This document shows positions 1 to 64,000 of a stretch of DNA of 64,000 nucleotides, in pieces. The stretch is taken from assembly GCA_023140255.1 (NCBI GenBank), contig JAGLLX010000010.1:19774-83773 (forward strand), in the 5' to 3' direction. A program made the position numbers and the translations under genes. Source of the stretch: Minisyncoccota bacterium (GTDB lineage Bacteria > Patescibacteriota > Minisyncoccia > Phycocordibacterales > UBA12079). The stretch's first letter is position 1, and every line of letters starts with the position of its first letter. The notes beneath the pieces are model-generated. The model saw only the letters and a program-made list of their open reading frames with translations, had not been told where the DNA came from and did not search any database.

Positions 1-1
1 A

Positions 2-238
2 ATTGGTCCAAATTATGGACAATTAAAAGATATTGATGAAAGACTAGAGGCTCATACTCAAAATCTAGGAGAATTAAAGGAACTAAGAAGTCAACTTCAA
101 TATTCTAGCGACCAAACTTTACTTGATGAACAAATTCAAGTAATGGAAGAAATCCAAACTGAATTAGAAGATGCAGTTGGAGAAGAACAAAGAGGGTTCT
201 CTCTATTCGGTTGGTTAAATAAACTGTTTAGAAAATAA
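2..238 (+). CDS. C-terminal part of a coiled-coil hypothetical protein (partial, begins before the window)
   Basis: Open frame IGPNYGQLKDIDERLE...GFSLFGWLNKLFRK* read manually; TAA at 236-238. Confidence 0.75.
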   Translation: MGPNYGQLKDIDERLEAHTQNLGELKELRSQLQYSSDQTLLDEQIQVMEEIQTELEDAVGEEQRGFSLFGWLNKLFRK

Positions 239-260
239 AAACAATTAAATTTCTAAATTT

Positions 261-288
261 AAAAAACACTGTTTCAACAGTGTTTTTT
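261..288 (+). terminator. Intrinsic terminator hairpin
   Basis: aaaaaacactg-tttcaa-cagtgtttttt directly after the stop codon. Confidence 0.7.
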
Positions 289-622
289 ATTTATCAACAT
301 AATCCCTCTTTAAACTTTTATTATTTACTTTTTAGTATATAAAACATTATATTTAATAGACTATAAACTAAATTATTATGGCAAAAAGAAAAACTGACTT
401 AAATAAGAAAAGTAATTTTCAAAAAACTTAAAAACTCACATAAATTTATATGAGTTTTTGTTTATTCCCCTGTATTTTACACTCTATCATTCTATAAAAT
501 GATAGAATAGAATATATTAAAAAGTTATCCTTTTTTTTAATTTGCTATTTAATATTATGAATGTACTATAGATAACAGGTAGTTTTTTGTAAAAAATTAA
601 AAGTAAACAAGGAGGTTTAAAA

Positions 623-925
623 ATGGCGTCAGAAGATATCCCTTCTCAAAAAAAAGTTAAATCTGTTTTTAAACAATTAACGAGAACAACTGCTTGGGAA
701 AGTATCTGCAGAGCAACAGATAAACAAGGTTTATATCTTTGGATAATTAGATTAAAACAAAAAGAAGGTTTTGTTACATATTCATATCTACGACGAGGCA
801 ATTTCCCTGAAGGAAGATCATTAGACACTGTAATTCATATTTCTATTTTTGATGCCCAAGGAGATATTAAAGAAAAGCGTTTAGTAGCAAAACTCAAACA
901 AGGAAAATGGAAAATTACTCCTTAA
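623..925 (+). CDS. Hypothetical protein (100 aa)
   Basis: ORF preceded by strong SD aaggaggt (609-616) and followed by a hairpin. Confidence 0.7.
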   Translation: MASEDIPSQKKVKSVFKQLTRTTAWESICRATDKQGLYLWIIRLKQKEGFVTYSYLRRGNFPEGRSLDTVIHISIFDAQGDIKEKRLVAKLKQGKWKITP

Positions 926-1145
926 AAAGTCCGTTCAATAGAAAACTGTTTCTACTTGAGCGGTTTTCTTTTTTTATTCTATAGAATGATAGAATGTAAA
1001 ATACCAAAAAAAAATTTACATTTACATCCAAAGAGATTCTCTTTGGATGATTAGTTGAGTTAACTGACAATATTTCACTTGTTGGTTGAGTAAGCAAAGA
1101 AAAACCATTACTATTACGAAGTTTAACTGCTCCATACTTAGACAT
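915..1145 (-). CDS. Possible small hypothetical protein
   Basis: SD-like aaaggggga upstream on the minus strand; the 3' end runs through a hairpin, so it is doubtful. Confidence 0.3.
   Translation of the reverse strand: MSKYGAVKLRNSNGFSLLTQPTSEILSVNSTNHPKRISLDVNVNFFLVFYILSFYRIKKENRSSRNSFLLNGLFKE
926..975 (+). terminator. Hairpin/terminator, same family as 3133-3177
   Basis: ccgttcaa-tagaaaac-tgtttcta-cttgagcgg followed by a T tract. Confidence 0.55.
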
Positions 1146-1340
1146 TTAATCCCCCTTTTTTCTCTTTTTATTATTTTGTTATTTATTTTTTAGAAAATAC
1201 AATTGATTTTCTTACTTTCTACTTTATACCATACTATAGCTAACTGTATATGTAAAGGGTTTTTAAATGACTTTTTAAAATTAAATTTATGATATAATCT
1301 TTACTATTAGAATTAATATTAAAATAATTTAAAAACTTTT

Positions 1341-2249
1341 ATGAAAAATACAATTATTACACTTATAATCATTATTGTTCTTGGTTTTGGAGGGTATTTA
1401 ATTTTTAAAAACTCAGGTTCAGACTCAAGTACAACTCAATACCAAAATATAGACTTAATACAAGATACAGATCAAGCCACAACAACTCCTACAACAAAAG
1501 AAAATAAAGAGATGACTGTTATAGGGAAATCTGTTGAGGGACGAGATATTACAGCCTACCATTATGGTGAAGGAGACACTGAAATTCTATTTATTGGAGG
1601 AACACACGGAGGATATGGTTGGGCTACTTCCCTTTTAGCTTACGAAACAATTGATTCTCTAAAACTAGACTCAAGTATAGACCCCGCTAAAATAAAGGTA
1701 ACTGTTATTCCTAGTCTAAACCCAGATGGGTTAAATAAAATTGTTGGAACTTCAGAACGATTTGAATTAGCAGACGCTCCTGAAAAAAGTGTAGACACAA
1801 CTGAAGGCCGTTTCAACGCAAATGAAGTTGATTTGAATAGAAACTTTGATTGTAATTGGAAAACTACTAGTAAATGGCAAAACAAAACTGTTAGTGGTGG
1901 AACTGAAGCCTTTTCTGAACCAGAAGCTCAAGCTATTAAAAATTATGTAGAAGAAAATAAACCAGCAGCTGTTATTGTTTGGTATAGTGCTGCTGGAGGA
2001 GTTTTTGCTTCAAGTTGTTATAATGGTGTCTCAGAAGAAACAAGTACTCTTACAAGTATTTATGCTGACGCATCAGGTTACCCAAAATATGAAAAATTTG
2101 ATTATTATGCAATAACTGGAGATATGGTTAATTGGTTAGCTAAAAAAGATATTCCAGCCATCAGTGTTCTTCTTAGCACTCATAATGATATTGATTGGGA
2201 TAAAAATGAAGCTGGAATTAAGGCTGTTATAAAACATTACATCAAATAA
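1341..2249 (+). CDS. Membrane-anchored M14 zinc carboxypeptidase-like protein, probably catalytically inactive
   Basis: N-terminal TM helix; NPDG, GRFNANEVDLNRNF and FSEPEA M14 motifs; HGGYG, WYS and ISVLL replace catalytic residues. Confidence 0.85.
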   Translation: MKNTIITLIIIIVLGFGGYLIFKNSGSDSSTTQYQNIDLIQDTDQATTTPTTKENKEMTVIGKSVEGRDITAYHYGEGDTEILFIGGTHGGYGWATSLLAYETIDSLKLDSSIDPAKIKVTVIPSLNPDGLNKIVGTSERFELADAPEKSVDTTEGRFNANEVDLNRNFDCNWKTTSKWQNKTVSGGTEAFSEPEAQAIKNYVEENKPAAVIVWYSAAGGVFASSCYNGVSEETSTLTSIYADASGYPKYEKFDYYAITGDMVNWLAKKDIPAISVLLSTHNDIDWDKNEAGIKAVIKHYIK

Positions 2250-3118
2250 TGAATCAACTTTTTACTAAACGAAGAATTGGAGCAATTACTCTATTTACCT
2301 TATTTTGTATAGGCTTATTTACTTTTTATATTTTCTTGAAGACTAATGTAGAAGAAATTCCCTTAGATAATTCTCCAAAATATGAAATAGTTGGATCATC
2401 AGTAGAGGGACGAAAAATTGAAGCTTACACATTTGGAAATGGAGAAACTCAGCTTCTTTTTGTTGGAGGAATACATGGAGGCTATGAATGGAATTCTGTT
2501 TTACTTGCACACAAGGTTATAGATTATCTTAAAATCAATTCTGAAATAATTCCCGAAAATATAAATGTAACAATAATCCCCTCTGCTAACCCAGATGGAA
2601 TATTTAAAATAACCCAAAAAGAAGGATTATTTACAGCAATGGATATGCCTGAAAGTGAAGATACGGTTCAGGGTCGTTTTAATGCAAACGAAGTTGATTT
2701 GAATAGAAATTTTGATTGTAAATGGCAACCTGAAAGTACTTGGCGAAACAAAGTGGTTAGTGCCGGAACTTCCCCGTTCTCTGAACCGGAAGCTCAAGCT
2801 ATCCGAGATTTTGTTTTAGAAAATAATCCTCAAGCTGTTATCTTCTGGCACAGCCAAGCCAATACTGTTTATGCATCAGAATGTGAAAATGGAGTTCTCC
2901 CTGAAACTCTTGATATTATGAATGCTTATGCAAAAGCTTCTGGCTATAAGTCTGTGGATTCATTTGATGCTTACGAAGTAACTGGCGATGCAGAAGGTTG
3001 GCTAGCTTCAATTAATATTCCTGCTATTACAGTAGAACTTAAGACTCATGAATCAATTGATTGGACACAAAATTTAGCAGGTATCAATGCCCTTTTTGAA
3101 TATTATAACTCAAACTAA
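2249..3118 (+). CDS. M14 zinc carboxypeptidase (MpaA-like), membrane-anchored
   Basis: HGGYE, DLNRNF, FWHS and ITVEL motifs; start overlaps the previous stop (TAATG). Confidence 0.88.
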   Translation: MNQLFTKRRIGAITLFTLFCIGLFTFYIFLKTNVEEIPLDNSPKYEIVGSSVEGRKIEAYTFGNGETQLLFVGGIHGGYEWNSVLLAHKVIDYLKINSEIIPENINVTIIPSANPDGIFKITQKEGLFTAMDMPESEDTVQGRFNANEVDLNRNFDCKWQPESTWRNKVVSAGTSPFSEPEAQAIRDFVLENNPQAVIFWHSQANTVYASECENGVLPETLDIMNAYAKASGYKSVDSFDAYEVTGDAEGWLASINIPAITVELKTHESIDWTQNLAGINALFEYYNSN

Positions 3119-3132
3119 AATTTTATTTAGCT

Positions 3133-3177
3133 AAAAACCGTCCACAGAAAACCGTTTCTGTTTGAACGGTTTTCTTA
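3133..3177 (+). terminator. Hairpin/terminator
   Basis: aaaaccgtcca-cagaaaac-cgtttctg-tttgaacggttttctt. Confidence 0.55.
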
Positions 3178-3254
3178 TTCTTTTAAAAATATGTTATCAT
3201 AGAAATTCCTTATTTTTAAAAAATAAAATTACTATTAATTTAACTAATTAAATT

Positions 3255-4397
3255 ATGCAAAAAAAATTTACACCCTTATTATTCCTAATGTCTTTAGGCG
3301 CTGGAGGCTTGGCTATCTCAGGCTTTTCATTTTTAAACTATACAATAAACCATGGTGAGGGTCTTGTTTATATAACTCAAATGTTGAATTTAAATTCAAC
3401 ATTTTTAGAACTTTTATTTTATAGAATGGCTGAAATAATAATGGTAGTGTTTACTCTTATCCATTTTTACTTAACTATCTATTTATTAAGAATCTATATT
3501 CCGTGGCTGAAAAGTGAAGAACATAAAATTATTAAAAACAACCCTTTAGAAAACTCTTCATTAGTTACTCCTTTTATCTCATTAATAATGACTATGAATG
3601 TATTTTTAGCGGTTATAAGATACTTTATTCCTGCGGCTGCTGAAAATTTACAAGTATTTATGTTTTCAGGTTTTATTGTTTGGTTATTATTATGGCTAGC
3701 TCTTATGAAAATAGAAATTTCTCTTCTTAAAATTTCATTTTCAAAAAGTTTTGATATCAGTAAAATTAATTTTGGATGGCTCCTGCACCCTTTTGCTTTA
3801 AGCATGTTAACTGTTACGGGTATGGGAATAGCAGCTTTGGCACAAGATTATGTTCTTGCAAGTACAGCTATGTTCCTATCACTTATCTCTGGAACTATGG
3901 GATTATTTTTACTAACAGTAAAATTAATTACATTATTTAAAAGCCACATTACAGCTCCTGGTCTTCCTGAAAAGCAATTTTTACCTAGTTTTTTGATTAT
4001 TGTTCCTAATATTACCCTTTTTGCTATTAGTTTTTTTAGATTTGGTCATTATTTAGAAAATAAAATGCATTTTGAAATGGGTTCTTATTTTATAATAGTA
4101 ATACTTATAAGCTTTGCTTTTGAAATATGGTATATGGCATTTGGAATTACTTTACTTAAAGACTACTTTAAGAAAGAAATGAGAGAAGAATTCCATATTT
4201 CTCAATGGGGATTCATTTGTCCTTTTGTAGCTTTTTCTGTTCTAGCTACTTTTGTACATAATTTATTTATCCCTTCTATCTATTTTAGTATACTAATAAT
4301 ATTAGTAATGCTATTTACATCAATTTTATTTTTCTATCTTTTAAATCGTCATTTAAAATGTGTTAAAAATAAAAAAATTAAATTTGAATGTGTATAA
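3255..4397 (+). CDS. Polytopic membrane protein, resembles the TsoY family
   Basis: About 10 TM segments; N-terminal FTPLLFLMSLGAGG motif; family name from recall, not verified. Confidence 0.6.
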   Translation: MQKKFTPLLFLMSLGAGGLAISGFSFLNYTINHGEGLVYITQMLNLNSTFLELLFYRMAEIIMVVFTLIHFYLTIYLLRIYIPWLKSEEHKIIKNNPLENSSLVTPFISLIMTMNVFLAVIRYFIPAAAENLQVFMFSGFIVWLLLWLALMKIEISLLKISFSKSFDISKINFGWLLHPFALSMLTVTGMGIAALAQDYVLASTAMFLSLISGTMGLFLLTVKLITLFKSHITAPGLPEKQFLPSFLIIVPNITLFAISFFRFGHYLENKMHFEMGSYFIIVILISFAFEIWYMAFGITLLKDYFKKEMREEFHISQWGFICPFVAFSVLATFVHNLFIPSIYFSILIILVMLFTSILFFYLLNRHLKCVKNKKIKFECV

Positions 4398-4439
4398 TAA
4401 ATTAGAATTTAAAGACAATTAAAGTTATAATTAAAAACA

Positions 4440-4877
4440 ATGGAATTAACCGAAAATAAAAAAACTCCTCTTAAAAAAGCGGTGTTTAAAACAATTCAAT
4501 CATTTAAAATCTCTCTTCCTATTATCATAGGGGTTCTTCTTTTAGTTAATTTAATAAATGTTCACGCAAAAGATTATTACATGAAATTATTTACTGGAAA
4601 TTTAATGTGGGATTCCCTGATTGGAACCTTAGCAGGAAGTATTTCCTTAGGGATTCCTTTAACCAGTTACGTTATCGGAGGAGAATTATTAAAAGAAGGA
4701 ATCTCTTTAATCGCTATTACTGCTTTTATTTTAAGTTGGACTACTGTTGGAATAGCTATGTTGCCTTTAGAAATAAAATTTATGGGAAAACGCTTTGCTT
4801 TTGTCAGAAATTCAGTTAATTTTGTTTTTGCAATTATTATTTCTATTTTGGTTATTTTAACTCTTTCTATTTTATAA
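4440..4877 (+). CDS. Predicted permease (ArsP/DUF318-like), first half
   Basis: 4 TM; AGSISLGIPLTSY and FILSWTTVG...LPLE motifs. Confidence 0.7.
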   Translation: MELTENKKTPLKKAVFKTIQSFKISLPIIIGVLLLVNLINVHAKDYYMKLFTGNLMWDSLIGTLAGSISLGIPLTSYVIGGELLKEGISLIAITAFILSWTTVGIAMLPLEIKFMGKRFAFVRNSVNFVFAIIISILVILTLSIL

Positions 4878-5389
4878 TGAATAAATTACTCGCAAAAAAT
4901 AAACAAAAAGGTGTAACTAAATTTCTAATGGCTGTTTTTGTAATTTATTTAGGAGCTGCTTTATATGATTTCTCTATTGTGAAAGAAGCCTTTTTTGACT
5001 TTTTAGCAATGTTCATACAAATGATACCAATATTAGCTTTTGTTTTTGTACTAATGGCTATAGTCAATTTTTACTTTACTCCAGAAAGAATAAAAAAACA
5101 TTTAGGAGAAAGCTCGGGAATTAAAGGGTGGATTTATACAATGCTCTCAGGAATTATTATCTCTGGTCACGCCTACATCTTTTTCCCATTACTTAAAGAT
5201 TTAAAAGATCATGGAATGAAAGACTCTTTGTTAGCTGTATTTTTATATAGTAAAAATATAAAGATTCCATTTTTACCAGTAATGGTTTATTATTTTGGAC
5301 TAAGCTTTACTATCGTATTAACTATTTATACTGCTATATTCTCAATTTTAAACGGGTTTGTCGTAGAATGGTTAGTAAAACGAAAATAA
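4877..5389 (+). CDS. Predicted permease (ArsP/DUF318-like), second half
   Basis: IKKHLGESSGIKGW and GHAYIFFPLL motifs; translationally coupled to the previous gene. Confidence 0.7.
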   Translation: MNKLLAKNKQKGVTKFLMAVFVIYLGAALYDFSIVKEAFFDFLAMFIQMIPILAFVFVLMAIVNFYFTPERIKKHLGESSGIKGWIYTMLSGIIISGHAYIFFPLLKDLKDHGMKDSLLAVFLYSKNIKIPFLPVMVYYFGLSFTIVLTIYTAIFSILNGFVVEWLVKRK

Positions 5390-5446
5390 GAATTCTCTTG
5401 CTTATCAACCTAAAATCATATATAATCTGCTCTATAAAAAAATATT

Positions 5447-5605
5447 ATGTCACAAGATAGATTAATTAAATTAGCTTGTCAGGATTGTAAAAGAATCAAT
5501 TATTGGTCAAGTAAAAATAAGAAGTTAGTTGTTGATAAAATTGAACTCAACAAATATTGTAAATGGTGTAGAAAACACACTGTTCATAAAGAAACTAAAA
5601 AGTAA
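5447..5605 (+). CDS. rpmG: 50S ribosomal protein L33 (zinc-ribbon type)
   Basis: Manual translation [52 protein letters not shown]; too short for the ORF track. Confidence 0.96.
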
Positions 5606-5620
5606 ACTTATTTTTTAAGG

Positions 5621-5652
5621 AGGCGATGAGTTTTTACTCATCGTCTTTTTTT
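5621..5652 (+). terminator. Intrinsic terminator after rpmG
   Basis: aggcgatgagt-tttt-actcatcgtct followed by a T tract. Confidence 0.7.
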
Positions 5653-5697
5653 ATAGAATAATTTAGAAAAATTTGATAAAATAGGTTCAGTCAATAA

Positions 5698-5769
5698 GGG
5701 TCCATAGTTTAGTTGGTAAAACAACGGTCTCCAAAACCGTCAACCGAGGTTCGAGTCCTCGTGGACCCG
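5698..5769 (+). tRNA. tRNA-Trp(CCA)
   Basis: GGGTCCA/TGGACCC acceptor stem; acggt-ctCCAaa-accgt anticodon arm; GGTTCGAGTCC T arm; no encoded CCA end. Confidence 0.96.
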
Positions 5770-5965
5770 CAATAATGAAAATCATCCAATTTCATATTGA
5801 GTGATTTTTATTATCTATGATTCTAATAGGACTCGAACGGTGATAGGAAAAGGACTAAATTCCTTTTCCGAGCCGCGACCAGCAGTACTTAGTAAAATTA
5901 GAGTGAACTTTGTGAACAAATAATTTTACTTAGTAACTGTGGGTCGAGTCCTCGTGGACCCGCAA
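5770..5965 (+). repeat. tRNA-3'-duplicating structured element
   Basis: 22-bp direct repeat 5751-5772/5944-5965; antisense T-arm copy at 5828-5838; internal hairpins. Confidence 0.8.
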
Positions 5966-6037
5966 AAAGACATTTAACCCCAAATGATAATTTGGGGTTT
6001 TAGTATTTTATAATCTTTATTTAATCTTAAGTTTTAA

Positions 6038-6079
6038 ATATTATATGCTGGTATTCTGCAGAATACCAGCATATAATAT
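6038..6079. promoter_or_regulatory. 42-bp perfect palindrome upstream of the ArsR-like gene (candidate operator)
   Basis: atattatatgctggtattctg|cagaataccagcatataatat. Confidence 0.7.
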
Positions 6080-6093
6080 GATATAATTTAAAC

Positions 6094-6381
6094 ATGTATA
6101 AATATAAAAATAAAAAAACATATAGACAATTAGAAAGATTAGTCAAAGGATTTGCTAATCATAGAAGAATACAAGTAATGGAATTATTAAAAAAGAAACC
6201 TGAATTATCAGTTATAGAAATAGCAGAAGAATTAAGTGTTAATGTTAAAACAATATCTGATCATATAAAAAAATTAGCCATGTCAGGGTTAATTTTAAAA
6301 AGGAATGAATTACAATCAGTCAGGCACAAACTAACAAAAAACGGGGAACAAATTCTTAAGTTCTTGAGAACTTTAACATAA
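6094..6381 (+). CDS. ArsR/SmtB-family winged-helix regulator
   Basis: KGFANHRRIQVMELL...LSVIEIAEELSVNVKTISDHIKKL HTH signature. Confidence 0.88.
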   Translation: MYKYKNKKTYRQLERLVKGFANHRRIQVMELLKKKPELSVIEIAEELSVNVKTISDHIKKLAMSGLILKRNELQSVRHKLTKNGEQILKFLRTLT

Positions 6382-6468
6382 ATATTTAAACCCTTTACTT
6401 TACATTAATATTATTATATGATATTTCTAGTTGTTATTTTTGATAAAAATATATAAAGGAGGTAGAAA

Positions 6469-6903
6469 ATGAAAAAAAGAAGGGAAATAGAAGTACTGCA
6501 AAAAGGACGTTCTTTCAAAGTGGAAGGGAGTTTTAAATTTGCTGTGCAAATTCCAGACAACGCTATTGGGTGTAGTGGCTCTCGTTGCTCAAATTGTGAC
6601 AATAAAGAAGTATATTGTCATCAAATATGTAAAGAATGTGGACTACCTTTTGTTGGTCCTTTTGGCCTTCCCCAACTACCTATTTGGGAAAGCATGAGCT
6701 TCAGCAAAAGGAAAGCTCTTGTACTAAAAATCTTTAAGCACAAGAAGAATAGAGGCCGAATGGAATATATAGGAATTAGATTTATTCCAATGACCCCTCG
6801 GGAACTACTACGAATAGAAACTCTGGACGAAAAAGGAGCCGAATCATTCCTTTGTGTCCATGGAGTATCTCCTGGGAACATGAAGAACATTCTTCATGCT
6901 TAA
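6469..6903 (+). CDS. Hypothetical protein with Cys cluster
   Basis: SD aaggaggt; CSGSRCSNC...CHQICKEC. Confidence 0.65.
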   Translation: MKKRREIEVLQKGRSFKVEGSFKFAVQIPDNAIGCSGSRCSNCDNKEVYCHQICKECGLPFVGPFGLPQLPIWESMSFSKRKALVLKIFKHKKNRGRMEYIGIRFIPMTPRELLRIETLDEKGAESFLCVHGVSPGNMKNILHA

Positions 6904-6947
6904 GTGACCACAACAAAGATCATCTGTTGTGGTCTTTGTTACCTCTA

Positions 6948-8567
6948 CTAAATAAATAATTTAACTAAACGAATGTCCTCCCAAGAAATATTATTTGGAA
7001 GGGCTTTTTTAATTGGACTTAATTTATCTCCGCCAACTTTTTTCCAAACCTTAAGTATTTCATCAAAATTTAATAAATCATCTTTTATATATTCAAAACT
7101 AACTCGTTTCTTCCCTTTCTCTTCAGCTAATTTTTCTAAATGACCAACTATTGTAGAAATAGTTAAATTTCGTTCTCTAGCAATATCCTCTATCATCATT
7201 TCTTTAATAATCATTTCTTTAGTAATATCAAAAGTTGAAATTTTTTCTTCTACATAATTTTCGACAACTGAGGCATCAACAAAATCTTTTTGAACTTCTT
7301 TTATATTTCCTTCTGCTTTTAAACGGAAAACAGCTCTTTCAGATTCTTTTTTTAATTCTAAATCAAAATCTAAAATCTCATCGTTCACTTGCAACGCAGT
7401 ATTATTTATTCCCTTTAAATATAATCCATTAAGTGATCTAACTCGAGAAAGAGCTACATAGCCCATTCCTGCTACAAAAGACTTAGAAAGATCAATTTCA
7501 GCTAAATCAAGACTCATTCCTTGGCTTTTATGAATAGTAATCGCCCATGCTAAACGCAAAGGAACTTGAATAATTTTGGCTTTTTGCTTTCCTTCTTCAT
7601 CAATATGCCAAAACTCATCTTCTACCAAAATTTCTTTACCTCTATAAGTTTTTACGACTGGCTGTCCATTACTAAAATCAATAATTGTTCCAAGAGTCCC
7701 ATTTACATAGCCTTTTTCAAAATTATTTTTTATGAACATCACCACAGCTCCTTTTTTTAAATGTAATTCTTCTTGAGCCAAACAACTTTTTTTTAAAGAA
7801 TCTACTAATCTTTTAGTTCCTGTGTCTTTCATTTTATAAATAACAGCAGGAGCTTTAATTTTATTTAGTTCTTGCAGATTCAAAGAATCAACATCTCTAT
7901 TATGTGTATATAGTTTTGTGGGTGTAAATTTAAATTCAGAATATTTTTGTCTTCCTTTTAATACTTCCCAAGTATTTTCGTCCACCCGACTATCTCTTAT
8001 TTCATTTAAAATTTTCAATAAGGAATCATTTTCTTCTTGTCTATATTGTTCTTCTAAATAACAAATATTTAAATCCATATTTGTCCAAATATTTGATTTA
8101 TAAGCAAAATTCATTTCTCCGTCAGCTTTGTTTATAGGAGGTAATTGGAAAAAATCTCCACACAAAATAATCTGCATTCCTCCAAAAGGGTAATCATTGT
8201 GTTTAAACGCCCTACAAATAATATCAATCGCATCTAACTGAAAAGAATGGAGCATTGAAATCTCATCAATAATCAAAACTTGAGTATATTTAAACCTTCT
8301 CTTCAAATACTTTTTTTCTAATAAAGAATCTATATCTAAAGCTGATAATTTATCTTTAATTCCTAAACCAGACCAAGAATGAATAGTCACGCCATTCATA
8401 TGAGTAGCCGCAATTCCAGTAGAAGCCGTTACCCCCACCGGCACGGATTTTTCTTTGAGAAAATTAATATATTGATTAAGTAAATAAGTTTTCCCTGATC
8501 CAGCAGGACCTGTTAAAAAAACATTTTTACCCATTTTTAAAATTTCCAAAGCTTCAGACTGCAACAT
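6948..8567 (-). CDS. PIF1-family 5'-3' DNA helicase with C-terminal HTH
   Basis: GPAGSGKT, IIDEISM, CGDFFQLPP, LAWAITIHKSQGMSL and YVALSRV motifs. Confidence 0.92.
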   Translation of the reverse strand: MLQSEALEILKMGKNVFLTGPAGSGKTYLLNQYINFLKEKSVPVGVTASTGIAATHMNGVTIHSWSGLGIKDKLSALDIDSLLEKKYLKRRFKYTQVLIIDEISMLHSFQLDAIDIICRAFKHNDYPFGGMQIILCGDFFQLPPINKADGEMNFAYKSNIWTNMDLNICYLEEQYRQEENDSLLKILNEIRDSRVDENTWEVLKGRQKYSEFKFTPTKLYTHNRDVDSLNLQELNKIKAPAVIYKMKDTGTKRLVDSLKKSCLAQEELHLKKGAVVMFIKNNFEKGYVNGTLGTIIDFSNGQPVVKTYRGKEILVEDEFWHIDEEGKQKAKIIQVPLRLAWAITIHKSQGMSLDLAEIDLSKSFVAGMGYVALSRVRSLNGLYLKGINNTALQVNDEILDFDLELKKESERAVFRLKAEGNIKEVQKDFVDASVVENYVEEKISTFDITKEMIIKEMMIEDIARERNLTISTIVGHLEKLAEEKGKKRVSFEYIKDDLLNFDEILKVWKKVGGDKLSPIKKALPNNISWEDIRLVKLFI

Positions 8568-8727
8568 AATGAAAACATTATAGCATAAATAGATATTATG
8601 GATTATAATTAAAGAATATTAAATAATTAATTAATTTTATATATGAAGCGAGCATATAATTACGGCATTCGGATTATATAAAAATAAATATTAACATAAT
8701 CATTTTTATAAATCCTCATTTGAAATT

Positions 8728-9777
8728 ATGAAAGAAAAAATAGCAATTATTTCAGTACTAGTTAATTTATTTCTAGCAATTGGAAAAACAATAATAGGTC
8801 TTATCATTGGTTCAGCCTCAGTTCTTGCAGAAGGAATTCACTCAGGAATGGACGTTTTTTCATCAGCAATAAGTTACGTTGGAATTAAAACTGCAAAGAA
8901 ACCTGTTGATGAAAAACACCCCTATGGTTATTATAAATTTGAAGTTTTATCTGGTTTAGTTATAACAGGCTTTTTATTTATAGCAGGACTGTGGATGATT
9001 TATGAATCATACCAAAGCTTTATTGATCCAGAAATTTTATCAATGAGTTATATGGCAATAGCTATAATGCTTGCTTCAATAATATTGAATGAAATTATGG
9101 CTCGTCTTAAAATTCATTATGGTAAGAAAGAAAACTCATTAAGCCTTCTTTCTGACGGAGTACATGACAAAGTTGATGTTTATGCTTCAATTGCAGTTTT
9201 GATAGGAATTGTTTTAATGCCTTATTGGATTTATGTTGATTCAATATTAGCATTTTTAATAGGACTTTATATTATTAAAGAATCTTTTGAATTAGGAAAA
9301 GAAGCTGTTGATTCCCTCCTTGATGTTTCTGCTGGAAAAGAAATTGAAGACGAAATTAAAGCTATTGCTAAAAAATTAAATACAGAAATAAGTTCTCTGA
9401 AAACACAGCAACGAGGATCAGCAGTGACTGCTAATTTTGAAATAAACCTTCCTAATAATTTAAACTTAGAAGAAGCCACGAAAAAATCAAACGCTCTGAG
9501 AGAAAAACTTATAGAAAAGATAAGGAGTTTAGAATATGTAGTCATTCAAATTACTAGTCATGAAGTAGAAACTGGCTACTTCAAATCAGGTCTTATGGAA
9601 GATGTTAACTGGAAAAGAAAAAGTCGGTTTGAAGGAATAATCCCACAAGCCGAAGGGAAAGGTCCAGAGGGTTATTGTGCCTGCCCTAAATGTAGTTATA
9701 AAATAGCCCATGAAAAAGGAACTCCTTGTGCTGAATTAAAATGCCCAACTTGTGGAGTAACTTTAGAACGAGAATAG
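8728..9777 (+). CDS. Cation diffusion facilitator (FieF-like) with Cys-rich tail
   Basis: AEGIHSGMD, HPYGYYKFE and DGVHDKVD motifs; C-terminal GPEGYCACPKC...CAELKCPTC. Confidence 0.9.
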   Translation: MKEKIAIISVLVNLFLAIGKTIIGLIIGSASVLAEGIHSGMDVFSSAISYVGIKTAKKPVDEKHPYGYYKFEVLSGLVITGFLFIAGLWMIYESYQSFIDPEILSMSYMAIAIMLASIILNEIMARLKIHYGKKENSLSLLSDGVHDKVDVYASIAVLIGIVLMPYWIYVDSILAFLIGLYIIKESFELGKEAVDSLLDVSAGKEIEDEIKAIAKKLNTEISSLKTQQRGSAVTANFEINLPNNLNLEEATKKSNALREKLIEKIRSLEYVVIQITSHEVETGYFKSGLMEDVNWKRKSRFEGIIPQAEGKGPEGYCACPKCSYKIAHEKGTPCAELKCPTCGVTLERE

Positions 9778-9854
9778 AAACACTAAGTCATTTAAACATA
9801 AAAACAAACGGATTTTGGCAAAGCCAAAATCCGTTTTAATTCTTAAATCCTAAA

Positions 9855-9874
9855 CCTGCCTGCCGGCAGGCAGG
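9855..9874. repeat. 20-bp GC-rich perfect palindrome cctgcctgccggcaggcagg
   Basis: Self-complementary; related copies at 45871-45892 and 63469-63490. Confidence 0.85.
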
Positions 9875-9888
9875 CCTTAAATCTTTTT

Positions 9889-11625
9889 TTACATTTCCTC
9901 TATTGTTTCAATTCCGAGTAAAGTTAAACCATTTTTTAATACTTGAGCTGTTCCTTCTGAAAGAGCTAGTCGAATAGCCTTTTCTTCTTCTGAAGCTTTT
10001 ATCACGGGACAATTTGCATAAAAAGTATTAAATCTTTGAGCTAATTCATAAAGATAATTACACATAGTATACGGAGCAACCTCCACACCTGATTGATATG
10101 TTTTCTGAGGATAACGAGTTAACCATTTCAATAAACTCAATTCCCACTCATTCATTTCCAAATCACTTGGAAGTCGGATTTCCAAGGATTTTGATTTTCT
10201 TAAAATAGCTTGAGCTCGGACATAAGCATACAAAATATAAGGTCCTGAATATCCTTCAAAATCAACAAATTTTTCAGGATCATAATTTACATCCTTATTA
10301 AAATCATGAGAAAGAATTAAGAATTTCAATCCAGCCAAAGCTACCACCCTAGAAATTTCTTCTTTTTTTTCTGTATCATAATCTTTTAATTCTGCAATTT
10401 TAGTTCTAGCTACTTTTAAAGATTCTTCTAAAATATCTGTCCCTTTAATATTTTTACCTGAACGTGAACTTGTTTTCTTTCCGTTCATCAATAACCATCC
10501 AAAAGAAGTGTGAAAATATTTATCTTTAAATTTCTCATCTAAAGTTTCTAAAATTTTTATGACTGCTTTAAAGTGATCTACTTGTTCTACCCCTGTTAAA
10601 GTTAAATTTAAAAACAAATCTGGATAATCTTCAAATTTTTGATAGCCTAAAGCAATATCTTTAGCTAAATAAGTTGGATTATCTTCGCTAGTTTTCATAA
10701 CCCAAGTTACTAAGCCATCTTTTTCTCCTTCATAAATAATTGCTCCTTGAGATTCTACAAAAATCTTTTTTGAATTTTCTTCAACTATTTTTTTAGCACT
10801 TTCATATACCTGAGATTCTGGATATTGTTTGTCGTAAGCTACTCCTAAATCAGCAAAAATAGCTTTTTGATGTTCTAAACTCATCTTTTTTATTCTTTCA
10901 TATAATTCAGTCGCTTCTGTTTTATTTTTTTGATAAATATCAATATTTATCTTCCTGATAGCCTTTTCATTTTCATCAAAAGCCTGTGTAGCATACACAT
11001 AAGCTTCTGTAATAAATTCCATTTTTTTATGTTTATCCCAAGATTCAAAATCTTCAAGTAATCCTTTTTGTTGAACACCCCAAGTAGTCTTAGCTGTATG
11101 CATTCCTATATCTCCATAATAATTTGTTTTAACTACTTCATAACCTAAGTTTTCAAATAATTTACAAACACTCAAACCTGAAATTGTTCCTTTTATATGC
11201 CCAACAGTGAAAGCTTTATGTGTATTTGGCTGACCAAACTCAAGCATTATTTTTTTATCTTCAGCTAATTCAAAAGTCCCATAATCTTCTTTCTGTTCTA
11301 AAATATTTTCTAATTCAGAAATATAATAATCATTTTTTATTTTGAAGTTTATAAATCCTGGGGCAATAGCTTCAACTTTTTCTAGTAAATCTGGTAGGTT
11401 GATTTTTTTAGCAATATTTTGAGCAATTTCTAAAGGGTTTTCTTTTAAAACTCCAGCCAAAGCCATAGCTACATTAGTAGCATAATCTCCGTGAGATTCT
11501 TCTGCAGGATGTTCTATTACAAAATTAACCTTATTTTCAATAATTTTAGATACTTCTTGATGTAATAATTCTTTTATTGGATCAATTGAAACCTTTTCTT
11601 TTTTTAGTATTTCTTGTATTTTCAT
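9889..11625 (-). CDS. argS: Arginine--tRNA ligase
   Basis: HGDYATNVA; EFGQPNTHKAFTVGH (HIGH-like); KTSSRSG; DALR anticodon-binding domain. Confidence 0.93.
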   Translation of the reverse strand: MKIQEILKKEKVSIDPIKELLHQEVSKIIENKVNFVIEHPAEESHGDYATNVAMALAGVLKENPLEIAQNIAKKINLPDLLEKVEAIAPGFINFKIKNDYYISELENILEQKEDYGTFELAEDKKIMLEFGQPNTHKAFTVGHIKGTISGLSVCKLFENLGYEVVKTNYYGDIGMHTAKTTWGVQQKGLLEDFESWDKHKKMEFITEAYVYATQAFDENEKAIRKINIDIYQKNKTEATELYERIKKMSLEHQKAIFADLGVAYDKQYPESQVYESAKKIVEENSKKIFVESQGAIIYEGEKDGLVTWVMKTSEDNPTYLAKDIALGYQKFEDYPDLFLNLTLTGVEQVDHFKAVIKILETLDEKFKDKYFHTSFGWLLMNGKKTSSRSGKNIKGTDILEESLKVARTKIAELKDYDTEKKEEISRVVALAGLKFLILSHDFNKDVNYDPEKFVDFEGYSGPYILYAYVRAQAILRKSKSLEIRLPSDLEMNEWELSLLKWLTRYPQKTYQSGVEVAPYTMCNYLYELAQRFNTFYANCPVIKASEEEKAIRLALSEGTAQVLKNGLTLLGIETIEEM

Positions 11626-11653
11626 TAATATTATAATAACATAAAATTATAAT

Positions 11654-11947
11654 ATGGATAAATTATTTCAAAGGAAAATAGAAGACTTCAAATGTCAAAA
11701 TTGTGGTGCAGAAGTTAAAGGGGATGGTTACACCAATCACTGCCCTAATTGTTTATGGAGCAAACATGTTGATATAAACCCAGGAGACAGAGCCTCTAAT
11801 TGCAAAAGATTGATGGAACCAATTGAAATAGAAAAAAAAGCTGATGAAATTATAATTACCCATAAATGTTTAGAATGCGGACACATAAAGAAAAATAAAA
11901 GCACTCCTAATGATAACTATGATAAAATTTTAGAGATAATTAATTAA
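11654..11947 (+). CDS. RNHCP-domain zinc-ribbon protein
   Basis: FKCQNCG...YTNHCPNCLWSKHVDINPGDRASNC. Confidence 0.88.
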   Translation: MDKLFQRKIEDFKCQNCGAEVKGDGYTNHCPNCLWSKHVDINPGDRASNCKRLMEPIEIEKKADEIIITHKCLECGHIKKNKSTPNDNYDKILEIIN

Positions 11948-11975
11948 AAAGCACGGCTCAGTTGAGCCGTGCTTT
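11948..11975. terminator. Bidirectional terminator
   Basis: aaagcacggctca-gt-tgagccgtgcttt between convergent genes. Confidence 0.75.
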
Positions 11976-11983
11976 GTGTTTAT

Positions 11984-13774
11984 TTAATTTCTATTATGTT
12001 TTTTTCTCTCAGTCTCAGTTAAATATTTTTTTCGTAAACGAATATCTGTTGGAGTAACTTCTAAGTATTCATCATCTTTCATTAAACCAATAGCTTTTTC
12101 AAGAGAAATATCTAAAGGAGGAGAAACTTTTGTAGCATCATCTGAACCAGAAGCTCTCATATTAGTTAATTGTTTTCCTTTAGTTGGGTTAACAATCATC
12201 TCTTCCCCACTAGCTACATTTCCAATTATCATTCCTTCATAAACTTCTGTATTTGTTTCTATATATAGAACACCTCGTTCTTGTAAATTAGCCAAAGAAA
12301 AACCTAAAGCTTTACCTCCAGCCATTGAAGTCATTGAACCTAATTTAGTTTTAACCACTTCTCCAGCATAAGCTCTAAATTCTAAAAACAATGAAGTCAA
12401 AACCCCCTCTCCTTTAGTATCAACAATAAATTCATTTCTATACCCCAAAAGACCTCTAGTAGGAATTTCGAAAACCATTTTAGTTTCCCCATTCTTATTT
12501 TTCATATCATTTAAAATTCCTTTTCTCTCTCCCATTTTTTTCATAACTGTCCCAGAGGAATCATCAGGTACAATAATAGTTGTTTCTTCAAACGGCTCAA
12601 CTTTTTTTCCATCCACTTCTTTTATAATTACTTCTGGCTGAGAAACTGTTAATTCAAATCCTTCTCTTCTCATATTTTCAATTAACACAGCAAGGTGCAA
12701 TTCTCCTCTTCCATATATTTTATATCTTCCATCTACTCCACTAAAATCTACTTTCAAACCAACATTAACTTCTAATTCTTTTTCTAATCTTTCTTTAATT
12801 TGTCTAGAAGTTAATAATTTTCCAACCTTTCCTGCAAAAGGAGAATTATTTACAAACATAAATAAAGAAATTGTTGGCTCATCTATTGTAATTTCTGAAA
12901 GAGTTTCTGTCTCTTCACTATCTACCAAAGTATGACTAATGAAAATATCAGGGATTCCAGCAATCATAACAATATCTCCTGCTACTGCTTCTTTAGTTTC
13001 TTTTCTAGTTAATCCTTCAAAAGTAAATAATTTAGTTATCTTTCCGTTAAAAGATTCTCCTTTAGAATTTTTTATGAAAATCTGTTGTCCATCTTTCAAA
13101 GTTCCTTCGTAAATACGACAAACACCCATTCTTCCTAAGAAATTATTATAATCAAGGTTAAAGACCTGCGCCTTTAAAGGATTATTATTTAAAGATTCAT
13201 CTGAAGCTAAAGGAACTTTTTCCAAAATTAAATCTAACAACGGAGTTAAATCTTTCATCTCATCCTCCATTTTTAATTTTGCTAAACCTTCTCTTCCCAC
13301 AGTATAAATAGTTTCAAAATTTAATTGTTCATCACTTGCTTCTAAATCTAGAAATAATTCGTAAACATCTTCCTTTACTCTTTTTACATCTGAAGCTGGT
13401 TTATCTATTTTATTTATAACTAAAATTGGTTTTAAATTTAATTCTAAAGACTTCTTTAATACAAATTTAGTTTGAGGCATTGGTCCTTCTACAGCATCAA
13501 CAACTAAAAGAACTGAGTCAACAGATCTTAAAACTCGTTCTACTTCTGAACCAAAATCAGCATGACCAGGAGTATCCAAAATATTAATTTTAGTATCTTT
13601 ATATAAGACAGAGGTATTTTTTGAATAAATAGTAATTCCTCTTTCTTTTTCTATATCATTAGAGTCCATAGAAACTCCTTCAGCCACCATATTAGTTTGA
13701 GATAATAAGGCATCTGTTAAAGCTGTTTTTCCATGGTCTACATGGGCTATGATTGCTATGTTTCGTATATCCAT
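11984..13774 (-). CDS. typA: Translational GTPase TypA/BipA
   Basis: AHVDHGKT, DTPGHADF, GRGELHL and KQLTNMRASGSD motifs. Confidence 0.97.
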   Translation of the reverse strand: MDIRNIAIIAHVDHGKTALTDALLSQTNMVAEGVSMDSNDIEKERGITIYSKNTSVLYKDTKINILDTPGHADFGSEVERVLRSVDSVLLVVDAVEGPMPQTKFVLKKSLELNLKPILVINKIDKPASDVKRVKEDVYELFLDLEASDEQLNFETIYTVGREGLAKLKMEDEMKDLTPLLDLILEKVPLASDESLNNNPLKAQVFNLDYNNFLGRMGVCRIYEGTLKDGQQIFIKNSKGESFNGKITKLFTFEGLTRKETKEAVAGDIVMIAGIPDIFISHTLVDSEETETLSEITIDEPTISLFMFVNNSPFAGKVGKLLTSRQIKERLEKELEVNVGLKVDFSGVDGRYKIYGRGELHLAVLIENMRREGFELTVSQPEVIIKEVDGKKVEPFEETTIIVPDDSSGTVMKKMGERKGILNDMKNKNGETKMVFEIPTRGLLGYRNEFIVDTKGEGVLTSLFLEFRAYAGEVVKTKLGSMTSMAGGKALGFSLANLQERGVLYIETNTEVYEGMIIGNVASGEEMIVNPTKGKQLTNMRASGSDDATKVSPPLDISLEKAIGLMKDDEYLEVTPTDIRLRKKYLTETERKKHNRN

Positions 13775-13872
13775 ATTTTTTTAATTTAACTCAGATATTC
13801 TACCTTTTTTCAGGATTTAAACAAGTCTAATAACTCCTTTCGCTATATATCAAATAAAAGCTCTTATTTTGA

Positions 13873-13901
13873 TTGACATGAGTAATCGGAAATGTTACTA
13901 T
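13873..13901 (+). promoter_or_regulatory. Sigma70-type promoter of the cold-shock gene
   Basis: TTGACA-17 nt-TACTAT with extended -10 TG; implies a long 5' UTR as in cspA-type genes. Confidence 0.7.
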
Positions 13902-14040
13902 AACAGGAATCAAATCGTAGCTGTAAGAGATTCAAAGTCGAGTTTTATCATACACTATTTTGTATTTGACGAAATTACTTTAAGTTATATCTCATAATTT
14001 AAAGTGACTTATTAGCAACATAGTTTCTCTTATAGAAGAT

Positions 14041-14241
14041 ATGCAAAAAGGAAAAATCGCTCGTTTAACAGATCGTGGATTTGGATTCATTTCTCAAGAC
14101 GGTGAAGAAAAAGACCTTTTCTTTCACTCAAATGAGTTAAAAGAAGTTCAATTTAACGACCTTAGAGAAGGAGATGAGTTAACTTTTGAAGTAGCTGAAG
14201 GTCCTAAAGGGCTTAACGCTGTGAACATTAGTAAAGCTTAA
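14041..14241 (+). CDS. Cold-shock domain protein (CspA family)
   Basis: RGFGFI (RNP1), DLFFH (RNP2), GPKGLNAVN. Confidence 0.95.
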   Translation: MQKGKIARLTDRGFGFISQDGEEKDLFFHSNELKEVQFNDLREGDELTFEVAEGPKGLNAVNISKA

Positions 14242-14254
14242 ATCCGATTAAATA

Positions 14255-14281
14255 AAAAACACCGCTTCGGCGGTGTTTTTT
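14255..14281 (+). terminator. Intrinsic terminator
   Basis: aaaaaacaccgc-ttcg-gcggtgtttttt. Confidence 0.85.
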
Positions 14282-14344
14282 ATATATCTCTATGTTATAA
14301 TTTTAACAGAATTAACAATACTAATTTATCTTTTAATTATAATT

Positions 14345-15985
14345 ATGAAAAAATTACTAAAAAATAAAAAAATACTTTTTAGTGCGATAGGAGTAATATT
14401 AATAATTGTTTTAAGTGTTTATTTTTTCACAAAAGATCAAAAAGAAGAATATAATTTCAGCTTAGCTGAAAGAACTGACTTAGTTCAAGAAATTAGCGCC
14501 ACAGGAAGAATTAAAGCAGTTGACGATATAGACTTAGCATTTGAAAAAAGTGGGCGTATAAATAATATTTATATAGAAGTTGGAGATAAAGTTTATAAAG
14601 GGCAAATATTAGCTGAACTAGAAAAAGCAGAAATTTTTGCTGAATTATCTCAAGCCAGAGCTGGGGTGGCTAGTGCCGAAGCAAAACTTATTCAACTTGA
14701 AGCTTTATTAGAAAAAGAAAAAAATACTTTAGAAACTCTTCAAATAGGAACTCGTGAAGAGGAAATTTTAATATATGAATCAAAGGTAGAAAACGCAGAA
14801 GTTGTTTACGAAGCTTCTATTCAAAATCTTATAGATAAAATTGGAGACTCTTATACAAAATCAGATGATGCAATTAGAAATAAGATAGATCCCCTATTTA
14901 GTAGTCCTAGAGGAACAAGTCCTCAAATAATTTTTGCGGTAAATGATTCTCAATTAGAAAACAATATTGAATGGGCTCGTTTTTTAATTGAACAGAAATT
15001 GAATTTTTGGAGTACTAGTCTACAAAATATTAATGAAAACTTACCCGAAGAAAAATTAGACGAAAGCAAAGACAACTTAAACCAAATAAAACTTTTCCTA
15101 GAAGACATGGCTCTGGCTATTAACGGACTTTCTGTTAATTCAGAATTTTCTCAAACTATAATAGACAGTTACAAAACTGATATTTACACAGCTAGAACTA
15201 ATATTAATACTGCTATTACCAACCTGTCTACAGCTATAGAAAAACTTAATACAGCTAACACTTCCCTTTTAATTAGCCAAAACGAATTAGCTCTTAAAAA
15301 ATCAGGTAGTACTTTTGAAGAAATAAGTTCTCAGAAAGCCATAATTGAACAAGCCGAAGCTAATATTATTTCTCAAAAAGCAGAAATAGATTTGAAAGAA
15401 TCCGCTGTCCAAGCTTCTCTAGCAAAATTATCTAAAAATACTTTAAGATCTCCTATTAACGGAATAATCACTAACCAAAAAACCCAAGTAGGAGTAATTA
15501 CTTCTCCTGGAGAAATTATTATATCTGTTATTTCTGAAAATGACTTAGAGATTGAAACAAATATAGTAGAAGCAGATATTGCTTATCTAAAAATTGGAAA
15601 TAAAGCTAAACTTTCTTTAGATGCTTATGGAGAAGATGTTATTTTTGATGCAGTGGTAATTAAAATAGATCCTGCCGCGAACCTAATAGAAGGAGTGGCT
15701 AATTATAAAACGACTCTAGGATTTACTGAAACATATGAAAAAATAAAAGCAGGAATGACTGCTGATTTGGATATAATCACAATGGAATTAAAAAATGTAA
15801 TAGCTATTCCCTATCGAGCAATTATTTTTAAAAGTGGAACTGAAAAATTAGTAAGAGTATTAAAAGACAATAATCAAATAGATGAAGTGTCTGTTAAAAT
15901 TGGAATTGTTGGAAACGGGTCTTTGGTTGAAATCATTTCAGGAATAAACGAAGGAGACAAAGTTGTTACTTCTATAAAAAAGTAA
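14345..15985 (+). CDS. MacA-like membrane fusion (efflux adaptor) protein with long coiled coil
   Basis: TM anchor; VGDKVYKGQILAEL and LRSPINGII motifs; start moved to ATG 14345 because the ORF-track start lies in the terminator. Confidence 0.88.
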   Translation: MKKLLKNKKILFSAIGVILIIVLSVYFFTKDQKEEYNFSLAERTDLVQEISATGRIKAVDDIDLAFEKSGRINNIYIEVGDKVYKGQILAELEKAEIFAELSQARAGVASAEAKLIQLEALLEKEKNTLETLQIGTREEEILIYESKVENAEVVYEASIQNLIDKIGDSYTKSDDAIRNKIDPLFSSPRGTSPQIIFAVNDSQLENNIEWARFLIEQKLNFWSTSLQNINENLPEEKLDESKDNLNQIKLFLEDMALAINGLSVNSEFSQTIIDSYKTDIYTARTNINTAITNLSTAIEKLNTANTSLLISQNELALKKSGSTFEEISSQKAIIEQAEANIISQKAEIDLKESAVQASLAKLSKNTLRSPINGIITNQKTQVGVITSPGEIIISVISENDLEIETNIVEADIAYLKIGNKAKLSLDAYGEDVIFDAVVIKIDPAANLIEGVANYKTTLGFTETYEKIKAGMTADLDIITMELKNVIAIPYRAIIFKSGTEKLVRVLKDNNQIDEVSVKIGIVGNGSLVEIISGINEGDKVVTSIKK

Positions 15986-16063
15986 TAACTCATTAAAACA
16001 TTAAAACAAAAAAATTTGCAAAGCAAATCTTTTCTAATAACCTAAATATCTAATAACTAAACC

Positions 16064-16777
16064 ATGAACTTAATTGAAATAAAAAATTTAAAAAGAACTT
16101 TTGGAGAAGAGATTAAAACCTATGCTTTAAAAAATGCAACTTTTACAGTCAAACAAGGAGAATTTATCGCTATTATGGGTTCTTCTGGTTCAGGGAAATC
16201 TACTCTAATGCATATTTTAGGACTTTTAGACAGAGCAACTAAAGGTGATTTTTTATTTGAAGAAAGAGATGTTTCAAAATTAGACGATGATGAACTAGCT
16301 ACTTTAAGAAATGAAGAAATTGGATTTGTTTTTCAATCTTTTAATTTATTACCAAGAACCACTGTTTTGGATAATGTTACTCTCCCTTTAATTTATTCTC
16401 AAAAAAGAGTTTCTACCTTAAGTCGAGCTAAAGAAGTTTTAGAAAGTGTAGGCCTAAGCCATAGACTTAATCATTATACAAATCAAATTTCAGGCGGAGA
16501 AAAACAAAGAGTAGCTGTCGCCCGAGCTTTAGTAAATAGACCTTCTATTATTTTTGCGGACGAACCTACAGGAAATCTAGATTCAAAATCAGGAGCTCAA
16601 ATTATGAAAATATTACAAAAATTAAATGATGAAGGAAAAACTGTTATATTAGTAACTCACGAAACTTATACAGCTGAATGTGCAAAAAGAATTTTAACAA
16701 TGAAAGATGGAGAAATAGTAAGTGATGAAATAACAAAAAATCAAAGAAGAGTACATACTGAAGACTTAATTAAATAA
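16064..16777 (+). CDS. ABC transporter ATPase (MacB/LolD type)
   Basis: GSSGSGKST, ISGGEKQRVA and ADEPTGNLD motifs. Confidence 0.95.
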   Translation: MNLIEIKNLKRTFGEEIKTYALKNATFTVKQGEFIAIMGSSGSGKSTLMHILGLLDRATKGDFLFEERDVSKLDDDELATLRNEEIGFVFQSFNLLPRTTVLDNVTLPLIYSQKRVSTLSRAKEVLESVGLSHRLNHYTNQISGGEKQRVAVARALVNRPSIIFADEPTGNLDSKSGAQIMKILQKLNDEGKTVILVTHETYTAECAKRILTMKDGEIVSDEITKNQRRVHTEDLIK

Positions 16778-16815
16778 TGTGATATTCAGTGGCTAATTTT
16801 TGATAACCATTCGTT

Positions 16816-18066
16816 ATGATTAAGACTTTAAAGCAATCAGTTAAAATAGCTACCAGTTCCCTTTTGAGTAATAAAATTCAAAGCCTTTTAACTATGCTAG
16901 GAATTATTATTGGAGTAGCTTCAGTTATAGTTATTATGTCTATCGGGTCTGGGGCTCAATCTTTAATTCTGTCAGAAATTCAAAACTTAGGAACAAACTT
17001 AATTGCCATTATTCCTGGTCACGGAGATGAAGAAGACGCTTTCTCTATGCTAAGCGGTTTTGCTGTTACTACTTTAACTTACGATGATGCTCTAGCCTTA
17101 AGAGAAAATAAAAATATTCCAAACATAATGGCTGTAGCTGCATATAGTAAAGGGTTTGGAACAGCTGAATGGAAATCAAAAACTTATAGTACTTCTTTAA
17201 CAGGAACTACAGCTAGCCATCTTGAAGTAATGGGTGGAGATGTAAAAGAAGGTCGTTTCTTTAACTCTGAAGAAGAAAAAAGATTTTCTAGAATAGCTGT
17301 TTTAGGATCCGATGTTAAGGACGAACTCTTAGGTCAATCAGATGCAATTGGTCAAAAAATTAAAATCAATGATTATATTTTTGATGTTATAGGAGTGATG
17401 GAAGAAAGAGGAGTTGTCGTTATGGAAGATTATGATGACCAAATTTTTATTCCCATAAAAACAGTTCAAAGAATGATGGGGGTTGATTATGTTGGGTTTA
17501 TTAGGTCCAAAGTTTACTCGGAAGAAAATATTTCTCAAACGGAAGAAAATATTAAAATAATATTAAGAGAAGAACACAGTATTAAAGACCAAAGTGGCAA
17601 GAATGATGACTTTATGGTTAAAAATACAGCTCAAGCTCTTGATATGATTACTGAAATTACCAATTCATTAAGATACTTCTTAGCTATTATGGCAGGTCTC
17701 TCTTTGATTGTTGGAGGAATTGGAATCATGAATATTATGTTTATTTCAGTTACAGAAAGAACAAGAGAAGTCGGACTGAGGAAAGCCCTAGGGGCAAAAA
17801 ATAGTAATGTTCTAGGACAATTTTTAGTAGAAGCTATCTTCATTACTCTTATTGGTGGAATTAGTGGAATAATATTAGGAGTTATAATTTCATCTTTTAT
17901 TGCAATTGGAGCTCATCTTTTAGGCTATGAATGGAATCTTATAATTTCTTTAGGTTCTGTTATTTTAGCTTTAGTTGTTTCTGCTGGAGTTGGATTATTT
18001 TTCGGATTTTATCCAGCTTATAAAGCAAGTAAACTTGACCCAATAACAGCCTTACGATATGAATAA
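16816..18066 (+). CDS. MacB/FtsX-family ABC permease
   Basis: LTMLGIIIGV, GGIGIMNIM..SVTERTREVG and LDPITALRYE motifs. Confidence 0.93.
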   Translation: MIKTLKQSVKIATSSLLSNKIQSLLTMLGIIIGVASVIVIMSIGSGAQSLILSEIQNLGTNLIAIIPGHGDEEDAFSMLSGFAVTTLTYDDALALRENKNIPNIMAVAAYSKGFGTAEWKSKTYSTSLTGTTASHLEVMGGDVKEGRFFNSEEEKRFSRIAVLGSDVKDELLGQSDAIGQKIKINDYIFDVIGVMEERGVVVMEDYDDQIFIPIKTVQRMMGVDYVGFIRSKVYSEENISQTEENIKIILREEHSIKDQSGKNDDFMVKNTAQALDMITEITNSLRYFLAIMAGLSLIVGGIGIMNIMFISVTERTREVGLRKALGAKNSNVLGQFLVEAIFITLIGGISGIILGVIISSFIAIGAHLLGYEWNLIISLGSVILALVVSAGVGLFFGFYPAYKASKLDPITALRYE

Positions 18067-18083
18067 AACCTTTAACTAATATT

Positions 18084-19388
18084 ATGAAATCTTTTTTTGC
18101 AACAATTAAATCATCTTTTAAATTAGCCTTTATTTCTTTCAGTGCTAATAAATTACGAACCTCTTTAGCTGTTCTAGGAGTAACTATTGGTATCTCTAGT
18201 ATTATTGTAGTTTTTTCAGCAGGAGAAGGAATTAAAGGAATTGTTTTAAACCAAGTTGAATCATTTGGATCTGATACCATACAGGTTGAAATTAAAGTTC
18301 CCACTAGTAAAAAGGGTTTAGCTAGTGAAGCCCAAAGCGCAGCTGCGCTTATGCAAGGAGCTCAAGTAACAACTCTAAGTTTAGATGATTTAGAAGATGT
18401 TAAAAAATTACCTAATATTATTGATGCTTATGGTGTTTACATGGGACAAGAAACTGTGTCTTACTATAATGAAATTTATAATACTTACACATGGTCAACT
18501 AATAGTTCTTTTATAAATATAGACTCAACAGAATTAGCTTATGGAAGATTTTTTACAAAAGCAGAAAATAATTCTTTAGCCACAGTAGCTATTTTAGGTT
18601 CTAAAATTAAAGAAAAATTATTTGGTGACAATGACCCTATTGGAAAAACAATTAAAATACACAATGTTAGATTTAAAATAATAGGAGTGGTGGAAGAAAG
18701 AGGAGCTTTGATGTCTTTTGATTTTGATGACTTTATTTATGTCCCAATTAAAACCATGCATAAAAAAGTTTTAGGAATAGACTTCTTACATAATATTATT
18801 ATACAAATTGAAGATACTTCTCTTATAGAAGAAACCCTTGAAGAAACTAGAATTGTTTTAAGAAACAATCATGATATCAGTCCCCCCGAAGAAGATTTTG
18901 AAGGTTGGATGGATACAGGAACAGATGATTTCAGAGTTATGGCAATGACTGAAATTTTAGAAATGTTTGATACAATGTCTGCTGTTTTAACTTGGTTGAT
19001 GCTTGTAATTGTAGCCATTTCATTAGTAGTTGGTGGAATCAGTGTTATGAATGTCATGTATGTAATTGTAAACGAAAGAACATCTGAAATAGGTCTAAGA
19101 AAAGCTGTTGGAGCAAACTATAAAGATATCATGCTTCAATTCTTAACAGAATCAATTTTAATAACTTTCACAGGAGGAATTGTAGGAAGCATTTTAGGTT
19201 CTGTTATTTCTTTAGTAATTGCTATTGGAGCGAATTCTTCAGGAATTGATTGGAATTTTGTTTTACCTTTTAAAGCTTTTCTAATAGCAGGATTATTTTC
19301 TTTGATTTTTGGAATTTTATTTGGAACTACCCCAGCTCGAAAAGCTGCTCAAATGAATCCCATTCAAGCACTGATTCACGAAAATTAA
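18084..19388 (+). CDS. MacB/FtsX-family ABC permease (paralog)
   Basis: LAVLGVTIGI, GGISVMNVM..ERTSEIG and MNPIQAL motifs. Confidence 0.93.
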   Translation: MKSFFATIKSSFKLAFISFSANKLRTSLAVLGVTIGISSIIVVFSAGEGIKGIVLNQVESFGSDTIQVEIKVPTSKKGLASEAQSAAALMQGAQVTTLSLDDLEDVKKLPNIIDAYGVYMGQETVSYYNEIYNTYTWSTNSSFINIDSTELAYGRFFTKAENNSLATVAILGSKIKEKLFGDNDPIGKTIKIHNVRFKIIGVVEERGALMSFDFDDFIYVPIKTMHKKVLGIDFLHNIIIQIEDTSLIEETLEETRIVLRNNHDISPPEEDFEGWMDTGTDDFRVMAMTEILEMFDTMSAVLTWLMLVIVAISLVVGGISVMNVMYVIVNERTSEIGLRKAVGANYKDIMLQFLTESILITFTGGIVGSILGSVISLVIAIGANSSGIDWNFVLPFKAFLIAGLFSLIFGILFGTTPARKAAQMNPIQALIHEN

Positions 19389-19458
19389 ATTTTTATTTAT
19401 CCACTAAATAAAAAAAGAAAAAGAATATTTTTGATATAATTATTAATGAAAAAATAAA

Positions 19459-20748
19459 ATGTTTTCTTATTCTTTAAAAAATAAATTGATATTTACTATT
19501 GTTGGTATAGTTTCTGTTTTAGGGTTAATTGCTACCTATACGGTTTTTTCATATTCTAAAAATATCTTATACGAAAACGAAAAAGAATCTCTCCTTTTAA
19601 TAGCAACTGAACAAGCTCAACAAGTTTCAATACTATTAAAACAATCTACTGATTTATCTGAAATCATTTCTCAACAAGAATTTATTTTAGATTATCTAAA
19701 TGATTCTGAAAAAGAATTTCAAGATTTAAAAATTCTGGAGAAACTTAAAACATACAATATAAATAATATTTATTCCTCTATTTATTTAATGGACTTAAAA
19801 GGAACTACGTTAGTTTCCACTGCTGAATCATTTGTATCAAAAAATTATTCATTTAGAGAATATTTTAAAGGAGCTCTTCAAGGAGAAAATTTTACTGATA
19901 TTTCTGTTGGAGCAACTTCAAAAGAATTAGGTTATTATTTTTCTACTCCTGTTAGGAATACAAAGTCTAAGATTATAGGAGTCTTAGTTTTAAAAATGAA
20001 ACCAGAAGTTATAGATAATTTAATTATTAATCCTTATATTGAAAGTAACCGTAATAAATTAGATCTATTAGCTGTAATAGACAATCATAGTGTAATTTTC
20101 CATTCAAATCATGAAAATCAATTATTCAAAAGTATCGCTGATCTTAACCCTTTAGTTTTATCAGAAATATCTGAGCAACAAAGATTTGCTGATTACAAAA
20201 TAAGTCCTTTAAACTATAGTATTACGTTAGAAGAAATTAAAGAAGCTGAAAAATTTTTATCAACAAAAATCTTTAATAAAATATCAAAAGAAAATTTCTT
20301 ATTAAATATCGTTAAGATACAAGGTTATCCCTTTTGTATGGTAGTTATAGAAAATGAAAATAAATTAATTACCTCAGCTCTAGATATTTCCTATAACTTA
20401 GGAATTTTTGTATTACTTTCTGTTATCTTAGCATCGTTTTTTGTTAATTTTATAGTAAGAAACCTTACAAAACCTTTAATTGAATTAAATAGTGTAGTTA
20501 AAAAAGCAAGTGATGGAGACTTAGGACAAAGAGTTTTAATTAGTTCAAAAGATGATATCGGAATTTTAGGAAATAACTTTAATAAATTAATAGAAAAATT
20601 ACAAAAAAACTTAAAAGAAGTTGAGGCAAAAGTTTCCCTAAGAACTAAACAATTAGAAAAAACAAACCAAGCCATGACAGGAAGAGAACTAAAAATGATT
20701 GAATTAAAAAAAGAAATGAATGAATTAAAAAATAAAGAGAAATTATAA
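19459..20748 (+). CDS. dCache-HAMP membrane sensor without catalytic output domain
   Basis: TM-Cache (YSFREYF)-TM-HAMP (DDIGILGNNFN), ending in coiled coil GRELKMIELKKE. Confidence 0.8.
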   Translation: MFSYSLKNKLIFTIVGIVSVLGLIATYTVFSYSKNILYENEKESLLLIATEQAQQVSILLKQSTDLSEIISQQEFILDYLNDSEKEFQDLKILEKLKTYNINNIYSSIYLMDLKGTTLVSTAESFVSKNYSFREYFKGALQGENFTDISVGATSKELGYYFSTPVRNTKSKIIGVLVLKMKPEVIDNLIINPYIESNRNKLDLLAVIDNHSVIFHSNHENQLFKSIADLNPLVLSEISEQQRFADYKISPLNYSITLEEIKEAEKFLSTKIFNKISKENFLLNIVKIQGYPFCMVVIENENKLITSALDISYNLGIFVLLSVILASFFVNFIVRNLTKPLIELNSVVKKASDGDLGQRVLISSKDDIGILGNNFNKLIEKLQKNLKEVEAKVSLRTKQLEKTNQAMTGRELKMIELKKEMNELKNKEKL

Positions 20749-20768
20749 ATTAAGACCAAAAAATAATT

Positions 20769-21188
20769 ATGTTATTAAATTGGAAAAAAGAATATAGTGT
20801 AAATGTTAAAGAAATAGATGCACAACATAAAAAACTTATTGAAATGATAAACGAGCTTTATGAAATTATAAATAATAAAAACGAAAATCTACAAAAAGAG
20901 TTTACTAGAGTAGTAGGTGAACTAGAAGAGTATAAAAATTATCATTTTTCTACTGAAGAAAAATATTTTCATCAATTTAATTATGAAAATACAGAGGACC
21001 ATATAGCAAAACATATTGCATTTGGGAAAAAAATAGAAGAATTTAAAGAACATTTATCTAACCCTAATGAAAATTATCCGCAAATTTGCTTTGATTTATT
21101 AGATTATTTGGAAGATTGGTTTTTTGCACACCTAATAGGTGATGATAAAAAATATACTAAAACATTTAATGAAAATGGACTTTTTTAA
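20769..21188 (+). CDS. Bacteriohemerythrin
   Basis: WKKEYSVNVKEIDAQHKKL, HFSTEE, HIAKH and W..AHLIGDD di-iron ligands. Confidence 0.93.
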   Translation: MLLNWKKEYSVNVKEIDAQHKKLIEMINELYEIINNKNENLQKEFTRVVGELEEYKNYHFSTEEKYFHQFNYENTEDHIAKHIAFGKKIEEFKEHLSNPNENYPQICFDLLDYLEDWFFAHLIGDDKKYTKTFNENGLF

Positions 21189-21191
21189 AAA

Positions 21192-21358
21192 ATGAATCCT
21201 GTTAGATGTTTAGAGAAAATAATAAATTTATTTAAATATAAAAACGGGACCAAAAACATTATTAGTTTAATTTAAAATTATTTACTTTTTGTAAATTATG
21301 AGGGACTTGTCCCGTTAGAGATAATTTACTAGAGGTAAATTATCTCTAACGGGATGAA
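21192..21358 (+). mobile_element. Start-codon-associated inverted-repeat element, copy A (composite)
   Basis: ATGAA-tcctgttaga...tctctaacggg-ATGAA; contains a perfect 20-bp-arm hairpin at 21310-21354. Confidence 0.7.
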
Positions 21359-23615
21359 AATAAAAACAAAAATAATTTTACCAATAATTTTAGTGGCTGT
21401 AATTGTATTATCAACAGCAACTTTTTATTCATATTTTTTTAATGTCAATACTTTAAATACATCAATTGGGGAACACCTAAATACAACTGTGTCTTCAAGG
21501 TCTCATCATATTGATACTTTTATAGAAGAATTAATAGGAAAAATAAAAATAGCAGCCACGCAAGAAAACTTGACCAACGAAAAACTAGAAAAAATAAAAA
21601 ATTCTAACAGAGAATTTTCAGAAGTGTTCTTGGTAAATCTTGATAAAAAAATAATTAAATCTTCAAGACAAGAGTCTATAGGCTTAGATTGTTCTATTAA
21701 TGATTATCTTGTTAATAAAAAAGATAATGTTTATATGAGAGATGCTTATATTTCTAAAATAAACGAAGAACCATCCATTGCTATTGCTATTTCTCACAAC
21801 AAAGACATATTAATCATTAGGATTAATTTGGAAATTTTAAATGATGTGACTACAAACAAAACAGGATTAGGAAATACTGGTGAAGTATATTTAATTAATA
21901 GTGCTGGGTATACCATTACTCCCCTACAATTTAGTGAAGACACTTTTTTGAAAACAAAAATAGAATCTAAAAATGCTAAGAGTTGTTTAGACACACTAAA
22001 AAACGAAACTGAACATACTGAATATAGAGGAGGGTCTGCAATATATACAAATTATAAAAAAATTGAAGTTATGGGCTCTTACCATCCCTTAAGTATAATG
22101 AACTGGTGTATCTTAGCTGAAATTGATAAATCAGAAGCATTAGCTCCAACAAAAAACTTATTAAAATTCTCTATTATAAGAATTTTGATTATCTTATTTA
22201 TATTTTTTATACTTACTTATTTGATAGCCAGAACTATTAGCAAGCCAATTATTATATTAAGCCAAGGGACAAAAATAATTAAGAACGGTAACTTAGACCA
22301 CAAGGTTGGAACCAATTCAAAAGATGAAATTGGAAGTTTATCAAGAGATTTTGATGAAATGACCGTTGCAATTAAAAAATCACAAATAGAAATTGACAAA
22401 AAAGTTAAAGAGCAGACAAGGGAAATAATAGAAAAACAAAAAGATATTGAAAATCAACAAGAAGCTATCCTAAATGTACTAGAAGATGTAGAAAATGAAA
22501 AAAAGAAAACAGAAATTGAACGAGATAAAATAGACGCTATTCTTCATAGTATTGGTGATGGAGTTTTTGTAGTTGATAAAGATAAAAAAATTACTATTTT
22601 TAATAATATTGCTGAACAAATATCAGGATTTAACAAAGAAGATGTGTTAGGAAAAAACTATCTAGATATTTTGAAATTTATTCATGAAAAAGACAGAACT
22701 CCTAATAATGATTTTATTGAAAAAGCTTTTTCTTTAGGGAAAATTCAAATGATGAAGAACCATACTTTACTTATTAAAAAAGATAAAAGTGAAGTTCCTG
22801 TAGCCGACAGTTCTGCTCCAATAAAAGATAGTGCTGGAAATATAATTGGATGTATCGTTGTTTTCAGAGACGCGACAGCTGAAAGAAAAGCTGAACAAAT
22901 AAAATCAGATTTCGTGTCTATCGCCTCTCACCAACTAAGAACTCCTTTAACGGGAATTCAGTGGGTAACAGAAAGACTGTTAAAACATTCAACTGCTTTG
23001 CCAGAAAAAGAGCAGCAATATATTAAAGATATTAACCTTTCTTCCAAAAGACTATCCACCCTTGTAGACAGTCTATTAAATGTTTCTAGAATTGAAGGAG
23101 GAAAAATAACTATAAAGCCTGAAAAAATAGAGTTGATTGATTTTATTAAAAGCTATCTAACAGAGACTAATCCTTTAACAGAAGCAAAAAATATTAGTTT
23201 AAAATTTAATACACACCCAGAAAATTTAGAAATATTGACTGATCGTTCAGGTATAAGAAATATTGTTCAGTCCTTAGTCTCCAATGCGATTGAATACACA
23301 CCTGAAAATGGAAATATAGAAGTTTCTGTTGAGGACAATGTAGAAAAAGATTCTTTCTTGTTTAAAATAAAAGATACAGGGATAGGAATTCCTTCGAAAA
23401 ACCAAGCCACTATTTTTGATAAATTTACTCGAGGAGAAAATGCCCAGCAAGTTAAAACTGATGGAACAGGATTCGGATTATACATTACAAAACAAACAGT
23501 TGATTTATTAGGCGGAAAAATAAGATTTGAATCTATTGAAAACGAAGGAACAACTTTCTTTGTAACCTTACCTAAAATATCCAAAGCTAAAGAAGGCGGA
23601 AAAAGTTTTGTATAA
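21354..23615 (+). CDS. Sensor histidine kinase (Cache-HAMP-PAS-HisKA-HATPase)
   Basis: ASHQLRTPL H-box; NAIEY, DTGIGI and GTGFGL motifs; PAS SIGDGVFVVD. Confidence 0.95.
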   Translation: MKIKTKIILPIILVAVIVLSTATFYSYFFNVNTLNTSIGEHLNTTVSSRSHHIDTFIEELIGKIKIAATQENLTNEKLEKIKNSNREFSEVFLVNLDKKIIKSSRQESIGLDCSINDYLVNKKDNVYMRDAYISKINEEPSIAIAISHNKDILIIRINLEILNDVTTNKTGLGNTGEVYLINSAGYTITPLQFSEDTFLKTKIESKNAKSCLDTLKNETEHTEYRGGSAIYTNYKKIEVMGSYHPLSIMNWCILAEIDKSEALAPTKNLLKFSIIRILIILFIFFILTYLIARTISKPIIILSQGTKIIKNGNLDHKVGTNSKDEIGSLSRDFDEMTVAIKKSQIEIDKKVKEQTREIIEKQKDIENQQEAILNVLEDVENEKKKTEIERDKIDAILHSIGDGVFVVDKDKKITIFNNIAEQISGFNKEDVLGKNYLDILKFIHEKDRTPNNDFIEKAFSLGKIQMMKNHTLLIKKDKSEVPVADSSAPIKDSAGNIIGCIVVFRDATAERKAEQIKSDFVSIASHQLRTPLTGIQWVTERLLKHSTALPEKEQQYIKDINLSSKRLSTLVDSLLNVSRIEGGKITIKPEKIELIDFIKSYLTETNPLTEAKNISLKFNTHPENLEILTDRSGIRNIVQSLVSNAIEYTPENGNIEVSVEDNVEKDSFLFKIKDTGIGIPSKNQATIFDKFTRGENAQQVKTDGTGFGLYITKQTVDLLGGKIRFESIENEGTTFFVTLPKISKAKEGGKSFV

Positions 23616-23669
23616 TAAAAAGAATAAATTTGATATAATATTAACAATTATTAATTAAAGAAAAATAAC

Positions 23670-24083
23670 ATGGCAGATATAAAAATAGTATTAGTGGAAG
23701 ATGATGAAATCTTATCTAAAGTAATTAAAGAAGAGCTAGAAGAAGCTGATTTTAAAGTTTATTTAGCTACTGACGGAGAAAAAGGCCTTGAATTGGCTCA
23801 GGAGAAAAAACCTGATTTAGTTTTATTAGATTTAATGCTTCCAAAAATGCACGGATTTGAGGTTTTAGAAAATCTTAAGAAATCACCTGAAACTGAAGAC
23901 ACTCCAGTTATAATTTTAACTATGTTAGGATCTGATGATGATATTAAAAAAGGACTTAAATTAGGAGCAAGTGATTATATTGTTAAATCACAACATGCTG
24001 TAGGAGAAATAATAGACGAAGTAAAGAAGTTCTTTGCAAATGAAAGCCACCCAGAACAAAATAAAATAAAAGAAAAAAAATAA
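23670..24083 (+). CDS. Single-domain response regulator (receiver)
   Basis: VEDD, LLDLMLP and GASDYIVK motifs. Confidence 0.93.
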   Translation: MADIKIVLVEDDEILSKVIKEELEEADFKVYLATDGEKGLELAQEKKPDLVLLDLMLPKMHGFEVLENLKKSPETEDTPVIILTMLGSDDDIKKGLKLGASDYIVKSQHAVGEIIDEVKKFFANESHPEQNKIKEKK

Positions 24084-24116
24084 GTTAAATTTTTTTTCTT
24101 TTATATTTTACTTTTT

Positions 24117-26567
24117 ATGATGTTTTTTAAAAAAATTATAATAATATCTATATTTTTTTTATTAAGTTTTTTTCCTATTGTCAAAATATTTGCTGATACA
24201 ACAACTTATAATTTTTCAGGAGTGAATACAGGGAACGATGGAATAAACGAAAATCCAATTGTCATAGAACACGATTCTGATATTTTTCCATGGACAACCT
24301 TGGCTGAACAAAATGATTCAGCTAATCCCACTGACGTTGAATATGTGAATATATCTACAGATAATACATCTCAATGGGCAACTGACGACCCTGGGAGAAA
24401 GGATGAAATGGCAATAACTTATAAATTTTTTATTCAAGAAACTATAAGTGATATTTCTAATATTCAGATAAAATGGAACGGAAATACAGACGGGACTTCC
24501 TCCAGTAATCATTCTGTTTGGTTAAGAAAAGACGGCCTAGATGAATTCGGAGGAATAAATACTTGGGTGCAACTAGGGACTTCTCTCTCTATTCCTCAAG
24601 ATATTGATACTGATTTAATTAGAAATTTAACTACTGATTTTGCTACTTATATTAATGCTTCTACAGGACAATTTGAATTTGTTATTACAACAGATAGAGA
24701 ATCAGAAGATATGCGGACAAATTATATTGAAATTATTACTACTTATACTGTAATCCCTCCAGCTGACACAACTCCTCCATCAGCAATTTTAGATTTAAGT
24801 TCTTCAAACGCAACAACTAATTCAATTGATTTATCTTGGACAGCCGTTGGAGATGACAACTTAACGGGATTAGCCTCAAGTTATGATATTAGATATGCAA
24901 TTTCTCCAATTACAGAATCAAATTGGTCTTCTGCTACTCAAGTTTCTGGAGAACCTTCTCCTTCTATAGGAGGGTCTTCTGAATTAATGACTGTTTCGGG
25001 ACTTAACTCTAATACTACATATTATTTCGCAATTAAGACTTCTGATGAGGTTCCTAATGAATCAATAATTTCCAACGTTCCATCAGAAACAACAAACACA
25101 ATTCCACCTATTCCTGACACTACCCCACCATCTGATATTTCAGACTTAGCAAGTTTTGGAGCAACAACTAGTTCAATTGAATTAAATTGGACAGCCGTTG
25201 GAGATGACAACTTAACGGGATTAGCCTCAAGTTATGATATTAGATATGCAATTTCTCCAATTACAGAATCAAATTGGTCTTCTGCTACTCAAGTTTCTGG
25301 AGAACCTTCTCCTTCTATAGGAGGGTCTTCTGAATTAATGACTGTTTCGGGACTAAACCCAGATACTCTTTATCACTTTGCAATTAAAAGTTCTGACGAA
25401 GTCCCCAACGAATCAGAGATTTCAAATGCAACCAGTCTTAGCACAGATGACACTCCTCTAGTTTCAGATACTACCCCACCATCTGATATCTCTGACCTAA
25501 GCCCTTCAAACGCAACAACTAATTCAATTGATTTATCTTGGACAGCCGTTGGAGATGACAACTTAACGGGATTAGCCTCAAGTTATGATGTCAGATATTC
25601 AACAACTGCTGTTACAGAATCTAGTTGGTCTTCTGCTACCTTAGCTATTGGGGAGCCCAATCCATCTTCCCCAGGAAGTTCTGAATCTTTTAGTATTACA
25701 AATATTCCTTCTGAGACTACATATTATTTTGCCATTAAAACTTCCGATGAATCAAATAATCAATCAACAATTTCGAATATTCCTTCTTTAAGTACTTTAG
25801 CAGAATCCAGTGTATCTATTCCTACAAATGTATCAGGAGGAGTCTCCGCAACTAGTGTAATTTTTTCCGGACTAGCTTATCCTAATAGTAAAATTATAGT
25901 AAGGTTCAAAGACTCAGTTAACCCTCTTTATAATAATGTTCCTCTTTCAACTTATTCAATTTCTAGTTCTGGAGAATTTTATGTAAGCTACGCAGCTTTA
26001 CTAAGTGGAGCATATTTTTTCACTCTACAAGCACAAGATAAAGACAACCAAAAAACAGATGTTCTTTCTTTCAATGTAGATTTTCGTACAGATAAAAAGT
26101 TAATGGTAGAAGATATTTTCTTTAGTCCAACTATAAGTTTTAATCAAGATTTATTACGTTTAAGTGATGCTTTAGAAATTCATGGATATTCATCCCCAAA
26201 TTCCAAAATAAAATTAGAAATAGATGATATAATATTAAATGAAACTATTTCTGATAAAATTGGTTATTATTCATTTGAATTCAGCCCCGGAGATTTTACC
26301 TTAGGAGTTCATTACGCTAGAGTTAGCCAAAACAAAGATGATAGAGAAAGCAATTACACTTCTCCACGAAGTTTTAAAGTAACTTCTTTAACATACCCTC
26401 GAGCAGATTTTAATAGAGATAATTCCGTTGATGTTACTGATTGGAGTGTTTTCTTATACCGCTGGGGAGATATGGAAAATAATTTACGAAATGAAATTGA
26501 CTTAGACTCTAATGGGATAATTGACATTGGTGACTTTAGTATATTTTTAAAAGCAATTAAATTATAA
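24117..26567 (+). CDS. Secreted protein with three FN3 repeats and a C-terminal dockerin-like domain
   Basis: Signal peptide; 3x DTTPP..LSWTAVGDD..YDIRY..YFAIK; ADFNRDNSVDVTD/DLDSNGIIDIGD EF-hand-like pair. Confidence 0.85.
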   Translation: MMFFKKIIIISIFFLLSFFPIVKIFADTTTYNFSGVNTGNDGINENPIVIEHDSDIFPWTTLAEQNDSANPTDVEYVNISTDNTSQWATDDPGRKDEMAITYKFFIQETISDISNIQIKWNGNTDGTSSSNHSVWLRKDGLDEFGGINTWVQLGTSLSIPQDIDTDLIRNLTTDFATYINASTGQFEFVITTDRESEDMRTNYIEIITTYTVIPPADTTPPSAILDLSSSNATTNSIDLSWTAVGDDNLTGLASSYDIRYAISPITESNWSSATQVSGEPSPSIGGSSELMTVSGLNSNTTYYFAIKTSDEVPNESIISNVPSETTNTIPPIPDTTPPSDISDLASFGATTSSIELNWTAVGDDNLTGLASSYDIRYAISPITESNWSSATQVSGEPSPSIGGSSELMTVSGLNPDTLYHFAIKSSDEVPNESEISNATSLSTDDTPLVSDTTPPSDISDLSPSNATTNSIDLSWTAVGDDNLTGLASSYDVRYSTTAVTESSWSSATLAIGEPNPSSPGSSESFSITNIPSETTYYFAIKTSDESNNQSTISNIPSLSTLAESSVSIPTNVSGGVSATSVIFSGLAYPNSKIIVRFKDSVNPLYNNVPLSTYSISSSGEFYVSYAALLSGAYFFTLQAQDKDNQKTDVLSFNVDFRTDKKLMVEDIFFSPTISFNQDLLRLSDALEIHGYSSPNSKIKLEIDDIILNETISDKIGYYSFEFSPGDFTLGVHYARVSQNKDDRESNYTSPRSFKVTSLTYPRADFNRDNSVDVTDWSVFLYRWGDMENNLRNEIDLDSNGIIDIGDFSIFLKAIKL
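24836..25354 (+). repeat. Identical 168-bp intragenic repeat (24836-25003 = 25187-25354)
   Basis: Direct comparison; 24802-24887 also equals 25504-25589. Confidence 0.85.
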
Positions 26568-26631
26568 TTTAAACATTAACTTAACATCATTTTTATTACA
26601 AATTAATTAATAACAAATCTTCTATATTATT

Positions 26632-28362
26632 ATGAAAAAAATATTTTTCTCCATCATATTTGCCACAGTCTTGCTTGTTTCTGCAAACATAACAGAAGCA
26701 GCTACTTTATATCTCTTGCCTGAATATAAAAACATTGATATTGGACAAGAATTTTTTGTAGATGTTAAAGTTAATTCTGAAAACGACTTCATCAATGCCG
26801 TTCAATCAACTATTTCTTTTCCTTCTAACATTATTGAAATAGTGGATGTAAGTAAACACAATTCTGTTTTTAATTTTTGGATAGATGAACCTGATGTAGA
26901 AGAAAATAAAATAATCTTCATAGGAGGGACTGCTAAAGGAGTTTCGGGAGACTCTTTGCAAGTACTCCGTATATTGTGTAAATCTATTGGTGCTGGAACA
27001 GCTAGTATAGACATATCGGAATCAGTCATAACTGCTAATGATGGAAAAGGAACTAATATTTTATCTACTATAGAAAAAACAGATATTGAAGTCGGTACAG
27101 CAACAATTACATCTAATAATTCTGTAAAAACAAAACCAGAAGAAATTCCTATAATTATCCCTCAAGAAATACAAAGAGAAGCTGTTTTTGCCTCTGACGC
27201 TCCTGAAAAACCAATTGTGAGTGTTCCTTTATATCCTGACCAAGAACTTTGGTATAACCACCAAGGAGAAACTATTGTTTTATGGGAGGTGCCTGATGAT
27301 ATTACTAAAGTAGCAGTTTCCTTAAATTCTAACCCTAATTCAGAACTCAATACTTCAGAAGATGGACTATTCACAGGGAAGACTTTTGGAGTATTAGATG
27401 AAGGAATTTACTTTGCACATGTTCAGTTTAAAAACAACAAAGGCTGGGGAGAAATTACTCATTATAAAATATCTCTAGATACCAGTTCACCGATAGCTTT
27501 TGAAGCAAATATTAGTTCTTTTGCCTCTACTGATCCTATTCCTGAAATAAGTTTTATTAATCAAGACACTTTGTCTGGGTTTTCTCATGCATTAATATTC
27601 ATAGACGGAGAAAAAGTATTAAAAACAGAAGAATCTAAAATATTACTCCCTGCTCAAAAACCAGGTTCACATCTTTTGGTAGTACAAATTTTTGATAAAG
27701 CAGGAAATAGTATAGAAGATGATTTAAATTTTGAAATAATTCCATTGAAAATTCCTAGTGTGAGTTTCTTTACTGACAAAATTTCTCAAGGAGAAAATAT
27801 TTTTGTTTCAGGAACTTCCATTTCTAATTCCTTTGTTGATATTAAAATACAAAGAGAAGATATAATAGAATTTTTAGGGTCTACAGAAGTAGATAATACA
27901 GGGAAATGGAGTTTAGTGATTGATAAATTACTAGCCAAAGGAAATTATACTTTCAGTGTTTCTGCACGAAATCAACAAGGAGCCATTAGTTTTAATAGTG
28001 AAATTACTGAAATTAGAGTAACAGCTCCAACTATTTTATCTATTGGTTTAATTGACTTAGGATGGTTTGATATTTTTATTATAATTATTCTACTTCTAGT
28101 AATAGGCGGAAGTATAGGAACTTGGTATTATTTCTCTCAAAAAGAAATGGAGGAGGCTTATAAAATTATAGATAACAGAGATGTAAAAAAAATGAGTAAA
28201 TTACTAAATGATGATATAATTTTAATAGAGAAAGAAGTTAAAAGTGAAAAGAAAATACCAGCTAAAACCAAATCCTCAATAAAATCTAAGATAACTAAAA
28301 TAAAGACAAATATTAAAAAGATGGATAAGTATTTAGGTATTGAAATTAGTAAATCAAAATAA
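26632..28362 (+). CDS. Cohesin-domain / Ig-like surface protein with C-terminal TM
   Basis: INAVQSTISFP, SVFNFWIDEP and ANDGKGT cohesin-like motifs; TM near the C-terminus. Confidence 0.8.
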   Translation: MKKIFFSIIFATVLLVSANITEAATLYLLPEYKNIDIGQEFFVDVKVNSENDFINAVQSTISFPSNIIEIVDVSKHNSVFNFWIDEPDVEENKIIFIGGTAKGVSGDSLQVLRILCKSIGAGTASIDISESVITANDGKGTNILSTIEKTDIEVGTATITSNNSVKTKPEEIPIIIPQEIQREAVFASDAPEKPIVSVPLYPDQELWYNHQGETIVLWEVPDDITKVAVSLNSNPNSELNTSEDGLFTGKTFGVLDEGIYFAHVQFKNNKGWGEITHYKISLDTSSPIAFEANISSFASTDPIPEISFINQDTLSGFSHALIFIDGEKVLKTEESKILLPAQKPGSHLLVVQIFDKAGNSIEDDLNFEIIPLKIPSVSFFTDKISQGENIFVSGTSISNSFVDIKIQREDIIEFLGSTEVDNTGKWSLVIDKLLAKGNYTFSVSARNQQGAISFNSEITEIRVTAPTILSIGLIDLGWFDIFIIIILLLVIGGSIGTWYYFSQKEMEEAYKIIDNRDVKKMSKLLNDDIILIEKEVKSEKKIPAKTKSSIKSKITKIKTNIKKMDKYLGIEISKSK

Positions 28363-28395
28363 AAAAATTAATAATTTAAAAAAATATTACATACC

Positions 28396-28770
28396 ATGGA
28401 AAAATCAGTATTAATTATAGAAGATGAAAAAATTTTATCTAATACGATAAAAGATGAATTAGAAGATGAAGGGTTAGTTGTGTTACAAGCTTTTGATGGA
28501 GAAGAAGGTTTAAAAATGACAAAAGAAGTTAAGCCTGACATTATTTTATTAGATATAATAATGCCTAAACTTGATGGAATAGAAACCTTAAAAGCAATAA
28601 AAGCTGATTCAACAATAAAAAATATCCCCGTCGTTATCTTAACAGTTCATGGTGATTTAGAAAAAATAACTAATACTATTGCGCTGGGAGCAAAAGCATA
28701 TTTTATTAAAGACCAACAAAGTCCTTCTGAAATAAGCGCCGCTATTAAAAATATTTTACATATTTCTTAA
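28396..28770 (+). CDS. Single-domain response regulator (receiver)
   Basis: IEDE, LLDIIMP and GAKAYFIK motifs. Confidence 0.92.
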   Translation: MEKSVLIIEDEKILSNTIKDELEDEGLVVLQAFDGEEGLKMTKEVKPDIILLDIIMPKLDGIETLKAIKADSTIKNIPVVILTVHGDLEKITNTIALGAKAYFIKDQQSPSEISAAIKNILHIS

Positions 28771-28778
28771 TATCTAAA

Positions 28779-28820
28779 AATTAAAAGAGCGACGAGCTTT
28801 AGCTCGTCGCTCTTTTAATT
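28779..28820. terminator. Bidirectional terminator
   Basis: aattaaaagagcgacgagct-tt-agctcgtcgctcttttaatt. Confidence 0.8.
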
Positions 28821-28836
28821 TAAAATCTTATTGTTG

Positions 28837-29664
28837 CTACTGTTGATTTAAAAAACCTTTTGCTTTCTTTAATTGGTCTTTAATCATACTGTCTAAAGGT
28901 TTAAATCCGTTCGCAGGTTTAGGTTTCTCTAAAAGATCACAGCTATCATCCCATTCTTCTTCCCAAGGTTGTAGACACGCTTCTTTAGCTTCACACCAAA
29001 GATAACCTGCTGATCCAATACAACCATGTTCATCTTTGTCTCCTCCAACTCTTTGTTCTTCACGAACTTCTTTTATATCCTCTCTTACATTTGCAACATC
29101 TTCTCTTCTGTCTTTATTTAATTCAGCTAATTCTTCTTTAGCTTCTTCGTCTCCGTCTTTAATTTTTTGAATTAAACCAGCTCTTTCCTCGTTAAATTCT
29201 TGTATTTTTTGCTTTCGTTCTTCTATCTTAGCCTTTTGTTCAGTTAATCTTTCCTGAAGCTTTTCTGCAACTTCTGATTTTTTAGCCTCTGCTTTTTCTA
29301 CAAATGATTCTGCTTTTGCAATCATTCGTTCAGCTTTTGCCTGAGCCTCTTCTGTATCAGCACTCTGGGCAAAAGCTTCAGCTAACTCCATTCTTCTATC
29401 AGCAAAAGCTAAGGCCTTTTCTACTCTTTTTTCTGGATTAAAAGTAAAAGTCATAGAAAAACTTTCTTTTACCCCTATCCACCATAAACCTATATTTGAA
29501 GGAACTTTAACCTCTTCTAATTCTTCTTCTAATATTAATTCTGGTACAGGCATACCTTCATCATAAACTACAGGATCAACTGGCATTTCATCTTCAGCTT
29601 GAACTGTTATAGCCCCTAAAAAAGCCATAGAAAAAATCATTGTGTATAATAATATTTTTTTCAT
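28837..29664 (-). CDS. Secreted coiled-coil protein (DUF5667-like) with a GGDKDEHGCIGSAGYLWC Cys module
   Basis: Signal peptide; FTFNPEKRVEKALAFADRRMELA; small Cys-rich module near the C-terminus. Confidence 0.75.
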   Translation of the reverse strand: MKKILLYTMIFSMAFLGAITVQAEDEMPVDPVVYDEGMPVPELILEEELEEVKVPSNIGLWWIGVKESFSMTFTFNPEKRVEKALAFADRRMELAEAFAQSADTEEAQAKAERMIAKAESFVEKAEAKKSEVAEKLQERLTEQKAKIEERKQKIQEFNEERAGLIQKIKDGDEEAKEELAELNKDRREDVANVREDIKEVREEQRVGGDKDEHGCIGSAGYLWCEAKEACLQPWEEEWDDSCDLLEKPKPANGFKPLDSMIKDQLKKAKGFLNQQ

Positions 29665-29764
29665 CCCGTTAGAGATAATCTGCTTTTGACAGATAATCTT
29701 AAGTTAACTAATAATTTTTTATTCCCGTTTTATTTATTCTTTCTAAATCTCTAACGGGATTCAT
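29660..29764 (-). mobile_element. Start-codon-associated inverted-repeat element, copy B
   Basis: Minus strand ATGAA-tcccgttagaga...tctctaacggg-ATGAA; the second ATG starts the gene at 29664. Confidence 0.75.
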
Positions 29765-29908
29765 CTTTTTGTTATCCAATCATCTTTAATGATTGATTAT
29801 AAATTAATAACTATATACATATTATTTTACACCATTTTATTAAAAAACTAAACAGGTCAAATATGACCCGTTTAGTTTTTACTATTTTTTGCTTTTTTAT
29901 ACTATTTT

Positions 29909-30133
29909 CTATTGCTCATCTACATCATCATAAGAATCTAGGTCATCTTCATCATTGCCTTCTTCTTTTTCTTTTGCTTTTTCTTCAGTATCATTTAAAT
30001 CTTCTTCTACAAGACCCTCTTCTACTGAGTCATCAACAACATCTTCTTCTAAAGAATCTTCTGAGATTGCTCCTCCGTTGATGATGTCATCATCTGTAGG
30101 AACAACTTCACTATTATTTAATTCATTATCCAT
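29909..30133 (-). CDS. Small, highly acidic hypothetical protein
   Basis: ATG start, D/E-rich, followed by a hairpin terminator. Confidence 0.65.
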   Translation of the reverse strand: MDNELNNSEVVPTDDDIINGGAISEDSLEEDVVDDSVEEGLVEEDLNDTEEKAKEKEEGNDEDDLDSYDDVDEQ

Positions 30134-30289
30134 AATTTTATTTTATTTTATTTAAAATTAAGCTACTTAATAATTTACATTGATTATTTTATAATCTATC
30201 TTTTGAAATTTCAAGATTTATCTGTGGATAATCATAACAAATTAAAAACTTCGTTCAGACCAAAAATCTGAACGAAGCTAATATTTTTT

Positions 30290-30781
30290 TCACTTTTTTA
30301 AAAAAAGCATCGCTGATCCTACAAATAACAGCAATAACCCTCCAAACTGTACCCAACTAAAAGGAAACGCTGGAAAAACTGTAGGAAACATTTTTCCACA
30401 AATCCACGAAAAAATATAAACTAGAGAATTTCCTACCCCTACTACAGCAAAAGGGATAGCAGGGTTAGATACTGCTTTTTCTCCAACAGTACTCATAGCT
30501 TGCACTAGCAAAATATTTGAAGGTCCTCCAATAACAAGTCCTAAGCAAAAAATAAAAAGGCAAGCTTTAAAAGGGGTTACATACCTAATTAATGGAATTG
30601 ATGAAATACTAGCCATAACTAACATGGACAAAAAACACCCCAAAAACCAAAAAATAAAATAGGAATCAGGTGTTAGTCCTTGTCTTTCAAGAACAGGCAT
30701 ACAAATCAACATCAATATCAACCCTAAAAGTGAAACTCCTGTCTTTAATTGCCAAGACCAATTTATTGCGAAAGATAACAT
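30290..30781 (-). CDS. Hypothetical membrane protein (DMT/EamA-like)
   Basis: About 5 TM; strong SD aaggagga. Confidence 0.65.
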   Translation of the reverse strand: MLSFAINWSWQLKTGVSLLGLILMLICMPVLERQGLTPDSYFIFWFLGCFLSMLVMASISSIPLIRYVTPFKACLFIFCLGLVIGGPSNILLVQAMSTVGEKAVSNPAIPFAVVGVGNSLVYIFSWICGKMFPTVFPAFPFSWVQFGGLLLLFVGSAMLFLKK

Positions 30782-30870
30782 TTTCTCCTCCTTTTTTATA
30801 AACTTTAAATAATTAAAAAATAAACATCTAAAATAGATAATACCTTAAATTAACTTATAAATAAAGATCA

Positions 30871-32082
30871 TCACTTTTTACTATATCCCTTTAAAAACTC
30901 TTCTTTAAATTCAAAAAAATTATCATCCAAAATTGACTGACGAATTTTTTCAACCAAGTTTACAATAAAATATAAATTATGAATTGAAGCTAAAGTTCCT
31001 GCTAGCATTTCTTTTGATCTAAATAAATGTGATAAATAAGCTTTCGTATAATTCTGACAAACATAACAATCACAACTTTCATCTATTTTTGAAAGATCAA
31101 TTTTATACTTAGCATTTAAAATATTTATTTTTCCACTCTTAGTATATAAAGTTCCATTTCTAGCAATCCGAGTAGGAGCAACACAGTCAAATAAATCTAC
31201 CCCATTTTGGATTCCTCCAAAAAGATCTTCTGGTTCCCCTATTCCTAATAAATGCCGAGGTTTTTCTTCCGGTAAAATTGTATTTACCCAAGCTACTGCA
31301 GTGTTCATATCTTCTTTATCAAAAGACCCTCCTATCCCAAACCCATCAAAATCCATCTGTGAAATTACCTTAGCTGATTCTTTTCTTAAGTCCTCAAATC
31401 GCCCTCCCTGAACTATCCCAAATAAAGCTTGTTGCTTTTGTGTAGTCTCTGAAATTCCTAGTTTTTTGTGCTGATTTAAGCTTCTTTCAGCCCAACGATG
31501 AGTTCTATCCATAGCCTCCTTCTGATAGCCAAAATTGGCTTGTGGAGAGGTGCACTCATCAAAAGCAAAGATTATATCAGCCCCTATATTATGCTGTATT
31601 TCGATTGATTTTTCAGGTGTAAAGCGATGTTTAGATCCATCTAAAACAGACCGAAAATCAACCCCATCTTCATCAATTTTTACCAATTTCCCTGACTTAG
31701 CTGTTGGAGAGCTAAGAGTTTCGTTTTCTTCAGTTTTTTGAGCTATTTTGGTAACAGAAGTCCCCCAAGCATCCCCTAATGAAAAAACTTGAAAACCTCC
31801 CGAATCAGTCATTGTGGGTCCTTTCCAATTCATAAATTTAGCAAAACCACCTGCTTTTTTAATTAATTCATCTCCGGGTTGTAAATATAAGTGATAAGTA
31901 TTAGCCAAAACAACTTGAGAACCTATCTCTTTTATTTGTTCAGGTGTCAAAGCTTTTACAGTTGCCTTAGTTCCTACATTTACAAAAGCAGGGGTATTAA
32001 TATTCCCTGAAGGAGTTTTCAAAACACCAACTCTAGCTAATTCATTTTTTAATTTTTTTTCTATTTTAAATTCCATATTCAA
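30871..32082 (-). CDS. tgt: tRNA-guanine transglycosylase
   Basis: LANTYHL, TDSGGFQVFSL, FDEC, GIVQGG and DLFDCVAPTR motifs; Zn site CDCYVC...H. Confidence 0.96.
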   Translation of the reverse strand: MNMEFKIEKKLKNELARVGVLKTPSGNINTPAFVNVGTKATVKALTPEQIKEIGSQVVLANTYHLYLQPGDELIKKAGGFAKFMNWKGPTMTDSGGFQVFSLGDAWGTSVTKIAQKTEENETLSSPTAKSGKLVKIDEDGVDFRSVLDGSKHRFTPEKSIEIQHNIGADIIFAFDECTSPQANFGYQKEAMDRTHRWAERSLNQHKKLGISETTQKQQALFGIVQGGRFEDLRKESAKVISQMDFDGFGIGGSFDKEDMNTAVAWVNTILPEEKPRHLLGIGEPEDLFGGIQNGVDLFDCVAPTRIARNGTLYTKSGKINILNAKYKIDLSKIDESCDCYVCQNYTKAYLSHLFRSKEMLAGTLASIHNLYFIVNLVEKIRQSILDDNFFEFKEEFLKGYSKK

Positions 32083-32257
32083 TTTATTTTTACTTATTGA
32101 AACTAATGATATATCATTTAATATTTTTTATAAAGCCAGTTTTATTAAATTACTTTTTTTTAATAAATATCAATAAAAAAGGAGCGCTCATCCAAAAGAT
32201 GACCGCTCTGTTTATAAAAATTAAATTAAGACAACCCCAATTCTTTTTTAGGAAATA

Positions 32258-32452
32258 TTATACACGAACAACTTTAACCTTTTTCTTTTTCTTACTATTT
32301 GAGGTTTCCCTTAGCCCTATCTTTAAAGCCTCTTTCTCGTTATTAAACGAAAAAGCTCGTTCTTGTTTATGCCCCCAAAACCAAAGACCTAATATTTTTA
32401 CCAACCATTGTGTCCCTTTTTTTAAGGTTCTACAAACAATATATTTTTCCAT
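32258..32452 (-). CDS. Small basic hypothetical protein
   Basis: SD agaggtg upstream; hairpin downstream. Confidence 0.55.
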   Translation of the reverse strand: MEKYIVCRTLKKGTQWLVKILGLWFWGHKQERAFSFNNEKEALKIGLRETSNSKKKKKVKVVRV

Positions 32453-32542
32453 AATAGCACCTCTTTTTTAGAAAAATTATAAAAAGATAATAATAAACAA
32501 TCTAATTATTATTTTATATGTATTTTCTAAAATAACAAGCAT

Positions 32543-33544
32543 TTATAAACTGAAATCACTTAAAGAATACAATTCTTCATCATTTTCATCTTCAGATTGT
32601 GTAGCTGTAAAAGTATTGTCATTCTCACTTAACATTTCTTCTCTTTCATTTTTAATAAAATCAGGATTGTTTTTTTCAAAATTATTTAAAATTATATTTG
32701 CATCATTTTCGACAGCTATTTCATTTTTTAGAATACCAACTATTTTTTTAATATCATCATTAGTAAAGAAATCAATAACTAATTTTCCTCCTGTCTTTTT
32801 CTTTTCTATTTGAACCCTAGTTCCTAATGACTCTGCCAAAGTTTCTTCAAACTCCATTAATTCTGGATCAATAGCAAAATCTTTTTTTCTAACTTTATCA
32901 TAAGCAATTCTTCTCGCTATTTTTTCAGAGTCTCTAACTGACATCTTTTTATAAATGATCTCTTTATATAATGTCATTTGTTCTTGAGGACGATCTTTTA
33001 GCATTAAAATTGGTCTTGTATGCCCTTCAAGAATTTGTCCACTAGCAACAGCTTCCATAATTTCCTCAGGTAAAGCTAAAAGTCTCATTGTATTAGTTAC
33101 ATATTCACGACTTTTTCCCACCTTCTTTCCAATATCAATATGTTTTAAACTGAATTCTTCAATCAACCTCTCAAATGCTTTCGCTCTATCAATAGGGTTT
33201 AAATCTTCTCTTTGTAAATTTTCAATGATAGCTAACTCTAATCTCAAAGCATCGTCTCCTTCATCATCATGAATAATCACAGGGACCTGTGCTAAACCTG
33301 CTAATTTAGAAGCTCTTAATCTTCTTTCTCCAGCAATTAATTCATAAACAGTAGTTAATCCCCCATCCTCCTTTTGTTCTTCTCTACGAGTAACTACTAA
33401 AGGTTGCAATACACCGTATTGCCTAATTGATTCTGATAAAGAATTTAATTTTAGATGATCAAATTCTCGTCTTGGTTGAAAAGGGTTAGGGTTTATTTTT
33501 TCTACTTCTATCCAGTAAATGGAACTATCTTTTTGGTATGACAT
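32543..33544 (-). CDS. parB: ParB/Spo0J partition protein
   Basis: NPFQPRREF, LIAGERRLRA and IENLQREDL motifs. Confidence 0.93.
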   Translation of the reverse strand: MSYQKDSSIYWIEVEKINPNPFQPRREFDHLKLNSLSESIRQYGVLQPLVVTRREEQKEDGGLTTVYELIAGERRLRASKLAGLAQVPVIIHDDEGDDALRLELAIIENLQREDLNPIDRAKAFERLIEEFSLKHIDIGKKVGKSREYVTNTMRLLALPEEIMEAVASGQILEGHTRPILMLKDRPQEQMTLYKEIIYKKMSVRDSEKIARRIAYDKVRKKDFAIDPELMEFEETLAESLGTRVQIEKKKTGGKLVIDFFTNDDIKKIVGILKNEIAVENDANIILNNFEKNNPDFIKNEREEMLSENDNTFTATQSEDENDEELYSLSDFSL

Positions 33545-33656
33545 GTTTAGTTATTAAATTATATATTATGTCTTTTATTTTAACATAAAAATTAAATTAT
33601 TGAAAAAAAAGGTTAATTACTCTATAATACTAAAATAGATTTAATTAATTGTGCCT

Positions 33657-33738
33657 GCCGGAGTGGCGGAATTGGTAGACGCGCACGACTCAAAATCGTG
33701 TAGGGCAACCTGTGAGAGTTCGATTCTCTCCTCCGGCA
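33657..33738 (+). tRNA. tRNA-Leu(CAA)
   Basis: GCCGGAG/CTCCGGC acceptor stem; cacga-ctCAAaa-tcgtg; long variable arm. Confidence 0.96.
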
Positions 33739-33944
33739 CATAAAACAAAGAACCCAAAGCATTTAGCTTTGGGTAATTTTGTTTTAGTGTTGAGGAGTAA
33801 ATCGAAACGAACGAAGTATATTTTCCGTAATGAAGTGAAGGAAAATACGAGTGAGCGGGGTCGCGAGTTCTTAACGAAGACGAGTCTGCAAGGCGAAGTC
33901 TGAGTTTAGAACTGGAGACCGATTCTCTCCTCCGGCACATAAAA
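33739..33944 (+). repeat. tRNA-3'-duplicating structured element
   Basis: 25-bp direct repeat 33721-33745/33920-33944; degenerate antisense copy at 33787-33806. Confidence 0.8.
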
Positions 33945-33964
33945 TAATACTTATCCAAAAAAGC

Positions 33965-33992
33965 TTGACAAATATTTTAGATATGTTATTTT
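33965..33992 (+). promoter_or_regulatory. Candidate sigma70 promoter
   Basis: TTGACA-16 nt-(TGn)TATTTT. Confidence 0.45.
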
Positions 33993-34081
33993 TATGTACA
34001 GTTGTATCTTTTGTGGAAGTAAAGAATTTGTTGGGCTGTCTGACAAATATCTTAATTTCACATCCAAAAAGGAGAAAGGCT

Positions 34082-34204
34082 ATGAAAAAGCTCTGGAAAT
34101 CAACAGCAAACCCGCCCGGGTCAACAAGCAAATCTTTTAAAATAATTTTTGATTCCGCCGCCCCCGGTCACGGACCCGATACCGCCACCCAAAAACGAGA
34201 ATGA
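34082..34204 (+). CDS. Possible 40-aa peptide
   Basis: SD aaggagaaagg before ATG; MKKLWKSTANPPGSTSKSFKIIFDSAAPGHGPDTATQKRE*. Confidence 0.4.
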   Translation: MKKLWKSTANPPGSTSKSFKIIFDSAAPGHGPDTATQKRE

Positions 34205-34428
34205 CGGCGATAATCCGGTCCAGCACCGATCCTTCCTCCAACGATGGAGTCGATACGGATCGGTGCTTGCAGTAAAAGGTTTTGGTGGAGTCCTAATATT
34301 AAGAGGATGTGGAAGCCAGAGTCTTGGGAGAAACGAGTATTCACCCTCTCCCAAAAATGAATGTATGTCGTAGTAGCCGACCAAAAAAAGTTACTATCCG
34401 GTGACATTAATCTGTCACCCAACCCCTC
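34205..34428 (+). ncRNA. Candidate GC-rich structured RNA (unassigned)
   Basis: GC-rich relative to flanks; stems agcaccgatcc/ggatcggtgct, ttgggaga/tctcccaa and ggtgaca/tgtcacc. Confidence 0.35.
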
Positions 34429-34464
34429 AGGGGCGCCCAATCATAATTGGGGCGCCCCTTTTTT
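34429..34464 (+). terminator. Strong intrinsic terminator
   Basis: aggggcgcccaat-cata-attggggcgcccct followed by a T tract. Confidence 0.8.
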
Positions 34465-34513
34465 ATATTTAAAATGTCGGCTACCATATAGCCAGCATTC
34501 AATATTTTGGGGT

Positions 34514-34543
34514 TTTACTATTCCAGTTAACTGGAATAGTAAA
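34514..34543. repeat. 30-bp perfect palindrome
   Basis: tttactattccagtt|aactggaatagtaaa; related interrupted copy at 45853-45906. Confidence 0.85.
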
Positions 34544-34633
34544 GACCAAAATACTAAACTTCTCACAGAAATAAACAAAATTTAAATTTGTTCATACTAA
34601 AAACTAATTACTATAAACTAACTTACTGAAGTG

Positions 34634-34706
34634 AGCCACCTGTCAGATTCGAACTGACGACCTACGGTTTACAAAACCGTTGCTCTACCAACTGAGCTAA
34701 GGTGGC
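34634..34706 (-). tRNA. tRNA-Thr(TGT)
   Basis: GCCACCT/AGGTGGC acceptor stem; acggt-ttTGTaa-accgt. Confidence 0.96.
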
Positions 34707-34744
34707 TTGATGTTTAATTATGTTATCATATTTTCAATAAATCT

Positions 34745-34922
34745 AAAACCGTTGCTCCGCCTATTTCCTATCTCGCTATCGCTCGATAACGGAAATTTTT
34801 TCTTTTAGAAAAATCGGATGAAAAACAAGTAGGTTTGTTTTTCCTTCAACTGCCCGTCCAAGACGGGTCAGCCTTGGGCTGAAGCTAAGATGGCTTGGTG
34901 TTTAATTATATTATCATATTTT
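34745..34922 (-). pseudogene. Decayed duplicate of the tRNA-Thr promoter and 5' half, with two insertions
   Basis: Segments gccatcttagct / cagttg / gagcaacggtttt are collinear with tRNA-Thr; upstream flank also duplicated. Confidence 0.75.
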
Positions 34923-34937
34923 TCTAGAAATTCAATA

Positions 34938-35324
34938 CTAAAATCTTAGTTCATCTCTATCCTCTAAAGCCTTATTTTTATGTTCTTCTATATTTTTTAA
35001 ATAATCTGAATTAGGTGCCGCAATTTTTTGTTTATATAATTTATCAATCTGATTATTAGTTCTTTTAATTATTTTATTTTTAAGTAAAATAACTTTTCTT
35101 TTAATTTTAAATAAAAATTCTGTTCCCTCCAATAGCAATAAAATCAAAAGTTTTTTTAAATATTTTCTCAATAAAAGAAATAATTTTTCAAAAAAATCAT
35201 CGCTTCTTTGCATAAATCCAGAACTTACAAAATTCATCCAAAATTTTAATCTAGACCCTTTGAAAATAAGCATCAAACAAACAAGAATCCCTGATATTAA
35301 TATACTTACTATTAAATAAATCAT
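34938..35324 (-). CDS. Hypothetical membrane-anchored protein
   Basis: N-terminal TM, basic helical body, SDYLKNIEEHK tail. Confidence 0.7.
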   Translation of the reverse strand: MIYLIVSILISGILVCLMLIFKGSRLKFWMNFVSSGFMQRSDDFFEKLFLLLRKYLKKLLILLLLEGTEFLFKIKRKVILLKNKIIKRTNNQIDKLYKQKIAAPNSDYLKNIEEHKNKALEDRDELRF

Positions 35325-35352
35325 ATGATCTTTTTATAGTTTTTGGGCTTAA

Positions 35353-35934
35353 TTAAATTGAAAAACGTACAAAATTTCCAATTTCAATTTTTTCCCCAAA
35401 TTTTTGAGTTCCTTCTTGGATTAAAGTAGCAATTGTTTTACTAGGATCTTTAATGAACTCTTGTTCTAGTAAAATTTTACTTTTAAAATGAGCGTCTAAT
35501 TTTCCTTCTAAAATCTTTGCTTGCATTTCTTCTGGCTTATCAGCAACTTCTGTTTGAAAAACTTCAATAGCTTTTGCTCTAGCTTCTTCTGAAATCTCTT
35601 CTTTTTTCAAGAATAAAGGAGCTGTAGCCGTAATTTGCATAGCAATATCATAAGCTAAAGCTTGAAAATCTTCATTTTTAGCTACAAAATCTGTCTCACA
35701 TAATAATTCTATCATTGAACCAGCAGAACCGCCAGTATGAATATAAGATTTCACAATTCCTGAACCAAGATTTCTACCTGATTTCTTTTCTGCTATTTGT
35801 TTAGATTGTTTACTAAGTAAAATAACTGCTTTTTCCATATCACCACCTGCTTCTTCCAAAGCTTTCTTACACTGCATAACAGAAATACCTGTTTTATCTC
35901 TTAATTCCTTTACTTGTTCTGTTGTTATTTGCAT
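35353..35934 (-). CDS. tsf: Elongation factor Ts (short form)
   Basis: VKELRDKTG..MQCKKAL and CETDFVA motifs. Confidence 0.97.
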   Translation of the reverse strand: MQITTEQVKELRDKTGISVMQCKKALEEAGGDMEKAVILLSKQSKQIAEKKSGRNLGSGIVKSYIHTGGSAGSMIELLCETDFVAKNEDFQALAYDIAMQITATAPLFLKKEEISEEARAKAIEVFQTEVADKPEEMQAKILEGKLDAHFKSKILLEQEFIKDPSKTIATLIQEGTQKFGEKIEIGNFVRFSI

Positions 35935-35992
35935 ATTAATTTATAGTTAATAAAAGAAAAATCGCTCTACGATTTTTCTTTATTTTAATGTT

Positions 35993-36718
35993 TTAATTTT
36001 CTAGTGTTTTAATGTCTTTAGCTTTACATACAGAAGCTATTTCTCCTGCGAAAAATTCAATACTTTCCTTGGATGAATCATTAGCTAAAATAGGATAATC
36101 TATATCTCTAATATTGCAATCTGAATTAGCCAAAGCAATAACAGGAATATTTTTCAGAATAGCTTCTTTAACAGCGATTGCTTCATGTTTTGGATCTATA
36201 ACAAACAAAGCTGCGGGTAATGTTTTCATATTAGAAATTCCTAAGAACTTTCTTTCTAATTTTGCAATCTGTTTATCAATTTGCAATCTTTCTTTTTTAG
36301 TATATTTTACTAATTCTCCCTTCTCTCTTTCATCAGTTAATTTTAAAAGTAATTCAACTCTTTTCTTAGTCATATCAAAATTAGTCAAAGCTCCTCCTAC
36401 CCAACGATTATAAACAACTGGCATTCCTACTCCTTCAGCAATTGTTTGTAATATATTTTTTGACTCACTTTTAGAACCAACAAAAAGAATTTGAGCTCCT
36501 GCTTTTTCAAATAAAGATTTAACAAATTCTTTTGTCTCTTCTAAAGAAGAATATGTTTTTTCTAAATCAAAAATTTCAACACCGTTTTTAGCACCAAAAA
36601 TAAAAGGCTTCACAGAAGGATGTCTTTTTGTCCGAGTATATGCATAATGAGCCCCTACTTCAAACATTTTTTCTATTTGAGCTATATCTTTTATTTCATT
36701 AGTTTTTTCAGTTTTCAT
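35993..36718 (-). CDS. rpsB: 30S ribosomal protein S2
   Basis: GAHY, RWVGGALTNF and ANDSSKESI motifs; ATG 36718 preferred over TTG 36724. Confidence 0.95.
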   Translation of the reverse strand: MKTEKTNEIKDIAQIEKMFEVGAHYAYTRTKRHPSVKPFIFGAKNGVEIFDLEKTYSSLEETKEFVKSLFEKAGAQILFVGSKSESKNILQTIAEGVGMPVVYNRWVGGALTNFDMTKKRVELLLKLTDEREKGELVKYTKKERLQIDKQIAKLERKFLGISNMKTLPAALFVIDPKHEAIAVKEAILKNIPVIALANSDCNIRDIDYPILANDSSKESIEFFAGEIASVCKAKDIKTLEN

Positions 36719-36769
36719 ACCCAAGAGTTTAGCAAATTACAGTTATTTTGTAAACCTAAATATAATAAA

Positions 36770-37642
36770 TTAAGCTTTATTTATTAAATCACCCAACTCC
36801 CCATCTTCAATGACCTTATTTATATCCCTAATTTCAACCCCAGAACGATGATCCTTAATCATTTGGTAGGGATGAAATACATAGGAACGTATTTGATTTC
36901 CCCATTCTATACTTGTAATTTTGCTTATTTTTGAGATATCTTCTTTTTCTAATTGTTCTTCTTTTAATTTTTTATAAAGCTTAGCTTCTAAAATACTCAT
37001 AGCTTTTTCTTTATTGGCATTCTGAGTTCTTTCTGAATCTATACGCACAGAAATATCTGATGAAATATGTACCAATCTAACAGCAGTGTCTCTTTTATTT
37101 ACATTTTGTCCTCCTGGACCACTAGATCTTGAAAATTCTACCTTCAAGTCATCATCCTCTATTTTTACTTCTCCAATTTTCTTAAATTTAGGAATTACTT
37201 CCACCATTGAAAAAGAAGTATGTCTTTTTTGGTTAGCATTAAAGGGAGATAACCTGACTAAACGATGCACACCCGATTCGTTTTTTAGTTCTCCATAAGC
37301 CCCATTCCCTTTCACTTCAAAAGTAATATTTCTAAAACCACCATGTTCATTTTCATTCTTGTGTAATAAAAAAATTTTCCAACCTTGGTTTTCAGCAAAT
37401 TTATAATACATTTTATATAGAATCTTAGAAAAATCTTCTGCATCTAAACCACCAGCACCAGAAAAAATAGTTATGATAGCATTTCCTATATCATATTTAT
37501 CTTTTCCTTCAATTTCAGCTTTTTTCTCTTGAATCTGTTGAAGGACTGACTGAGCCCGTTCTTTATCTTGCCAAAAATCCCCCTTCAACATTTCTTTTTC
37601 TAGAATTTCTAATTCTTTTTTTAGATCTTTCTCTTTTTCCAT
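36770..37642 (-). CDS. prfB: Peptide chain release factor 2 (short N-terminal domain)
   Basis: GVHRLVRLSPF (SPF), GPGGQNVN and WGNQIRSY motifs; ATG at 37642. Confidence 0.92.
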   Translation of the reverse strand: MEKEKDLKKELEILEKEMLKGDFWQDKERAQSVLQQIQEKKAEIEGKDKYDIGNAIITIFSGAGGLDAEDFSKILYKMYYKFAENQGWKIFLLHKNENEHGGFRNITFEVKGNGAYGELKNESGVHRLVRLSPFNANQKRHTSFSMVEVIPKFKKIGEVKIEDDDLKVEFSRSSGPGGQNVNKRDTAVRLVHISSDISVRIDSERTQNANKEKAMSILEAKLYKKLKEEQLEKEDISKISKITSIEWGNQIRSYVFHPYQMIKDHRSGVEIRDINKVIEDGELGDLINKA

Positions 37643-37699
37643 AAACCTTATTATAGCAAAAACCAAAGCAATTGGCTTTGGTTTTTTAAAATATTTGTG

Positions 37700-37773
37700 T
37701 GCGAATGGTAGGACTCGAACCTACGACCTCGTCATTATCAGTGACGCGCTCTAACCACCTGAGCTACACTCGC
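37700..37773 (-). tRNA. tRNA-Ile(GAT)
   Basis: cgtca-ctGATaa-tgacg; GGTTCGAGTCC T arm. Confidence 0.96.
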
Positions 37774-37837
37774 ATTAAAACCTGCTTGTATATCCCACCG
37801 ATTATATACTATTTTTTAAAAAAATTCTAGACACTTT

Positions 37838-38065
37838 CTATCCTATAAACTCAAATCTTTCTATCTCTTTCCCTTCAATATTTTTAGTTCCGATAAAATC
37901 TTCAAACGGTCTAGCCCAAATAGCATCAGAGCCAAATTCTTCTGAATCATAGAGAGCTTTGTAAATAACTAACTTCTCTAAAGATTCACTATGATTAGCA
38001 ACCCCAATTACTTCATATTCTCCTCCCTTAAAATGTCTATATTTTCCTAATTTTAAATCTTCCAT
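37838..38065 (-). CDS. DUF1653 domain protein
   Basis: GKYRHFKGGEYEVIGVANHSE...LVIYKALY...WARP...RF. Confidence 0.9.
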   Translation of the reverse strand: MEDLKLGKYRHFKGGEYEVIGVANHSESLEKLVIYKALYDSEEFGSDAIWARPFEDFIGTKNIEGKEIERFEFIG

Positions 38066-39816
38066 TATTTTTTATTTTCTTTATTAAATTTATCAAATAA
38101 TTCTTCTAGAGAAATTTGAACTGAGTCTTCCCCATCCCTAGATTCTAAGGTCATTTTATTATTTTTAATATCATCATCTCCAACAATTACAAAGTAGGGA
38201 ACTCTCTCGTTTTTTGCTTCCCTAACTTTTTTACCAAAATTATTATCTGATCTATCTATCTCAACTCTAAAATCTTCTTTCCTCAATTCTTCAAAAATAT
38301 TCTGAGCATATTCATTATGTTCATCAGCTACTGGAATAATTTTCACCTGAGTAGGCGCAAGCCAAAATGGAAAATTTCCTCCGTAATGTTCAATAAGGAT
38401 TGCGACAAATCTTTCCAGTGAACCTAATAAAGCTCTATGAATCATAATCGGCCGTTCCTTCCCCTCTTTACCTTGATAAGTCATATCAAATTTTTCAGGC
38501 AAATTAAAATCAAGTTGAATTGTAGTTAATTGCCATTCTCTTCCAATTGAATCCTTAACTTTCAAATCAATAGCTGGTCCATAGAATTTAGCTCCTCCTT
38601 CTTCCACTTCATTAGGAATATTAAATTCTTTAATTATTTCTGTAATTACTTTTTCAGATGAACTCCAAATTTCATCAGTTCCTAAATATTTATCTAATTT
38701 TGGATCTCTGGTAGCAATATATGCTTTTATAGATTCTTTTTTAAATCCAAAAATTTCTAGAATATCTATTGTAAATTGTAATACTTCTCTATATTCATCA
38801 ACAAATTGATCTTGCCTACAAATAATATGAGCATCGTCTTGAGTAAAACCTCTTACTCTAAGCATTCCTGCTAATTCTCCAGATTTTTCATATCTATAAA
38901 CAGCACCTAGTTCGTTCCAACGAAATGGGAAATCTCGCCAAGACCTTGGTCTAAATTTATATATTTCAACATGAAAAGGGCAATTCATTGGTTTAATATA
39001 ATATTGTTCACCATCAACATCCATAGGTGAATACATCATTTCTTTAAAATTCTTTAAATGACCTGATGTTTCCCATAATTCAGATCTTCCAATATGAGGT
39101 GTATAAACTGCGTCATAACCTCGTTGTCTATGAAATTTCCGCCAAAAAGACTCTATTACTTCTCTTGTTTTAGATAATTTAGGATGCCATAAAATTAAAC
39201 CTGCTCCAACTTTTTGACTAATACTAAAATAATCTAATTCTTTTCCTAATTTTCTATGATCTCGTTTCTTAGCTTCTTCCATCATTTTTTCATATTCCTT
39301 TAATTCTTCAGGGTTTTCAAAAGCTACCCCATAAATTCTTTGAAGCATTTTATTTTTTTCATCACCCTTCCAGTAAGCTCCAGCAATTGTAGTTAATTTA
39401 AATGCTTTAGGATTAATTTTTCCAGTAGATTCCAAATGAAAACCACTGCACATATTAATAAAATCTCCTTGTTGATAAAAAGAAATTTCTGTTTCTCCTT
39501 TTTCCTTTAATTCTTTAGCTAACTCAAGAGTATAAGTATATTTTTTATCTTTTAAAAGATTAATCCCTTCTTCAATAGGTAAAACTTTTTTCTCAATAGG
39601 TAAATCTTTATTGATAATTTTTATCATTTCCCTATTAATTGTTTTTAAATCTTTATCTGTAATTTGTGATTCTGCATCAAAATCATGATAAAAACCATTT
39701 TCAATAACTGGTCCAACTGCAGGGATAGCACCATGCAGTTGTTCTAAAGCTTGCATTAAAATATGCGCTAAAGTATGGCGCATTTGCTCTAAATTTTCAT
39801 TTTGTTTTTCTTCCAT
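38065..39816 (-). CDS. thrS: Threonine--tRNA ligase (no TGS domain)
   Basis: RHTLAH, RDHRKLG, KPMNCPFH, RVRGFTQDDAH and HRALLGSLERF motifs; start at ATG 39816. Confidence 0.97.
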   Translation of the reverse strand: MEEKQNENLEQMRHTLAHILMQALEQLHGAIPAVGPVIENGFYHDFDAESQITDKDLKTINREMIKIINKDLPIEKKVLPIEEGINLLKDKKYTYTLELAKELKEKGETEISFYQQGDFINMCSGFHLESTGKINPKAFKLTTIAGAYWKGDEKNKMLQRIYGVAFENPEELKEYEKMMEEAKKRDHRKLGKELDYFSISQKVGAGLILWHPKLSKTREVIESFWRKFHRQRGYDAVYTPHIGRSELWETSGHLKNFKEMMYSPMDVDGEQYYIKPMNCPFHVEIYKFRPRSWRDFPFRWNELGAVYRYEKSGELAGMLRVRGFTQDDAHIICRQDQFVDEYREVLQFTIDILEIFGFKKESIKAYIATRDPKLDKYLGTDEIWSSSEKVITEIIKEFNIPNEVEEGGAKFYGPAIDLKVKDSIGREWQLTTIQLDFNLPEKFDMTYQGKEGKERPIMIHRALLGSLERFVAILIEHYGGNFPFWLAPTQVKIIPVADEHNEYAQNIFEELRKEDFRVEIDRSDNNFGKKVREAKNERVPYFVIVGDDDIKNNKMTLESRDGEDSVQISLEELFDKFNKENKK

Positions 39817-39929
39817 CAATTTATTATATAACACAAAACAAAAAAAACAACTAACTCTGTTACTCTCAAAAAGGGCGAGGCTACAGCCTCGCTCTCTTAA
39901 ATCATAAACCTTATCTCTTAAATCTTTTT

Positions 39930-42218
39930 CTAAATTTCACAAAGACCGGCTACACAAGCCAACTCTTTTGAACCTTCTGTTTCATCTTCTTGCTCATAAG
40001 TAACGATCTTTGAAAAATCTACTCCTTTAAATCTCTTTAACATTTCTTCATAAGTTTTTAAATCTGTTTCTTTGAAAGGAGCTAATTGATAAACAAAATC
40101 ATTTCTTGGCAAGAAAGATAAACCTCCAACAATATCCCAATTACGGTAAACCCATTCAGCGACTTCTATCCACTCACTATCACTAACAGAAACGGTTACT
40201 GAAGGGTTGTGTTCTGTGTAGTAGACTTTAACCATTTCCCAATGTTTTAATTGGTCCATAGCAGTCAAATCATTCTTAAATACTTTTACGTCTGAAGGAG
40301 CCTTAACTGGAAATTCAAATACATAAGTAGTAGCATTTTCCTTTGATTGACCATTTTCAGGCTGATAAGGAACCCCTTGATCTTTCAACATTTTAAATAA
40401 TGAATCTGTAGATGAAATTCTAACTCTCCTAATATAATATTTTGAATGTCTTGGGTGCATTCCTGAAGCACAATCCACTAATTGTGACACTGTTCCTGAA
40501 GGTTTAACACAAGTAGTACTGGTAGCAGGATTAATTCCGAATCTCTTTGAGTATTTTTGATTTGCACTAATTACTCTATTTTTTATTTTGTCTAAAACTT
40601 TTGGATCTTGTACTGTTTGGCAATCCCAATGTCCTGTTATAGAAACACCTAAGAGTCTTTCATCTTCACAATTCTTTTGCCAATCTTTAGATAAATAACC
40701 AAAATGAGTTAAAGTTGCTTGATAAGTTCCTAATAATGTTGCTATTTCTGCCTTTTCTAACAATGTTTTTTCAGTATCTTCAGAACGAGCTACTAACTCA
40801 CTTAAATTACAAAATTGTTTTGATCTAAGATTAATTTCCCCACAAGGATTCACTCCAAAATCTTCCATATGATCTTTAAAAATTTCTCTTCTTCTTTCTG
40901 GTAATTGTTGCTCTAGAGAACTTCTATTAAAAATACCTCTTTCTCCAGCTCCACTTTTCATTAAAGCTACCCACTCATCCATGAACTCAGCTGCGCTTGG
41001 TTTTTCATTATAAGCAGTAGAGTTATTAGCCATTGTTCGTTGATTATTGTTTAAATAAAATTGTCCACTTTTAGCAAACCTCATTTCATTATCATCTAAA
41101 TCAGAAAGAGAAATTAAAGCAGTTCTTCTTACTCCCCCAGCAACAACTACTTCTCCAATTTTACAAACAATATCGTGTACGTCTAAATTACTTAATCTCT
41201 TACCATGCATTTTTAGAACTCTTTCTCTAGTAAAATCAATTAAGTTTTTCAAAGGATCTGGTCCTGAACTTTTTCCTCCCATTGTTACTAATTTTGAGCC
41301 TTCTGGTCTTAACTGAGAAAAATCAAATCGTACATCTTCACCATCAAACCAAGCCTTTAAACCATGTACAAAAGCATCTGCCCATCCTTCTTTAGAATCA
41401 GCAATTACATAAGTCTTTCTCATTTTTAATTTACCGTTATGAATCTTAATTTGTGGAAGTTTTTGTACGTTATAACTTTCAGCACTAAAACCTACTCCAC
41501 AACCACACATTGATAAATACATAATTTCTCCAAAGTCTTGTAATTTTGACGGAGCAATATAAGAGCAATTATAAGCTGTTGCATTACATCTACGAGCAGC
41601 TTTTCCAGCACTCCAAAATAACCTCATGGAAGGCATTGATTTTTGATTTAAAATAAATTCTCTTACTTTTTTATATTCAGCTGGTTTTAATTTATTTCCT
41701 AAGTTCTCTTTCATAAAGTCCATATATCTATCAACAGTTTCTATCCAAGTTTCTCTTCTTCCTTCTCCTTCTATCCACTTTGAATAAGAACGATAATAAA
41801 TAAATTCAGCTAAAGGATTCTTAAAATATTTTTTACCTTCTTCAACTAAATTTTTTACTTTTTCTGGAACCTTTACTCCTAAATCTCTTAACTTAGCCCT
41901 TTCTTGCCTGTATAGAATATATCCTTTTGATGTCTTAACATAATCATTTTGAATTAATTCAGATTCAACTGAGTCTTGAACACCCTCTACATTAGGAATA
42001 AAATTTTTATATCTTTTAGAAATTTTTACCAAATCTAAATAAACTTTGTTTGCAAGTAATTCAGCTTCTCTTTCTGAACCTTCGTCTGAAGCTAACATTG
42101 CTTTGTAAACAGCGTTTACAATCTTATCTAAATTAAAATCTATTACTGAACCATCTCTTTTTTGAATTTTTTTCACCAAATTAAGTTTTTTTGCTCCCTT
42201 TTTTATTGTTTTTGACAT
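39930..42218 (-). CDS. nrdJ: Class II (adenosylcobalamin-dependent) ribonucleotide reductase with N-terminal ATP cone
   Basis: ATP cone IQKRDG; NPCGEI; CVKPSGTVS; C-terminal CVAGLC; no beta-subunit gene adjacent. Confidence 0.88.
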   Translation of the reverse strand: MSKTIKKGAKKLNLVKKIQKRDGSVIDFNLDKIVNAVYKAMLASDEGSEREAELLANKVYLDLVKISKRYKNFIPNVEGVQDSVESELIQNDYVKTSKGYILYRQERAKLRDLGVKVPEKVKNLVEEGKKYFKNPLAEFIYYRSYSKWIEGEGRRETWIETVDRYMDFMKENLGNKLKPAEYKKVREFILNQKSMPSMRLFWSAGKAARRCNATAYNCSYIAPSKLQDFGEIMYLSMCGCGVGFSAESYNVQKLPQIKIHNGKLKMRKTYVIADSKEGWADAFVHGLKAWFDGEDVRFDFSQLRPEGSKLVTMGGKSSGPDPLKNLIDFTRERVLKMHGKRLSNLDVHDIVCKIGEVVVAGGVRRTALISLSDLDDNEMRFAKSGQFYLNNNQRTMANNSTAYNEKPSAAEFMDEWVALMKSGAGERGIFNRSSLEQQLPERRREIFKDHMEDFGVNPCGEINLRSKQFCNLSELVARSEDTEKTLLEKAEIATLLGTYQATLTHFGYLSKDWQKNCEDERLLGVSITGHWDCQTVQDPKVLDKIKNRVISANQKYSKRFGINPATSTTCVKPSGTVSQLVDCASGMHPRHSKYYIRRVRISSTDSLFKMLKDQGVPYQPENGQSKENATTYVFEFPVKAPSDVKVFKNDLTAMDQLKHWEMVKVYYTEHNPSVTVSVSDSEWIEVAEWVYRNWDIVGGLSFLPRNDFVYQLAPFKETDLKTYEEMLKRFKGVDFSKIVTYEQEDETEGSKELACVAGLCEI

Positions 42219-42295
42219 ATTCTTTACAGTTTTTACTAAAATTTAATAATTTTTAATTTCTTTCCCTATTTTACATTAAGATAACCAAAAATAGC

Positions 42296-42304
42296 TGTGG
42301 ATAA
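42296..42304 (-). promoter_or_regulatory. Consensus DnaA box upstream of nrdJ
   Basis: TTATCCACA on the minus strand. Confidence 0.45.
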
Positions 42305-42444
42305 ACCAAGACGATACATCTAACTAAAAAAGTAAAGTTTTATACCAAAAAACACCTTATTCTTGCCACTTTTTAGTATTTTTTATATAAAAACAAGCTT
42401 TTATTAATAAATAAAAGCTTGTTTTTAAATCTTATCTTGAATTT

Positions 42445-43110
42445 TTAGAAATCAGAAACCATCTTCCAATATTTATAAAATACCTTATTTATTTTCTTTA
42501 TTTTTACTGAAATATTAGGTTTACTTATTTCTGAATATTTATTAAAATAATAATTCCAAATTTCTTCTTTACCAGGATTTTTAAGTAAGAATTTTACATG
42601 TTTCCAATGAAAATCTTGTAAAAAAATTAATATTGTTGGATTTTCTTTTTCTTTATAATTATCCAAAACCCATTGTAAATTATTTGCCATAATTCTTTCG
42701 CGTAAATATATCTGTACCCACCAAACCCAATTTTTCTTTACACAAGGATAAGTGTATCTCCATACGTCTAACAACTCTCCAGTAAGTTCATTGGGAGCAT
42801 CCACTGAATACACTAAAATCTGATGATTTTTTTTCCATAAACTTGCTATATTCTTCCACATTATAGTATCTGATTTAACCCAAGGAGAAATCTTTAAGAT
42901 ATGCTTTGGAAATTCCTTAATTCTGTCATTTACCATTTTTTGAGGCTTTTTTAAAGCATCGTAATTATTAAAAGATAAATTAGGTGTTTTGTTATTATTT
43001 GGATATTCCAAAATTATGATATCTGGTTTATGTTTTAAAACAGCATTAGCTTGACGCAAATCAAGAGCATCTATTTCTTTACAATTAAATTGAATATATC
43101 TTGGTTTCAT
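42445..43110 (-). CDS. Hypothetical protein
   Basis: 221-aa ORF starting 17 nt downstream of tRNA-Ser. Confidence 0.75.
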   Translation of the reverse strand: MKPRYIQFNCKEIDALDLRQANAVLKHKPDIIILEYPNNNKTPNLSFNNYDALKKPQKMVNDRIKEFPKHILKISPWVKSDTIMWKNIASLWKKNHQILVYSVDAPNELTGELLDVWRYTYPCVKKNWVWWVQIYLRERIMANNLQWVLDNYKEKENPTILIFLQDFHWKHVKFLLKNPGKEEIWNYYFNKYSEISKPNISVKIKKINKVFYKYWKMVSDF

Positions 43111-43127
43111 AAAAATTTATATTAATG

Positions 43128-43212
43128 CGGAAGAGACAGGATTCGAACCTGCGGTGCCGTAAGGCACACACGCTTTCCAAGCGAGCACTTTAAACCACTC
43201 AGTCACTCTTCC
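43128..43212 (-). tRNA. tRNA-Ser(GGA)
   Basis: GGAAGAG/CTCTTCC acceptor stem; cgc-ttGGAaa-gcg; long variable arm. Confidence 0.95.
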
Positions 43213-43257
43213 AATTTTAACGGCTATAATATCATAGCCGTTAAATTTTAACCCTTT

Positions 43258-43641
43258 TTATCGCCTCCCTGCTTCTAGAATAGGAAGTCCTGCTTCTGTT
43301 GGAACATAAATTACTTGCATCTCATTTGTTTGCAAACCATTTATCCAAAGATATCTCAAATATTCTTCGTTCCCTTCTAAAGAACCAGCTACAATATCAT
43401 TAGCTTCAGCTACACCCTTAGCTCTTTCAACTTCTGCTTCTGCTTCTAAAATTGCAGATTCTTTTTTAGCTCTTGCTTCTTCCACGGCAATTTGACGAGA
43501 CCACTCAGCCTCTTTAAATAAAGCCTTTCCGTTTAATTCTTTTGTCCATACCTTATATTGGGGAACTGCCCAAAGCAAAAGTAAAACAAAGACAACAATA
43601 GCCCCAATCCCAAATATAGATAAATTTTTTGTATTATGCAT
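43258..43641 (-). CDS. Short membrane-anchored protein resembling the SPFH/band-7 C-terminal coiled coil
   Basis: TM followed by EAEAEVERAKGVAEAN...YLRYLWI...IYVPTEAGLP. Confidence 0.7.
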   Translation of the reverse strand: MHNTKNLSIFGIGAIVVFVLLLLWAVPQYKVWTKELNGKALFKEAEWSRQIAVEEARAKKESAILEAEAEVERAKGVAEANDIVAGSLEGNEEYLRYLWINGLQTNEMQVIYVPTEAGLPILEAGRR

Positions 43642-43674
43642 AATATTTTTTATTAATTAATAAATAAATTCAAC

Positions 43675-44331
43675 TTAAAGTATTCTTTGTTCATAAATAT
43701 CTTTTTCATTATCATAAACAACTATTGTGTTTTTTCCAAATTCATTCTTAGCTTTATACATTGCTCTGTCCGCTCTTTCAACTAAATTAATAATATCCTT
43801 TTCATTTTCTATACAAGTATCTATAATATTTGTAACACCAAAACTTGCACTTAATTTTTGGCTTTTTATATTTAATAAATTAATTTTTTTCCTTATTTTT
43901 TCAGCAATTTTAACAGCTTTCTCTGAATCAACTCCTACTAATCCAATTATAAACTCATCTCCTCCCCATCTAGAGATAACATCAAACTTTCTTACGGAAG
44001 ATTTGAATACTTCTGCCATCATTATCAGAGCTTTATCTCCATAGCTATGACCATAATTATCATTAATAACCTTTAAGTCATCAACATCAATAAAAATTAA
44101 TGAAAAAGCTTCTATAGTAATTTTCCTTTTATCTATTTTGTTTCTTCTTTTACAACCTTCATCAATAATCTTACTTATTTCTAACATAAAACCATGCCTA
44201 TTATAAAGCAAAGTCAAATAATCTCTTTGATATAAAGAGGAAATTTCTTTTATTGTTTGATCCTTTTTTAAAATTATTTTTTTAAGATCTTTAATTTTTT
44301 CTTCTAATTTTTTTGATGTATTATTTTCCAT
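43675..44331 (-). CDS. Diguanylate cyclase (GGDEF)
   Basis: DYLTLLYNR, DVDDLKVINDNYGH, RKFD I-site, intact GGDEF. Confidence 0.92.
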   Translation of the reverse strand: MENNTSKKLEEKIKDLKKIILKKDQTIKEISSLYQRDYLTLLYNRHGFMLEISKIIDEGCKRRNKIDKRKITIEAFSLIFIDVDDLKVINDNYGHSYGDKALIMMAEVFKSSVRKFDVISRWGGDEFIIGLVGVDSEKAVKIAEKIRKKINLLNIKSQKLSASFGVTNIIDTCIENEKDIINLVERADRAMYKAKNEFGKNTIVVYDNEKDIYEQRIL

Positions 44332-44342
44332 TTTAAATTTAT

Positions 44343-45239
44343 CTATCTTCTCCCTAATAAAGCGTCTATTCTTTCTTCTGTAGGAGGATGGGTCATAAAC
44401 ATTTTAGATAATAATCCTGTCTTTCTTCTTTTTTTATATGGATTAGAAATAAACATATGAGCAGTAGCTCGAGAAGCTTTTTTCATAGAAATTCCACTAG
44501 AAGAAATCTTTTCTAAAGCACTCGCTAATCCAGAAGGATTATGAGTTAAAGCCGCTCCCGAAGCATCAGCCAAAAATTCTCTTTTTCTTGAAATAGCTAA
44601 TTGAATAATCATTGCTATAAATGGAGAAAAAATTGCTAAAATTACCCCAATAAGCATCATCACACCTCCTGCCTGATTATCATTATCTCTACCTCCTAAA
44701 CTTCTAAAAAATAAAGACCTCAAAAAGAAATCTGATAATAAAGACACAAAACCAACCAAAACTACAACAATTGTTGCAATCAAAATATCATTATTCTGAA
44801 TATGAGAAAGTTCATGAGCAAGCACTCCTTCTAGTTCTCTTTGGTCTAAGACATTTAATAACCCTTGCGTTACTGCTACAGCTGAATTTTTAGCATTTCT
44901 ACCTGTCGCAAAAGCATTAAGAGAAGCATCATTCATTATATAAATTTTAGGAATTGGTAAATAAGCTTGCCGAGACAATCTTTCAACAGTATCAAAAAGA
45001 TTTCTGTTCTCTTCTCTTTTTATTTGCTTAGCTCCAGACATTTTTAAAACAATTTTATCTGAAAACCAATATGAAAAAATGTTCATTAAAAGAGAAAAAC
45101 CAACTGCAAAATATAAAATATTTCGGCTATCCATTAATTCAGAAAAAAACCATCCAACACCAATTACAACGACTAAAAATAGTGACATCAGCAGATATGT
45201 TTTTCTAATATTTTTTGATTTTTGAGCTTGGATATTCAT
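44343..45239 (-). CDS. htpX: Zinc metalloprotease HtpX (M48)
   Basis: NAFATG, AHELSH, SRKREFLAD and THPP motifs; true start ATG 45239 (the ORF-track extension runs through the tRNA). Confidence 0.93.
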   Translation of the reverse strand: MNIQAQKSKNIRKTYLLMSLFLVVVIGVGWFFSELMDSRNILYFAVGFSLLMNIFSYWFSDKIVLKMSGAKQIKREENRNLFDTVERLSRQAYLPIPKIYIMNDASLNAFATGRNAKNSAVAVTQGLLNVLDQRELEGVLAHELSHIQNNDILIATIVVVLVGFVSLLSDFFLRSLFFRSLGGRDNDNQAGGVMMLIGVILAIFSPFIAMIIQLAISRKREFLADASGAALTHNPSGLASALEKISSSGISMKKASRATAHMFISNPYKKRRKTGLLSKMFMTHPPTEERIDALLGRR

Positions 45240-45241
45240 TG

Positions 45242-45323
45242 TGCCGAGGGGGAGACTTGAACTCCCACGGATTGCTCCACTAGTTCCTAAGACTAGCGCG
45301 TCTACCAATTTCGCCACCTCGGC
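45242..45323 (-). tRNA. tRNA-Leu(TAG)
   Basis: GCCGAGG/CCTCGGC acceptor stem; ctagt-ctTAGga-actag. Confidence 0.96.
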
Positions 45324-45479
45324 ATGCACAATATGTATGTATTATCTATTATGGAATTCTACCAAAAAACTTGTTAAAATACTACTTTCTAATAAAAACT
45401 TGCTTTTTAAAGGGTTTTTTTGTATTCTAAATTTAGATATCTTTTAATTTTAATATAATGTAGAGAAAAGGAGTTAAAA

Positions 45480-45689
45480 ATGGAAACCACAAAAGTTAGA
45501 TTCGTAGGTGGAGCACTGATTATAAACTCAAACGAAGGAGAAGCAGACCTTGCTTATGTGCGAGAAAAAGCAAGAATCAAAATTGCAGCAAGAGAAATTC
45601 CCAAATTCAATGCCAGTCCTCCAGTCCCAGAAACTGACGCAGCTTATATTAAACCTGCTGAAGTTCAAGGTCCACCCAGTGGAATTTAA
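45480..45689 (+). CDS. Small hypothetical protein
   Basis: SD aaggag; TATAAT upstream; terminator ctcccgaca/tgtcgggag downstream. Confidence 0.65.
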   Translation: METTKVRFVGGALIINSNEGEADLAYVREKARIKIAAREIPKFNASPPVPETDAAYIKPAEVQGPPSGI

Positions 45690-45852
45690 TTAATTTTTTT
45701 CGCTCTTCATCCCCCTCCCGACATTTTTGTCGGGAGATTTTTTATAAAAAATTTGATTTTGATAAAAATGAAATACAATTTATTTATTATGATATTATTG
45801 ATAATATCATAATAAGAAATAACAGCTTAAAATAAAATTAAATATCAAATCT

Positions 45853-45906
45853 AGTTACTATTCCAATTAACCTGCCTTTGCCGGCAGGCAGGCTGGAATA
45901 ATAACT
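45853..45906. repeat. AT-rich palindrome interrupted by a 22-nt cctgcc element (45871-45892)
   Basis: agttactattccaattaa[cctgcctttgccggcaggcagg]ctggaataataact. Confidence 0.8.
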
Positions 45907-45949
45907 CTAAAATTTTTAATTCCAAAAAATCTTACGAAACTTTTTTTGT

Positions 45950-47011
45950 TTAAACTCCCTCTCCTTTTAATTCTTCAATTAGTTTTTTAGCTTTACTAGA
46001 TAATTTATTAGGTAATTTTATATTTATGGTTATAAGTAAATTTCCTCTTCTTCTTTCAGAAATAGGAACACCTTTATCTTTTACTCTTAAAATTTCTCCA
46101 TGGCTCACTCCTTTTGGTATCTTAACCTTTATTTTTCCATCTAATGTTTCTACACTGTATTCAGACCCTAACAAAGCATCTGTTAATTTAACTCCTAAAT
46201 CCATAATTAAATCACTCCCTTGTTTTTTAAAAACAGAATGAGCTTTAACATAAACCTTAATATATAAATCTCCAGGATTTCCGTCTACAATGGCTTCACC
46301 AGCTCCCGTTAAACGAATCATTTCTCCATTATTTATTCCAGCTGGAATTTTTATTTCAAATTCTTCTCGTTTCTTTAAAATACCTACCCCTCGACATTCT
46401 TTACATTTTTCTTTAGGAATTTTACCCTTACCATTACATTTTTCACAAGCTCTTACTGTTGAAAAGGATCCTAGAAAAGATTGTTTTGTCTCGTGTATTT
46501 TCCCATTTCCTGCACAAGCTGAGCAAGTTTCCATAGCAGAACTTTTTTTTGCTCCTGTTCCAGAACAAAAAGAACAAGTAGAATTTTTAGTCAAAACTAT
46601 TTTTCTTTCAACTCCAAAAATTGCTTCAGCAAATGAAATTTCAATATCAACAGAAATGTCAGAACCCCTTTTTACTCTATTTCTAGCTCCTCCAAAAATA
46701 TCTCCAAATATATCCCCTAAATCAAATTCAAAGCCTTGTCCTCCTTGCCCCTGACCAAAGCCACCAAAACCGCCAAAACCTCCTTGAGAACCCCCGTTCC
46801 CTCCAAATGCTTGTCCATAGGTGTCATATTCTGCTCTTTTTTTGTCATCAGACAAAACAGCATAGGCTTCACTAGCTTCTTTAAATTTAGCCTCGTCACC
46901 ATTAGCCTTATCAGGATGATATTTATGAGCCAATTTATGAAAAGCTTTTTTTACTTCAGTTTTAGAAGCCTTTTTTTCTATCCCTAAAATTTTATAATAA
47001 TCTTTTGACAT
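45950..47011 (-). CDS. dnaJ: Chaperone DnaJ
   Basis: HPD motif, G/F region, four CxxCxGxG repeats. Confidence 0.97.
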   Translation of the reverse strand: MSKDYYKILGIEKKASKTEVKKAFHKLAHKYHPDKANGDEAKFKEASEAYAVLSDDKKRAEYDTYGQAFGGNGGSQGGFGGFGGFGQGQGGQGFEFDLGDIFGDIFGGARNRVKRGSDISVDIEISFAEAIFGVERKIVLTKNSTCSFCSGTGAKKSSAMETCSACAGNGKIHETKQSFLGSFSTVRACEKCNGKGKIPKEKCKECRGVGILKKREEFEIKIPAGINNGEMIRLTGAGEAIVDGNPGDLYIKVYVKAHSVFKKQGSDLIMDLGVKLTDALLGSEYSVETLDGKIKVKIPKGVSHGEILRVKDKGVPISERRRGNLLITINIKLPNKLSSKAKKLIEELKGEGV

Positions 47012-47025
47012 TATTTTAATTAATT

Positions 47026-48978
47026 TTACTCAGTTTTTGGAGCATCTCCATTTTCCTTATCTCCTTCAGAATTTTCATCTGTAGATTCATATTCAGCATC
47101 ACGAACATTTCCCTCTTTATTATCTTCGGAGGTGCTTTCTCCTTCAGCAGGAGCTTGTTTCGCTTGTTCTTCTTGCATTTTTTTCATCACCTCTTCTCCA
47201 ATTTTTTGCATTGAAGTTGAAAGTTCATCTGTTGCTTTTTTAATTGCATCAATATCAGAACCATCTTTTACTTTCTTTAATTCTTCCACCTTAACATTTA
47301 CATCATTTTTAATCTCTTCTGAAACTTTCTCTTCATTTTCTTTTATTGATTTTTCTGCTGTATGAATAAATTGTTCTGCTGTATTTTTTATTTCTATTTC
47401 TTCTTTTTTCTTTTTATCTTCATCAGCATGTAATTCAGCATCTTTTTTCATTTTTTCAACATCTTCATCTGTTAAACCAGAAGAAGCTTCAATTTTAACT
47501 GACTGTTCCTTTCCGCTAGCTTTATCAATAGCTTTTACATTTAAAATTCCATTAGCATCAATATCAAAAGAAACTTCTACTTGTGGGATACCTCTAGGAG
47601 CAGGAGTAATTCCTTCTAAAATAAATCTCCCCAAGCTTTTATTATCAATTGCTAAAGATCTTTCTCCTTGAGTAATATGAATTTCTACAGACGGTTGATT
47701 ATCTACTGCTGTAGAAAAAATTTGAGATTTTGAAGTTGGAATAGTTGTATTCTTTTCAATTAATTTTGTAGCCACTCCTCCCATTGTTTCTATTCCTAAA
47801 GACAAAGGAATAACATCTAACAAAAGAACATCCTTAACATCTCCTTGTAAAATACCTGCTTGGATAGCGGCTCCATCAGCTACAACCTCATCAGGGTTAA
47901 TAGACTGATTTGGTTCTTTATTAAATAATTTTTTTACAGCATCTTTAATTGCTGGCATTCTAGTTTGCCCTCCTACTAAGATAACTTCGTCTATATCAGA
48001 AATTTCAAAAGGTGAAGCTTCAACAGCTCGCTTTGTAATTTCAATTGATTTTTGAATATATTCATCGGCTAATTCCTCTAACTTAGCTCTAGTCATTTTT
48101 AAAAGAAGATGTTTCGGTCCGTCTTCTCCAGAAGTAATAAACGGAATATTGATTTCTGTATCTTGAGCAGTAGAAAGTTCTAATTTAGCTTTTTCAGCTG
48201 ATTCATCTAATCTTTGTAATGCTAAAGTATCTCCACTAATATCAATACCTGAGTCTTTCTTAAATTCAGCAATAATCCATTGAATAACTTTTTGATCAAT
48301 ATCCCTTCCTCCCATATGAGAATCTCCATCAGTTGATTTAACTTCAACAGTATCGTTAGATACCTCTAAAACAGAAACATCAAATGTTCCTCCGCCAAAA
48401 TCAAAAACTACAATTTGTTGATCATTATTTTTATTAAAACCATAAGATAAAGCTGCTGCTGTTGGTTCGTTTATAATTCTTTTTACCTCTAATCCAGCAA
48501 TTTTACCTGCATCTTTAGTAGCTTGCCTTTGTGAATCATTAAAATATGCAGGAACAGTAATAACTGCTTCTGTAATAGATTCCCCTATTTTAGCTTCTGC
48601 GTCAGCTTTTAATTTTGAGATAATCATAGCTGAAATTTCTTCAGGTCTATAATTTTTATCGCCCATTTTTATTTCAACCCCTCCTGTAGCAGATTTTGAA
48701 ATTTCAAAAGGAGCAGTCTCTTTATCTTTATCTAATTCTTTATCTTCAAATTTATGACCAACAAACCTTTTAATTCCAGAAACTGTATTTTGAGGATTTG
48801 TTACTGCTTGTCTTCTAGCTAATTGCCCTACCAACCTTTCTCCTGTTTTAGAGATAGCCACTACAGAAGGAGTCGTTCTTGACCCTTCAGCATTTTCTAA
48901 AATTTTTGCTTCTCCTCCTTCAATTATTGCCATTGCGGAGTTAGTTGTTCCTAAATCAATTCCTAAAATTTTTGACAT
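47026..48978 (-). CDS. dnaK: Chaperone DnaK
   Basis: [17 protein letters not shown] and DFGGGTFD motifs. Confidence 0.98.
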
Positions 48979-49004
48979 AATATTTATTTAATTAATTTCT
49001 AATT

Positions 49005-49664
49005 TTATTGACCTACTTTAACCCTAGCTTCTCTTATTACTTTGTTATTAAGGATATACCCTTTCTGAACTACTTCTACTATTATATTCTCAGATTTTTT
49101 TTCGTCAACTTTTACTTCCTCAACCGCTATATGAAATTCTGGATTAAACTCTTCTTTCAATGGATCTATCTGTTTTACTCCATTTGCTTCTAATACTGAA
49201 AATAACTGCGAATAAATGTGCTTAACTCCCTGAGACCATTCTTTTAGATTTTTATCTAATTCATCTATATTTTTTAAAGCCATCTCAAAAGAATCTAGAA
49301 CAGGAATTATCTGTAAAATTAAATCAGTATTGGAATATTTTAATAATTCAACTCTTTGTTCCTCAAATTCTTTCCTAGCATTTACTAAATCAGCTTTAGC
49401 TCTTTGCCAACCATCTAAATATTCTTGTTTTTCTGCTATCGCTAATTTTAGTTTTTCTCTTAATTTATTAGTATCTTTATCTCCAAAAGAACTATTTATT
49501 TCTTCTTCACTATCAATAATAAAATCTTCACCATCTTCATTTGTAAATAGTTCTTTCTTCCCGTCTCCTCGACGGGTCACCGATGAGGCGACTTCTTCTG
49601 TTTCTATAACAAAATCATCTTCTATATTATTTATATCTTTTTTTTCTTCGTTATTTTTTGACAT
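49005..49664 (-). CDS. grpE: Nucleotide exchange factor GrpE
   Basis: WQRAKADLVNARK, FNPEFH and QKGY..N.KVIREARV motifs; upstream of dnaK. Confidence 0.95.
   Translation of the reverse strand: MSKNNEEKKDINNIEDDFVIETEEVASSVTRRGDGKKELFTNEDGEDFIIDSEEEINSSFGDKDTNKLREKLKLAIAEKQEYLDGWQRAKADLVNARKEFEEQRVELLKYSNTDLILQIIPVLDSFEMALKNIDELDKNLKEWSQGVKHIYSQLFSVLEANGVKQIDPLKEEFNPEFHIAVEEVKVDEKKSENIIVEVVQKGYILNNKVIREARVKVGQ
49560..49592. repeat. 33-nt two-hairpin element in frame within grpE
   Basis: cccgtc-tcctc-gacggg + tcacc-gatga-ggcgac; related to 34853-34882. Confidence 0.65.
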
Positions 49665-49726
49665 AATATCTAAAGGGCAGGGCGAAGCCCCGCCCTTTAT
49701 AATTAATTAAGAAAAAATTAAATTAA

Positions 49727-50137
49727 TTATCGTTTATTCCATTGTGGAGCTCTTCTCGCTTTCTTCAAACCAAATTTCTTTCTCTCTTTCATTCTAGGAT
49801 CTCTTCTCAAAAATCCTTCTTTTTTAAGATCTTTTTTAAATTCTTCGTCTATCTTTAATAAAATTCTAGCAATTCCATGTCTTACAGCCTCAGCTTGTGC
49901 ATGAATTCCTCCCCCTTTAACCAATATAGAAACAGAAAACTTAGCATCTAATTTAACAGTATTAAAAGCATCTTTTACGATAGCCTGCAATTCTTCTGTA
50001 GGAAAATAATCAGATAACTTAGCATCGTTAACAATATAAGAACTTTTCCCAGCCTCAGTTAATCTTACTCGAGCAGTAGCTGTTTTTCTTCTTCCTATCG
50101 CTTCAATATATTTTTTTGATTTTGTTTTTGTAGCCAT
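49727..50137 (-). CDS. rpsI: 30S ribosomal protein S9
   Basis: GRRKTATARV, GGG..AQAEA and ERKKFGLKKAR motifs. Confidence 0.97.
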   Translation of the reverse strand: MATKTKSKKYIEAIGRRKTATARVRLTEAGKSSYIVNDAKLSDYFPTEELQAIVKDAFNTVKLDAKFSVSILVKGGGIHAQAEAVRHGIARILLKIDEEFKKDLKKEGFLRRDPRMKERKKFGLKKARRAPQWNKR

Positions 50138-50148
50138 TTATCTAATCT

Positions 50149-50493
50149 CTATTCATTAATTATTAAATTTTTCATTATTAACGGACGAAGTTTATTTCCT
50201 GGAAGCATTCCGTAAACGGCTTTTCTTAAAACTTCAGTATAACCTTTGTCAGCAATAACTTTTTCCATATTTTCAACCTTTCTTCCTCCTGGAAAACCTG
50301 AATATCTTTGATATTCTTTTTGCTTCATTTTCTTTTTAGCAATATCTAATTTTGAAGCGTTGCTTACATTTACTTTTACGTCAACTACTTGATTTTTAGT
50401 AAAATCAGGTTTATTTTTCCCCATTAACAAAATTGCTATTTTAGTAGCTAATCTTCCTAACTTTTCTCCTGTTGCATCTAAATTATATTCCAT
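50149..50493 (-). CDS. rplM: 50S ribosomal protein L13 (short)
   Basis: DATGEKLGRLAT, GKNKP and AVYGMLP motifs. Confidence 0.95.
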   Translation of the reverse strand: MEYNLDATGEKLGRLATKIAILLMGKNKPDFTKNQVVDVKVNVSNASKLDIAKKKMKQKEYQRYSGFPGGRKVENMEKVIADKGYTEVLRKAVYGMLPGNKLRPLIMKNLIINE

Positions 50494-50503
50494 AATAATA
50501 TTA

Positions 50504-50860
50504 TTAAACTAATTCTATCTGAGCCATAGAGCTTCCATCTCCCTGTCTAGGAGTTAATTTTGTAATACGAGTATAACCTCCACTTCTTTCTTTATATTTT
50601 GTTGCTAACTCTGTAGTTAATTTTTTAACTATATCTAAATTTTCACTTCCTAATCTAGCTCTCAATAATCTTTTTGTAAAAATAGAATCTTTTTTCCCTC
50701 TTGTAATTAATTTTTCTACATAGGGTCTTAATTCTTTAGCTTTAGCTTCTGTTGTTTTTATACTTTTCTTATCTAAAAGAGACACAGCTAAAGACGCTAA
50801 CAAAGCTTTTCTTTGTTTCCTTACTCTCCCAAATTTTCTATTAGTATTATGATGTCTCAT
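50504..50860 (-). CDS. rplQ: 50S ribosomal protein L17
   Basis: MRH, IKTTEAKAK and GGYTRI motifs. Confidence 0.97.
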   Translation of the reverse strand: MRHHNTNRKFGRVRKQRKALLASLAVSLLDKKSIKTTEAKAKELRPYVEKLITRGKKDSIFTKRLLRARLGSENLDIVKKLTTELATKYKERSGGYTRITKLTPRQGDGSSMAQIELV

Positions 50861-50872
50861 GATAATTAAATT

Positions 50873-51847
50873 TTATTTTTGTTTTAACATAATTCCGAAA
50901 TTACTCAAAGCTCTCTTCACTTCTTGAATTCCTTTTGCTCCTAACCCCTCTAAAGCTAACAAGTCATCTTCTGTTTTCTTAATTAACCCACCAACTGTTC
51001 TAATACTTGCTTCTGACAAAGCATTAGATGTTCTTAGTGATAGATTTAAAGAATCAACTCTTGTCTTTAAGAAATCAGTATCCATTTCTTCTTTAGTTTC
51101 CTTATCGTCTTTAGTAACTTGCTGTTTTTCTTCTTCTGAAATTTCAATATTTTCTTCTTCAAAGCCAACAATAGCAGATAATTGTTTAATCATTATTTCA
51201 ATAGATTTTTCTAAAGCTTCCTGAGGTAGAATTGTTCCATCTGTTTCTATAAAAATAGATAGTCGGTTAAAGTCTGTTTTATCTCCTACTCTCATATTTT
51301 CAACTTCATAACTTACTCGTCTAATAGGAGTAAAAGAAGCATCTAAAATAATCATTCCTATATTTGTTCTTTCTTCGGCCTGATCTTCCTTACTAATATA
51401 TCCCAAACCTTTCTTCACTGTGATCTTCATATCCAAAGAACTTTTAGCACTAGTTAAAGTAGCTATTTCTAATTCAGGATTCATTATTTCTACCTGTCCG
51501 TTTTTATCAATATCCTTAGCAATAACTGTTTTTACTCCACCAACTTTTAAAGTTAAAATTTGCGGTTCATCTGTTAATAACTTAATTCTTAATTTTTTAA
51601 TATTCAATAAAATTCTAATTACATCCTCTTTAATTCCATCAATTGTAGAAAATTCATGTTCTACACCTTCTATTTCAACAGAAGTAACAGATGTTCCAGG
51701 CAAAGAAGATAAAATTATTCTTCTTAAAGAATTTCCTAAAGTATGCCCATACCCAGGATATAAGCCATCAATTTGATAAAAACCTTTAAAACCCTCATCT
51801 TTGATGATTTTAGGCTTTGATGGTAATAAGATATTGTATTCAGACAT
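50873..51847 (-). CDS. rpoA: RNA polymerase alpha subunit
   Basis: GYGHTLGNSLRR, HEFSTIDGIKED and alpha-CTD LSLRTSNAL motifs. Confidence 0.98.
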   Translation of the reverse strand: MSEYNILLPSKPKIIKDEGFKGFYQIDGLYPGYGHTLGNSLRRIILSSLPGTSVTSVEIEGVEHEFSTIDGIKEDVIRILLNIKKLRIKLLTDEPQILTLKVGGVKTVIAKDIDKNGQVEIMNPELEIATLTSAKSSLDMKITVKKGLGYISKEDQAEERTNIGMIILDASFTPIRRVSYEVENMRVGDKTDFNRLSIFIETDGTILPQEALEKSIEIMIKQLSAIVGFEEENIEISEEEKQQVTKDDKETKEEMDTDFLKTRVDSLNLSLRTSNALSEASIRTVGGLIKKTEDDLLALEGLGAKGIQEVKRALSNFGIMLKQK

Positions 51848-51930
51848 AATAATTTAGCTTTTAATTATTAATTATTAAAAAATTATAATAATAGTTCATT
51901 ATAATACATCATTTTAGGCATTTTTACAAA

Positions 51931-52542
51931 TTAACGCCCATAAAATTCTAAAATAATTTTAAAATCAAATATTTCTTGACTTTCTAATTTAGGTTCACCG
52001 ATAACTTTCCCTTCTTTTTTCTTAATGTCAAAACTTAACCAATTAACTGAAGTTGTATTTTTTATTTTATCCTGCAAATCAGTAAAAACAGCTTTTTCTT
52101 GACTTCCTTTTCTAATCTCTATTTTATCACCTACTTTAGTTTTATATGAAGCAACAGATAACTTTTTTCCATTTACAACAATATGCCCATGAGAAACTAA
52201 TTGTCTCGCCATAGCTCTAGTAGGAGCTAATCCTAATCGATATATAACATTATCTAATCTTGATTCTAGTCTATTATATAAAAAATCAGCAGGACTTTTA
52301 GCTTTTTGAGCCATAGCTTCTTTAACATATCTAGATAATTGTTTTTCTCTAATACCATAAGAAAAACGTAATTTTTGTTTTTCAATCAACTGTAAACCAT
52401 ACTGAGAAGGCATCTTCTTTCTTTTTTGTGTTCTATTTCCACTTTTTCTTGCTTCAGATAAAGCGTATTTTTGAGTTTGTGTCTTTTCAAAAAGACTCGC
52501 CCCCAACCTTCTACATAATTTATATTTTGTTTTTATAATCAT
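51931..52542 (-). CDS. rpsD: 30S ribosomal protein S4
   Basis: QLIEKQK, LESRLDN and ARQLVSHGH motifs. Confidence 0.97.
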   Translation of the reverse strand: MIIKTKYKLCRRLGASLFEKTQTQKYALSEARKSGNRTQKRKKMPSQYGLQLIEKQKLRFSYGIREKQLSRYVKEAMAQKAKSPADFLYNRLESRLDNVIYRLGLAPTRAMARQLVSHGHIVVNGKKLSVASYKTKVGDKIEIRKGSQEKAVFTDLQDKIKNTTSVNWLSFDIKKKEGKVIGEPKLESQEIFDFKIILEFYGR

Positions 52543-52567
52543 AAAATTAGTTTTTCTTTTTTAACTT

Positions 52568-53011
52568 TTATACTCTTCTTGGTTTTTTTGGTCTTGGCCC
52601 ATTATGTGGAATGGGAGTCTTATCTTTAATTGAATCAATATGGATTCCTTTTGAAATAAAACCTCTAATAGAAGATTCTCGTCCTGCGCCAACTCCTTTA
52701 ACAATAATATCAACTGTCTTCACTCCCATAGATTTAGCCATTTCTCCAATTAATTCTCCAATTTTAGCAGCTGCAAAAGGAGTTCCTTTTTTAGCACCTT
52801 TAAAACCTAAAGCTCCACTTGAAGAAGTGCAAATTAAATTACCAGTTAAATCTGTCAAAGAAACAATCGTATTATTATAAGTAGATCTAATATGTAAAAT
52901 CCCTGAGTCTAATTTTCTTTTAGCTCCTTTATTTAAAAAACGTGATTTTAAAGCATTCTTTTTTGAATCACCTATTTTCCCTGTCTTTTTTATAATTCTT
53001 TTTTTTCCCAT
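52568..53011 (-). CDS. rpsK: 30S ribosomal protein S11
   Basis: STYNNT, KGTPFAA and PHNGPRP motifs. Confidence 0.97.
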   Translation of the reverse strand: MGKKRIIKKTGKIGDSKKNALKSRFLNKGAKRKLDSGILHIRSTYNNTIVSLTDLTGNLICTSSSGALGFKGAKKGTPFAAAKIGELIGEMAKSMGVKTVDIIVKGVGAGRESSIRGFISKGIHIDSIKDKTPIPHNGPRPKKPRRV

Positions 53012-53025
53012 AAAAATTTTATTTA

Positions 53026-53400
53026 TTATTTCTTTTCTTTATTTCTACCAGAACCCATTGTTTTCTTTTTCCCTCTTAATGTTCTAGCATTAGTTCTAGT
53101 TCTTTGACCTCGACAAGGTAAATTTTTAGTATGTCTAGAACCTCTGTATGACTTAATATCAATTAATCTTTTGATATTTCCACTTATCTCTCTTTTTAAA
53201 TTTCCTTCTAATTTATGTCCTTCTACAATATCTCTAATCTTTTTTTCTTCATCAGTACTTAAATCTTTTGATTTTTTTCCATAATCAACTTTAGCATCAT
53301 CTAAAATTTTATGAGCAAGGGATCTACCCACACCGTATAAAACAGTTAGTCCTATTTCTAATCTTTTTTCATCGGGGATTGTAATTCCTGAAATTCTCAT
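53026..53400 (-). CDS. rpsM: 30S ribosomal protein S13
   Basis: YRGSRH and LPCRGQRTRTNART motifs. Confidence 0.97.
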   Translation of the reverse strand: MRISGITIPDEKRLEIGLTVLYGVGRSLAHKILDDAKVDYGKKSKDLSTDEEKKIRDIVEGHKLEGNLKREISGNIKRLIDIKSYRGSRHTKNLPCRGQRTRTNARTLRGKKKTMGSGRNKEKK

Positions 53401-53435
53401 ATAATTTATATACTATATTATGTTTTTTAATTAAT

Positions 53436-53549
53436 TTATCTTTGTCGTTGTTTATGTCTTGGGTTTTCACAAATAACACAAACCCGCCCTTTTCTTCGAA
53501 CGACCTTACATTTCACACATTGTTTTTTAACTGATGATTTTATTTTCAT
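53436..53549 (-). CDS. rpmJ: 50S ribosomal protein L36
   Basis: Manual translation [37 protein letters not shown]. Confidence 0.97.
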
Positions 53550-53592
53550 ACTTTTAATATTCTAAACAAGTTAAACTTATTTATATCTAAGA

Positions 53593-53823
53593 TTATTTTA
53601 ATCTTTGGACGATTCTTCCTCTACCTCCATAAGAATCCACCTTGATTTTTACTTTATCTCCTACTAACACTTTAATTCTGTGAATTCTCATTTTACCAGA
53701 CAAATAAACTAATTGAACTTCTATTTCTCCAGTATCTTTATTCTCAACTTCCGCATTAAAAAGAGTGTTGGGCAGAGCCTCAATAATAATCCCTTCTACA
53801 AATTGTTCTTCTTTATTTTCCAT
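53593..53823 (-). CDS. infA: Translation initiation factor IF-1
   Basis: EALPNTLF and SGKMRIHRIKVLVGDKV motifs. Confidence 0.95.
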   Translation of the reverse strand: MENKEEQFVEGIIIEALPNTLFNAEVENKDTGEIEVQLVYLSGKMRIHRIKVLVGDKVKIKVDSYGGRGRIVQRLK

Positions 53824-53908
53824 TATTTAAACAACGAAGGTTATTCTAACAAAAACCTTCTTTTTTTTCAAGTATTTTTATACAAAAATCTTTTTAATAA
53901 AAATTAAG

Positions 53909-55159
53909 CTAATCTGAGACGATTTCTATCTTCCCTGTACTTCTAGGAAAAGAATTTTTCCAGAAAGGTTTGATAACAATGTCTGCAGAATCAATACTTG
54001 GATATCTAGACAATATTTCATTTGTACTCTCTTTTGATTTCCCTACAAAGTCATTTTTTAAAGCTTCTTCGTCAAAAATCCACTCAAAATTACATTCTCC
54101 TTTTAGAGAAAAAACAAATCTATTTTCAACCCATGGTTCTACATCAGCTTTGTTTTTTATTTCAAAATTTAAATTCTCTAAATTAGAAATCACTAAATCA
54201 GCTCCATCATAGTCATCTATAATATTTTCAGCCACATATTTACTTAAATTATTTTTGTTAAAAATAATTGCATAAACATTAGCCTTTACTTCTACACCAA
54301 CATTATCTCCCATATCTTTAGTTCCCAAAAACTTAGTTTCTGAAAAAATACCATCTTCATACAAAACGAAACCTTCTGGAATTTGAGTTTTGATCTCTTC
54401 TGTTAATTCATTAACCAATTTACCCCCTAATTGAATCTTAACATTCTCAACATCAGTCTCAGAAGCAATTTTCTTTACTCCTTTATAACCACCACTCATA
54501 ACAGTCGTTGAACGAGCATAAAATTTATCAAACCTATCTGTCCCTTCAAAACCAGGGACAACAAAATCTTTTAATTCAATGTTGAATTTTTCTCCCGGCT
54601 GATCAGCATAAACAGTCACTTCTATACTTCCAGGAATAATTTTTCCTGTAGAGTCTTTTTCTTGTCCAGGAACAACTATTGAATTTTGAATTCTAAAAAT
54701 TAGACCTTCTGGAGTTTCAAAACGAGTATTTTTAATTAATCTTTGATTTTCAGAACTATAATTATTAAAAATAATTATTTCACCACTCGCTTTCTCTTCT
54801 ACACTCTCTTCTCCTGTTGCATTTATTGATTCTGTAACTGTCTTATCTAACATTATGATATCAAAAGGAATTCCCCCTGTTTCATTACTAGAAACAGCTA
54901 TAAAACTGGCATCAGTCCTTTTTGTAAGTTGTCTAGAAACAACGTTTATTACAACACTGGAAGAAACCAAGAAAACAAACCCAGAAAACGCAATTATTCC
55001 TATAATGATTAAAACAAGTATCTTTTTCCCAAAAGACATCTTCTTTTTTTCTATTTTTATATTAGTTATTGGATTTCGGCCTCTGCCTTTTCCATTAGGC
55101 ACAGGGATATCATGTATTGTTTTTTTAGGAGGCGTCACATCTTGTAATTTTTTATTCAT
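53909..55159 (-). CDS. Membrane-anchored hypothetical protein with baseplate-J-like domain
   Basis: TM; KASGEIIIFN...TRFETPEGLIF...ADQPGEKFNI. Confidence 0.65.
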   Translation of the reverse strand: MNKKLQDVTPPKKTIHDIPVPNGKGRGRNPITNIKIEKKKMSFGKKILVLIIIGIIAFSGFVFLVSSSVVINVVSRQLTKRTDASFIAVSSNETGGIPFDIIMLDKTVTESINATGEESVEEKASGEIIIFNNYSSENQRLIKNTRFETPEGLIFRIQNSIVVPGQEKDSTGKIIPGSIEVTVYADQPGEKFNIELKDFVVPGFEGTDRFDKFYARSTTVMSGGYKGVKKIASETDVENVKIQLGGKLVNELTEEIKTQIPEGFVLYEDGIFSETKFLGTKDMGDNVGVEVKANVYAIIFNKNNLSKYVAENIIDDYDGADLVISNLENLNFEIKNKADVEPWVENRFVFSLKGECNFEWIFDEEALKNDFVGKSKESTNEILSRYPSIDSADIVIKPFWKNSFPRSTGKIEIVSD

Positions 55160-55237
55160 ATTAATTAAGATTTGTTAAAGATTAAGGTTTTTTCTTTTTA
55201 TTCTCACATTTTACCATAAAAAACAAAAAGTATATAT

Positions 55238-57082
55238 CTATTTTTCTAATATAGCCTTGATTCTTCGCACTCCAGCACTAGAACTTTCTTCTTTGATAAT
55301 TTTTAATTTACCTAATTCTCCTGTATTTTTAACATGAGGACCTGAACAAAGCTCTTGAGAAAAATCTCCAATTTTATAAACTTTTACAATATCACCATAT
55401 TTATCAGTAAAAATCCCTGAAGCTCCTTGATTTTTAGCTTCTTCTATTGGCATTTCGTTACATTCAACAGAAATATTTTGTTTAATCACTTCATTAACTA
55501 TCTTTTCAACTTCAGTTTTCTGCTCATCAGTTAATTTTTCATCCCAAGAAAAATCAAATCTTAATCTATCCGCTGTAATATTTGAACCTTTTTGAATTAC
55601 ATTTTGACTTAAAACTTTTTGCAAAGCAGCTAAAAGTAAATGAGCGGCTGTATGTAAATGAGTAGTTTCCTCAGAATCATCAGCTAAACCAGATTTAAAT
55701 TTTCCAACAGAAGCTGTTCGTGAAAGTTCCTGATGCTCTTTCATCTTTTCTTCAAATTCTTTTTTCTTTTCTTTATAAAAAGAACTAAACATTCCGTCTT
55801 CATCAACTAAAAATCCTCTATTTTTTATTTCTTCAATTATCATCTCAAAAGGGAAACCATAAGTTTGGAAAAGGTTGAAAAAATCTTTTCCACTAATATC
55901 AAGTAATTTTGTTTTTTCTAATGGAATATTTGAAATTAAACGATTCAATTCACGAAGCCCTTTCTCCAAAGTTTTAGAAAACTGAATCTCTTCTTTATCT
56001 AATTGTTCTAAAACAAAATCCAAGTTCCTTTCTAACTCTAGGTAAATATCTTTATAAACATCAACCACCTCCTTAGCAACTTCTTTTAACCACAATTCTT
56101 GACTAATTTCTAACTGCTTTCCATAACGAATAGCTCGACGAAGTAACCTTCTTACAATATAACCTTGATCAGTATTTGAAGGAGTAAGCCCTCTATCGTC
56201 TCCTATAATAAGAACAGAAGCTTTAATGTGGTCAGCAATTACTCGCATTGCTTTAGTTACGTCTTCTGATTCTCCATACTTCTTCCCAGACAACTCTTCT
56301 ATTTTAGAGATTACATTTGTCCAAAGTTCTGTCTTATAATTATCATCTAATCCTTGCATTACTGCTGTCACTCTTTCAAGTCCAAAACCAGTATCTACAT
56401 TCTGTGAGGCTAACTTTTCAAAAACACCCTCTTCATTTTTATTAAATTCCATAAAAACATTATTCCAAACTTCCACCCACAAATCATTATCATCATTAAA
56501 TGACTGAGGAATTTTATCAATATCCCCTACCCAATAAAAAATTTCTGAATCAGGGCCACAAGGTCCTGTCTCTCCTGCAGGCCCCCACCAATTAGCATCC
56601 TTGTCTAATTTAGCGATTCTATCTTCTGGAATCCCCTCTTTTACAAAAATTTCTTTCCAAATATCATAAGCTTCTTGATCAAAGGAAGCTACCTCATCTC
56701 CTTTAAAAACAGACACAGCAAATCTCTTTGGGTCTAAAGCTAACCAATCATGAGAAGTTAAAAATTCCCAACTCCATTCTAAAGATTCTTTTTTAAAATA
56801 ATCACCTAATGACCAATTCCCCATCATCTCAAAAAAAGTATGATGAGTTGTATCACCCACTTCTTCAATATCAGTTGTTCTAATACATTTTTGAGCATCT
56901 ACTAAACGAGTTCCTTTTGGATGTTTTTCCCCCATTAAGTAAGGAATAAGCGGGTGCATACCTGCAGTTGTAAACAATACCGTTGGATCATTTTCAGGAA
57001 TAATAGACGCACTAGAAATAATTGAGTGTTTTTTTGTTTCAAAAAATTCTAAATATTTTTGTCTAAGTTCTTTCGCTAACAT
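55238..57082 (-). CDS. alaS: Alanine--tRNA ligase (lacks C-Ala domain)
   Basis: LFTTAGM, HHTFFEMMGN, GPCGP, DTGFGLER, HTAAH and ELCSGPH motifs. Confidence 0.97.
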   Translation of the reverse strand: MLAKELRQKYLEFFETKKHSIISSASIIPENDPTVLFTTAGMHPLIPYLMGEKHPKGTRLVDAQKCIRTTDIEEVGDTTHHTFFEMMGNWSLGDYFKKESLEWSWEFLTSHDWLALDPKRFAVSVFKGDEVASFDQEAYDIWKEIFVKEGIPEDRIAKLDKDANWWGPAGETGPCGPDSEIFYWVGDIDKIPQSFNDDNDLWVEVWNNVFMEFNKNEEGVFEKLASQNVDTGFGLERVTAVMQGLDDNYKTELWTNVISKIEELSGKKYGESEDVTKAMRVIADHIKASVLIIGDDRGLTPSNTDQGYIVRRLLRRAIRYGKQLEISQELWLKEVAKEVVDVYKDIYLELERNLDFVLEQLDKEEIQFSKTLEKGLRELNRLISNIPLEKTKLLDISGKDFFNLFQTYGFPFEMIIEEIKNRGFLVDEDGMFSSFYKEKKKEFEEKMKEHQELSRTASVGKFKSGLADDSEETTHLHTAAHLLLAALQKVLSQNVIQKGSNITADRLRFDFSWDEKLTDEQKTEVEKIVNEVIKQNISVECNEMPIEEAKNQGASGIFTDKYGDIVKVYKIGDFSQELCSGPHVKNTGELGKLKIIKEESSSAGVRRIKAILEK

Positions 57083-57226
57083 AATAATTTTAATTAAAAA
57101 ATAATAAATAACTAATTATAGGGTTGCAGAAGCAACCCTTATGGCAATAGCGATTTTCTCAATTAAATTAATATTCATTAATATGAGTATACATTAAGGA
57201 TTAGAAAAAATATAGTTAATTTATTT

Positions 57227-57817
57227 TTACTTATTTTCTAAAATCTTAAAATCTTTTTTAAGATCATCACGACTAAATGAGTTATATAATGCCACGGCGG
57301 GATGAAGTAAAGGAACAATTTTTATTGCCCCATAAGAAGTTTTAACCTCAAAAGATTTTCCTCTCATTTTTCCAATAGTTTCAATTTCTAAATCTAAATT
57401 AAATTTTTTCATTATATATTCTGCAGAATACCTACCCAAAGTTGCAATAATTTTAGGTTGAATAATTTCTATTTGCCTATCTAAAAAAGGCCCATAAATT
57501 TCAATTTCTTCTTCAGACGGGTCTCGATTAGCAGTTGGTCTGTCTTTAACTATGTTTGTAATATAAATATCTTCCCTTTTTAAATTAATTGAACTTAAAA
57601 GTTCATCTAAAACCCTCCCTGAAGCTCCACAAAAAGGCTGTCCTGTTTGAGCTTCATTTTTTCCAGGAGCTTCTCCCACAAACATAATTTTTGCATTATG
57701 ATCCCCTGCTCCAATGACAGGAAAAACTTTGTTTTTAATTCTTTCTGTATACAAAGGAGATTTTTTAAGATTTAAAATTTCATCCTTTATTTGTTTCATT
57801 TGTTCTGTTTTATTCAT
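57227..57817 (-). CDS. Uracil-DNA glycosylase family 4
   Basis: VGEAPG, GQPFCG, ITNIVKDRP and HPA motifs. Confidence 0.93.
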   Translation of the reverse strand: MNKTEQMKQIKDEILNLKKSPLYTERIKNKVFPVIGAGDHNAKIMFVGEAPGKNEAQTGQPFCGASGRVLDELLSSINLKREDIYITNIVKDRPTANRDPSEEEIEIYGPFLDRQIEIIQPKIIATLGRYSAEYIMKKFNLDLEIETIGKMRGKSFEVKTSYGAIKIVPLLHPAVALYNSFSRDDLKKDFKILENK

Positions 57818-57901
57818 CCCGTTAGAGATAATTTACAAAAAGTAAATAATCTTAATTTAATTGATAATTTTTAACCCCGCCAAATCTCTAACGAGATTCA
57901 T
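57813..57901 (-). mobile_element. Start-codon-associated inverted-repeat element, copy C
   Basis: Minus strand ATGAA-tctcgttagaga...tctctaacggg-ATGAA; the second ATG starts UDG. Confidence 0.75.
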
Positions 57902-57905
57902 AATT

Positions 57906-58604
57906 TTAATTTTCTGGAACTATTTGTGAAATATGTTCTAAAATCATTTTAACTGAAGGAGAACGGTCATTTAGATAAGAACGACATTTATTAATTTCTG
58001 AAAAAATACTTTCTATATCATAATCTGAAAATTTTATTTTTGAATCATTTTTATATACTTCATATAAAACCCTTTCCAAATTATTTAAAAATTGAATTGC
58101 TCCAACTTTATCTGCTTTGTCCTTTGTTGTTTTAGGTAAAAATTCTTTAACTAAATCAAATCTTTGTGAAAGATTTGATTTCAAAAAATTTTCTACTATA
58201 TCTCCATAATTTAAATTATTATTTTCAAATTTAATTATTTGAAGACGAGACTTAAGAGTGGCAAGAAGATTTTCAGAAGATTGAATTATTAAAAATATAT
58301 AAACATTCTCTGTTGGTTCTTCAAACATTTTTAATAATGAATTCTGAGCTTCATTGGTAATAAAATTTGTTTGAATAATTATAATTTGTTTATCCCCTGT
58401 AATAGATTTTTTGGATTGAAAATCTTTTATAATCTTTCCATCGTCAATTCCAAAAGTAACAAAATCCCTCAAGTATAAATCAGGATTAGAGGAAACCTGA
58501 AAATTTAATTCTTTTTCTAAAAAAAATAAAAGATCTTGTAAAATTAAATCCTTTTCTCCTTCCAAAAGATAAGCATGATGTAAATTATTTTTATTTAAAA
58601 ACAT
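57906..58604 (-). CDS. holB: DNA polymerase III delta'-like subunit (short)
   Basis: HHAYLLEG, NPD, EAQNSLLKMFEEP and TLKSR motifs. Confidence 0.8.
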   Translation of the reverse strand: MFLNKNNLHHAYLLEGEKDLILQDLLFFLEKELNFQVSSNPDLYLRDFVTFGIDDGKIIKDFQSKKSITGDKQIIIIQTNFITNEAQNSLLKMFEEPTENVYIFLIIQSSENLLATLKSRLQIIKFENNNLNYGDIVENFLKSNLSQRFDLVKEFLPKTTKDKADKVGAIQFLNNLERVLYEVYKNDSKIKFSDYDIESIFSEINKCRSYLNDRSPSVKMILEHISQIVPEN

Positions 58605-58685
58605 GATAAATTAATCAAAAGTTAGGAAAATTCTCTGGAAATTTTTTAACTTTAACTTTATAGACTTTATGAACTTTTGACTTCA

Positions 58686-59702
58686 TTAGTACTTCTTTAA
58701 AATAACACTCTTTCTATACACATCTAAATGCTTCAAAGCTATTCCGGTTCCTTTTGATACACAATAAAAAGAATCTTTTGCTAAATAAGCTTTTACTCCT
58801 GTTCTTCTATGGACTAATTCTGGTAAATTTCTTAATAACGAAGACCCACCTGTCATAATTATACCTCCTTGGACAATATCAGCTGATAATTCTGGAGGAG
58901 TTTCTTGAAAAACAGTCTTAATTGCTTTAATAATTTCTCTTAATTCTTTACTTAAAGCTTTAGCAACTTCATTTGTTTTTACTTCAATAGTTCTTGGTAA
59001 TCCAGAAATGAAATCCCTTCCTCTTATATCCATTGATAATTCTTCTTCAAGAGGTAAAGCTGAACCAATTTTTATTTTTATTTCTTCTGCTGTCTTATCT
59101 CCTATTGATAAATTATATTTTCTTTTAACAAAATCAATAATAGCATTATTTATTTTATCTCCTGCACACTTAACAGAAGTAGAGGCTACAATTCCCCCTA
59201 AAGAAATAACAGCTACATCAATTGTTCCTCCGCCGATATCAACAATCATATGTCCCCCTGCTTCCTCAATAGCTACCCCAGCTCCAATGGCTGCCAAGAT
59301 AGGTTCTTTAACTACAAAAGCTTTTTTAGCACCAGCTTTTATAGTTGCTTCAACTACCGCCCGCCTTTCTGTTGATGTAATTCCTGCTGGAACAGAAATA
59401 ATCACTTCTGGCTTAAAGAAATTCCATTTACCCAAAGCTTTATTAATATAATAACGAAGCATCACTTCAGTAACTTTATAATCTGCAATTACTCCGTCTT
59501 TCATAGGTCTATAAGTAATAACACTTTCCGGAGTTCTCCCTATCATTTTTTTTGCATTAATTCCAACTGCTAAAATTCTGTTATCAATTTCTGATACAGA
59601 CACAACAGAGGGTTCATTTAAAACAACCCCTTTTTTCGGATCAAATATTAAGGTATTAGCTGTTCCTAAATCTATTCCTAATTTTTTTGTAAAAAATGAC
59701 AT
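58686..59702 (-). CDS. mreB: Rod shape-determining protein MreB
   Basis: GIDLGTANT, PMKDGVIAD, VDIGGGT and MTGGSSLL motifs. Confidence 0.95.
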   Translation of the reverse strand: MSFFTKKLGIDLGTANTLIFDPKKGVVLNEPSVVSVSEIDNRILAVGINAKKMIGRTPESVITYRPMKDGVIADYKVTEVMLRYYINKALGKWNFFKPEVIISVPAGITSTERRAVVEATIKAGAKKAFVVKEPILAAIGAGVAIEEAGGHMIVDIGGGTIDVAVISLGGIVASTSVKCAGDKINNAIIDFVKRKYNLSIGDKTAEEIKIKIGSALPLEEELSMDIRGRDFISGLPRTIEVKTNEVAKALSKELREIIKAIKTVFQETPPELSADIVQGGIIMTGGSSLLRNLPELVHRRTGVKAYLAKDSFYCVSKGTGIALKHLDVYRKSVILKKY

Positions 59703-59707
59703 AATAT

Positions 59708-61018
59708 TTATTCTTTTACTCTTTTAATGTCTGCTCCTATTTTGAATAATCTTTTTTCTATTGACCCATACCCCCTATCAATATAATAAACATTAGTTAT
59801 AATAGATTCTTTTTCTGCTACTAAGGCTGCGATTACAAAAGCAAAACCTGTTCTAATATCTGGGCCTTCTAGCTCACAACCTTTTAGCTGTTTAGGTCCT
59901 TTAATAGTAGCTCTGTGTGAATCCCACATTTTTATATCTGCTCCCATCTTAACTAAATCACTCGTATAATTCAATCTACCTTCAAAAATAGTTTCAAAAA
60001 CTAAAGATTCACCTTGGGATTGAGTAAGAAATACTACTGTTGGAGATTGTAAATCTGTTGGAAATCCTGGATATTCGTGAGTTTTTATACTAAAAGACTT
60101 GTAGTTCTTTAAATTTTTATTATTTACTTTTAAATAATCTTTTCCAACTTCTATATCTACTCCAGAATCTTTCAACATCTCAATGACTATCTCTAAATGA
60201 CTAGGATTACAATTAGAAATTTCTAAGTCAGAAGCACACAAGGCTCCTAAAATTAAAAACGAGCCTGCTTCCAAACGATCAGGAATGGTTTCATAAACTT
60301 TGTCATTTGCTTCCAACAAAGAACCTCCTTCTATTTCTAAAACAGGGGTTCCTACTCCTTTTATCTTAGCACCACAATCATTTAACCACTCTATCAAAGA
60401 TATTATTTCCGGTTCAATCGCAACATTTTTTAAAATAGTTTTTCCTTCCGCCAAAATTCCTGCCATAATAAAAGTCTCAGTTGCAGTTACACTAGGAATT
60501 TTAAAAAATATCTTTGTTCCTTTTAATTTCCCGTCTTTTGTTTTTATAAAATATTTTCCGTCATTATGTTTAACTTTAGCTCCCATTTTCTCAAAACCTT
60601 CCAAAAATAGATCTATTGGTCGTGCTCCGATAACACAACCTCCTGGATGAGGAAAAATTAATTCTCCAAAACGAGCTAAAATTGGACCAGTAAAAATAAT
60701 AGAAGCTCTCATTCTTTTAGAAGCTTCTTCTTCAATTTCAACACTATTTATTTTTGTTGTATTAATAAAATATTCCCCATCTAATTGTTTTATCATTTCT
60801 ACTCCTAGTCCTTTAAAAATCTCATCTAAACGATTCAAATCTTCAATCAAAGGAACATTTTTAATCTTAAAACCATCTTTGAACAAAACGCTTGAAGCCA
60901 TTACAGGCAAAACAGCATTTTTAGCACCATTAACCCTTATCTTCCCAGATAAAGACTTTTTATTCCCTAATCCTTGTATTATAAATTTATCTCTTTTCAT
61001 CATGACTGAATTAATCAT
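59708..61018 (-). CDS. murA: UDP-N-acetylglucosamine 1-carboxyvinyltransferase
   Basis: GAKNA, MRASI, PGGCVIGARPI and PGFPTDLQ motifs; exact start uncertain. Confidence 0.96.
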   Translation of the reverse strand: MINSVMMKRDKFIIQGLGNKKSLSGKIRVNGAKNAVLPVMASSVLFKDGFKIKNVPLIEDLNRLDEIFKGLGVEMIKQLDGEYFINTTKINSVEIEEEASKRMRASIIFTGPILARFGELIFPHPGGCVIGARPIDLFLEGFEKMGAKVKHNDGKYFIKTKDGKLKGTKIFFKIPSVTATETFIMAGILAEGKTILKNVAIEPEIISLIEWLNDCGAKIKGVGTPVLEIEGGSLLEANDKVYETIPDRLEAGSFLILGALCASDLEISNCNPSHLEIVIEMLKDSGVDIEVGKDYLKVNNKNLKNYKSFSIKTHEYPGFPTDLQSPTVVFLTQSQGESLVFETIFEGRLNYTSDLVKMGADIKMWDSHRATIKGPKQLKGCELEGPDIRTGFAFVIAALVAEKESIITNVYYIDRGYGSIEKRLFKIGADIKRVKE

Positions 61019-61076
61019 ACGATTTTTTAAAGAAATTTACAATTGATTTTAATTTAAGTAATGGTAGAATTAAAAA

Positions 61077-61721
61077 ATGCAAAAATATAAAAAAGACAAC
61101 AAACAATTATTGTTTATGGGAGTATTAATATTAATTTTAGGAGCTTTACTTTATTCAAATTATAATAAGAAACAAAACGGGTTCTTACAAATAAATAGCT
61201 TGGATGAAACTTTGGTTATTTATATAGATAACAACGAAGAAACTTCAAAAAATGATATTAACCCTGAATTCAAAATTAAAAAAGGAATTCATAGTGTAAT
61301 TGTTTATAAAGAAGGACATTGGCCTTGGACTAAAGAAGTGGAAATTTTAGGCGAAGAAACTCTTGAAATAAACCCTTTCTTTATTTCACAAAACACCAGT
61401 GGTTTTATAATAGAAAAAGCAGATTCTGAATATTGGAACATTTTAGCTATGTTCAGAAAAAATCTTATTTCCGAAGAAGCTTTGAATACAATCTCTTCTA
61501 TAGAAATAAAAGACCAAATAACAGCTATTGATTTTTACAAAAACAGAGAAGATGTTGTTTTAATGGCATTAACTGATGGTATTTATGCTTTGGGGGTTGA
61601 TTACAAAACTGAACAAAATTTACAACCAATTTATAAAGGTAAAAGCCCTAGTTTTGTTAAAAAAGACGATAATAATATTTATATTTTAGATAACAATAAT
61701 TTAATGGAAGTTTCTTATTAA
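61077..61721 (+). CDS. Membrane-anchored PEGA-domain protein
   Basis: TM followed by IYID...GIHSVIVYKEGHWPWTKEVEI. Confidence 0.75.
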   Translation: MQKYKKDNKQLLFMGVLILILGALLYSNYNKKQNGFLQINSLDETLVIYIDNNEETSKNDINPEFKIKKGIHSVIVYKEGHWPWTKEVEILGEETLEINPFFISQNTSGFIIEKADSEYWNILAMFRKNLISEEALNTISSIEIKDQITAIDFYKNREDVVLMALTDGIYALGVDYKTEQNLQPIYKGKSPSFVKKDDNNIYILDNNNLMEVSY

Positions 61722-61866
61722 TAAACAACATTTAGTATTAGATAATTGAGAAAATAGTCGCTAAGCGACTATTTTTTATATTTATTATTTCCTTTTTATC
61801 AACAACATATTAATAAAATGATTAATACTCTAGTATTTTAATGAATATATAGTATATAATTAAATT

Positions 61867-62625
61867 ATGAATATTCTGACAGCAATTCCTATTTATAGAA
61901 ACAAATTTCAAGAACCTGTTTTGTTCTTTACTCAAGAAAATTTTTCTGTAGGTTCTATTATTTTAGCTCCTTATCCACAAACAAAAGGTTCTAAAGAAAA
62001 ACCTGTTTTAATTATAGAAGTAAGTGATTCAAAAAATAAAAAACAGTTTTTAAGAAAAACCAGTATTCAAATAAACAAAAGTACTAATCCTTATGAATTA
62101 CCTTTTCTTTCTGACAAAATTATAAAAGATATAGAACTTAAAACATCTAAAATTAATAAAACTTTGAACTTTTCTTTAGACAAAATTTTTACAAAAGCTA
62201 TTAAAAAAGAGTTAAATAAGACTATAGAAAATTCAGATAAAAGCATCATTGAAAACTATGTTAATAAAATTACTCCTGATTTTATTAGCCAAAAATTAAA
62301 AACATTTCTTCCTAAGAAAAAAGAAACTAAAATCTATACTAGAGGAATCCAAAGTATTGAAAATCTTTTATCTTCCACAAGTACAACAAAGAAAAATTCA
62401 CTTCATTCAGAAAAACATTATTTAATTGCAGAAATACGAGAATATTTTGGAGAAACAAACAAAAAAGGAAAAGGTTCCTTTAGTTTCTATTTAGGATTTT
62501 TTAAAAGAATTCCTGAAAATATTATTTATCAATACTGGTCAGAAGTAAAAGAAAGTCGTAAATCAACCAAAGATCAACAAAAAATCTTTTGGTGGAAAAT
62601 CGGTCAATATTTAAAGAAAAAATAA
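61867..62625 (+). CDS. Hypothetical basic protein
   Basis: 252-aa ORF followed by terminator taaatggctcatc/gatgagccattta. Confidence 0.7.
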   Translation: MNILTAIPIYRNKFQEPVLFFTQENFSVGSIILAPYPQTKGSKEKPVLIIEVSDSKNKKQFLRKTSIQINKSTNPYELPFLSDKIIKDIELKTSKINKTLNFSLDKIFTKAIKKELNKTIENSDKSIIENYVNKITPDFISQKLKTFLPKKKETKIYTRGIQSIENLLSSTSTTKKNSLHSEKHYLIAEIREYFGETNKKGKGSFSFYLGFFKRIPENIIYQYWSEVKESRKSTKDQQKIFWWKIGQYLKKK

Positions 62626-62850
62626 ATGGCTCATCTAGATGAGCCATTTAGTATGGTTTGAAATATAGCTAAATATTGAGCCTACCAATACCAACAAACA
62701 AGTAGCAGAAATATTGTTTAATATCCTTTCTTCTTAATTTTACCTAAAACTTTCTTTATTACTGCAGTTAACTACGATAATTCAAGTTAACTTATACCTA
62801 AATTTCTTATTTCATTATTTTTAGCACTCTCTCTTGAAACACAAACAATA

Positions 62851-62880
62851 TCTTGTTTTTAGTTCAATCGATTGAACTAA
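62851..62880. repeat. Palindrome tagttcaatcgattgaacta, copy 1
   Basis: Perfect 20-bp dyad at 62860-62879; part of a 29-bp direct repeat with 63387-63415. Confidence 0.9.
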
Positions 62881-62891
62881 TTTAAGTTTAT

Positions 62892-63299
62892 TTAGTATTT
62901 GTTTAAAAAGTTCCATCTTCCTTTTCCCACAATAGGAGGCATCCCACATTTTAAAACTTTATCTAATCCTTCCCAAAAAGTAACTCTGTTCTTTTTTTGC
63001 TTTATTATTTCTATAATATCTTTATATTTTTCTAAATCAATATCTATAGCAATTCTTTTCACGGTGGCAGGACTTACCTTTAATGCTTTAGAAATTTTAT
63101 ACCAACTTATATTCTCTTGAAGCATAAAAATAATAGCTAATCTTTTTGCTAAAACTATTTTTTCAGAATCCCCTAATAAATCATTTACAAAATTTTTAGT
63201 AGAATTATTTGATTCTAATCTAGTAATAGTATCAATTAATCCAAAATTAATTTGATCAAGAACATTCTTTTTTAATTTTTCTTTTGAAACACGAGCCAT
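62892..63299 (-). CDS. TrpR/YerC-YecD-like HTH protein
   Basis: LLGDSEKIVLAKRLAIIFML..ISWYKISKALKVSPATV. Confidence 0.8.
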   Translation of the reverse strand: MARVSKEKLKKNVLDQINFGLIDTITRLESNNSTKNFVNDLLGDSEKIVLAKRLAIIFMLQENISWYKISKALKVSPATVKRIAIDIDLEKYKDIIEIIKQKKNRVTFWEGLDKVLKCGMPPIVGKGRWNFLNKY

Positions 63300-63331
63300 A
63301 AGTGTTTTTTATTAATAAAAAATTATCTATT

Positions 63332-63351
63332 TAGTTCAATCGATTGAACTA
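63332..63351. repeat. Palindrome tagttcaatcgattgaacta, copy 2
   Basis: Perfect dyad 32 nt upstream of the HTH start codon. Confidence 0.9.
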
Positions 63352-63386
63352 TTATTATTTTAATTTATGAGATTAGACTTACTATC

Positions 63387-63415
63387 TCTTGTTTTTAGTT
63401 CAATCGATTGAACTA
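63387..63415. repeat. Palindrome tagttcaatcgattgaacta, copy 3
   Basis: tcttgtttttagttcaatcgattgaacta, identical to 62851-62879. Confidence 0.9.
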
Positions 63416-63456
63416 TTTTAATCATTTTGAACAATTAAAATTTAAATATCGTTCTT

Positions 63457-63498
63457 TACTCCAATCGACCTACCTTTGCAGGCAGACAGATTGGAGTA
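63457..63498. repeat. Variant palindrome interrupted by a 22-nt cctgcc-type element
   Basis: tactccaatcga[cctacctttgcaggcagacaga]ttggagta. Confidence 0.8.
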
Positions 63499-63563
63499 TT
63501 TTTAACTAATTTATTTTATTTTTTAACGCAACTGAAAAAAATGTTAGGAAATACAAATTAAGT

Positions 63564-64000
63564 TTAGTTGTTTATTTTTTGAATTCGACGAGAATGCCTT
63601 ATTTCTTCAGAAAATGGTGTTTCTAGCCATAACTTAATAGCATCTGTTGCATCCCTATCTGAAATGAATTTAGCTCCTAAAGACAGTATATTTGCGTCAT
63701 TATGTTCTTTAGATAATCTTATAATTTCTAGGTTAGAAGAGTTATAAACAACAGCTCTTACGTTATCAAAACGATTTGCTACCATAGCTTCCCCTTGTCC
63801 AGAAGCACCAAGAATAATTGCTTTATATTCTTCTGAATTTTGAGAAATTTCAAAAGCAACTGGCTTTACAAAATCAGGGTAATCATCTTCTGAATGATAT
63901 TCAAAAGCTCCTTTGTCTTCTATTTCATAATCTAAATCTTTTAAGAATAATTTGATTACTTCTTTTAACTCAAAACCAGCATGGTCTGAAGCTATTAATA
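63564..64000 (-). CDS. rpiB: Ribose-5-phosphate isomerase B / LacAB family (5' end outside the window)
   Basis: IASDHAGFELK, DDYPDF, LGASGQGEAMVANR, HNDANILSLG and RHSRRI motifs. Confidence 0.92.
   Translation of the reverse strand, partial: LIASDHAGFELKEVIKLFLKDLDYEIEDKGAFEYHSEDDYPDFVKPVAFEISQNSEEYKAIILGASGQGEAMVANRFDNVRAVVYNSSNLEIIRLSKEHNDANILSLGAKFISDRDATDAIKLWLETPFSEEIRHSRRIQKINN

Follow-up and report, generated by a model that had tools for sequence, protein, structure and literature searches.

The window analysed here, the whole stretch of 64,000 nucleotides, belongs to a genome assembly of 564 kb with about 30% GC, in which all gene calls are crude open reading frame (ORF) calls. Three of its genes begin directly behind a short element bounded by inverted repeats. 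Host gene A (21354..23615, forward strand) encodes a dCache-HAMP-PAS histidine kinase, assigned with Pfam and with a start confirmed by three relatives, and lies behind a hemerythrin gene (20769..21188, forward strand; Pfam). Host gene B (28837..29664, reverse strand) encodes a protein of 275 amino acids with a weak match to DUF5667, below the Pfam cut-off. Host gene C (57227..57817, reverse strand) encodes a uracil-DNA glycosylase (UDG) and follows a holB-like gene for the delta' subunit of DNA polymerase III (57906..58604, reverse strand), both assigned with Pfam.

A first-pass annotation of this DNA had described three genes with ATGAA at the start and a second ATGAA 84-162 nt upstream, and every coordinate agrees with our analysis. 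At copy A, the order is ATGAA (21192-21196), TCCTGTTAGA...TCTCTAACGGG, ATGAA (21354-21358), with 162 nt from ATG to ATG; on the reverse strand, copy B has ATGAA at 29764-29760 and 29664-29660, spaced by 100 nt, and copy C at 57901-57897 and 57817-57813, spaced by 84 nt. As also described there, the upstream ATG lies 3 nt past the hemerythrin stop (21188) at copy A and 4 nt past the holB stop (57906) at copy C, and all three upstream ORFs (uORFs) stop inside the element. The uORF of copy A has 27 codons (21192..21275, forward strand; MNPVRCLEK...) and stops 78 nt 5' of the host ATG, that of copy B has 18 codons (29708..29764, reverse strand) and stops 43 nt before the host start, and that of copy C has 14 codons (57857..57901, reverse strand) and stops 39 nt before it.

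Copy A is a composite element of 158 bp (21197..21354, forward strand), made of two units, whose final base is the A of the kinase ATG. Its left TGAA tetramer (21193..21196, forward strand), preceded at 21192 by the A of the old start ATG, is repeated at 21355-21358. The unit next to the gene is a hairpin of 45 nt (21310..21354, forward strand) abutting the start codon, with 20-nt arms confirmed to be free of mismatches and the loop TAGAG, and its sequence is the same as that of a unit upstream of proS on contig C10. The internal junction, GGGA-CTTG-TCCC (21302..21313, forward strand), can be read directly in the sequence, and we infer that it joins the decayed right end of an older unit, an imported tetramer CTTG, and the left end of the newer unit. 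Copies B and C are simple elements. Copy B is 96 bp long (29664..29759, reverse strand), contains an internal ACGGGA and a 3' hairpin, and has TGAA tetramers at 29763-29760 and 29663-29660; copy C is 80 bp long (57817..57896, reverse strand), with TGAA tetramers at 57900-57897 and 57816-57813.

The 9-mer of the ends, with at most one mismatch, gave 14 matches against 4.96 expected, and 0 of 100 shuffles gave as many. RNA folding z-scores were -6.8, -4.6 and -3.6 for copies A, B and C, and the terminal hairpin of copy A has a predicted folding energy of -33.6 kcal/mol, with the A and U of the AUG paired in the predicted fold. A promoter scan of copy A returned nothing above chance and no consensus promoter on the coding strand, and an Rfam scan of the window returned six tRNAs, no other family and no intron. 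We agree with the earlier statement that the window holds no mobilising enzyme; a nuclease-bearing copy of the element lies elsewhere, on contig C12.

Terminal repeats and flanking tetramers

The outer inverted repeat is 13 bp long, with 0-3 mismatches in copies A, B and C. As the ATG contributes its A to this repeat, the copies are arranged as A-TGAA-[T CCCGTTAGAGAT ... ATCTCTAACGGG A]-TGAA, and the flanking repeat is TGAA, 4 bp, instead of the 5-bp ATGAA duplication that had been proposed. End statistics were obtained from 133 distinct sites of the nuclease-bearing long form (156 before removal of site repeats). The bases outside the two 9-mers are complementary at 128 of these sites (60 in shuffled data), with T/A at 69, C/G at 52 and G/C at 5. 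Left and right tetramers are identical at 45/133 sites (16.7 shuffled) and differ at the other 88, indicating that duplication is not obligatory; where the right tetramer is not TGAA, they are identical at 16 of 64 sites (1.2 shuffled). The short copies have an exact 4-bp match in 33 of 44 cases (28.4 shuffled). At 7 of the 45 matching sites, the left codon is ATG and the right one GTG, which rules out a strict 5-bp duplication. The complementary terminal bases and the tetramer matches, together with these ATG/GTG sites, therefore indicate a duplication of 4 bp and a start codon whose first base is written by the element.

Left tetramers that do not match are often TTTA, TTCA or CTTG. Import of the left tetramer is seen at two conserved empty sites with copies in G002, namely L148, with ACTTG against ATGTT here, and L154, with ATAAA against ATGGA. 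We infer an intermediate with paired ends and a loop of four bases between them, these bases being either a copy of the target or a remnant of the donor.

Occupied and empty sites

The first-pass annotation had proposed looking for empty sites at orthologous loci, and these were found for all three copies. In the genome G010, three bases separate the hemerythrin stop from the kinase start, which has one ATGAA only, and the kinase starts of G001 and G002 also lack copy A. The start of gene B carries no element in any of five relatives (5/5). None of the UDG starts of 29 relatives has a right end directly upstream, although L088 may hold a decayed one, and the gap between holB and UDG is 5, 27 and 51 nt in three relatives, the 5-nt gap being that of G014. 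The same junction is an insertion hotspot in its own right, with 244-1397 nt of unrelated DNA in seven relatives (L085-L087, L089, L090, L092 and L093).

A reverse test started from 51 genes that carry a copy or a lone end in one of six relatives. In the present genome, 31 of them scored as empty, 8 as filled, and 12 had no usable orthologue; topA, scored as empty among the 31, is actually filled, its end having two mismatches. Exact 9-mer counts range from 4 to 35 across six relatives, G004 has two identical 111-bp copies at unrelated genes, and the 13-mer formed by end and ATG is patchy, being present in 12 of 301 genomes of the phylum. The case in which all orthologues are occupied, raised earlier as the opposite outcome, did not hold, orthologues being mostly without the element. 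The three copies are thus almost certainly insertions of a real mobile element, and the empty sites in relatives back the earlier reading of a non-autonomous element that sits at start codons and leaves the host protein intact.

Of 57 occupied host genes, 10 are common to more than one genome (14 pairs), with mostly different subfamilies at the occupied sites, and the hydrolase start that carries the long copy here holds a 78-bp copy in G002. Overwriting of resident copies was considered and rejected, about 11 shared pairs being expected by chance if 170 ATGAA starts are taken as the pool; the sole argument for it is topA, where a mutated flank is common to two species.

Genome-wide, 27 clusters contain an exact 9-base end, and 25 of them are two-ended. 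The two others are a lone right end on the start of fmt and a lone match inside a gene. The right end lies directly on an ATG in 20 of the 25, and copies keep a fixed orientation towards the gene. Eleven of the 20 start-site copies are composites with an inner left end. Fifteen host proteins were scanned and 12 could be named, including TopA, TyrS, ProS, TrmD, Fmt, RecG and RNase R, and several of those scanned align to their family models from residue 1. The host genes are functionally unrelated.

Preference for start codons

The earlier claim that the element targets translation starts is not supported as worded: 20 of the 25 copies are on an ATG and 5 are not, and the nuclease-bearing sites lie on an ATG or GTG with a long frame in 72 of 133 cases. 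The preference follows the terminal base. T/A-ended copies are on an ATG in 20 of 22 cases here and in 46 of 49 in relatives, C/G-ended copies in 0 of 3 here, and copies ending in G are often away from starts. ATGAA is present at 14 of 19 occupied starts against 157 of 505 ORF starts. Since plain ATGAA is about equally frequent at starts (170) and in intergenic places (168) of the genome, survival alone does not give 20 of 22.

A competing view is that starts are not targeted as such, and that G/C-poor ATGAA sites are chosen at random while insertions in coding sequence are purged. This is compatible with the best explanation except for targeting, and we regard it as a serious contender, though one slightly more apt to be wrong than right. 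In its favour, the 23 nt flanking ATGAA contain on average 3.8 G/C at starts and 6.3 in intergenic places; ATGAA with at most 3 G/C in these 23 nt occurs at 84 start, 33 intergenic and 117 coding sites; a target profile, which is partly circular, ranks 43 starts above 9 intergenic sites; and C/G-ended copies are mostly off starts. Against it, the 20 of 22 T/A-ended copies on an ATG depart from plain ATGAA with P=7e-5 and from G/C-poor ATGAA with P=0.03, the relatives point the same way, and a -10-like hexamer 5-9 nt upstream of the old ATG is present in 21 of 64 copies compared with 53 of 489 genes; these sites are not independent, and this genome alone gives 4 of 19 (P=0.25). Copies A and C are operon-internal. 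G/C-poor context and survival could account for about 70% of start-site use. As G/C-poor ATGAA context and purifying selection account for much of it, starts as such may not be the target; easy melting and survival explain much of the preference, and a further link to initiation may exist.

As a side observation on starts in this genome, Shine-Dalgarno-like words precede just 45 of 489 crude starts, and TA[TC]AAT peaks 6-9 nt before the ATG, suggesting many leaderless mRNAs. A motif search of the assembly found no 16S end bearing the anti-Shine-Dalgarno sequence.

The long form encodes a GIY-YIG nuclease

A search for long copies carrying a transposase or HUH ORF had been suggested; a long copy was found, and its cargo is a GIY-YIG nuclease. 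Copy 23 (C12:3119-3390) is 272 bp long, has the same ends as the short copies, and is filled by an ORF of 93 amino acids, which starts at the left (old) ATG, stops at the TGA of the rebuilt right ATGA, and so overlaps the start of a metallo-hydrolase gene. The protein belongs to the GIY-YIG family (PF01541, E 3e-17), and Y12, Y23, G25, R33, H37 and E69, which we take to be catalytic, are invariant in 40 homologues. Its structure model (pLDDT 89.7) has a fold nearest to UPF0213 and Slx1, the latter an enzyme that cuts branched DNA, and the best sequence match is UPF0213 (BH0048, PDB 1zg2; E 5e-8).

At E<=1e-10, 1251 protein clusters match the nuclease, and record titles of its relatives include Patescibacteria, Omnitrophota, Planctomycetota and Elusimicrobia. 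The genomic relatives number 178, and of the best 80, 74 are bounded by both ends; the stop codon falls on position +1 relative to the right end in 56 of 75. The MNPVR N-terminus and LSLTG C-terminus of the protein are encoded by the element ends in most homologues, and annotators should be warned that such termini may be spurious. Of 65 long copies of the ATG type, 57 have ATGA at their end, and in 29 the frame is open from the left start codon to the end of the nuclease; many other long copies have an internal methionine at nuclease residue 8. More distant stand-alone GIY-YIG genes in relatives, unlike the element nuclease, lack these ends. Four of these distant genes (L367, L369, L372 and L374) lie between apparent duplicated pieces of tRNA genes and possibly form a separate tRNA-targeting family.

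A DNA scan blind to the protein, covering 4 of 64 parts of the metagenome set and the size class of 263-293 bp only, yielded 122 end-bounded stretches, of which 95 encode the nuclease. At two loci, L260 and L337, the 9-base ends are part of long perfect inverted repeats, and the DNA that these enclose, about 270 bp, is not that of the nuclease. A close nuclease is present in 6 of 10 genomes of the phylum with ends away from a nuclease gene and in 7 of 291 others, several of these genomes being kin and not independent. The other 4 of the 10 have no close nuclease. G004 and G005 have many short copies and, in their assemblies, no close nuclease either, with best matches at E 1e-21 and 7e-25.

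Viral sequences contained 11 short stretches, 3 of them on a start codon, and two stretches of long size, neither with the nuclease. Searched against viruses and plasmids, the nuclease gave one distant phage match and zero plasmid matches, and these searches found no transport route. A GIY-YIG homing endonuclease was rejected as an identity for the protein, given 133 distinct sites, a TIGR01453 score far below the cut-off, and no Rfam intron in the window.

The ends could instead define a MITE moved in trans by another enzyme, Y1/HUH or some other transposase, with the GIY-YIG gene as captured cargo or a homing-type passenger. We think this improbable. It would fit the two Y1 transposase genes of the genome, the genomes with copies and no close nuclease, the 27 of 122 end-bounded stretches without the nuclease, and the short copies, which have only the ends in common with the long form and therefore are not simple deletion products of it or derived from the nuclease gene. 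However, neither Y1 gene has any of these ends within 500 bp, so that the Y1 transposases are not supported as their owners, and each has palindromes of its own. Moreover, most of the nuclease-free stretches are visible clusters of short copies, no transposase was seen between the same ends in the 263-293-bp class covered by the scan, and the ends encode the termini of the nuclease in most homologues. As for the Y1/RAYT-like genes themselves (G000 C10:20.2-20.9 kb and C3:0.1-0.8 kb), a palindrome lies upstream and apparently also in frame inside the gene.

Composites and short copies as RNA

Intact tandem junctions, with a right end, a short spacer and a left end, were seen 13 times, and among the decayed junctions of composites, 17 of 22 have the sequence A-CTTG-T. 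The 3' hairpin AGAT...ATCT of 44 simple copies varies in sequence, yet its pairing is preserved, with 388 of 461 positions being Watson-Crick; on the coding strand, G-T occurs in 20 cases versus A-C in 6, and an inner GGG motif is present in 42 of the 44. The short-copy hairpins fit decayed tandems of perfect hairpin units and perhaps reflect selection for a structure in which the start is exposed. At equilibrium, pairing is predicted for the bases just upstream of the AUG, and far less of it with long-range pairs barred. The proS gene lies behind the perfect hairpin that copy A also has, and one guess at how it can be translated there is processing by RNase III, whose gene is present in the genome. 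About 4% of the genome's genes now have a structured leader, which poses a question of translation initiation in a lineage with so few Shine-Dalgarno-like sites. A separate hairpin subfamily of 43-45 bp, with mixed terminal bases and off start codons, was seen in G010 (L201, L208, L210, L213, L214, L216 and L217), and two of its seven loci have direct CTTG/CAAG flanks.

The copies might be a domesticated regulatory 5' leader, a switch of uORF and hairpin kept for a shared function, an explanation to which we give little credence. The preserved pairing, the GGG motif, and the flank at topA are what one would cite for it, whereas the unrelated functions of the host genes, the scarcity of the element at orthologues, and the different subfamilies usually found at occupied orthologous sites speak against it, and the hairpin is also explicable as the relic of a perfect palindrome in copies that are not independent. 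An assembly artefact at a repeat can be set aside almost entirely: contigs from the sequencing runs do end within the copy A hairpin and where copy B has its right end, but others read through the left junction of A and the two junctions of B, single contigs span the whole long copy in two runs, and the family recurs in many independent assemblies.

Contigs of four DNA runs from one study, a form of data that drops rare forms, contained no excision product, circle or empty allele, and no joint skipping copy A, copy B or the long copy was among the contig matches listed. The one joint seen at the long copy was discarded as evidence of excision, as it stems from other short copies having both ends.

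Proposed mechanism of transposition

The interpretation we prefer is that the three copies are gene-less insertions of an element that is likely moved by the GIY-YIG nuclease of its form of about 275 bp. The nuclease would cut and move both long and short forms as single-stranded hairpins into G/C-poor ATGAA sites. It would bind the stem that the two ends form in the coding strand, with a nick four bases outside the stem, and the strand would be joined at A^TGAA in melted DNA, for example in a promoter bubble, where the last base of the element would rebuild the start codon. Repair would then copy the target tetramer or fix a tetramer carried from the donor (CTTG, TTTA or TTCA). New hairpin units may land on the right end of old ones, and decay of the inner ends would give composites like copy A. 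Easy melting and survival would raise the share of start sites, and so, in the case of the long form, would free expression together with translational coupling.

Several points count against this mechanism. To our knowledge, GIY-YIG enzymes are hydrolases and are not known as strand-transfer enzymes. The contigs lack excised forms, G004 and G005 carry short copies without a close nuclease, and an exact duplication is missing at 88 of 133 sites. In addition, folding models predict that the start codon is paired in the equilibrium structure, although copies are present at essential genes.

On balance, we lean towards a new class of insertion sequence of about 275 bp, whose sole enzyme, a GIY-YIG nuclease of 86-93 amino acids, would act as a single-strand transposase. 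Such an element would find start codons, draw the start and stop codons of its own gene from the insertion site, pass ribosomes on to the host gene through the ATGA overlap, and seed minicopies in hairpin form that accumulate at these start codons, also in essential genes. If the nuclease does move the element, it would represent a transposase chemistry undescribed in the papers searched, in fewer than 100 residues. It would also bear on how selfish DNA persists in small, gene-dense genomes, the start codon being a harmless site with free expression.

Comparison with known systems

We found no description of the element family in the literature searched. By description, the nearest known system is the Ssn nuclease with its hairpin, in which SsnA cuts single-stranded DNA beside a hairpin, and whose authors suggest that NTS-ssnA-NTS moved as an element in the past (Chenal et al. 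2025, PMC11893778). Both systems have a single-domain GIY-YIG protein (about 94 amino acids there, 93 here) and flanking repeats that also occur gene-free in many copies, and they differ in that here one inverted pair brackets the gene and overlaps its codons, with a 4-bp flank, empty sites and a position at start codons. The terms 'Patesci', 'candidate phyla' and 'start codon' are absent from the text of PMC11893778 searched. Because ends, duplications and empty sites are all in hand, the idea of a mobile GIY-YIG ancestor put forward by the Ssn authors becomes directly testable if our reading is true. The repeat sequence also differs from NTS/SRM: a degenerate NTS-derived pattern with up to 2 mismatches matched 0 of 220 loci. 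Another small GIY-YIG gene of the genome (G000 C1:87463-87860), 43% identical over 75 amino acids to the element nuclease, is flanked by GTCATTGCGAG hairpin repeats, and presumably this gene and its SRM-like hairpin resemble the Ssn/SRM pair.

Movement of the element, likely single-stranded, hairpin-guided and oriented at a tetranucleotide, and its tandem accretion of palindromes recall IS200/IS605 and REP-RAYT systems. These have a covalent Tyr-HUH enzyme and are not known to have terminal inverted repeats or a duplication, whereas the enzyme here is a GIY-YIG nuclease and duplications are common.

Bacterial MITEs such as Correia, RUP and ERIC are, in the section of the review available, under 200 bp, with terminal inverted repeats, a target duplication and no transposase, and form RNA stem-loops, often 5' of genes (PMC3184786). 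The short copies have terminal inverted repeats, small size, no transposase, multiple copies and empty sites, and taken alone resemble MITEs; no class that we found accommodates the entire family. Compared with the MITEs of that section, it has a parent with a GIY-YIG nuclease, a covarying terminal base that is the first base of the start codon, a fixed orientation, and a duplication that is not obligatory. A parent insertion sequence with a recognised transposase was not found, the long forms of the 263-293-bp class scanned encoding the GIY-YIG protein. The Neisseria REP2 and Borrelia IR repeats lie directly upstream of genes and include the ATG (PMC3184786); they carry a promoter and a ribosome-binding site, unlike the coding strand of copy A with its lack of a consensus promoter, and the passage on them gives no nuclease parent or duplication. 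On leaders in CPR bacteria, the part of PMC12641261 available contains nothing.

Finally, an unrelated intergenic repeat of tandem GACTTTATA-like 9-mers is present in the window at 58640-58690, between mreB and holB, and at about 20 other places in the genome, and it also matches many relatives.

Follow-up and report, generated by a model that had tools for sequence, protein, structure and literature searches.

Short cassettes that duplicate tRNA 3′ ends in Minisyncoccia: candidate mobile DNA with a fold conserved on the tRNA strand

Described systems and the cassette behind tRNA-Leu(CAA)

The RtT repeats of Escherichia coli are 178-bp units distal to tyrT that are curated as RNA (rttR, RF00391), and rttR is described as one of the tyrT repeat units (PMC3318445). 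Their mode of action has been called unknown by a source that also reports the rttR region as raised in exonuclease-resistant “mobilome” sequencing, where the signal at RNA genes is ascribed to RNA/DNA hybrids and not to circles (10.1101/2024.07.17.603846). In E. coli K-12 we found 17 RtT matches, 13 of them over the cut-off, with units read behind tRNA-Tyr, Pro-CGG, Lys and Ser-GGA. RtT-type units beyond tyrT/tyrV lie at proK, the lysT cluster, lysV and serX (L304-L311); some are shortened, and all are rich in GNA mini-hairpins. Tyrosine-integrase islands at tRNA genes (tDNA islands) are described as splitting a gene that the incoming sequence restores, with the displaced fragment left at the far end (PMC4383910). 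The palindromes of REP/REPIN and NTS/SRM type are regarded as probable single-strand substrates of an enzyme acting in trans (PMC3733652, PMC11893778), and integron attC sites are described as single-stranded DNA hairpins (PMC5737381).

The window analysed here, a whole stretch of 64,000 nucleotides from a Minisyncoccota bacterium, carries one cassette behind tRNA-Leu(CAA) and another behind tRNA-Trp (Table 1). The Leu unit runs in the order tRNA tail, terminator-like hairpin (H1), antisense tail, two-armed core (P2 and P3) and displaced old tail, and no credible gene was found within it. A repeat finder recovered an exact 25-nt repeat, CGATTCTCTCCTCCGGCACATAAAA, at 33721-33745 and 33920-33944 (spacing 199), which can be extended to 33 nt at 91% identity. 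The repeat starts at C56 of the tRNA, and the unit extends from G57 to a C that replaces C56. Filled and empty Leu-CAA sites of relatives differ by one cassette unit, and we infer that the upstream tail copy belongs to the cassette. The repeat finder places the hairpin arms at 33737-33760/33766-33789; the antisense and the tRNA tail lengthen H1 to a long hairpin, and a 15-nt arm of the antisense is 87% complementary to 33719-33733. The repeat, hairpin, antisense, P2, GAGC and P3 features listed in an earlier note on this DNA are all present where it had placed them. The segment 33719-33920 folds as DNA at z -7.4, with 0 of 200 shuffles as good, and as RNA, too, the unit folds far above shuffles. 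Between the cassette and the convergent tRNA-Thr(TGT), a GC-rich stretch at 34000-34630 contains several palindromes and no convincing ORF; it is missing at the orthologous site in relatives whose two tRNAs lie 70-300 nt apart.

Table 1. Positions of the two cassettes and their host genes in the window.
Feature	Position	Strand	Remarks
tRNA-Trp, host of the window's second copy	5698..5770	+
Trp cassette unit, 193 nt, core subtype D	5753..5945	+	repeat spacing 193
Trp H1	5772..5814	+
Trp antisense core	5828..5838	+
Trp P3	5877..5945	+	closed by GACC (5877-5880)/GGTC (5942-5945)
Displaced tRNA-Trp tail copy	5946..5963	+	followed by hairpin 5976-5999
Promoter candidate, sigma-70-like, 5′ of tRNA-Leu(CAA)	33600..33628	+	11/12 consensus matches; consensus match only
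tRNA-Leu(CAA), host gene	33657..33739	+	C56 = 33721, G57 = 33722
Leu cassette unit, 199 nt, core subtype B	33722..33920	+	repeat spacing 199; filled/empty sites in relatives
Upstream tail copy, tRNA positions 57-74	33722..33739	+	completes the gene
Hairpin H1	33740..33786	+	inner stem 33752-33774 terminator-like on both strands
Antisense to tRNA positions 74-54	33787..33806	+	ends TCGAA; candidate guide
Arm P2	33807..33858	+	stem TATTTTCC/GGAAAATA at 33819-33826/33840-33847; GA-rich base; GAGC at 33853-33856
Arm P3	33859..33920	+	stem 33859-33881/33898-33920; GGTC/GACC base; T-T mismatch; GA/GAA loop; GCA triloop 33888-33890
Displaced copy of tRNA 57-74 plus ATAAAA	33921..33944	+	attR-like relic

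Like RtT, the cassettes stand behind tRNA genes of several kinds and stack in tandem, and both follow one layout: a spacer, a host-matched antisense, a two-armed junction and then a copy of the tRNA tail. GNA triloops, GA-rich loops and an antisense ending GAGAA are also found in both. The RtT tail copy starts at position 58, however, whereas that of the cassette starts at 57; the second RtT arm is a cluster of mini-hairpins and that of the cassette a long rod; and RtT is curated as RNA. At the gathering score the RF00391 model had no match in the genomes G000 (the source of the window), G005 and G011 or in 20 cassette loci, and neither of our cassette models, R1 and R2, had a match in RtT loci. 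The split, restored gene and the displaced fragment recall tDNA islands, but the cassette is about 200 nt long, has no integrase within it or among the 145 downstream neighbours scanned and no cargo, begins its identity at C56 with T54-T55 unrepeated, and carries an antisense and a conserved single-strand fold. It is short, non-autonomous palindromic DNA, as are REP/REPIN-RAYT, IS200/IS605 and NTS/SRM-Ssn elements, and its DNA-type fold and fixed junction may make it a hairpin substrate cut at one site, as is the case for IS200/IS605 and REP; a GIY-YIG gene of its own genome is flanked, in NTS/SRM-Ssn fashion, by a repeat with the cassette-type GAG-hairpin-CGAA module. Unlike REP and IS200 elements, it is strictly targeted to tRNA tails, has an 11-20 nt antisense, a duplicated tail and a three-way junction, and shows no co-occurrence with Y1 enzymes. 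Stacking in variable order and a folded single strand with extrahelical features are reminiscent of attC, but no cargo genes are present, the crossover lies in the tRNA T loop, and no integron integrase passed the TIGR02249 cut-off in five genomes. The IS110 recombinase of bridge-RNA elements (PF02371) occurs in one of five genomes, which is not G000, and, in contrast to retrons, diversity-generating retroelements (DGRs) and SINE-like elements, there is no reverse transcriptase (RT) in the genome itself or among the downstream neighbours of cassettes. On the tests run, the cassette resembles a minimal tDNA island or a REP-type single-strand element in the way it works and RtT in its build, yet it belongs to none of these groups.

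The two copies in the window were also compared. The earlier note had read their closing stems as a full compensatory swap; the inner two pairs are indeed exchanged, but the outer G-C and C-G pairs are identical. The flipped stem is a marker of the core subtype (B for Leu, D for Trp) and not of the host tRNA: for five core subtypes the hosts range over 3 to 26 tRNA kinds each. The note had also proposed that its family should be given up if the Trp and Leu spacers failed to align structurally better than shuffled controls. Model R2, built solely from 143 copies in other genomes, has just two hits in the window, Trp at 81.7 bits (E 1e-16) and Leu at 53.7 bits (E 4e-10), and the family thus withstands this test.

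Spread of the family, its antisense and its cores

The source genome (564 kb, about 30% GC, 33 tRNAs and one tmRNA) has seven full copies, behind Leu-CAA, Trp, Arg-TCG, Gly-GCC, Ala-TGC, Glu-TTC and tmRNA (7/34 genes), and a truncated one at Gln-TTG. In relatives, 220 distinct copies were found, behind 35 tRNA kinds and tmRNA. Within the DNA fetched around each of these hits, a same-strand tRNA or tmRNA lies upstream in 181 of 220, under 38 labels, two of which are pseudo-calls on repeats. Copies lacking an upstream tRNA were considered as autonomous ends, a reading that was rejected: most of those looked at lie where a contig ends, or have been pushed away from their gene by an island at the tRNA 3′ end, which leaves a 4-7 nt remnant of that end before the hairpin. 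Model R1 matches 28 of 41 relatives, among them all 18 genomes of the same family, with 8-29 matches each; it finds the family by sequence and is weak at distance, matching 3 of 151 phylum genomes. R2 matches 28 of 101 class genomes; of 27 loci drawn from these R2-positive genomes, 22 follow a tRNA and have the same layout. Genome G008 holds 16 copies; the single-contig genome G011 has 27 matches, and its antisense matches reach at least 10/11 at 16 of 40 ARAGORN calls. A pattern scan of genome contigs returned at least 120 loci, mostly GC-rich chance matches; among the pattern matches listed, 17 of the first 80 pass R1, in records titled as Patescibacteria groups or plainly “bacterium”.

Searches of phage and plasmid collections found no copy, and in viral contigs none of seven pattern matches passed R2 and a second pattern gave 0. 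Rfam returned only tRNAs in the window and no credible family for 20 loci at E up to 0.5. The author of the earlier note knew of no description of such a family, and none was found in our literature search, which took in few subscription papers or preprint supplements; the supplements or databases of two genome-language-model preprints of 2026 may contain it as an unnamed cluster.

Several other arrangements were seen near these tRNA genes. A sister core, with a P2 of GGAACTTTT/AAAAGTCC and a purine-rich end, sits between the same antisense and sense tails and is missed by R1 and R2 (tRNA-Cys of G000, L006; Leu-TAA, L207; Pro-TGG, L264 and G011 at ~196.5 kb). The palindrome CCTGCCTGCCGGCAGGCAGG, found inside cassette apical loops and tRNA fragments at many loci (e.g. 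L187, L198, L204, L227), looks like a mobile unit of even smaller size. Tails of tRNAs also recur in another type of repeat, about 90 nt long, which copies the 3′ half from the anticodon arm on and has a GNA-type hairpin where the 5′ half would be; as many as four stand in tandem and are called pseudo-tRNAs by ARAGORN, at tRNA-Thr TGT (L008 ~2205-2368, L032 432-861, L033 396-558), tRNA-Lys CTT (L006, L192) and tRNA-Ile TAT (L005). At tRNA-Gly TCC (L001, G000:C1:90058-90240), a 62-nt duplication from the D arm onward lies 50 nt downstream.

The general order of a unit is tRNA 57-74, H1, antisense 74-54 ending TCGAA, P2, P3, the junction between C and R (a purine) and the downstream tail. In 118 of 132 first units the antisense fits its own tRNA (58-65) better than other tRNAs. 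Its conservation falls mainly on positions 54-64, with 85-100% Watson-Crick pairing in 116 units, figures that are inflated because these units were chosen for at least 9/12 matches; over positions 66-74 only 17 of 116 segments are perfect. The GAA pairs with positions 54, 55 and 56 in 116, 115 and 114 of the 116 anchored units, and the antisense stops at the T loop, since in all 116 only 0-2 additional bases match past T54. At positions that distinguish the tRNA from its downstream copy, the antisense follows the tRNA in 27 cases, the copy in 2 and neither in 2, with 15 units skipped as too short, and only 52 of 133 downstream copies match exactly over 17-18 nt; the second copy therefore behaves as a relic. 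In many units (27 listed) an extra shared hairpin splits the antisense at the boundary of acceptor and T stem; it is present in 8/9 subtype C units and 0/15 of subtype B. The junction is preceded by C in at least 211 of 220 hits and followed by GA in 179 and AA in 30, counts that are partly by construction, its position being set by the model end. The displaced copy of subtype C is 1-2 nt short in 9 of 11 cases, at 8 tRNA kinds, against 10 offsets in 103 for the other subtypes, a shortening that is like an insertion footprint.

These findings, together with module orders and cores common to several tRNAs, bear out the earlier note's family with host-specific tRNA-matching ends. At the orthologous Leu-CAA site, G000, G005 and G010 have a cassette, whereas G002, G003, G004, G012 and G014 have an empty site; related genomes are not independent, so counts of sites, stacks, cores and footprints are descriptive. 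In G005 (L009) the hairpin and downstream gene of the empty G002 site (L019) reappear after the second tail copy. Two to four units are stacked at 24 loci, mostly with different H1 and cores, and some identical tandem pairs among them may be assembly effects. Mean core identity is 0.640 for pairs at the same tRNA and 0.630 for pairs at tRNAs of different amino acids, and the nearest core is at a different tRNA in 105 of 116. Near-identical cores occur at different tRNAs (Arg-GCG/Phe of G004, 99.2%; Pro/Asn of G005, 96%), and in the 99% pair the identity begins at TCGAA and ends just past the junction. One Tyr/Arg pair has both hairpin and core in common, which fits whole-unit transfer followed by adaptation. 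No correlation was seen among the identities of H1, P2 and P3 (rho -0.007, r 0.08), a result that ordinary gene conversion accounts for as well. A direct core-core junction was found in 0 of 38 candidates, and in contigs of runs X1-X4 the Leu unit is unbroken, with no joints and no excised, circular or empty form; rare variants are lost from such contigs, and the assembly may itself derive from these runs. In islands at tRNA-Ser 3′ ends (L188, L199, L224, L017), which push the cassette downstream, a conserved end segment of ~100 nt is common to them, and just before it stand short direct repeats that look like the arm sites of integrases.

A fold conserved on the tRNA strand

P3 has strong support from covariation. 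In the alignment 86% of cells are paired, with 621 double changes against 222 in shuffles (0/500), and slid controls are 28-48% paired; the pairing, read from the column consensus and also used for R2, leans towards the alignment tested. G-T pairs number 82 and A-C pairs 33. The tRNA strand is the strand that folds, and strand-biased deamination could contribute to these two counts. No bias towards a replication strand (lagging strand) was seen in G011, where 8 of 16 antisense-bearing tRNAs are co-oriented with replication.

Comparison alone otherwise hardly separates folded single-stranded DNA from RNA, as noted for attC (PMC5737381), and loop usage provides a further handle. Mini-hairpins of the type GCGNAGC/GCGNNAGC are reported to be far stabler as DNA than as RNA, with melting at 76.5 C for d(GCGAAGC) and 39 C for r(GCGAAAGC) (PMC13037366). 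The 165 apical loops that could be parsed (55 of the 220 copies could not) comprise 63 GNA, 16 GNYA, 18 TT/TTT, 3 GNRA, 1 UUCG and 64 others. The tRNA strand carries 170 GNA hairpins, compared with 21 for the opposite strand and 66 for shuffles (maximum 87), whereas GNRA hairpins are not enriched (29 vs 37). Loop usage thus points to folded DNA over RNA. A self-cleaving ribozyme was set aside in view of the DNA-type loops and the lack of an Rfam match.

Candidate enzymes and explanations

The earlier note had proposed looking for co-occurrence with a recombinase, RT or HUH nuclease family, but neither RT nor Y1/HUH, IS110 or integron integrase proved to be linked with the element. Among 145 downstream neighbour genes (the 137 upstream neighbours were outside the scan) there are no integrase, recombinase, Y1 transposase or RT genes, and one GIY-YIG, two LAGLIDADG and one HNH gene. 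Y1 genes occur in 15 of 27 element-positive and 44 of 73 element-negative class genomes, and are absent from G008 despite its 16 cassette copies. RT is present in 14 of 41 relatives and absent from the source genome. GIY-YIG is found in 94 of 101 class genomes, so near-universally that its presence is uninformative. The source genome itself encodes two Y1-like proteins, an Xer-like protein, two GIY-YIG proteins and a single serine recombinase.

Some loci met in this survey are recorded here in their own right. A small GIY-YIG gene (L295 2047-2450; G000:C1 ~87.5 kb) lies directly after an Xer-like recombinase and is flanked by inverted GTCATTGCGAG-type repeats that hold the cassettes' GAG-hairpin-CGAA module, an arrangement like that of Ssn and CGTC repeats. 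The two Y1/RAYT-like genes (L293 and L294; G000:C10 ~20.1-20.8 kb and C3 147-860) encode 230-237 aa, and the one on C3 has flanking AGTAGACATCGGATGTCTACT repeats that also occur in frame within the ORF. Free-standing LAGLIDADG genes lie downstream of tRNA-Leu CAA in relatives (L009, L019, L032, L033); upstream, at L014, a small GIY-YIG-like ORF lies between a 5′ tRNA fragment and the intact tRNA-Leu CAA gene. The RT loci L288 and L291, with an Avd-like neighbour or a template-repeat-like region, are consistent with DGRs.

We give an even chance to the reading that the cassette is a non-autonomous mobile element, active as folded DNA of the tRNA strand and joined between C56 and R57 by an enzyme acting in trans. 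The non-template (tRNA) strand, once single-stranded, for example during transcription, would fold to a three-way junction in which P3 stacks on the helix of antisense and tail and places the C/R step at the helix junction. P3 and the antisense helix meet exactly there with no linker, and it is for this reason that C/R is suggested as the joining site. A nicking-and-joining enzyme would then cut and join at C/R and in the T loop, either excising a circle of ~200 nt or inserting one. On insertion the target strand would be caught by the antisense, whose GAA would first gain a toehold on T54-T55-C56; the circle lacks these three bases. This GAA is almost invariant, complements T54-T55-C56 of the target and has no partner in the excised circle or the downstream copy; it may instead be conserved as a junction motif. 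The incoming tail would restore the gene, while the old tail and terminator, displaced downstream, would decay. The cutting, the circles and any retargeting are all putative, and a circle from one tRNA could enter another only by replacing its tail, so retargeting would need an extra, hypothetical step. Cores and hairpins are likely swapped between units at different tRNAs, and one core could therefore reach many addresses.

Alternatively, with no dedicated enzyme, the cassettes could be old residents kept for a host role as DNA structure. Slippage between the repeats would then remove them, homologous recombination would bring them back, and gene conversion together with template switching at hairpins would shuffle them. 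Such a role might be to shield the tRNA attachment site from islands or to act as a primase or repair signal at heavily transcribed genes, and mini-hairpins are reported to mark phage single-strand origins and to resist SSB (PMC13037366). The free reassortment of modules, the survey without an enzyme link, and an H1 that in 28 of 114 cases is closest to one behind the same tRNA (3.6% by chance) all accord with residents of this kind. We nevertheless think them unlikely, as most class genomes (28/101 have a copy) and many tRNAs (7/34 genes here have one) carry no detectable copy, islands do insert in front of cassettes, and neither a fixed C/R junction nor a subtype-specific footprint is expected from conversion alone. 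It is quite improbable, in our judgement, that only the core moves and that every insertion makes its ends anew on the target as template, possibly with an RT, as the earlier note's ends templated from the target tRNA would imply. A conceivable route is fold-back extension of the terminator hairpin over the tail, template switching at the TCGA palindrome and target duplication. The antisense does continue H1 seamlessly and stops at the T loop, some arrays repeat an identical tail-H1-antisense before differing cores (L029, L267), and the 99% pair is identical from TCGAA to just beyond the junction. But the acceptor part (66-74) is perfect in just 17 of 116 antisense segments, the extra hairpin that splits the antisense (27 listed) is not expected from simple copying, most arrays carry a different H1 in each unit, the Tyr/Arg pair shares hairpin as well as core, and 27 of 41 genomes, including the source genome, have no RT, the two RT loci inspected looking DGR-like.

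The other proposal of the earlier note, a cis-acting RNA, is in our view very doubtful. If transcription read through past H1, the antisense could pair into the T and acceptor stems, and maturation of the tRNA would be slowed or adjusted, after which the second tail would release the tRNA and an RtT-like small RNA may be freed. In the full Leu read-through transcript the T arm is indeed sequestered in the fold (z -8.2), the antisense tracks the tRNA itself, and E. coli rttR is an RNA annotated from one such repeat. Against this, GNA triloops are enriched and GNRA/UUCG are not, a terminator-like H1 stands ahead of the antisense, occurrence at orthologous tRNAs is patchy, subtype-mixed and stacked, and cassettes persist after islands have parted them from their tRNA.

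If the cassettes are mobile or protective DNA, annotation overlooks parasitic or protective sequence at as many as about half of the tRNA loci of some streamlined genomes, and the repeats break or confuse assemblies at tRNAs. A wider reading, which we regard as somewhat unlikely, would unite the cassettes with enterobacterial RtT in one unrecognised superfamily of DNA-guided mini-elements with the antisense as a reprogrammable guide. Strand exchange would bring the antisense onto the T arm of a tRNA gene, a host enzyme or the folded DNA itself would join at the T loop, and cores would be interchangeable. RtT would then be a relic of mobile DNA, misfiled as regulatory RNA for three decades, and an old puzzle becomes testable in E. 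coli: are these units single-stranded-DNA mobile cassettes or RNAs? Were the antisense a guide, the cassettes would represent gene-less, base-pair-programmed integration at a site that every tRNA shares, and their enzyme would be of interest for targeted insertion.
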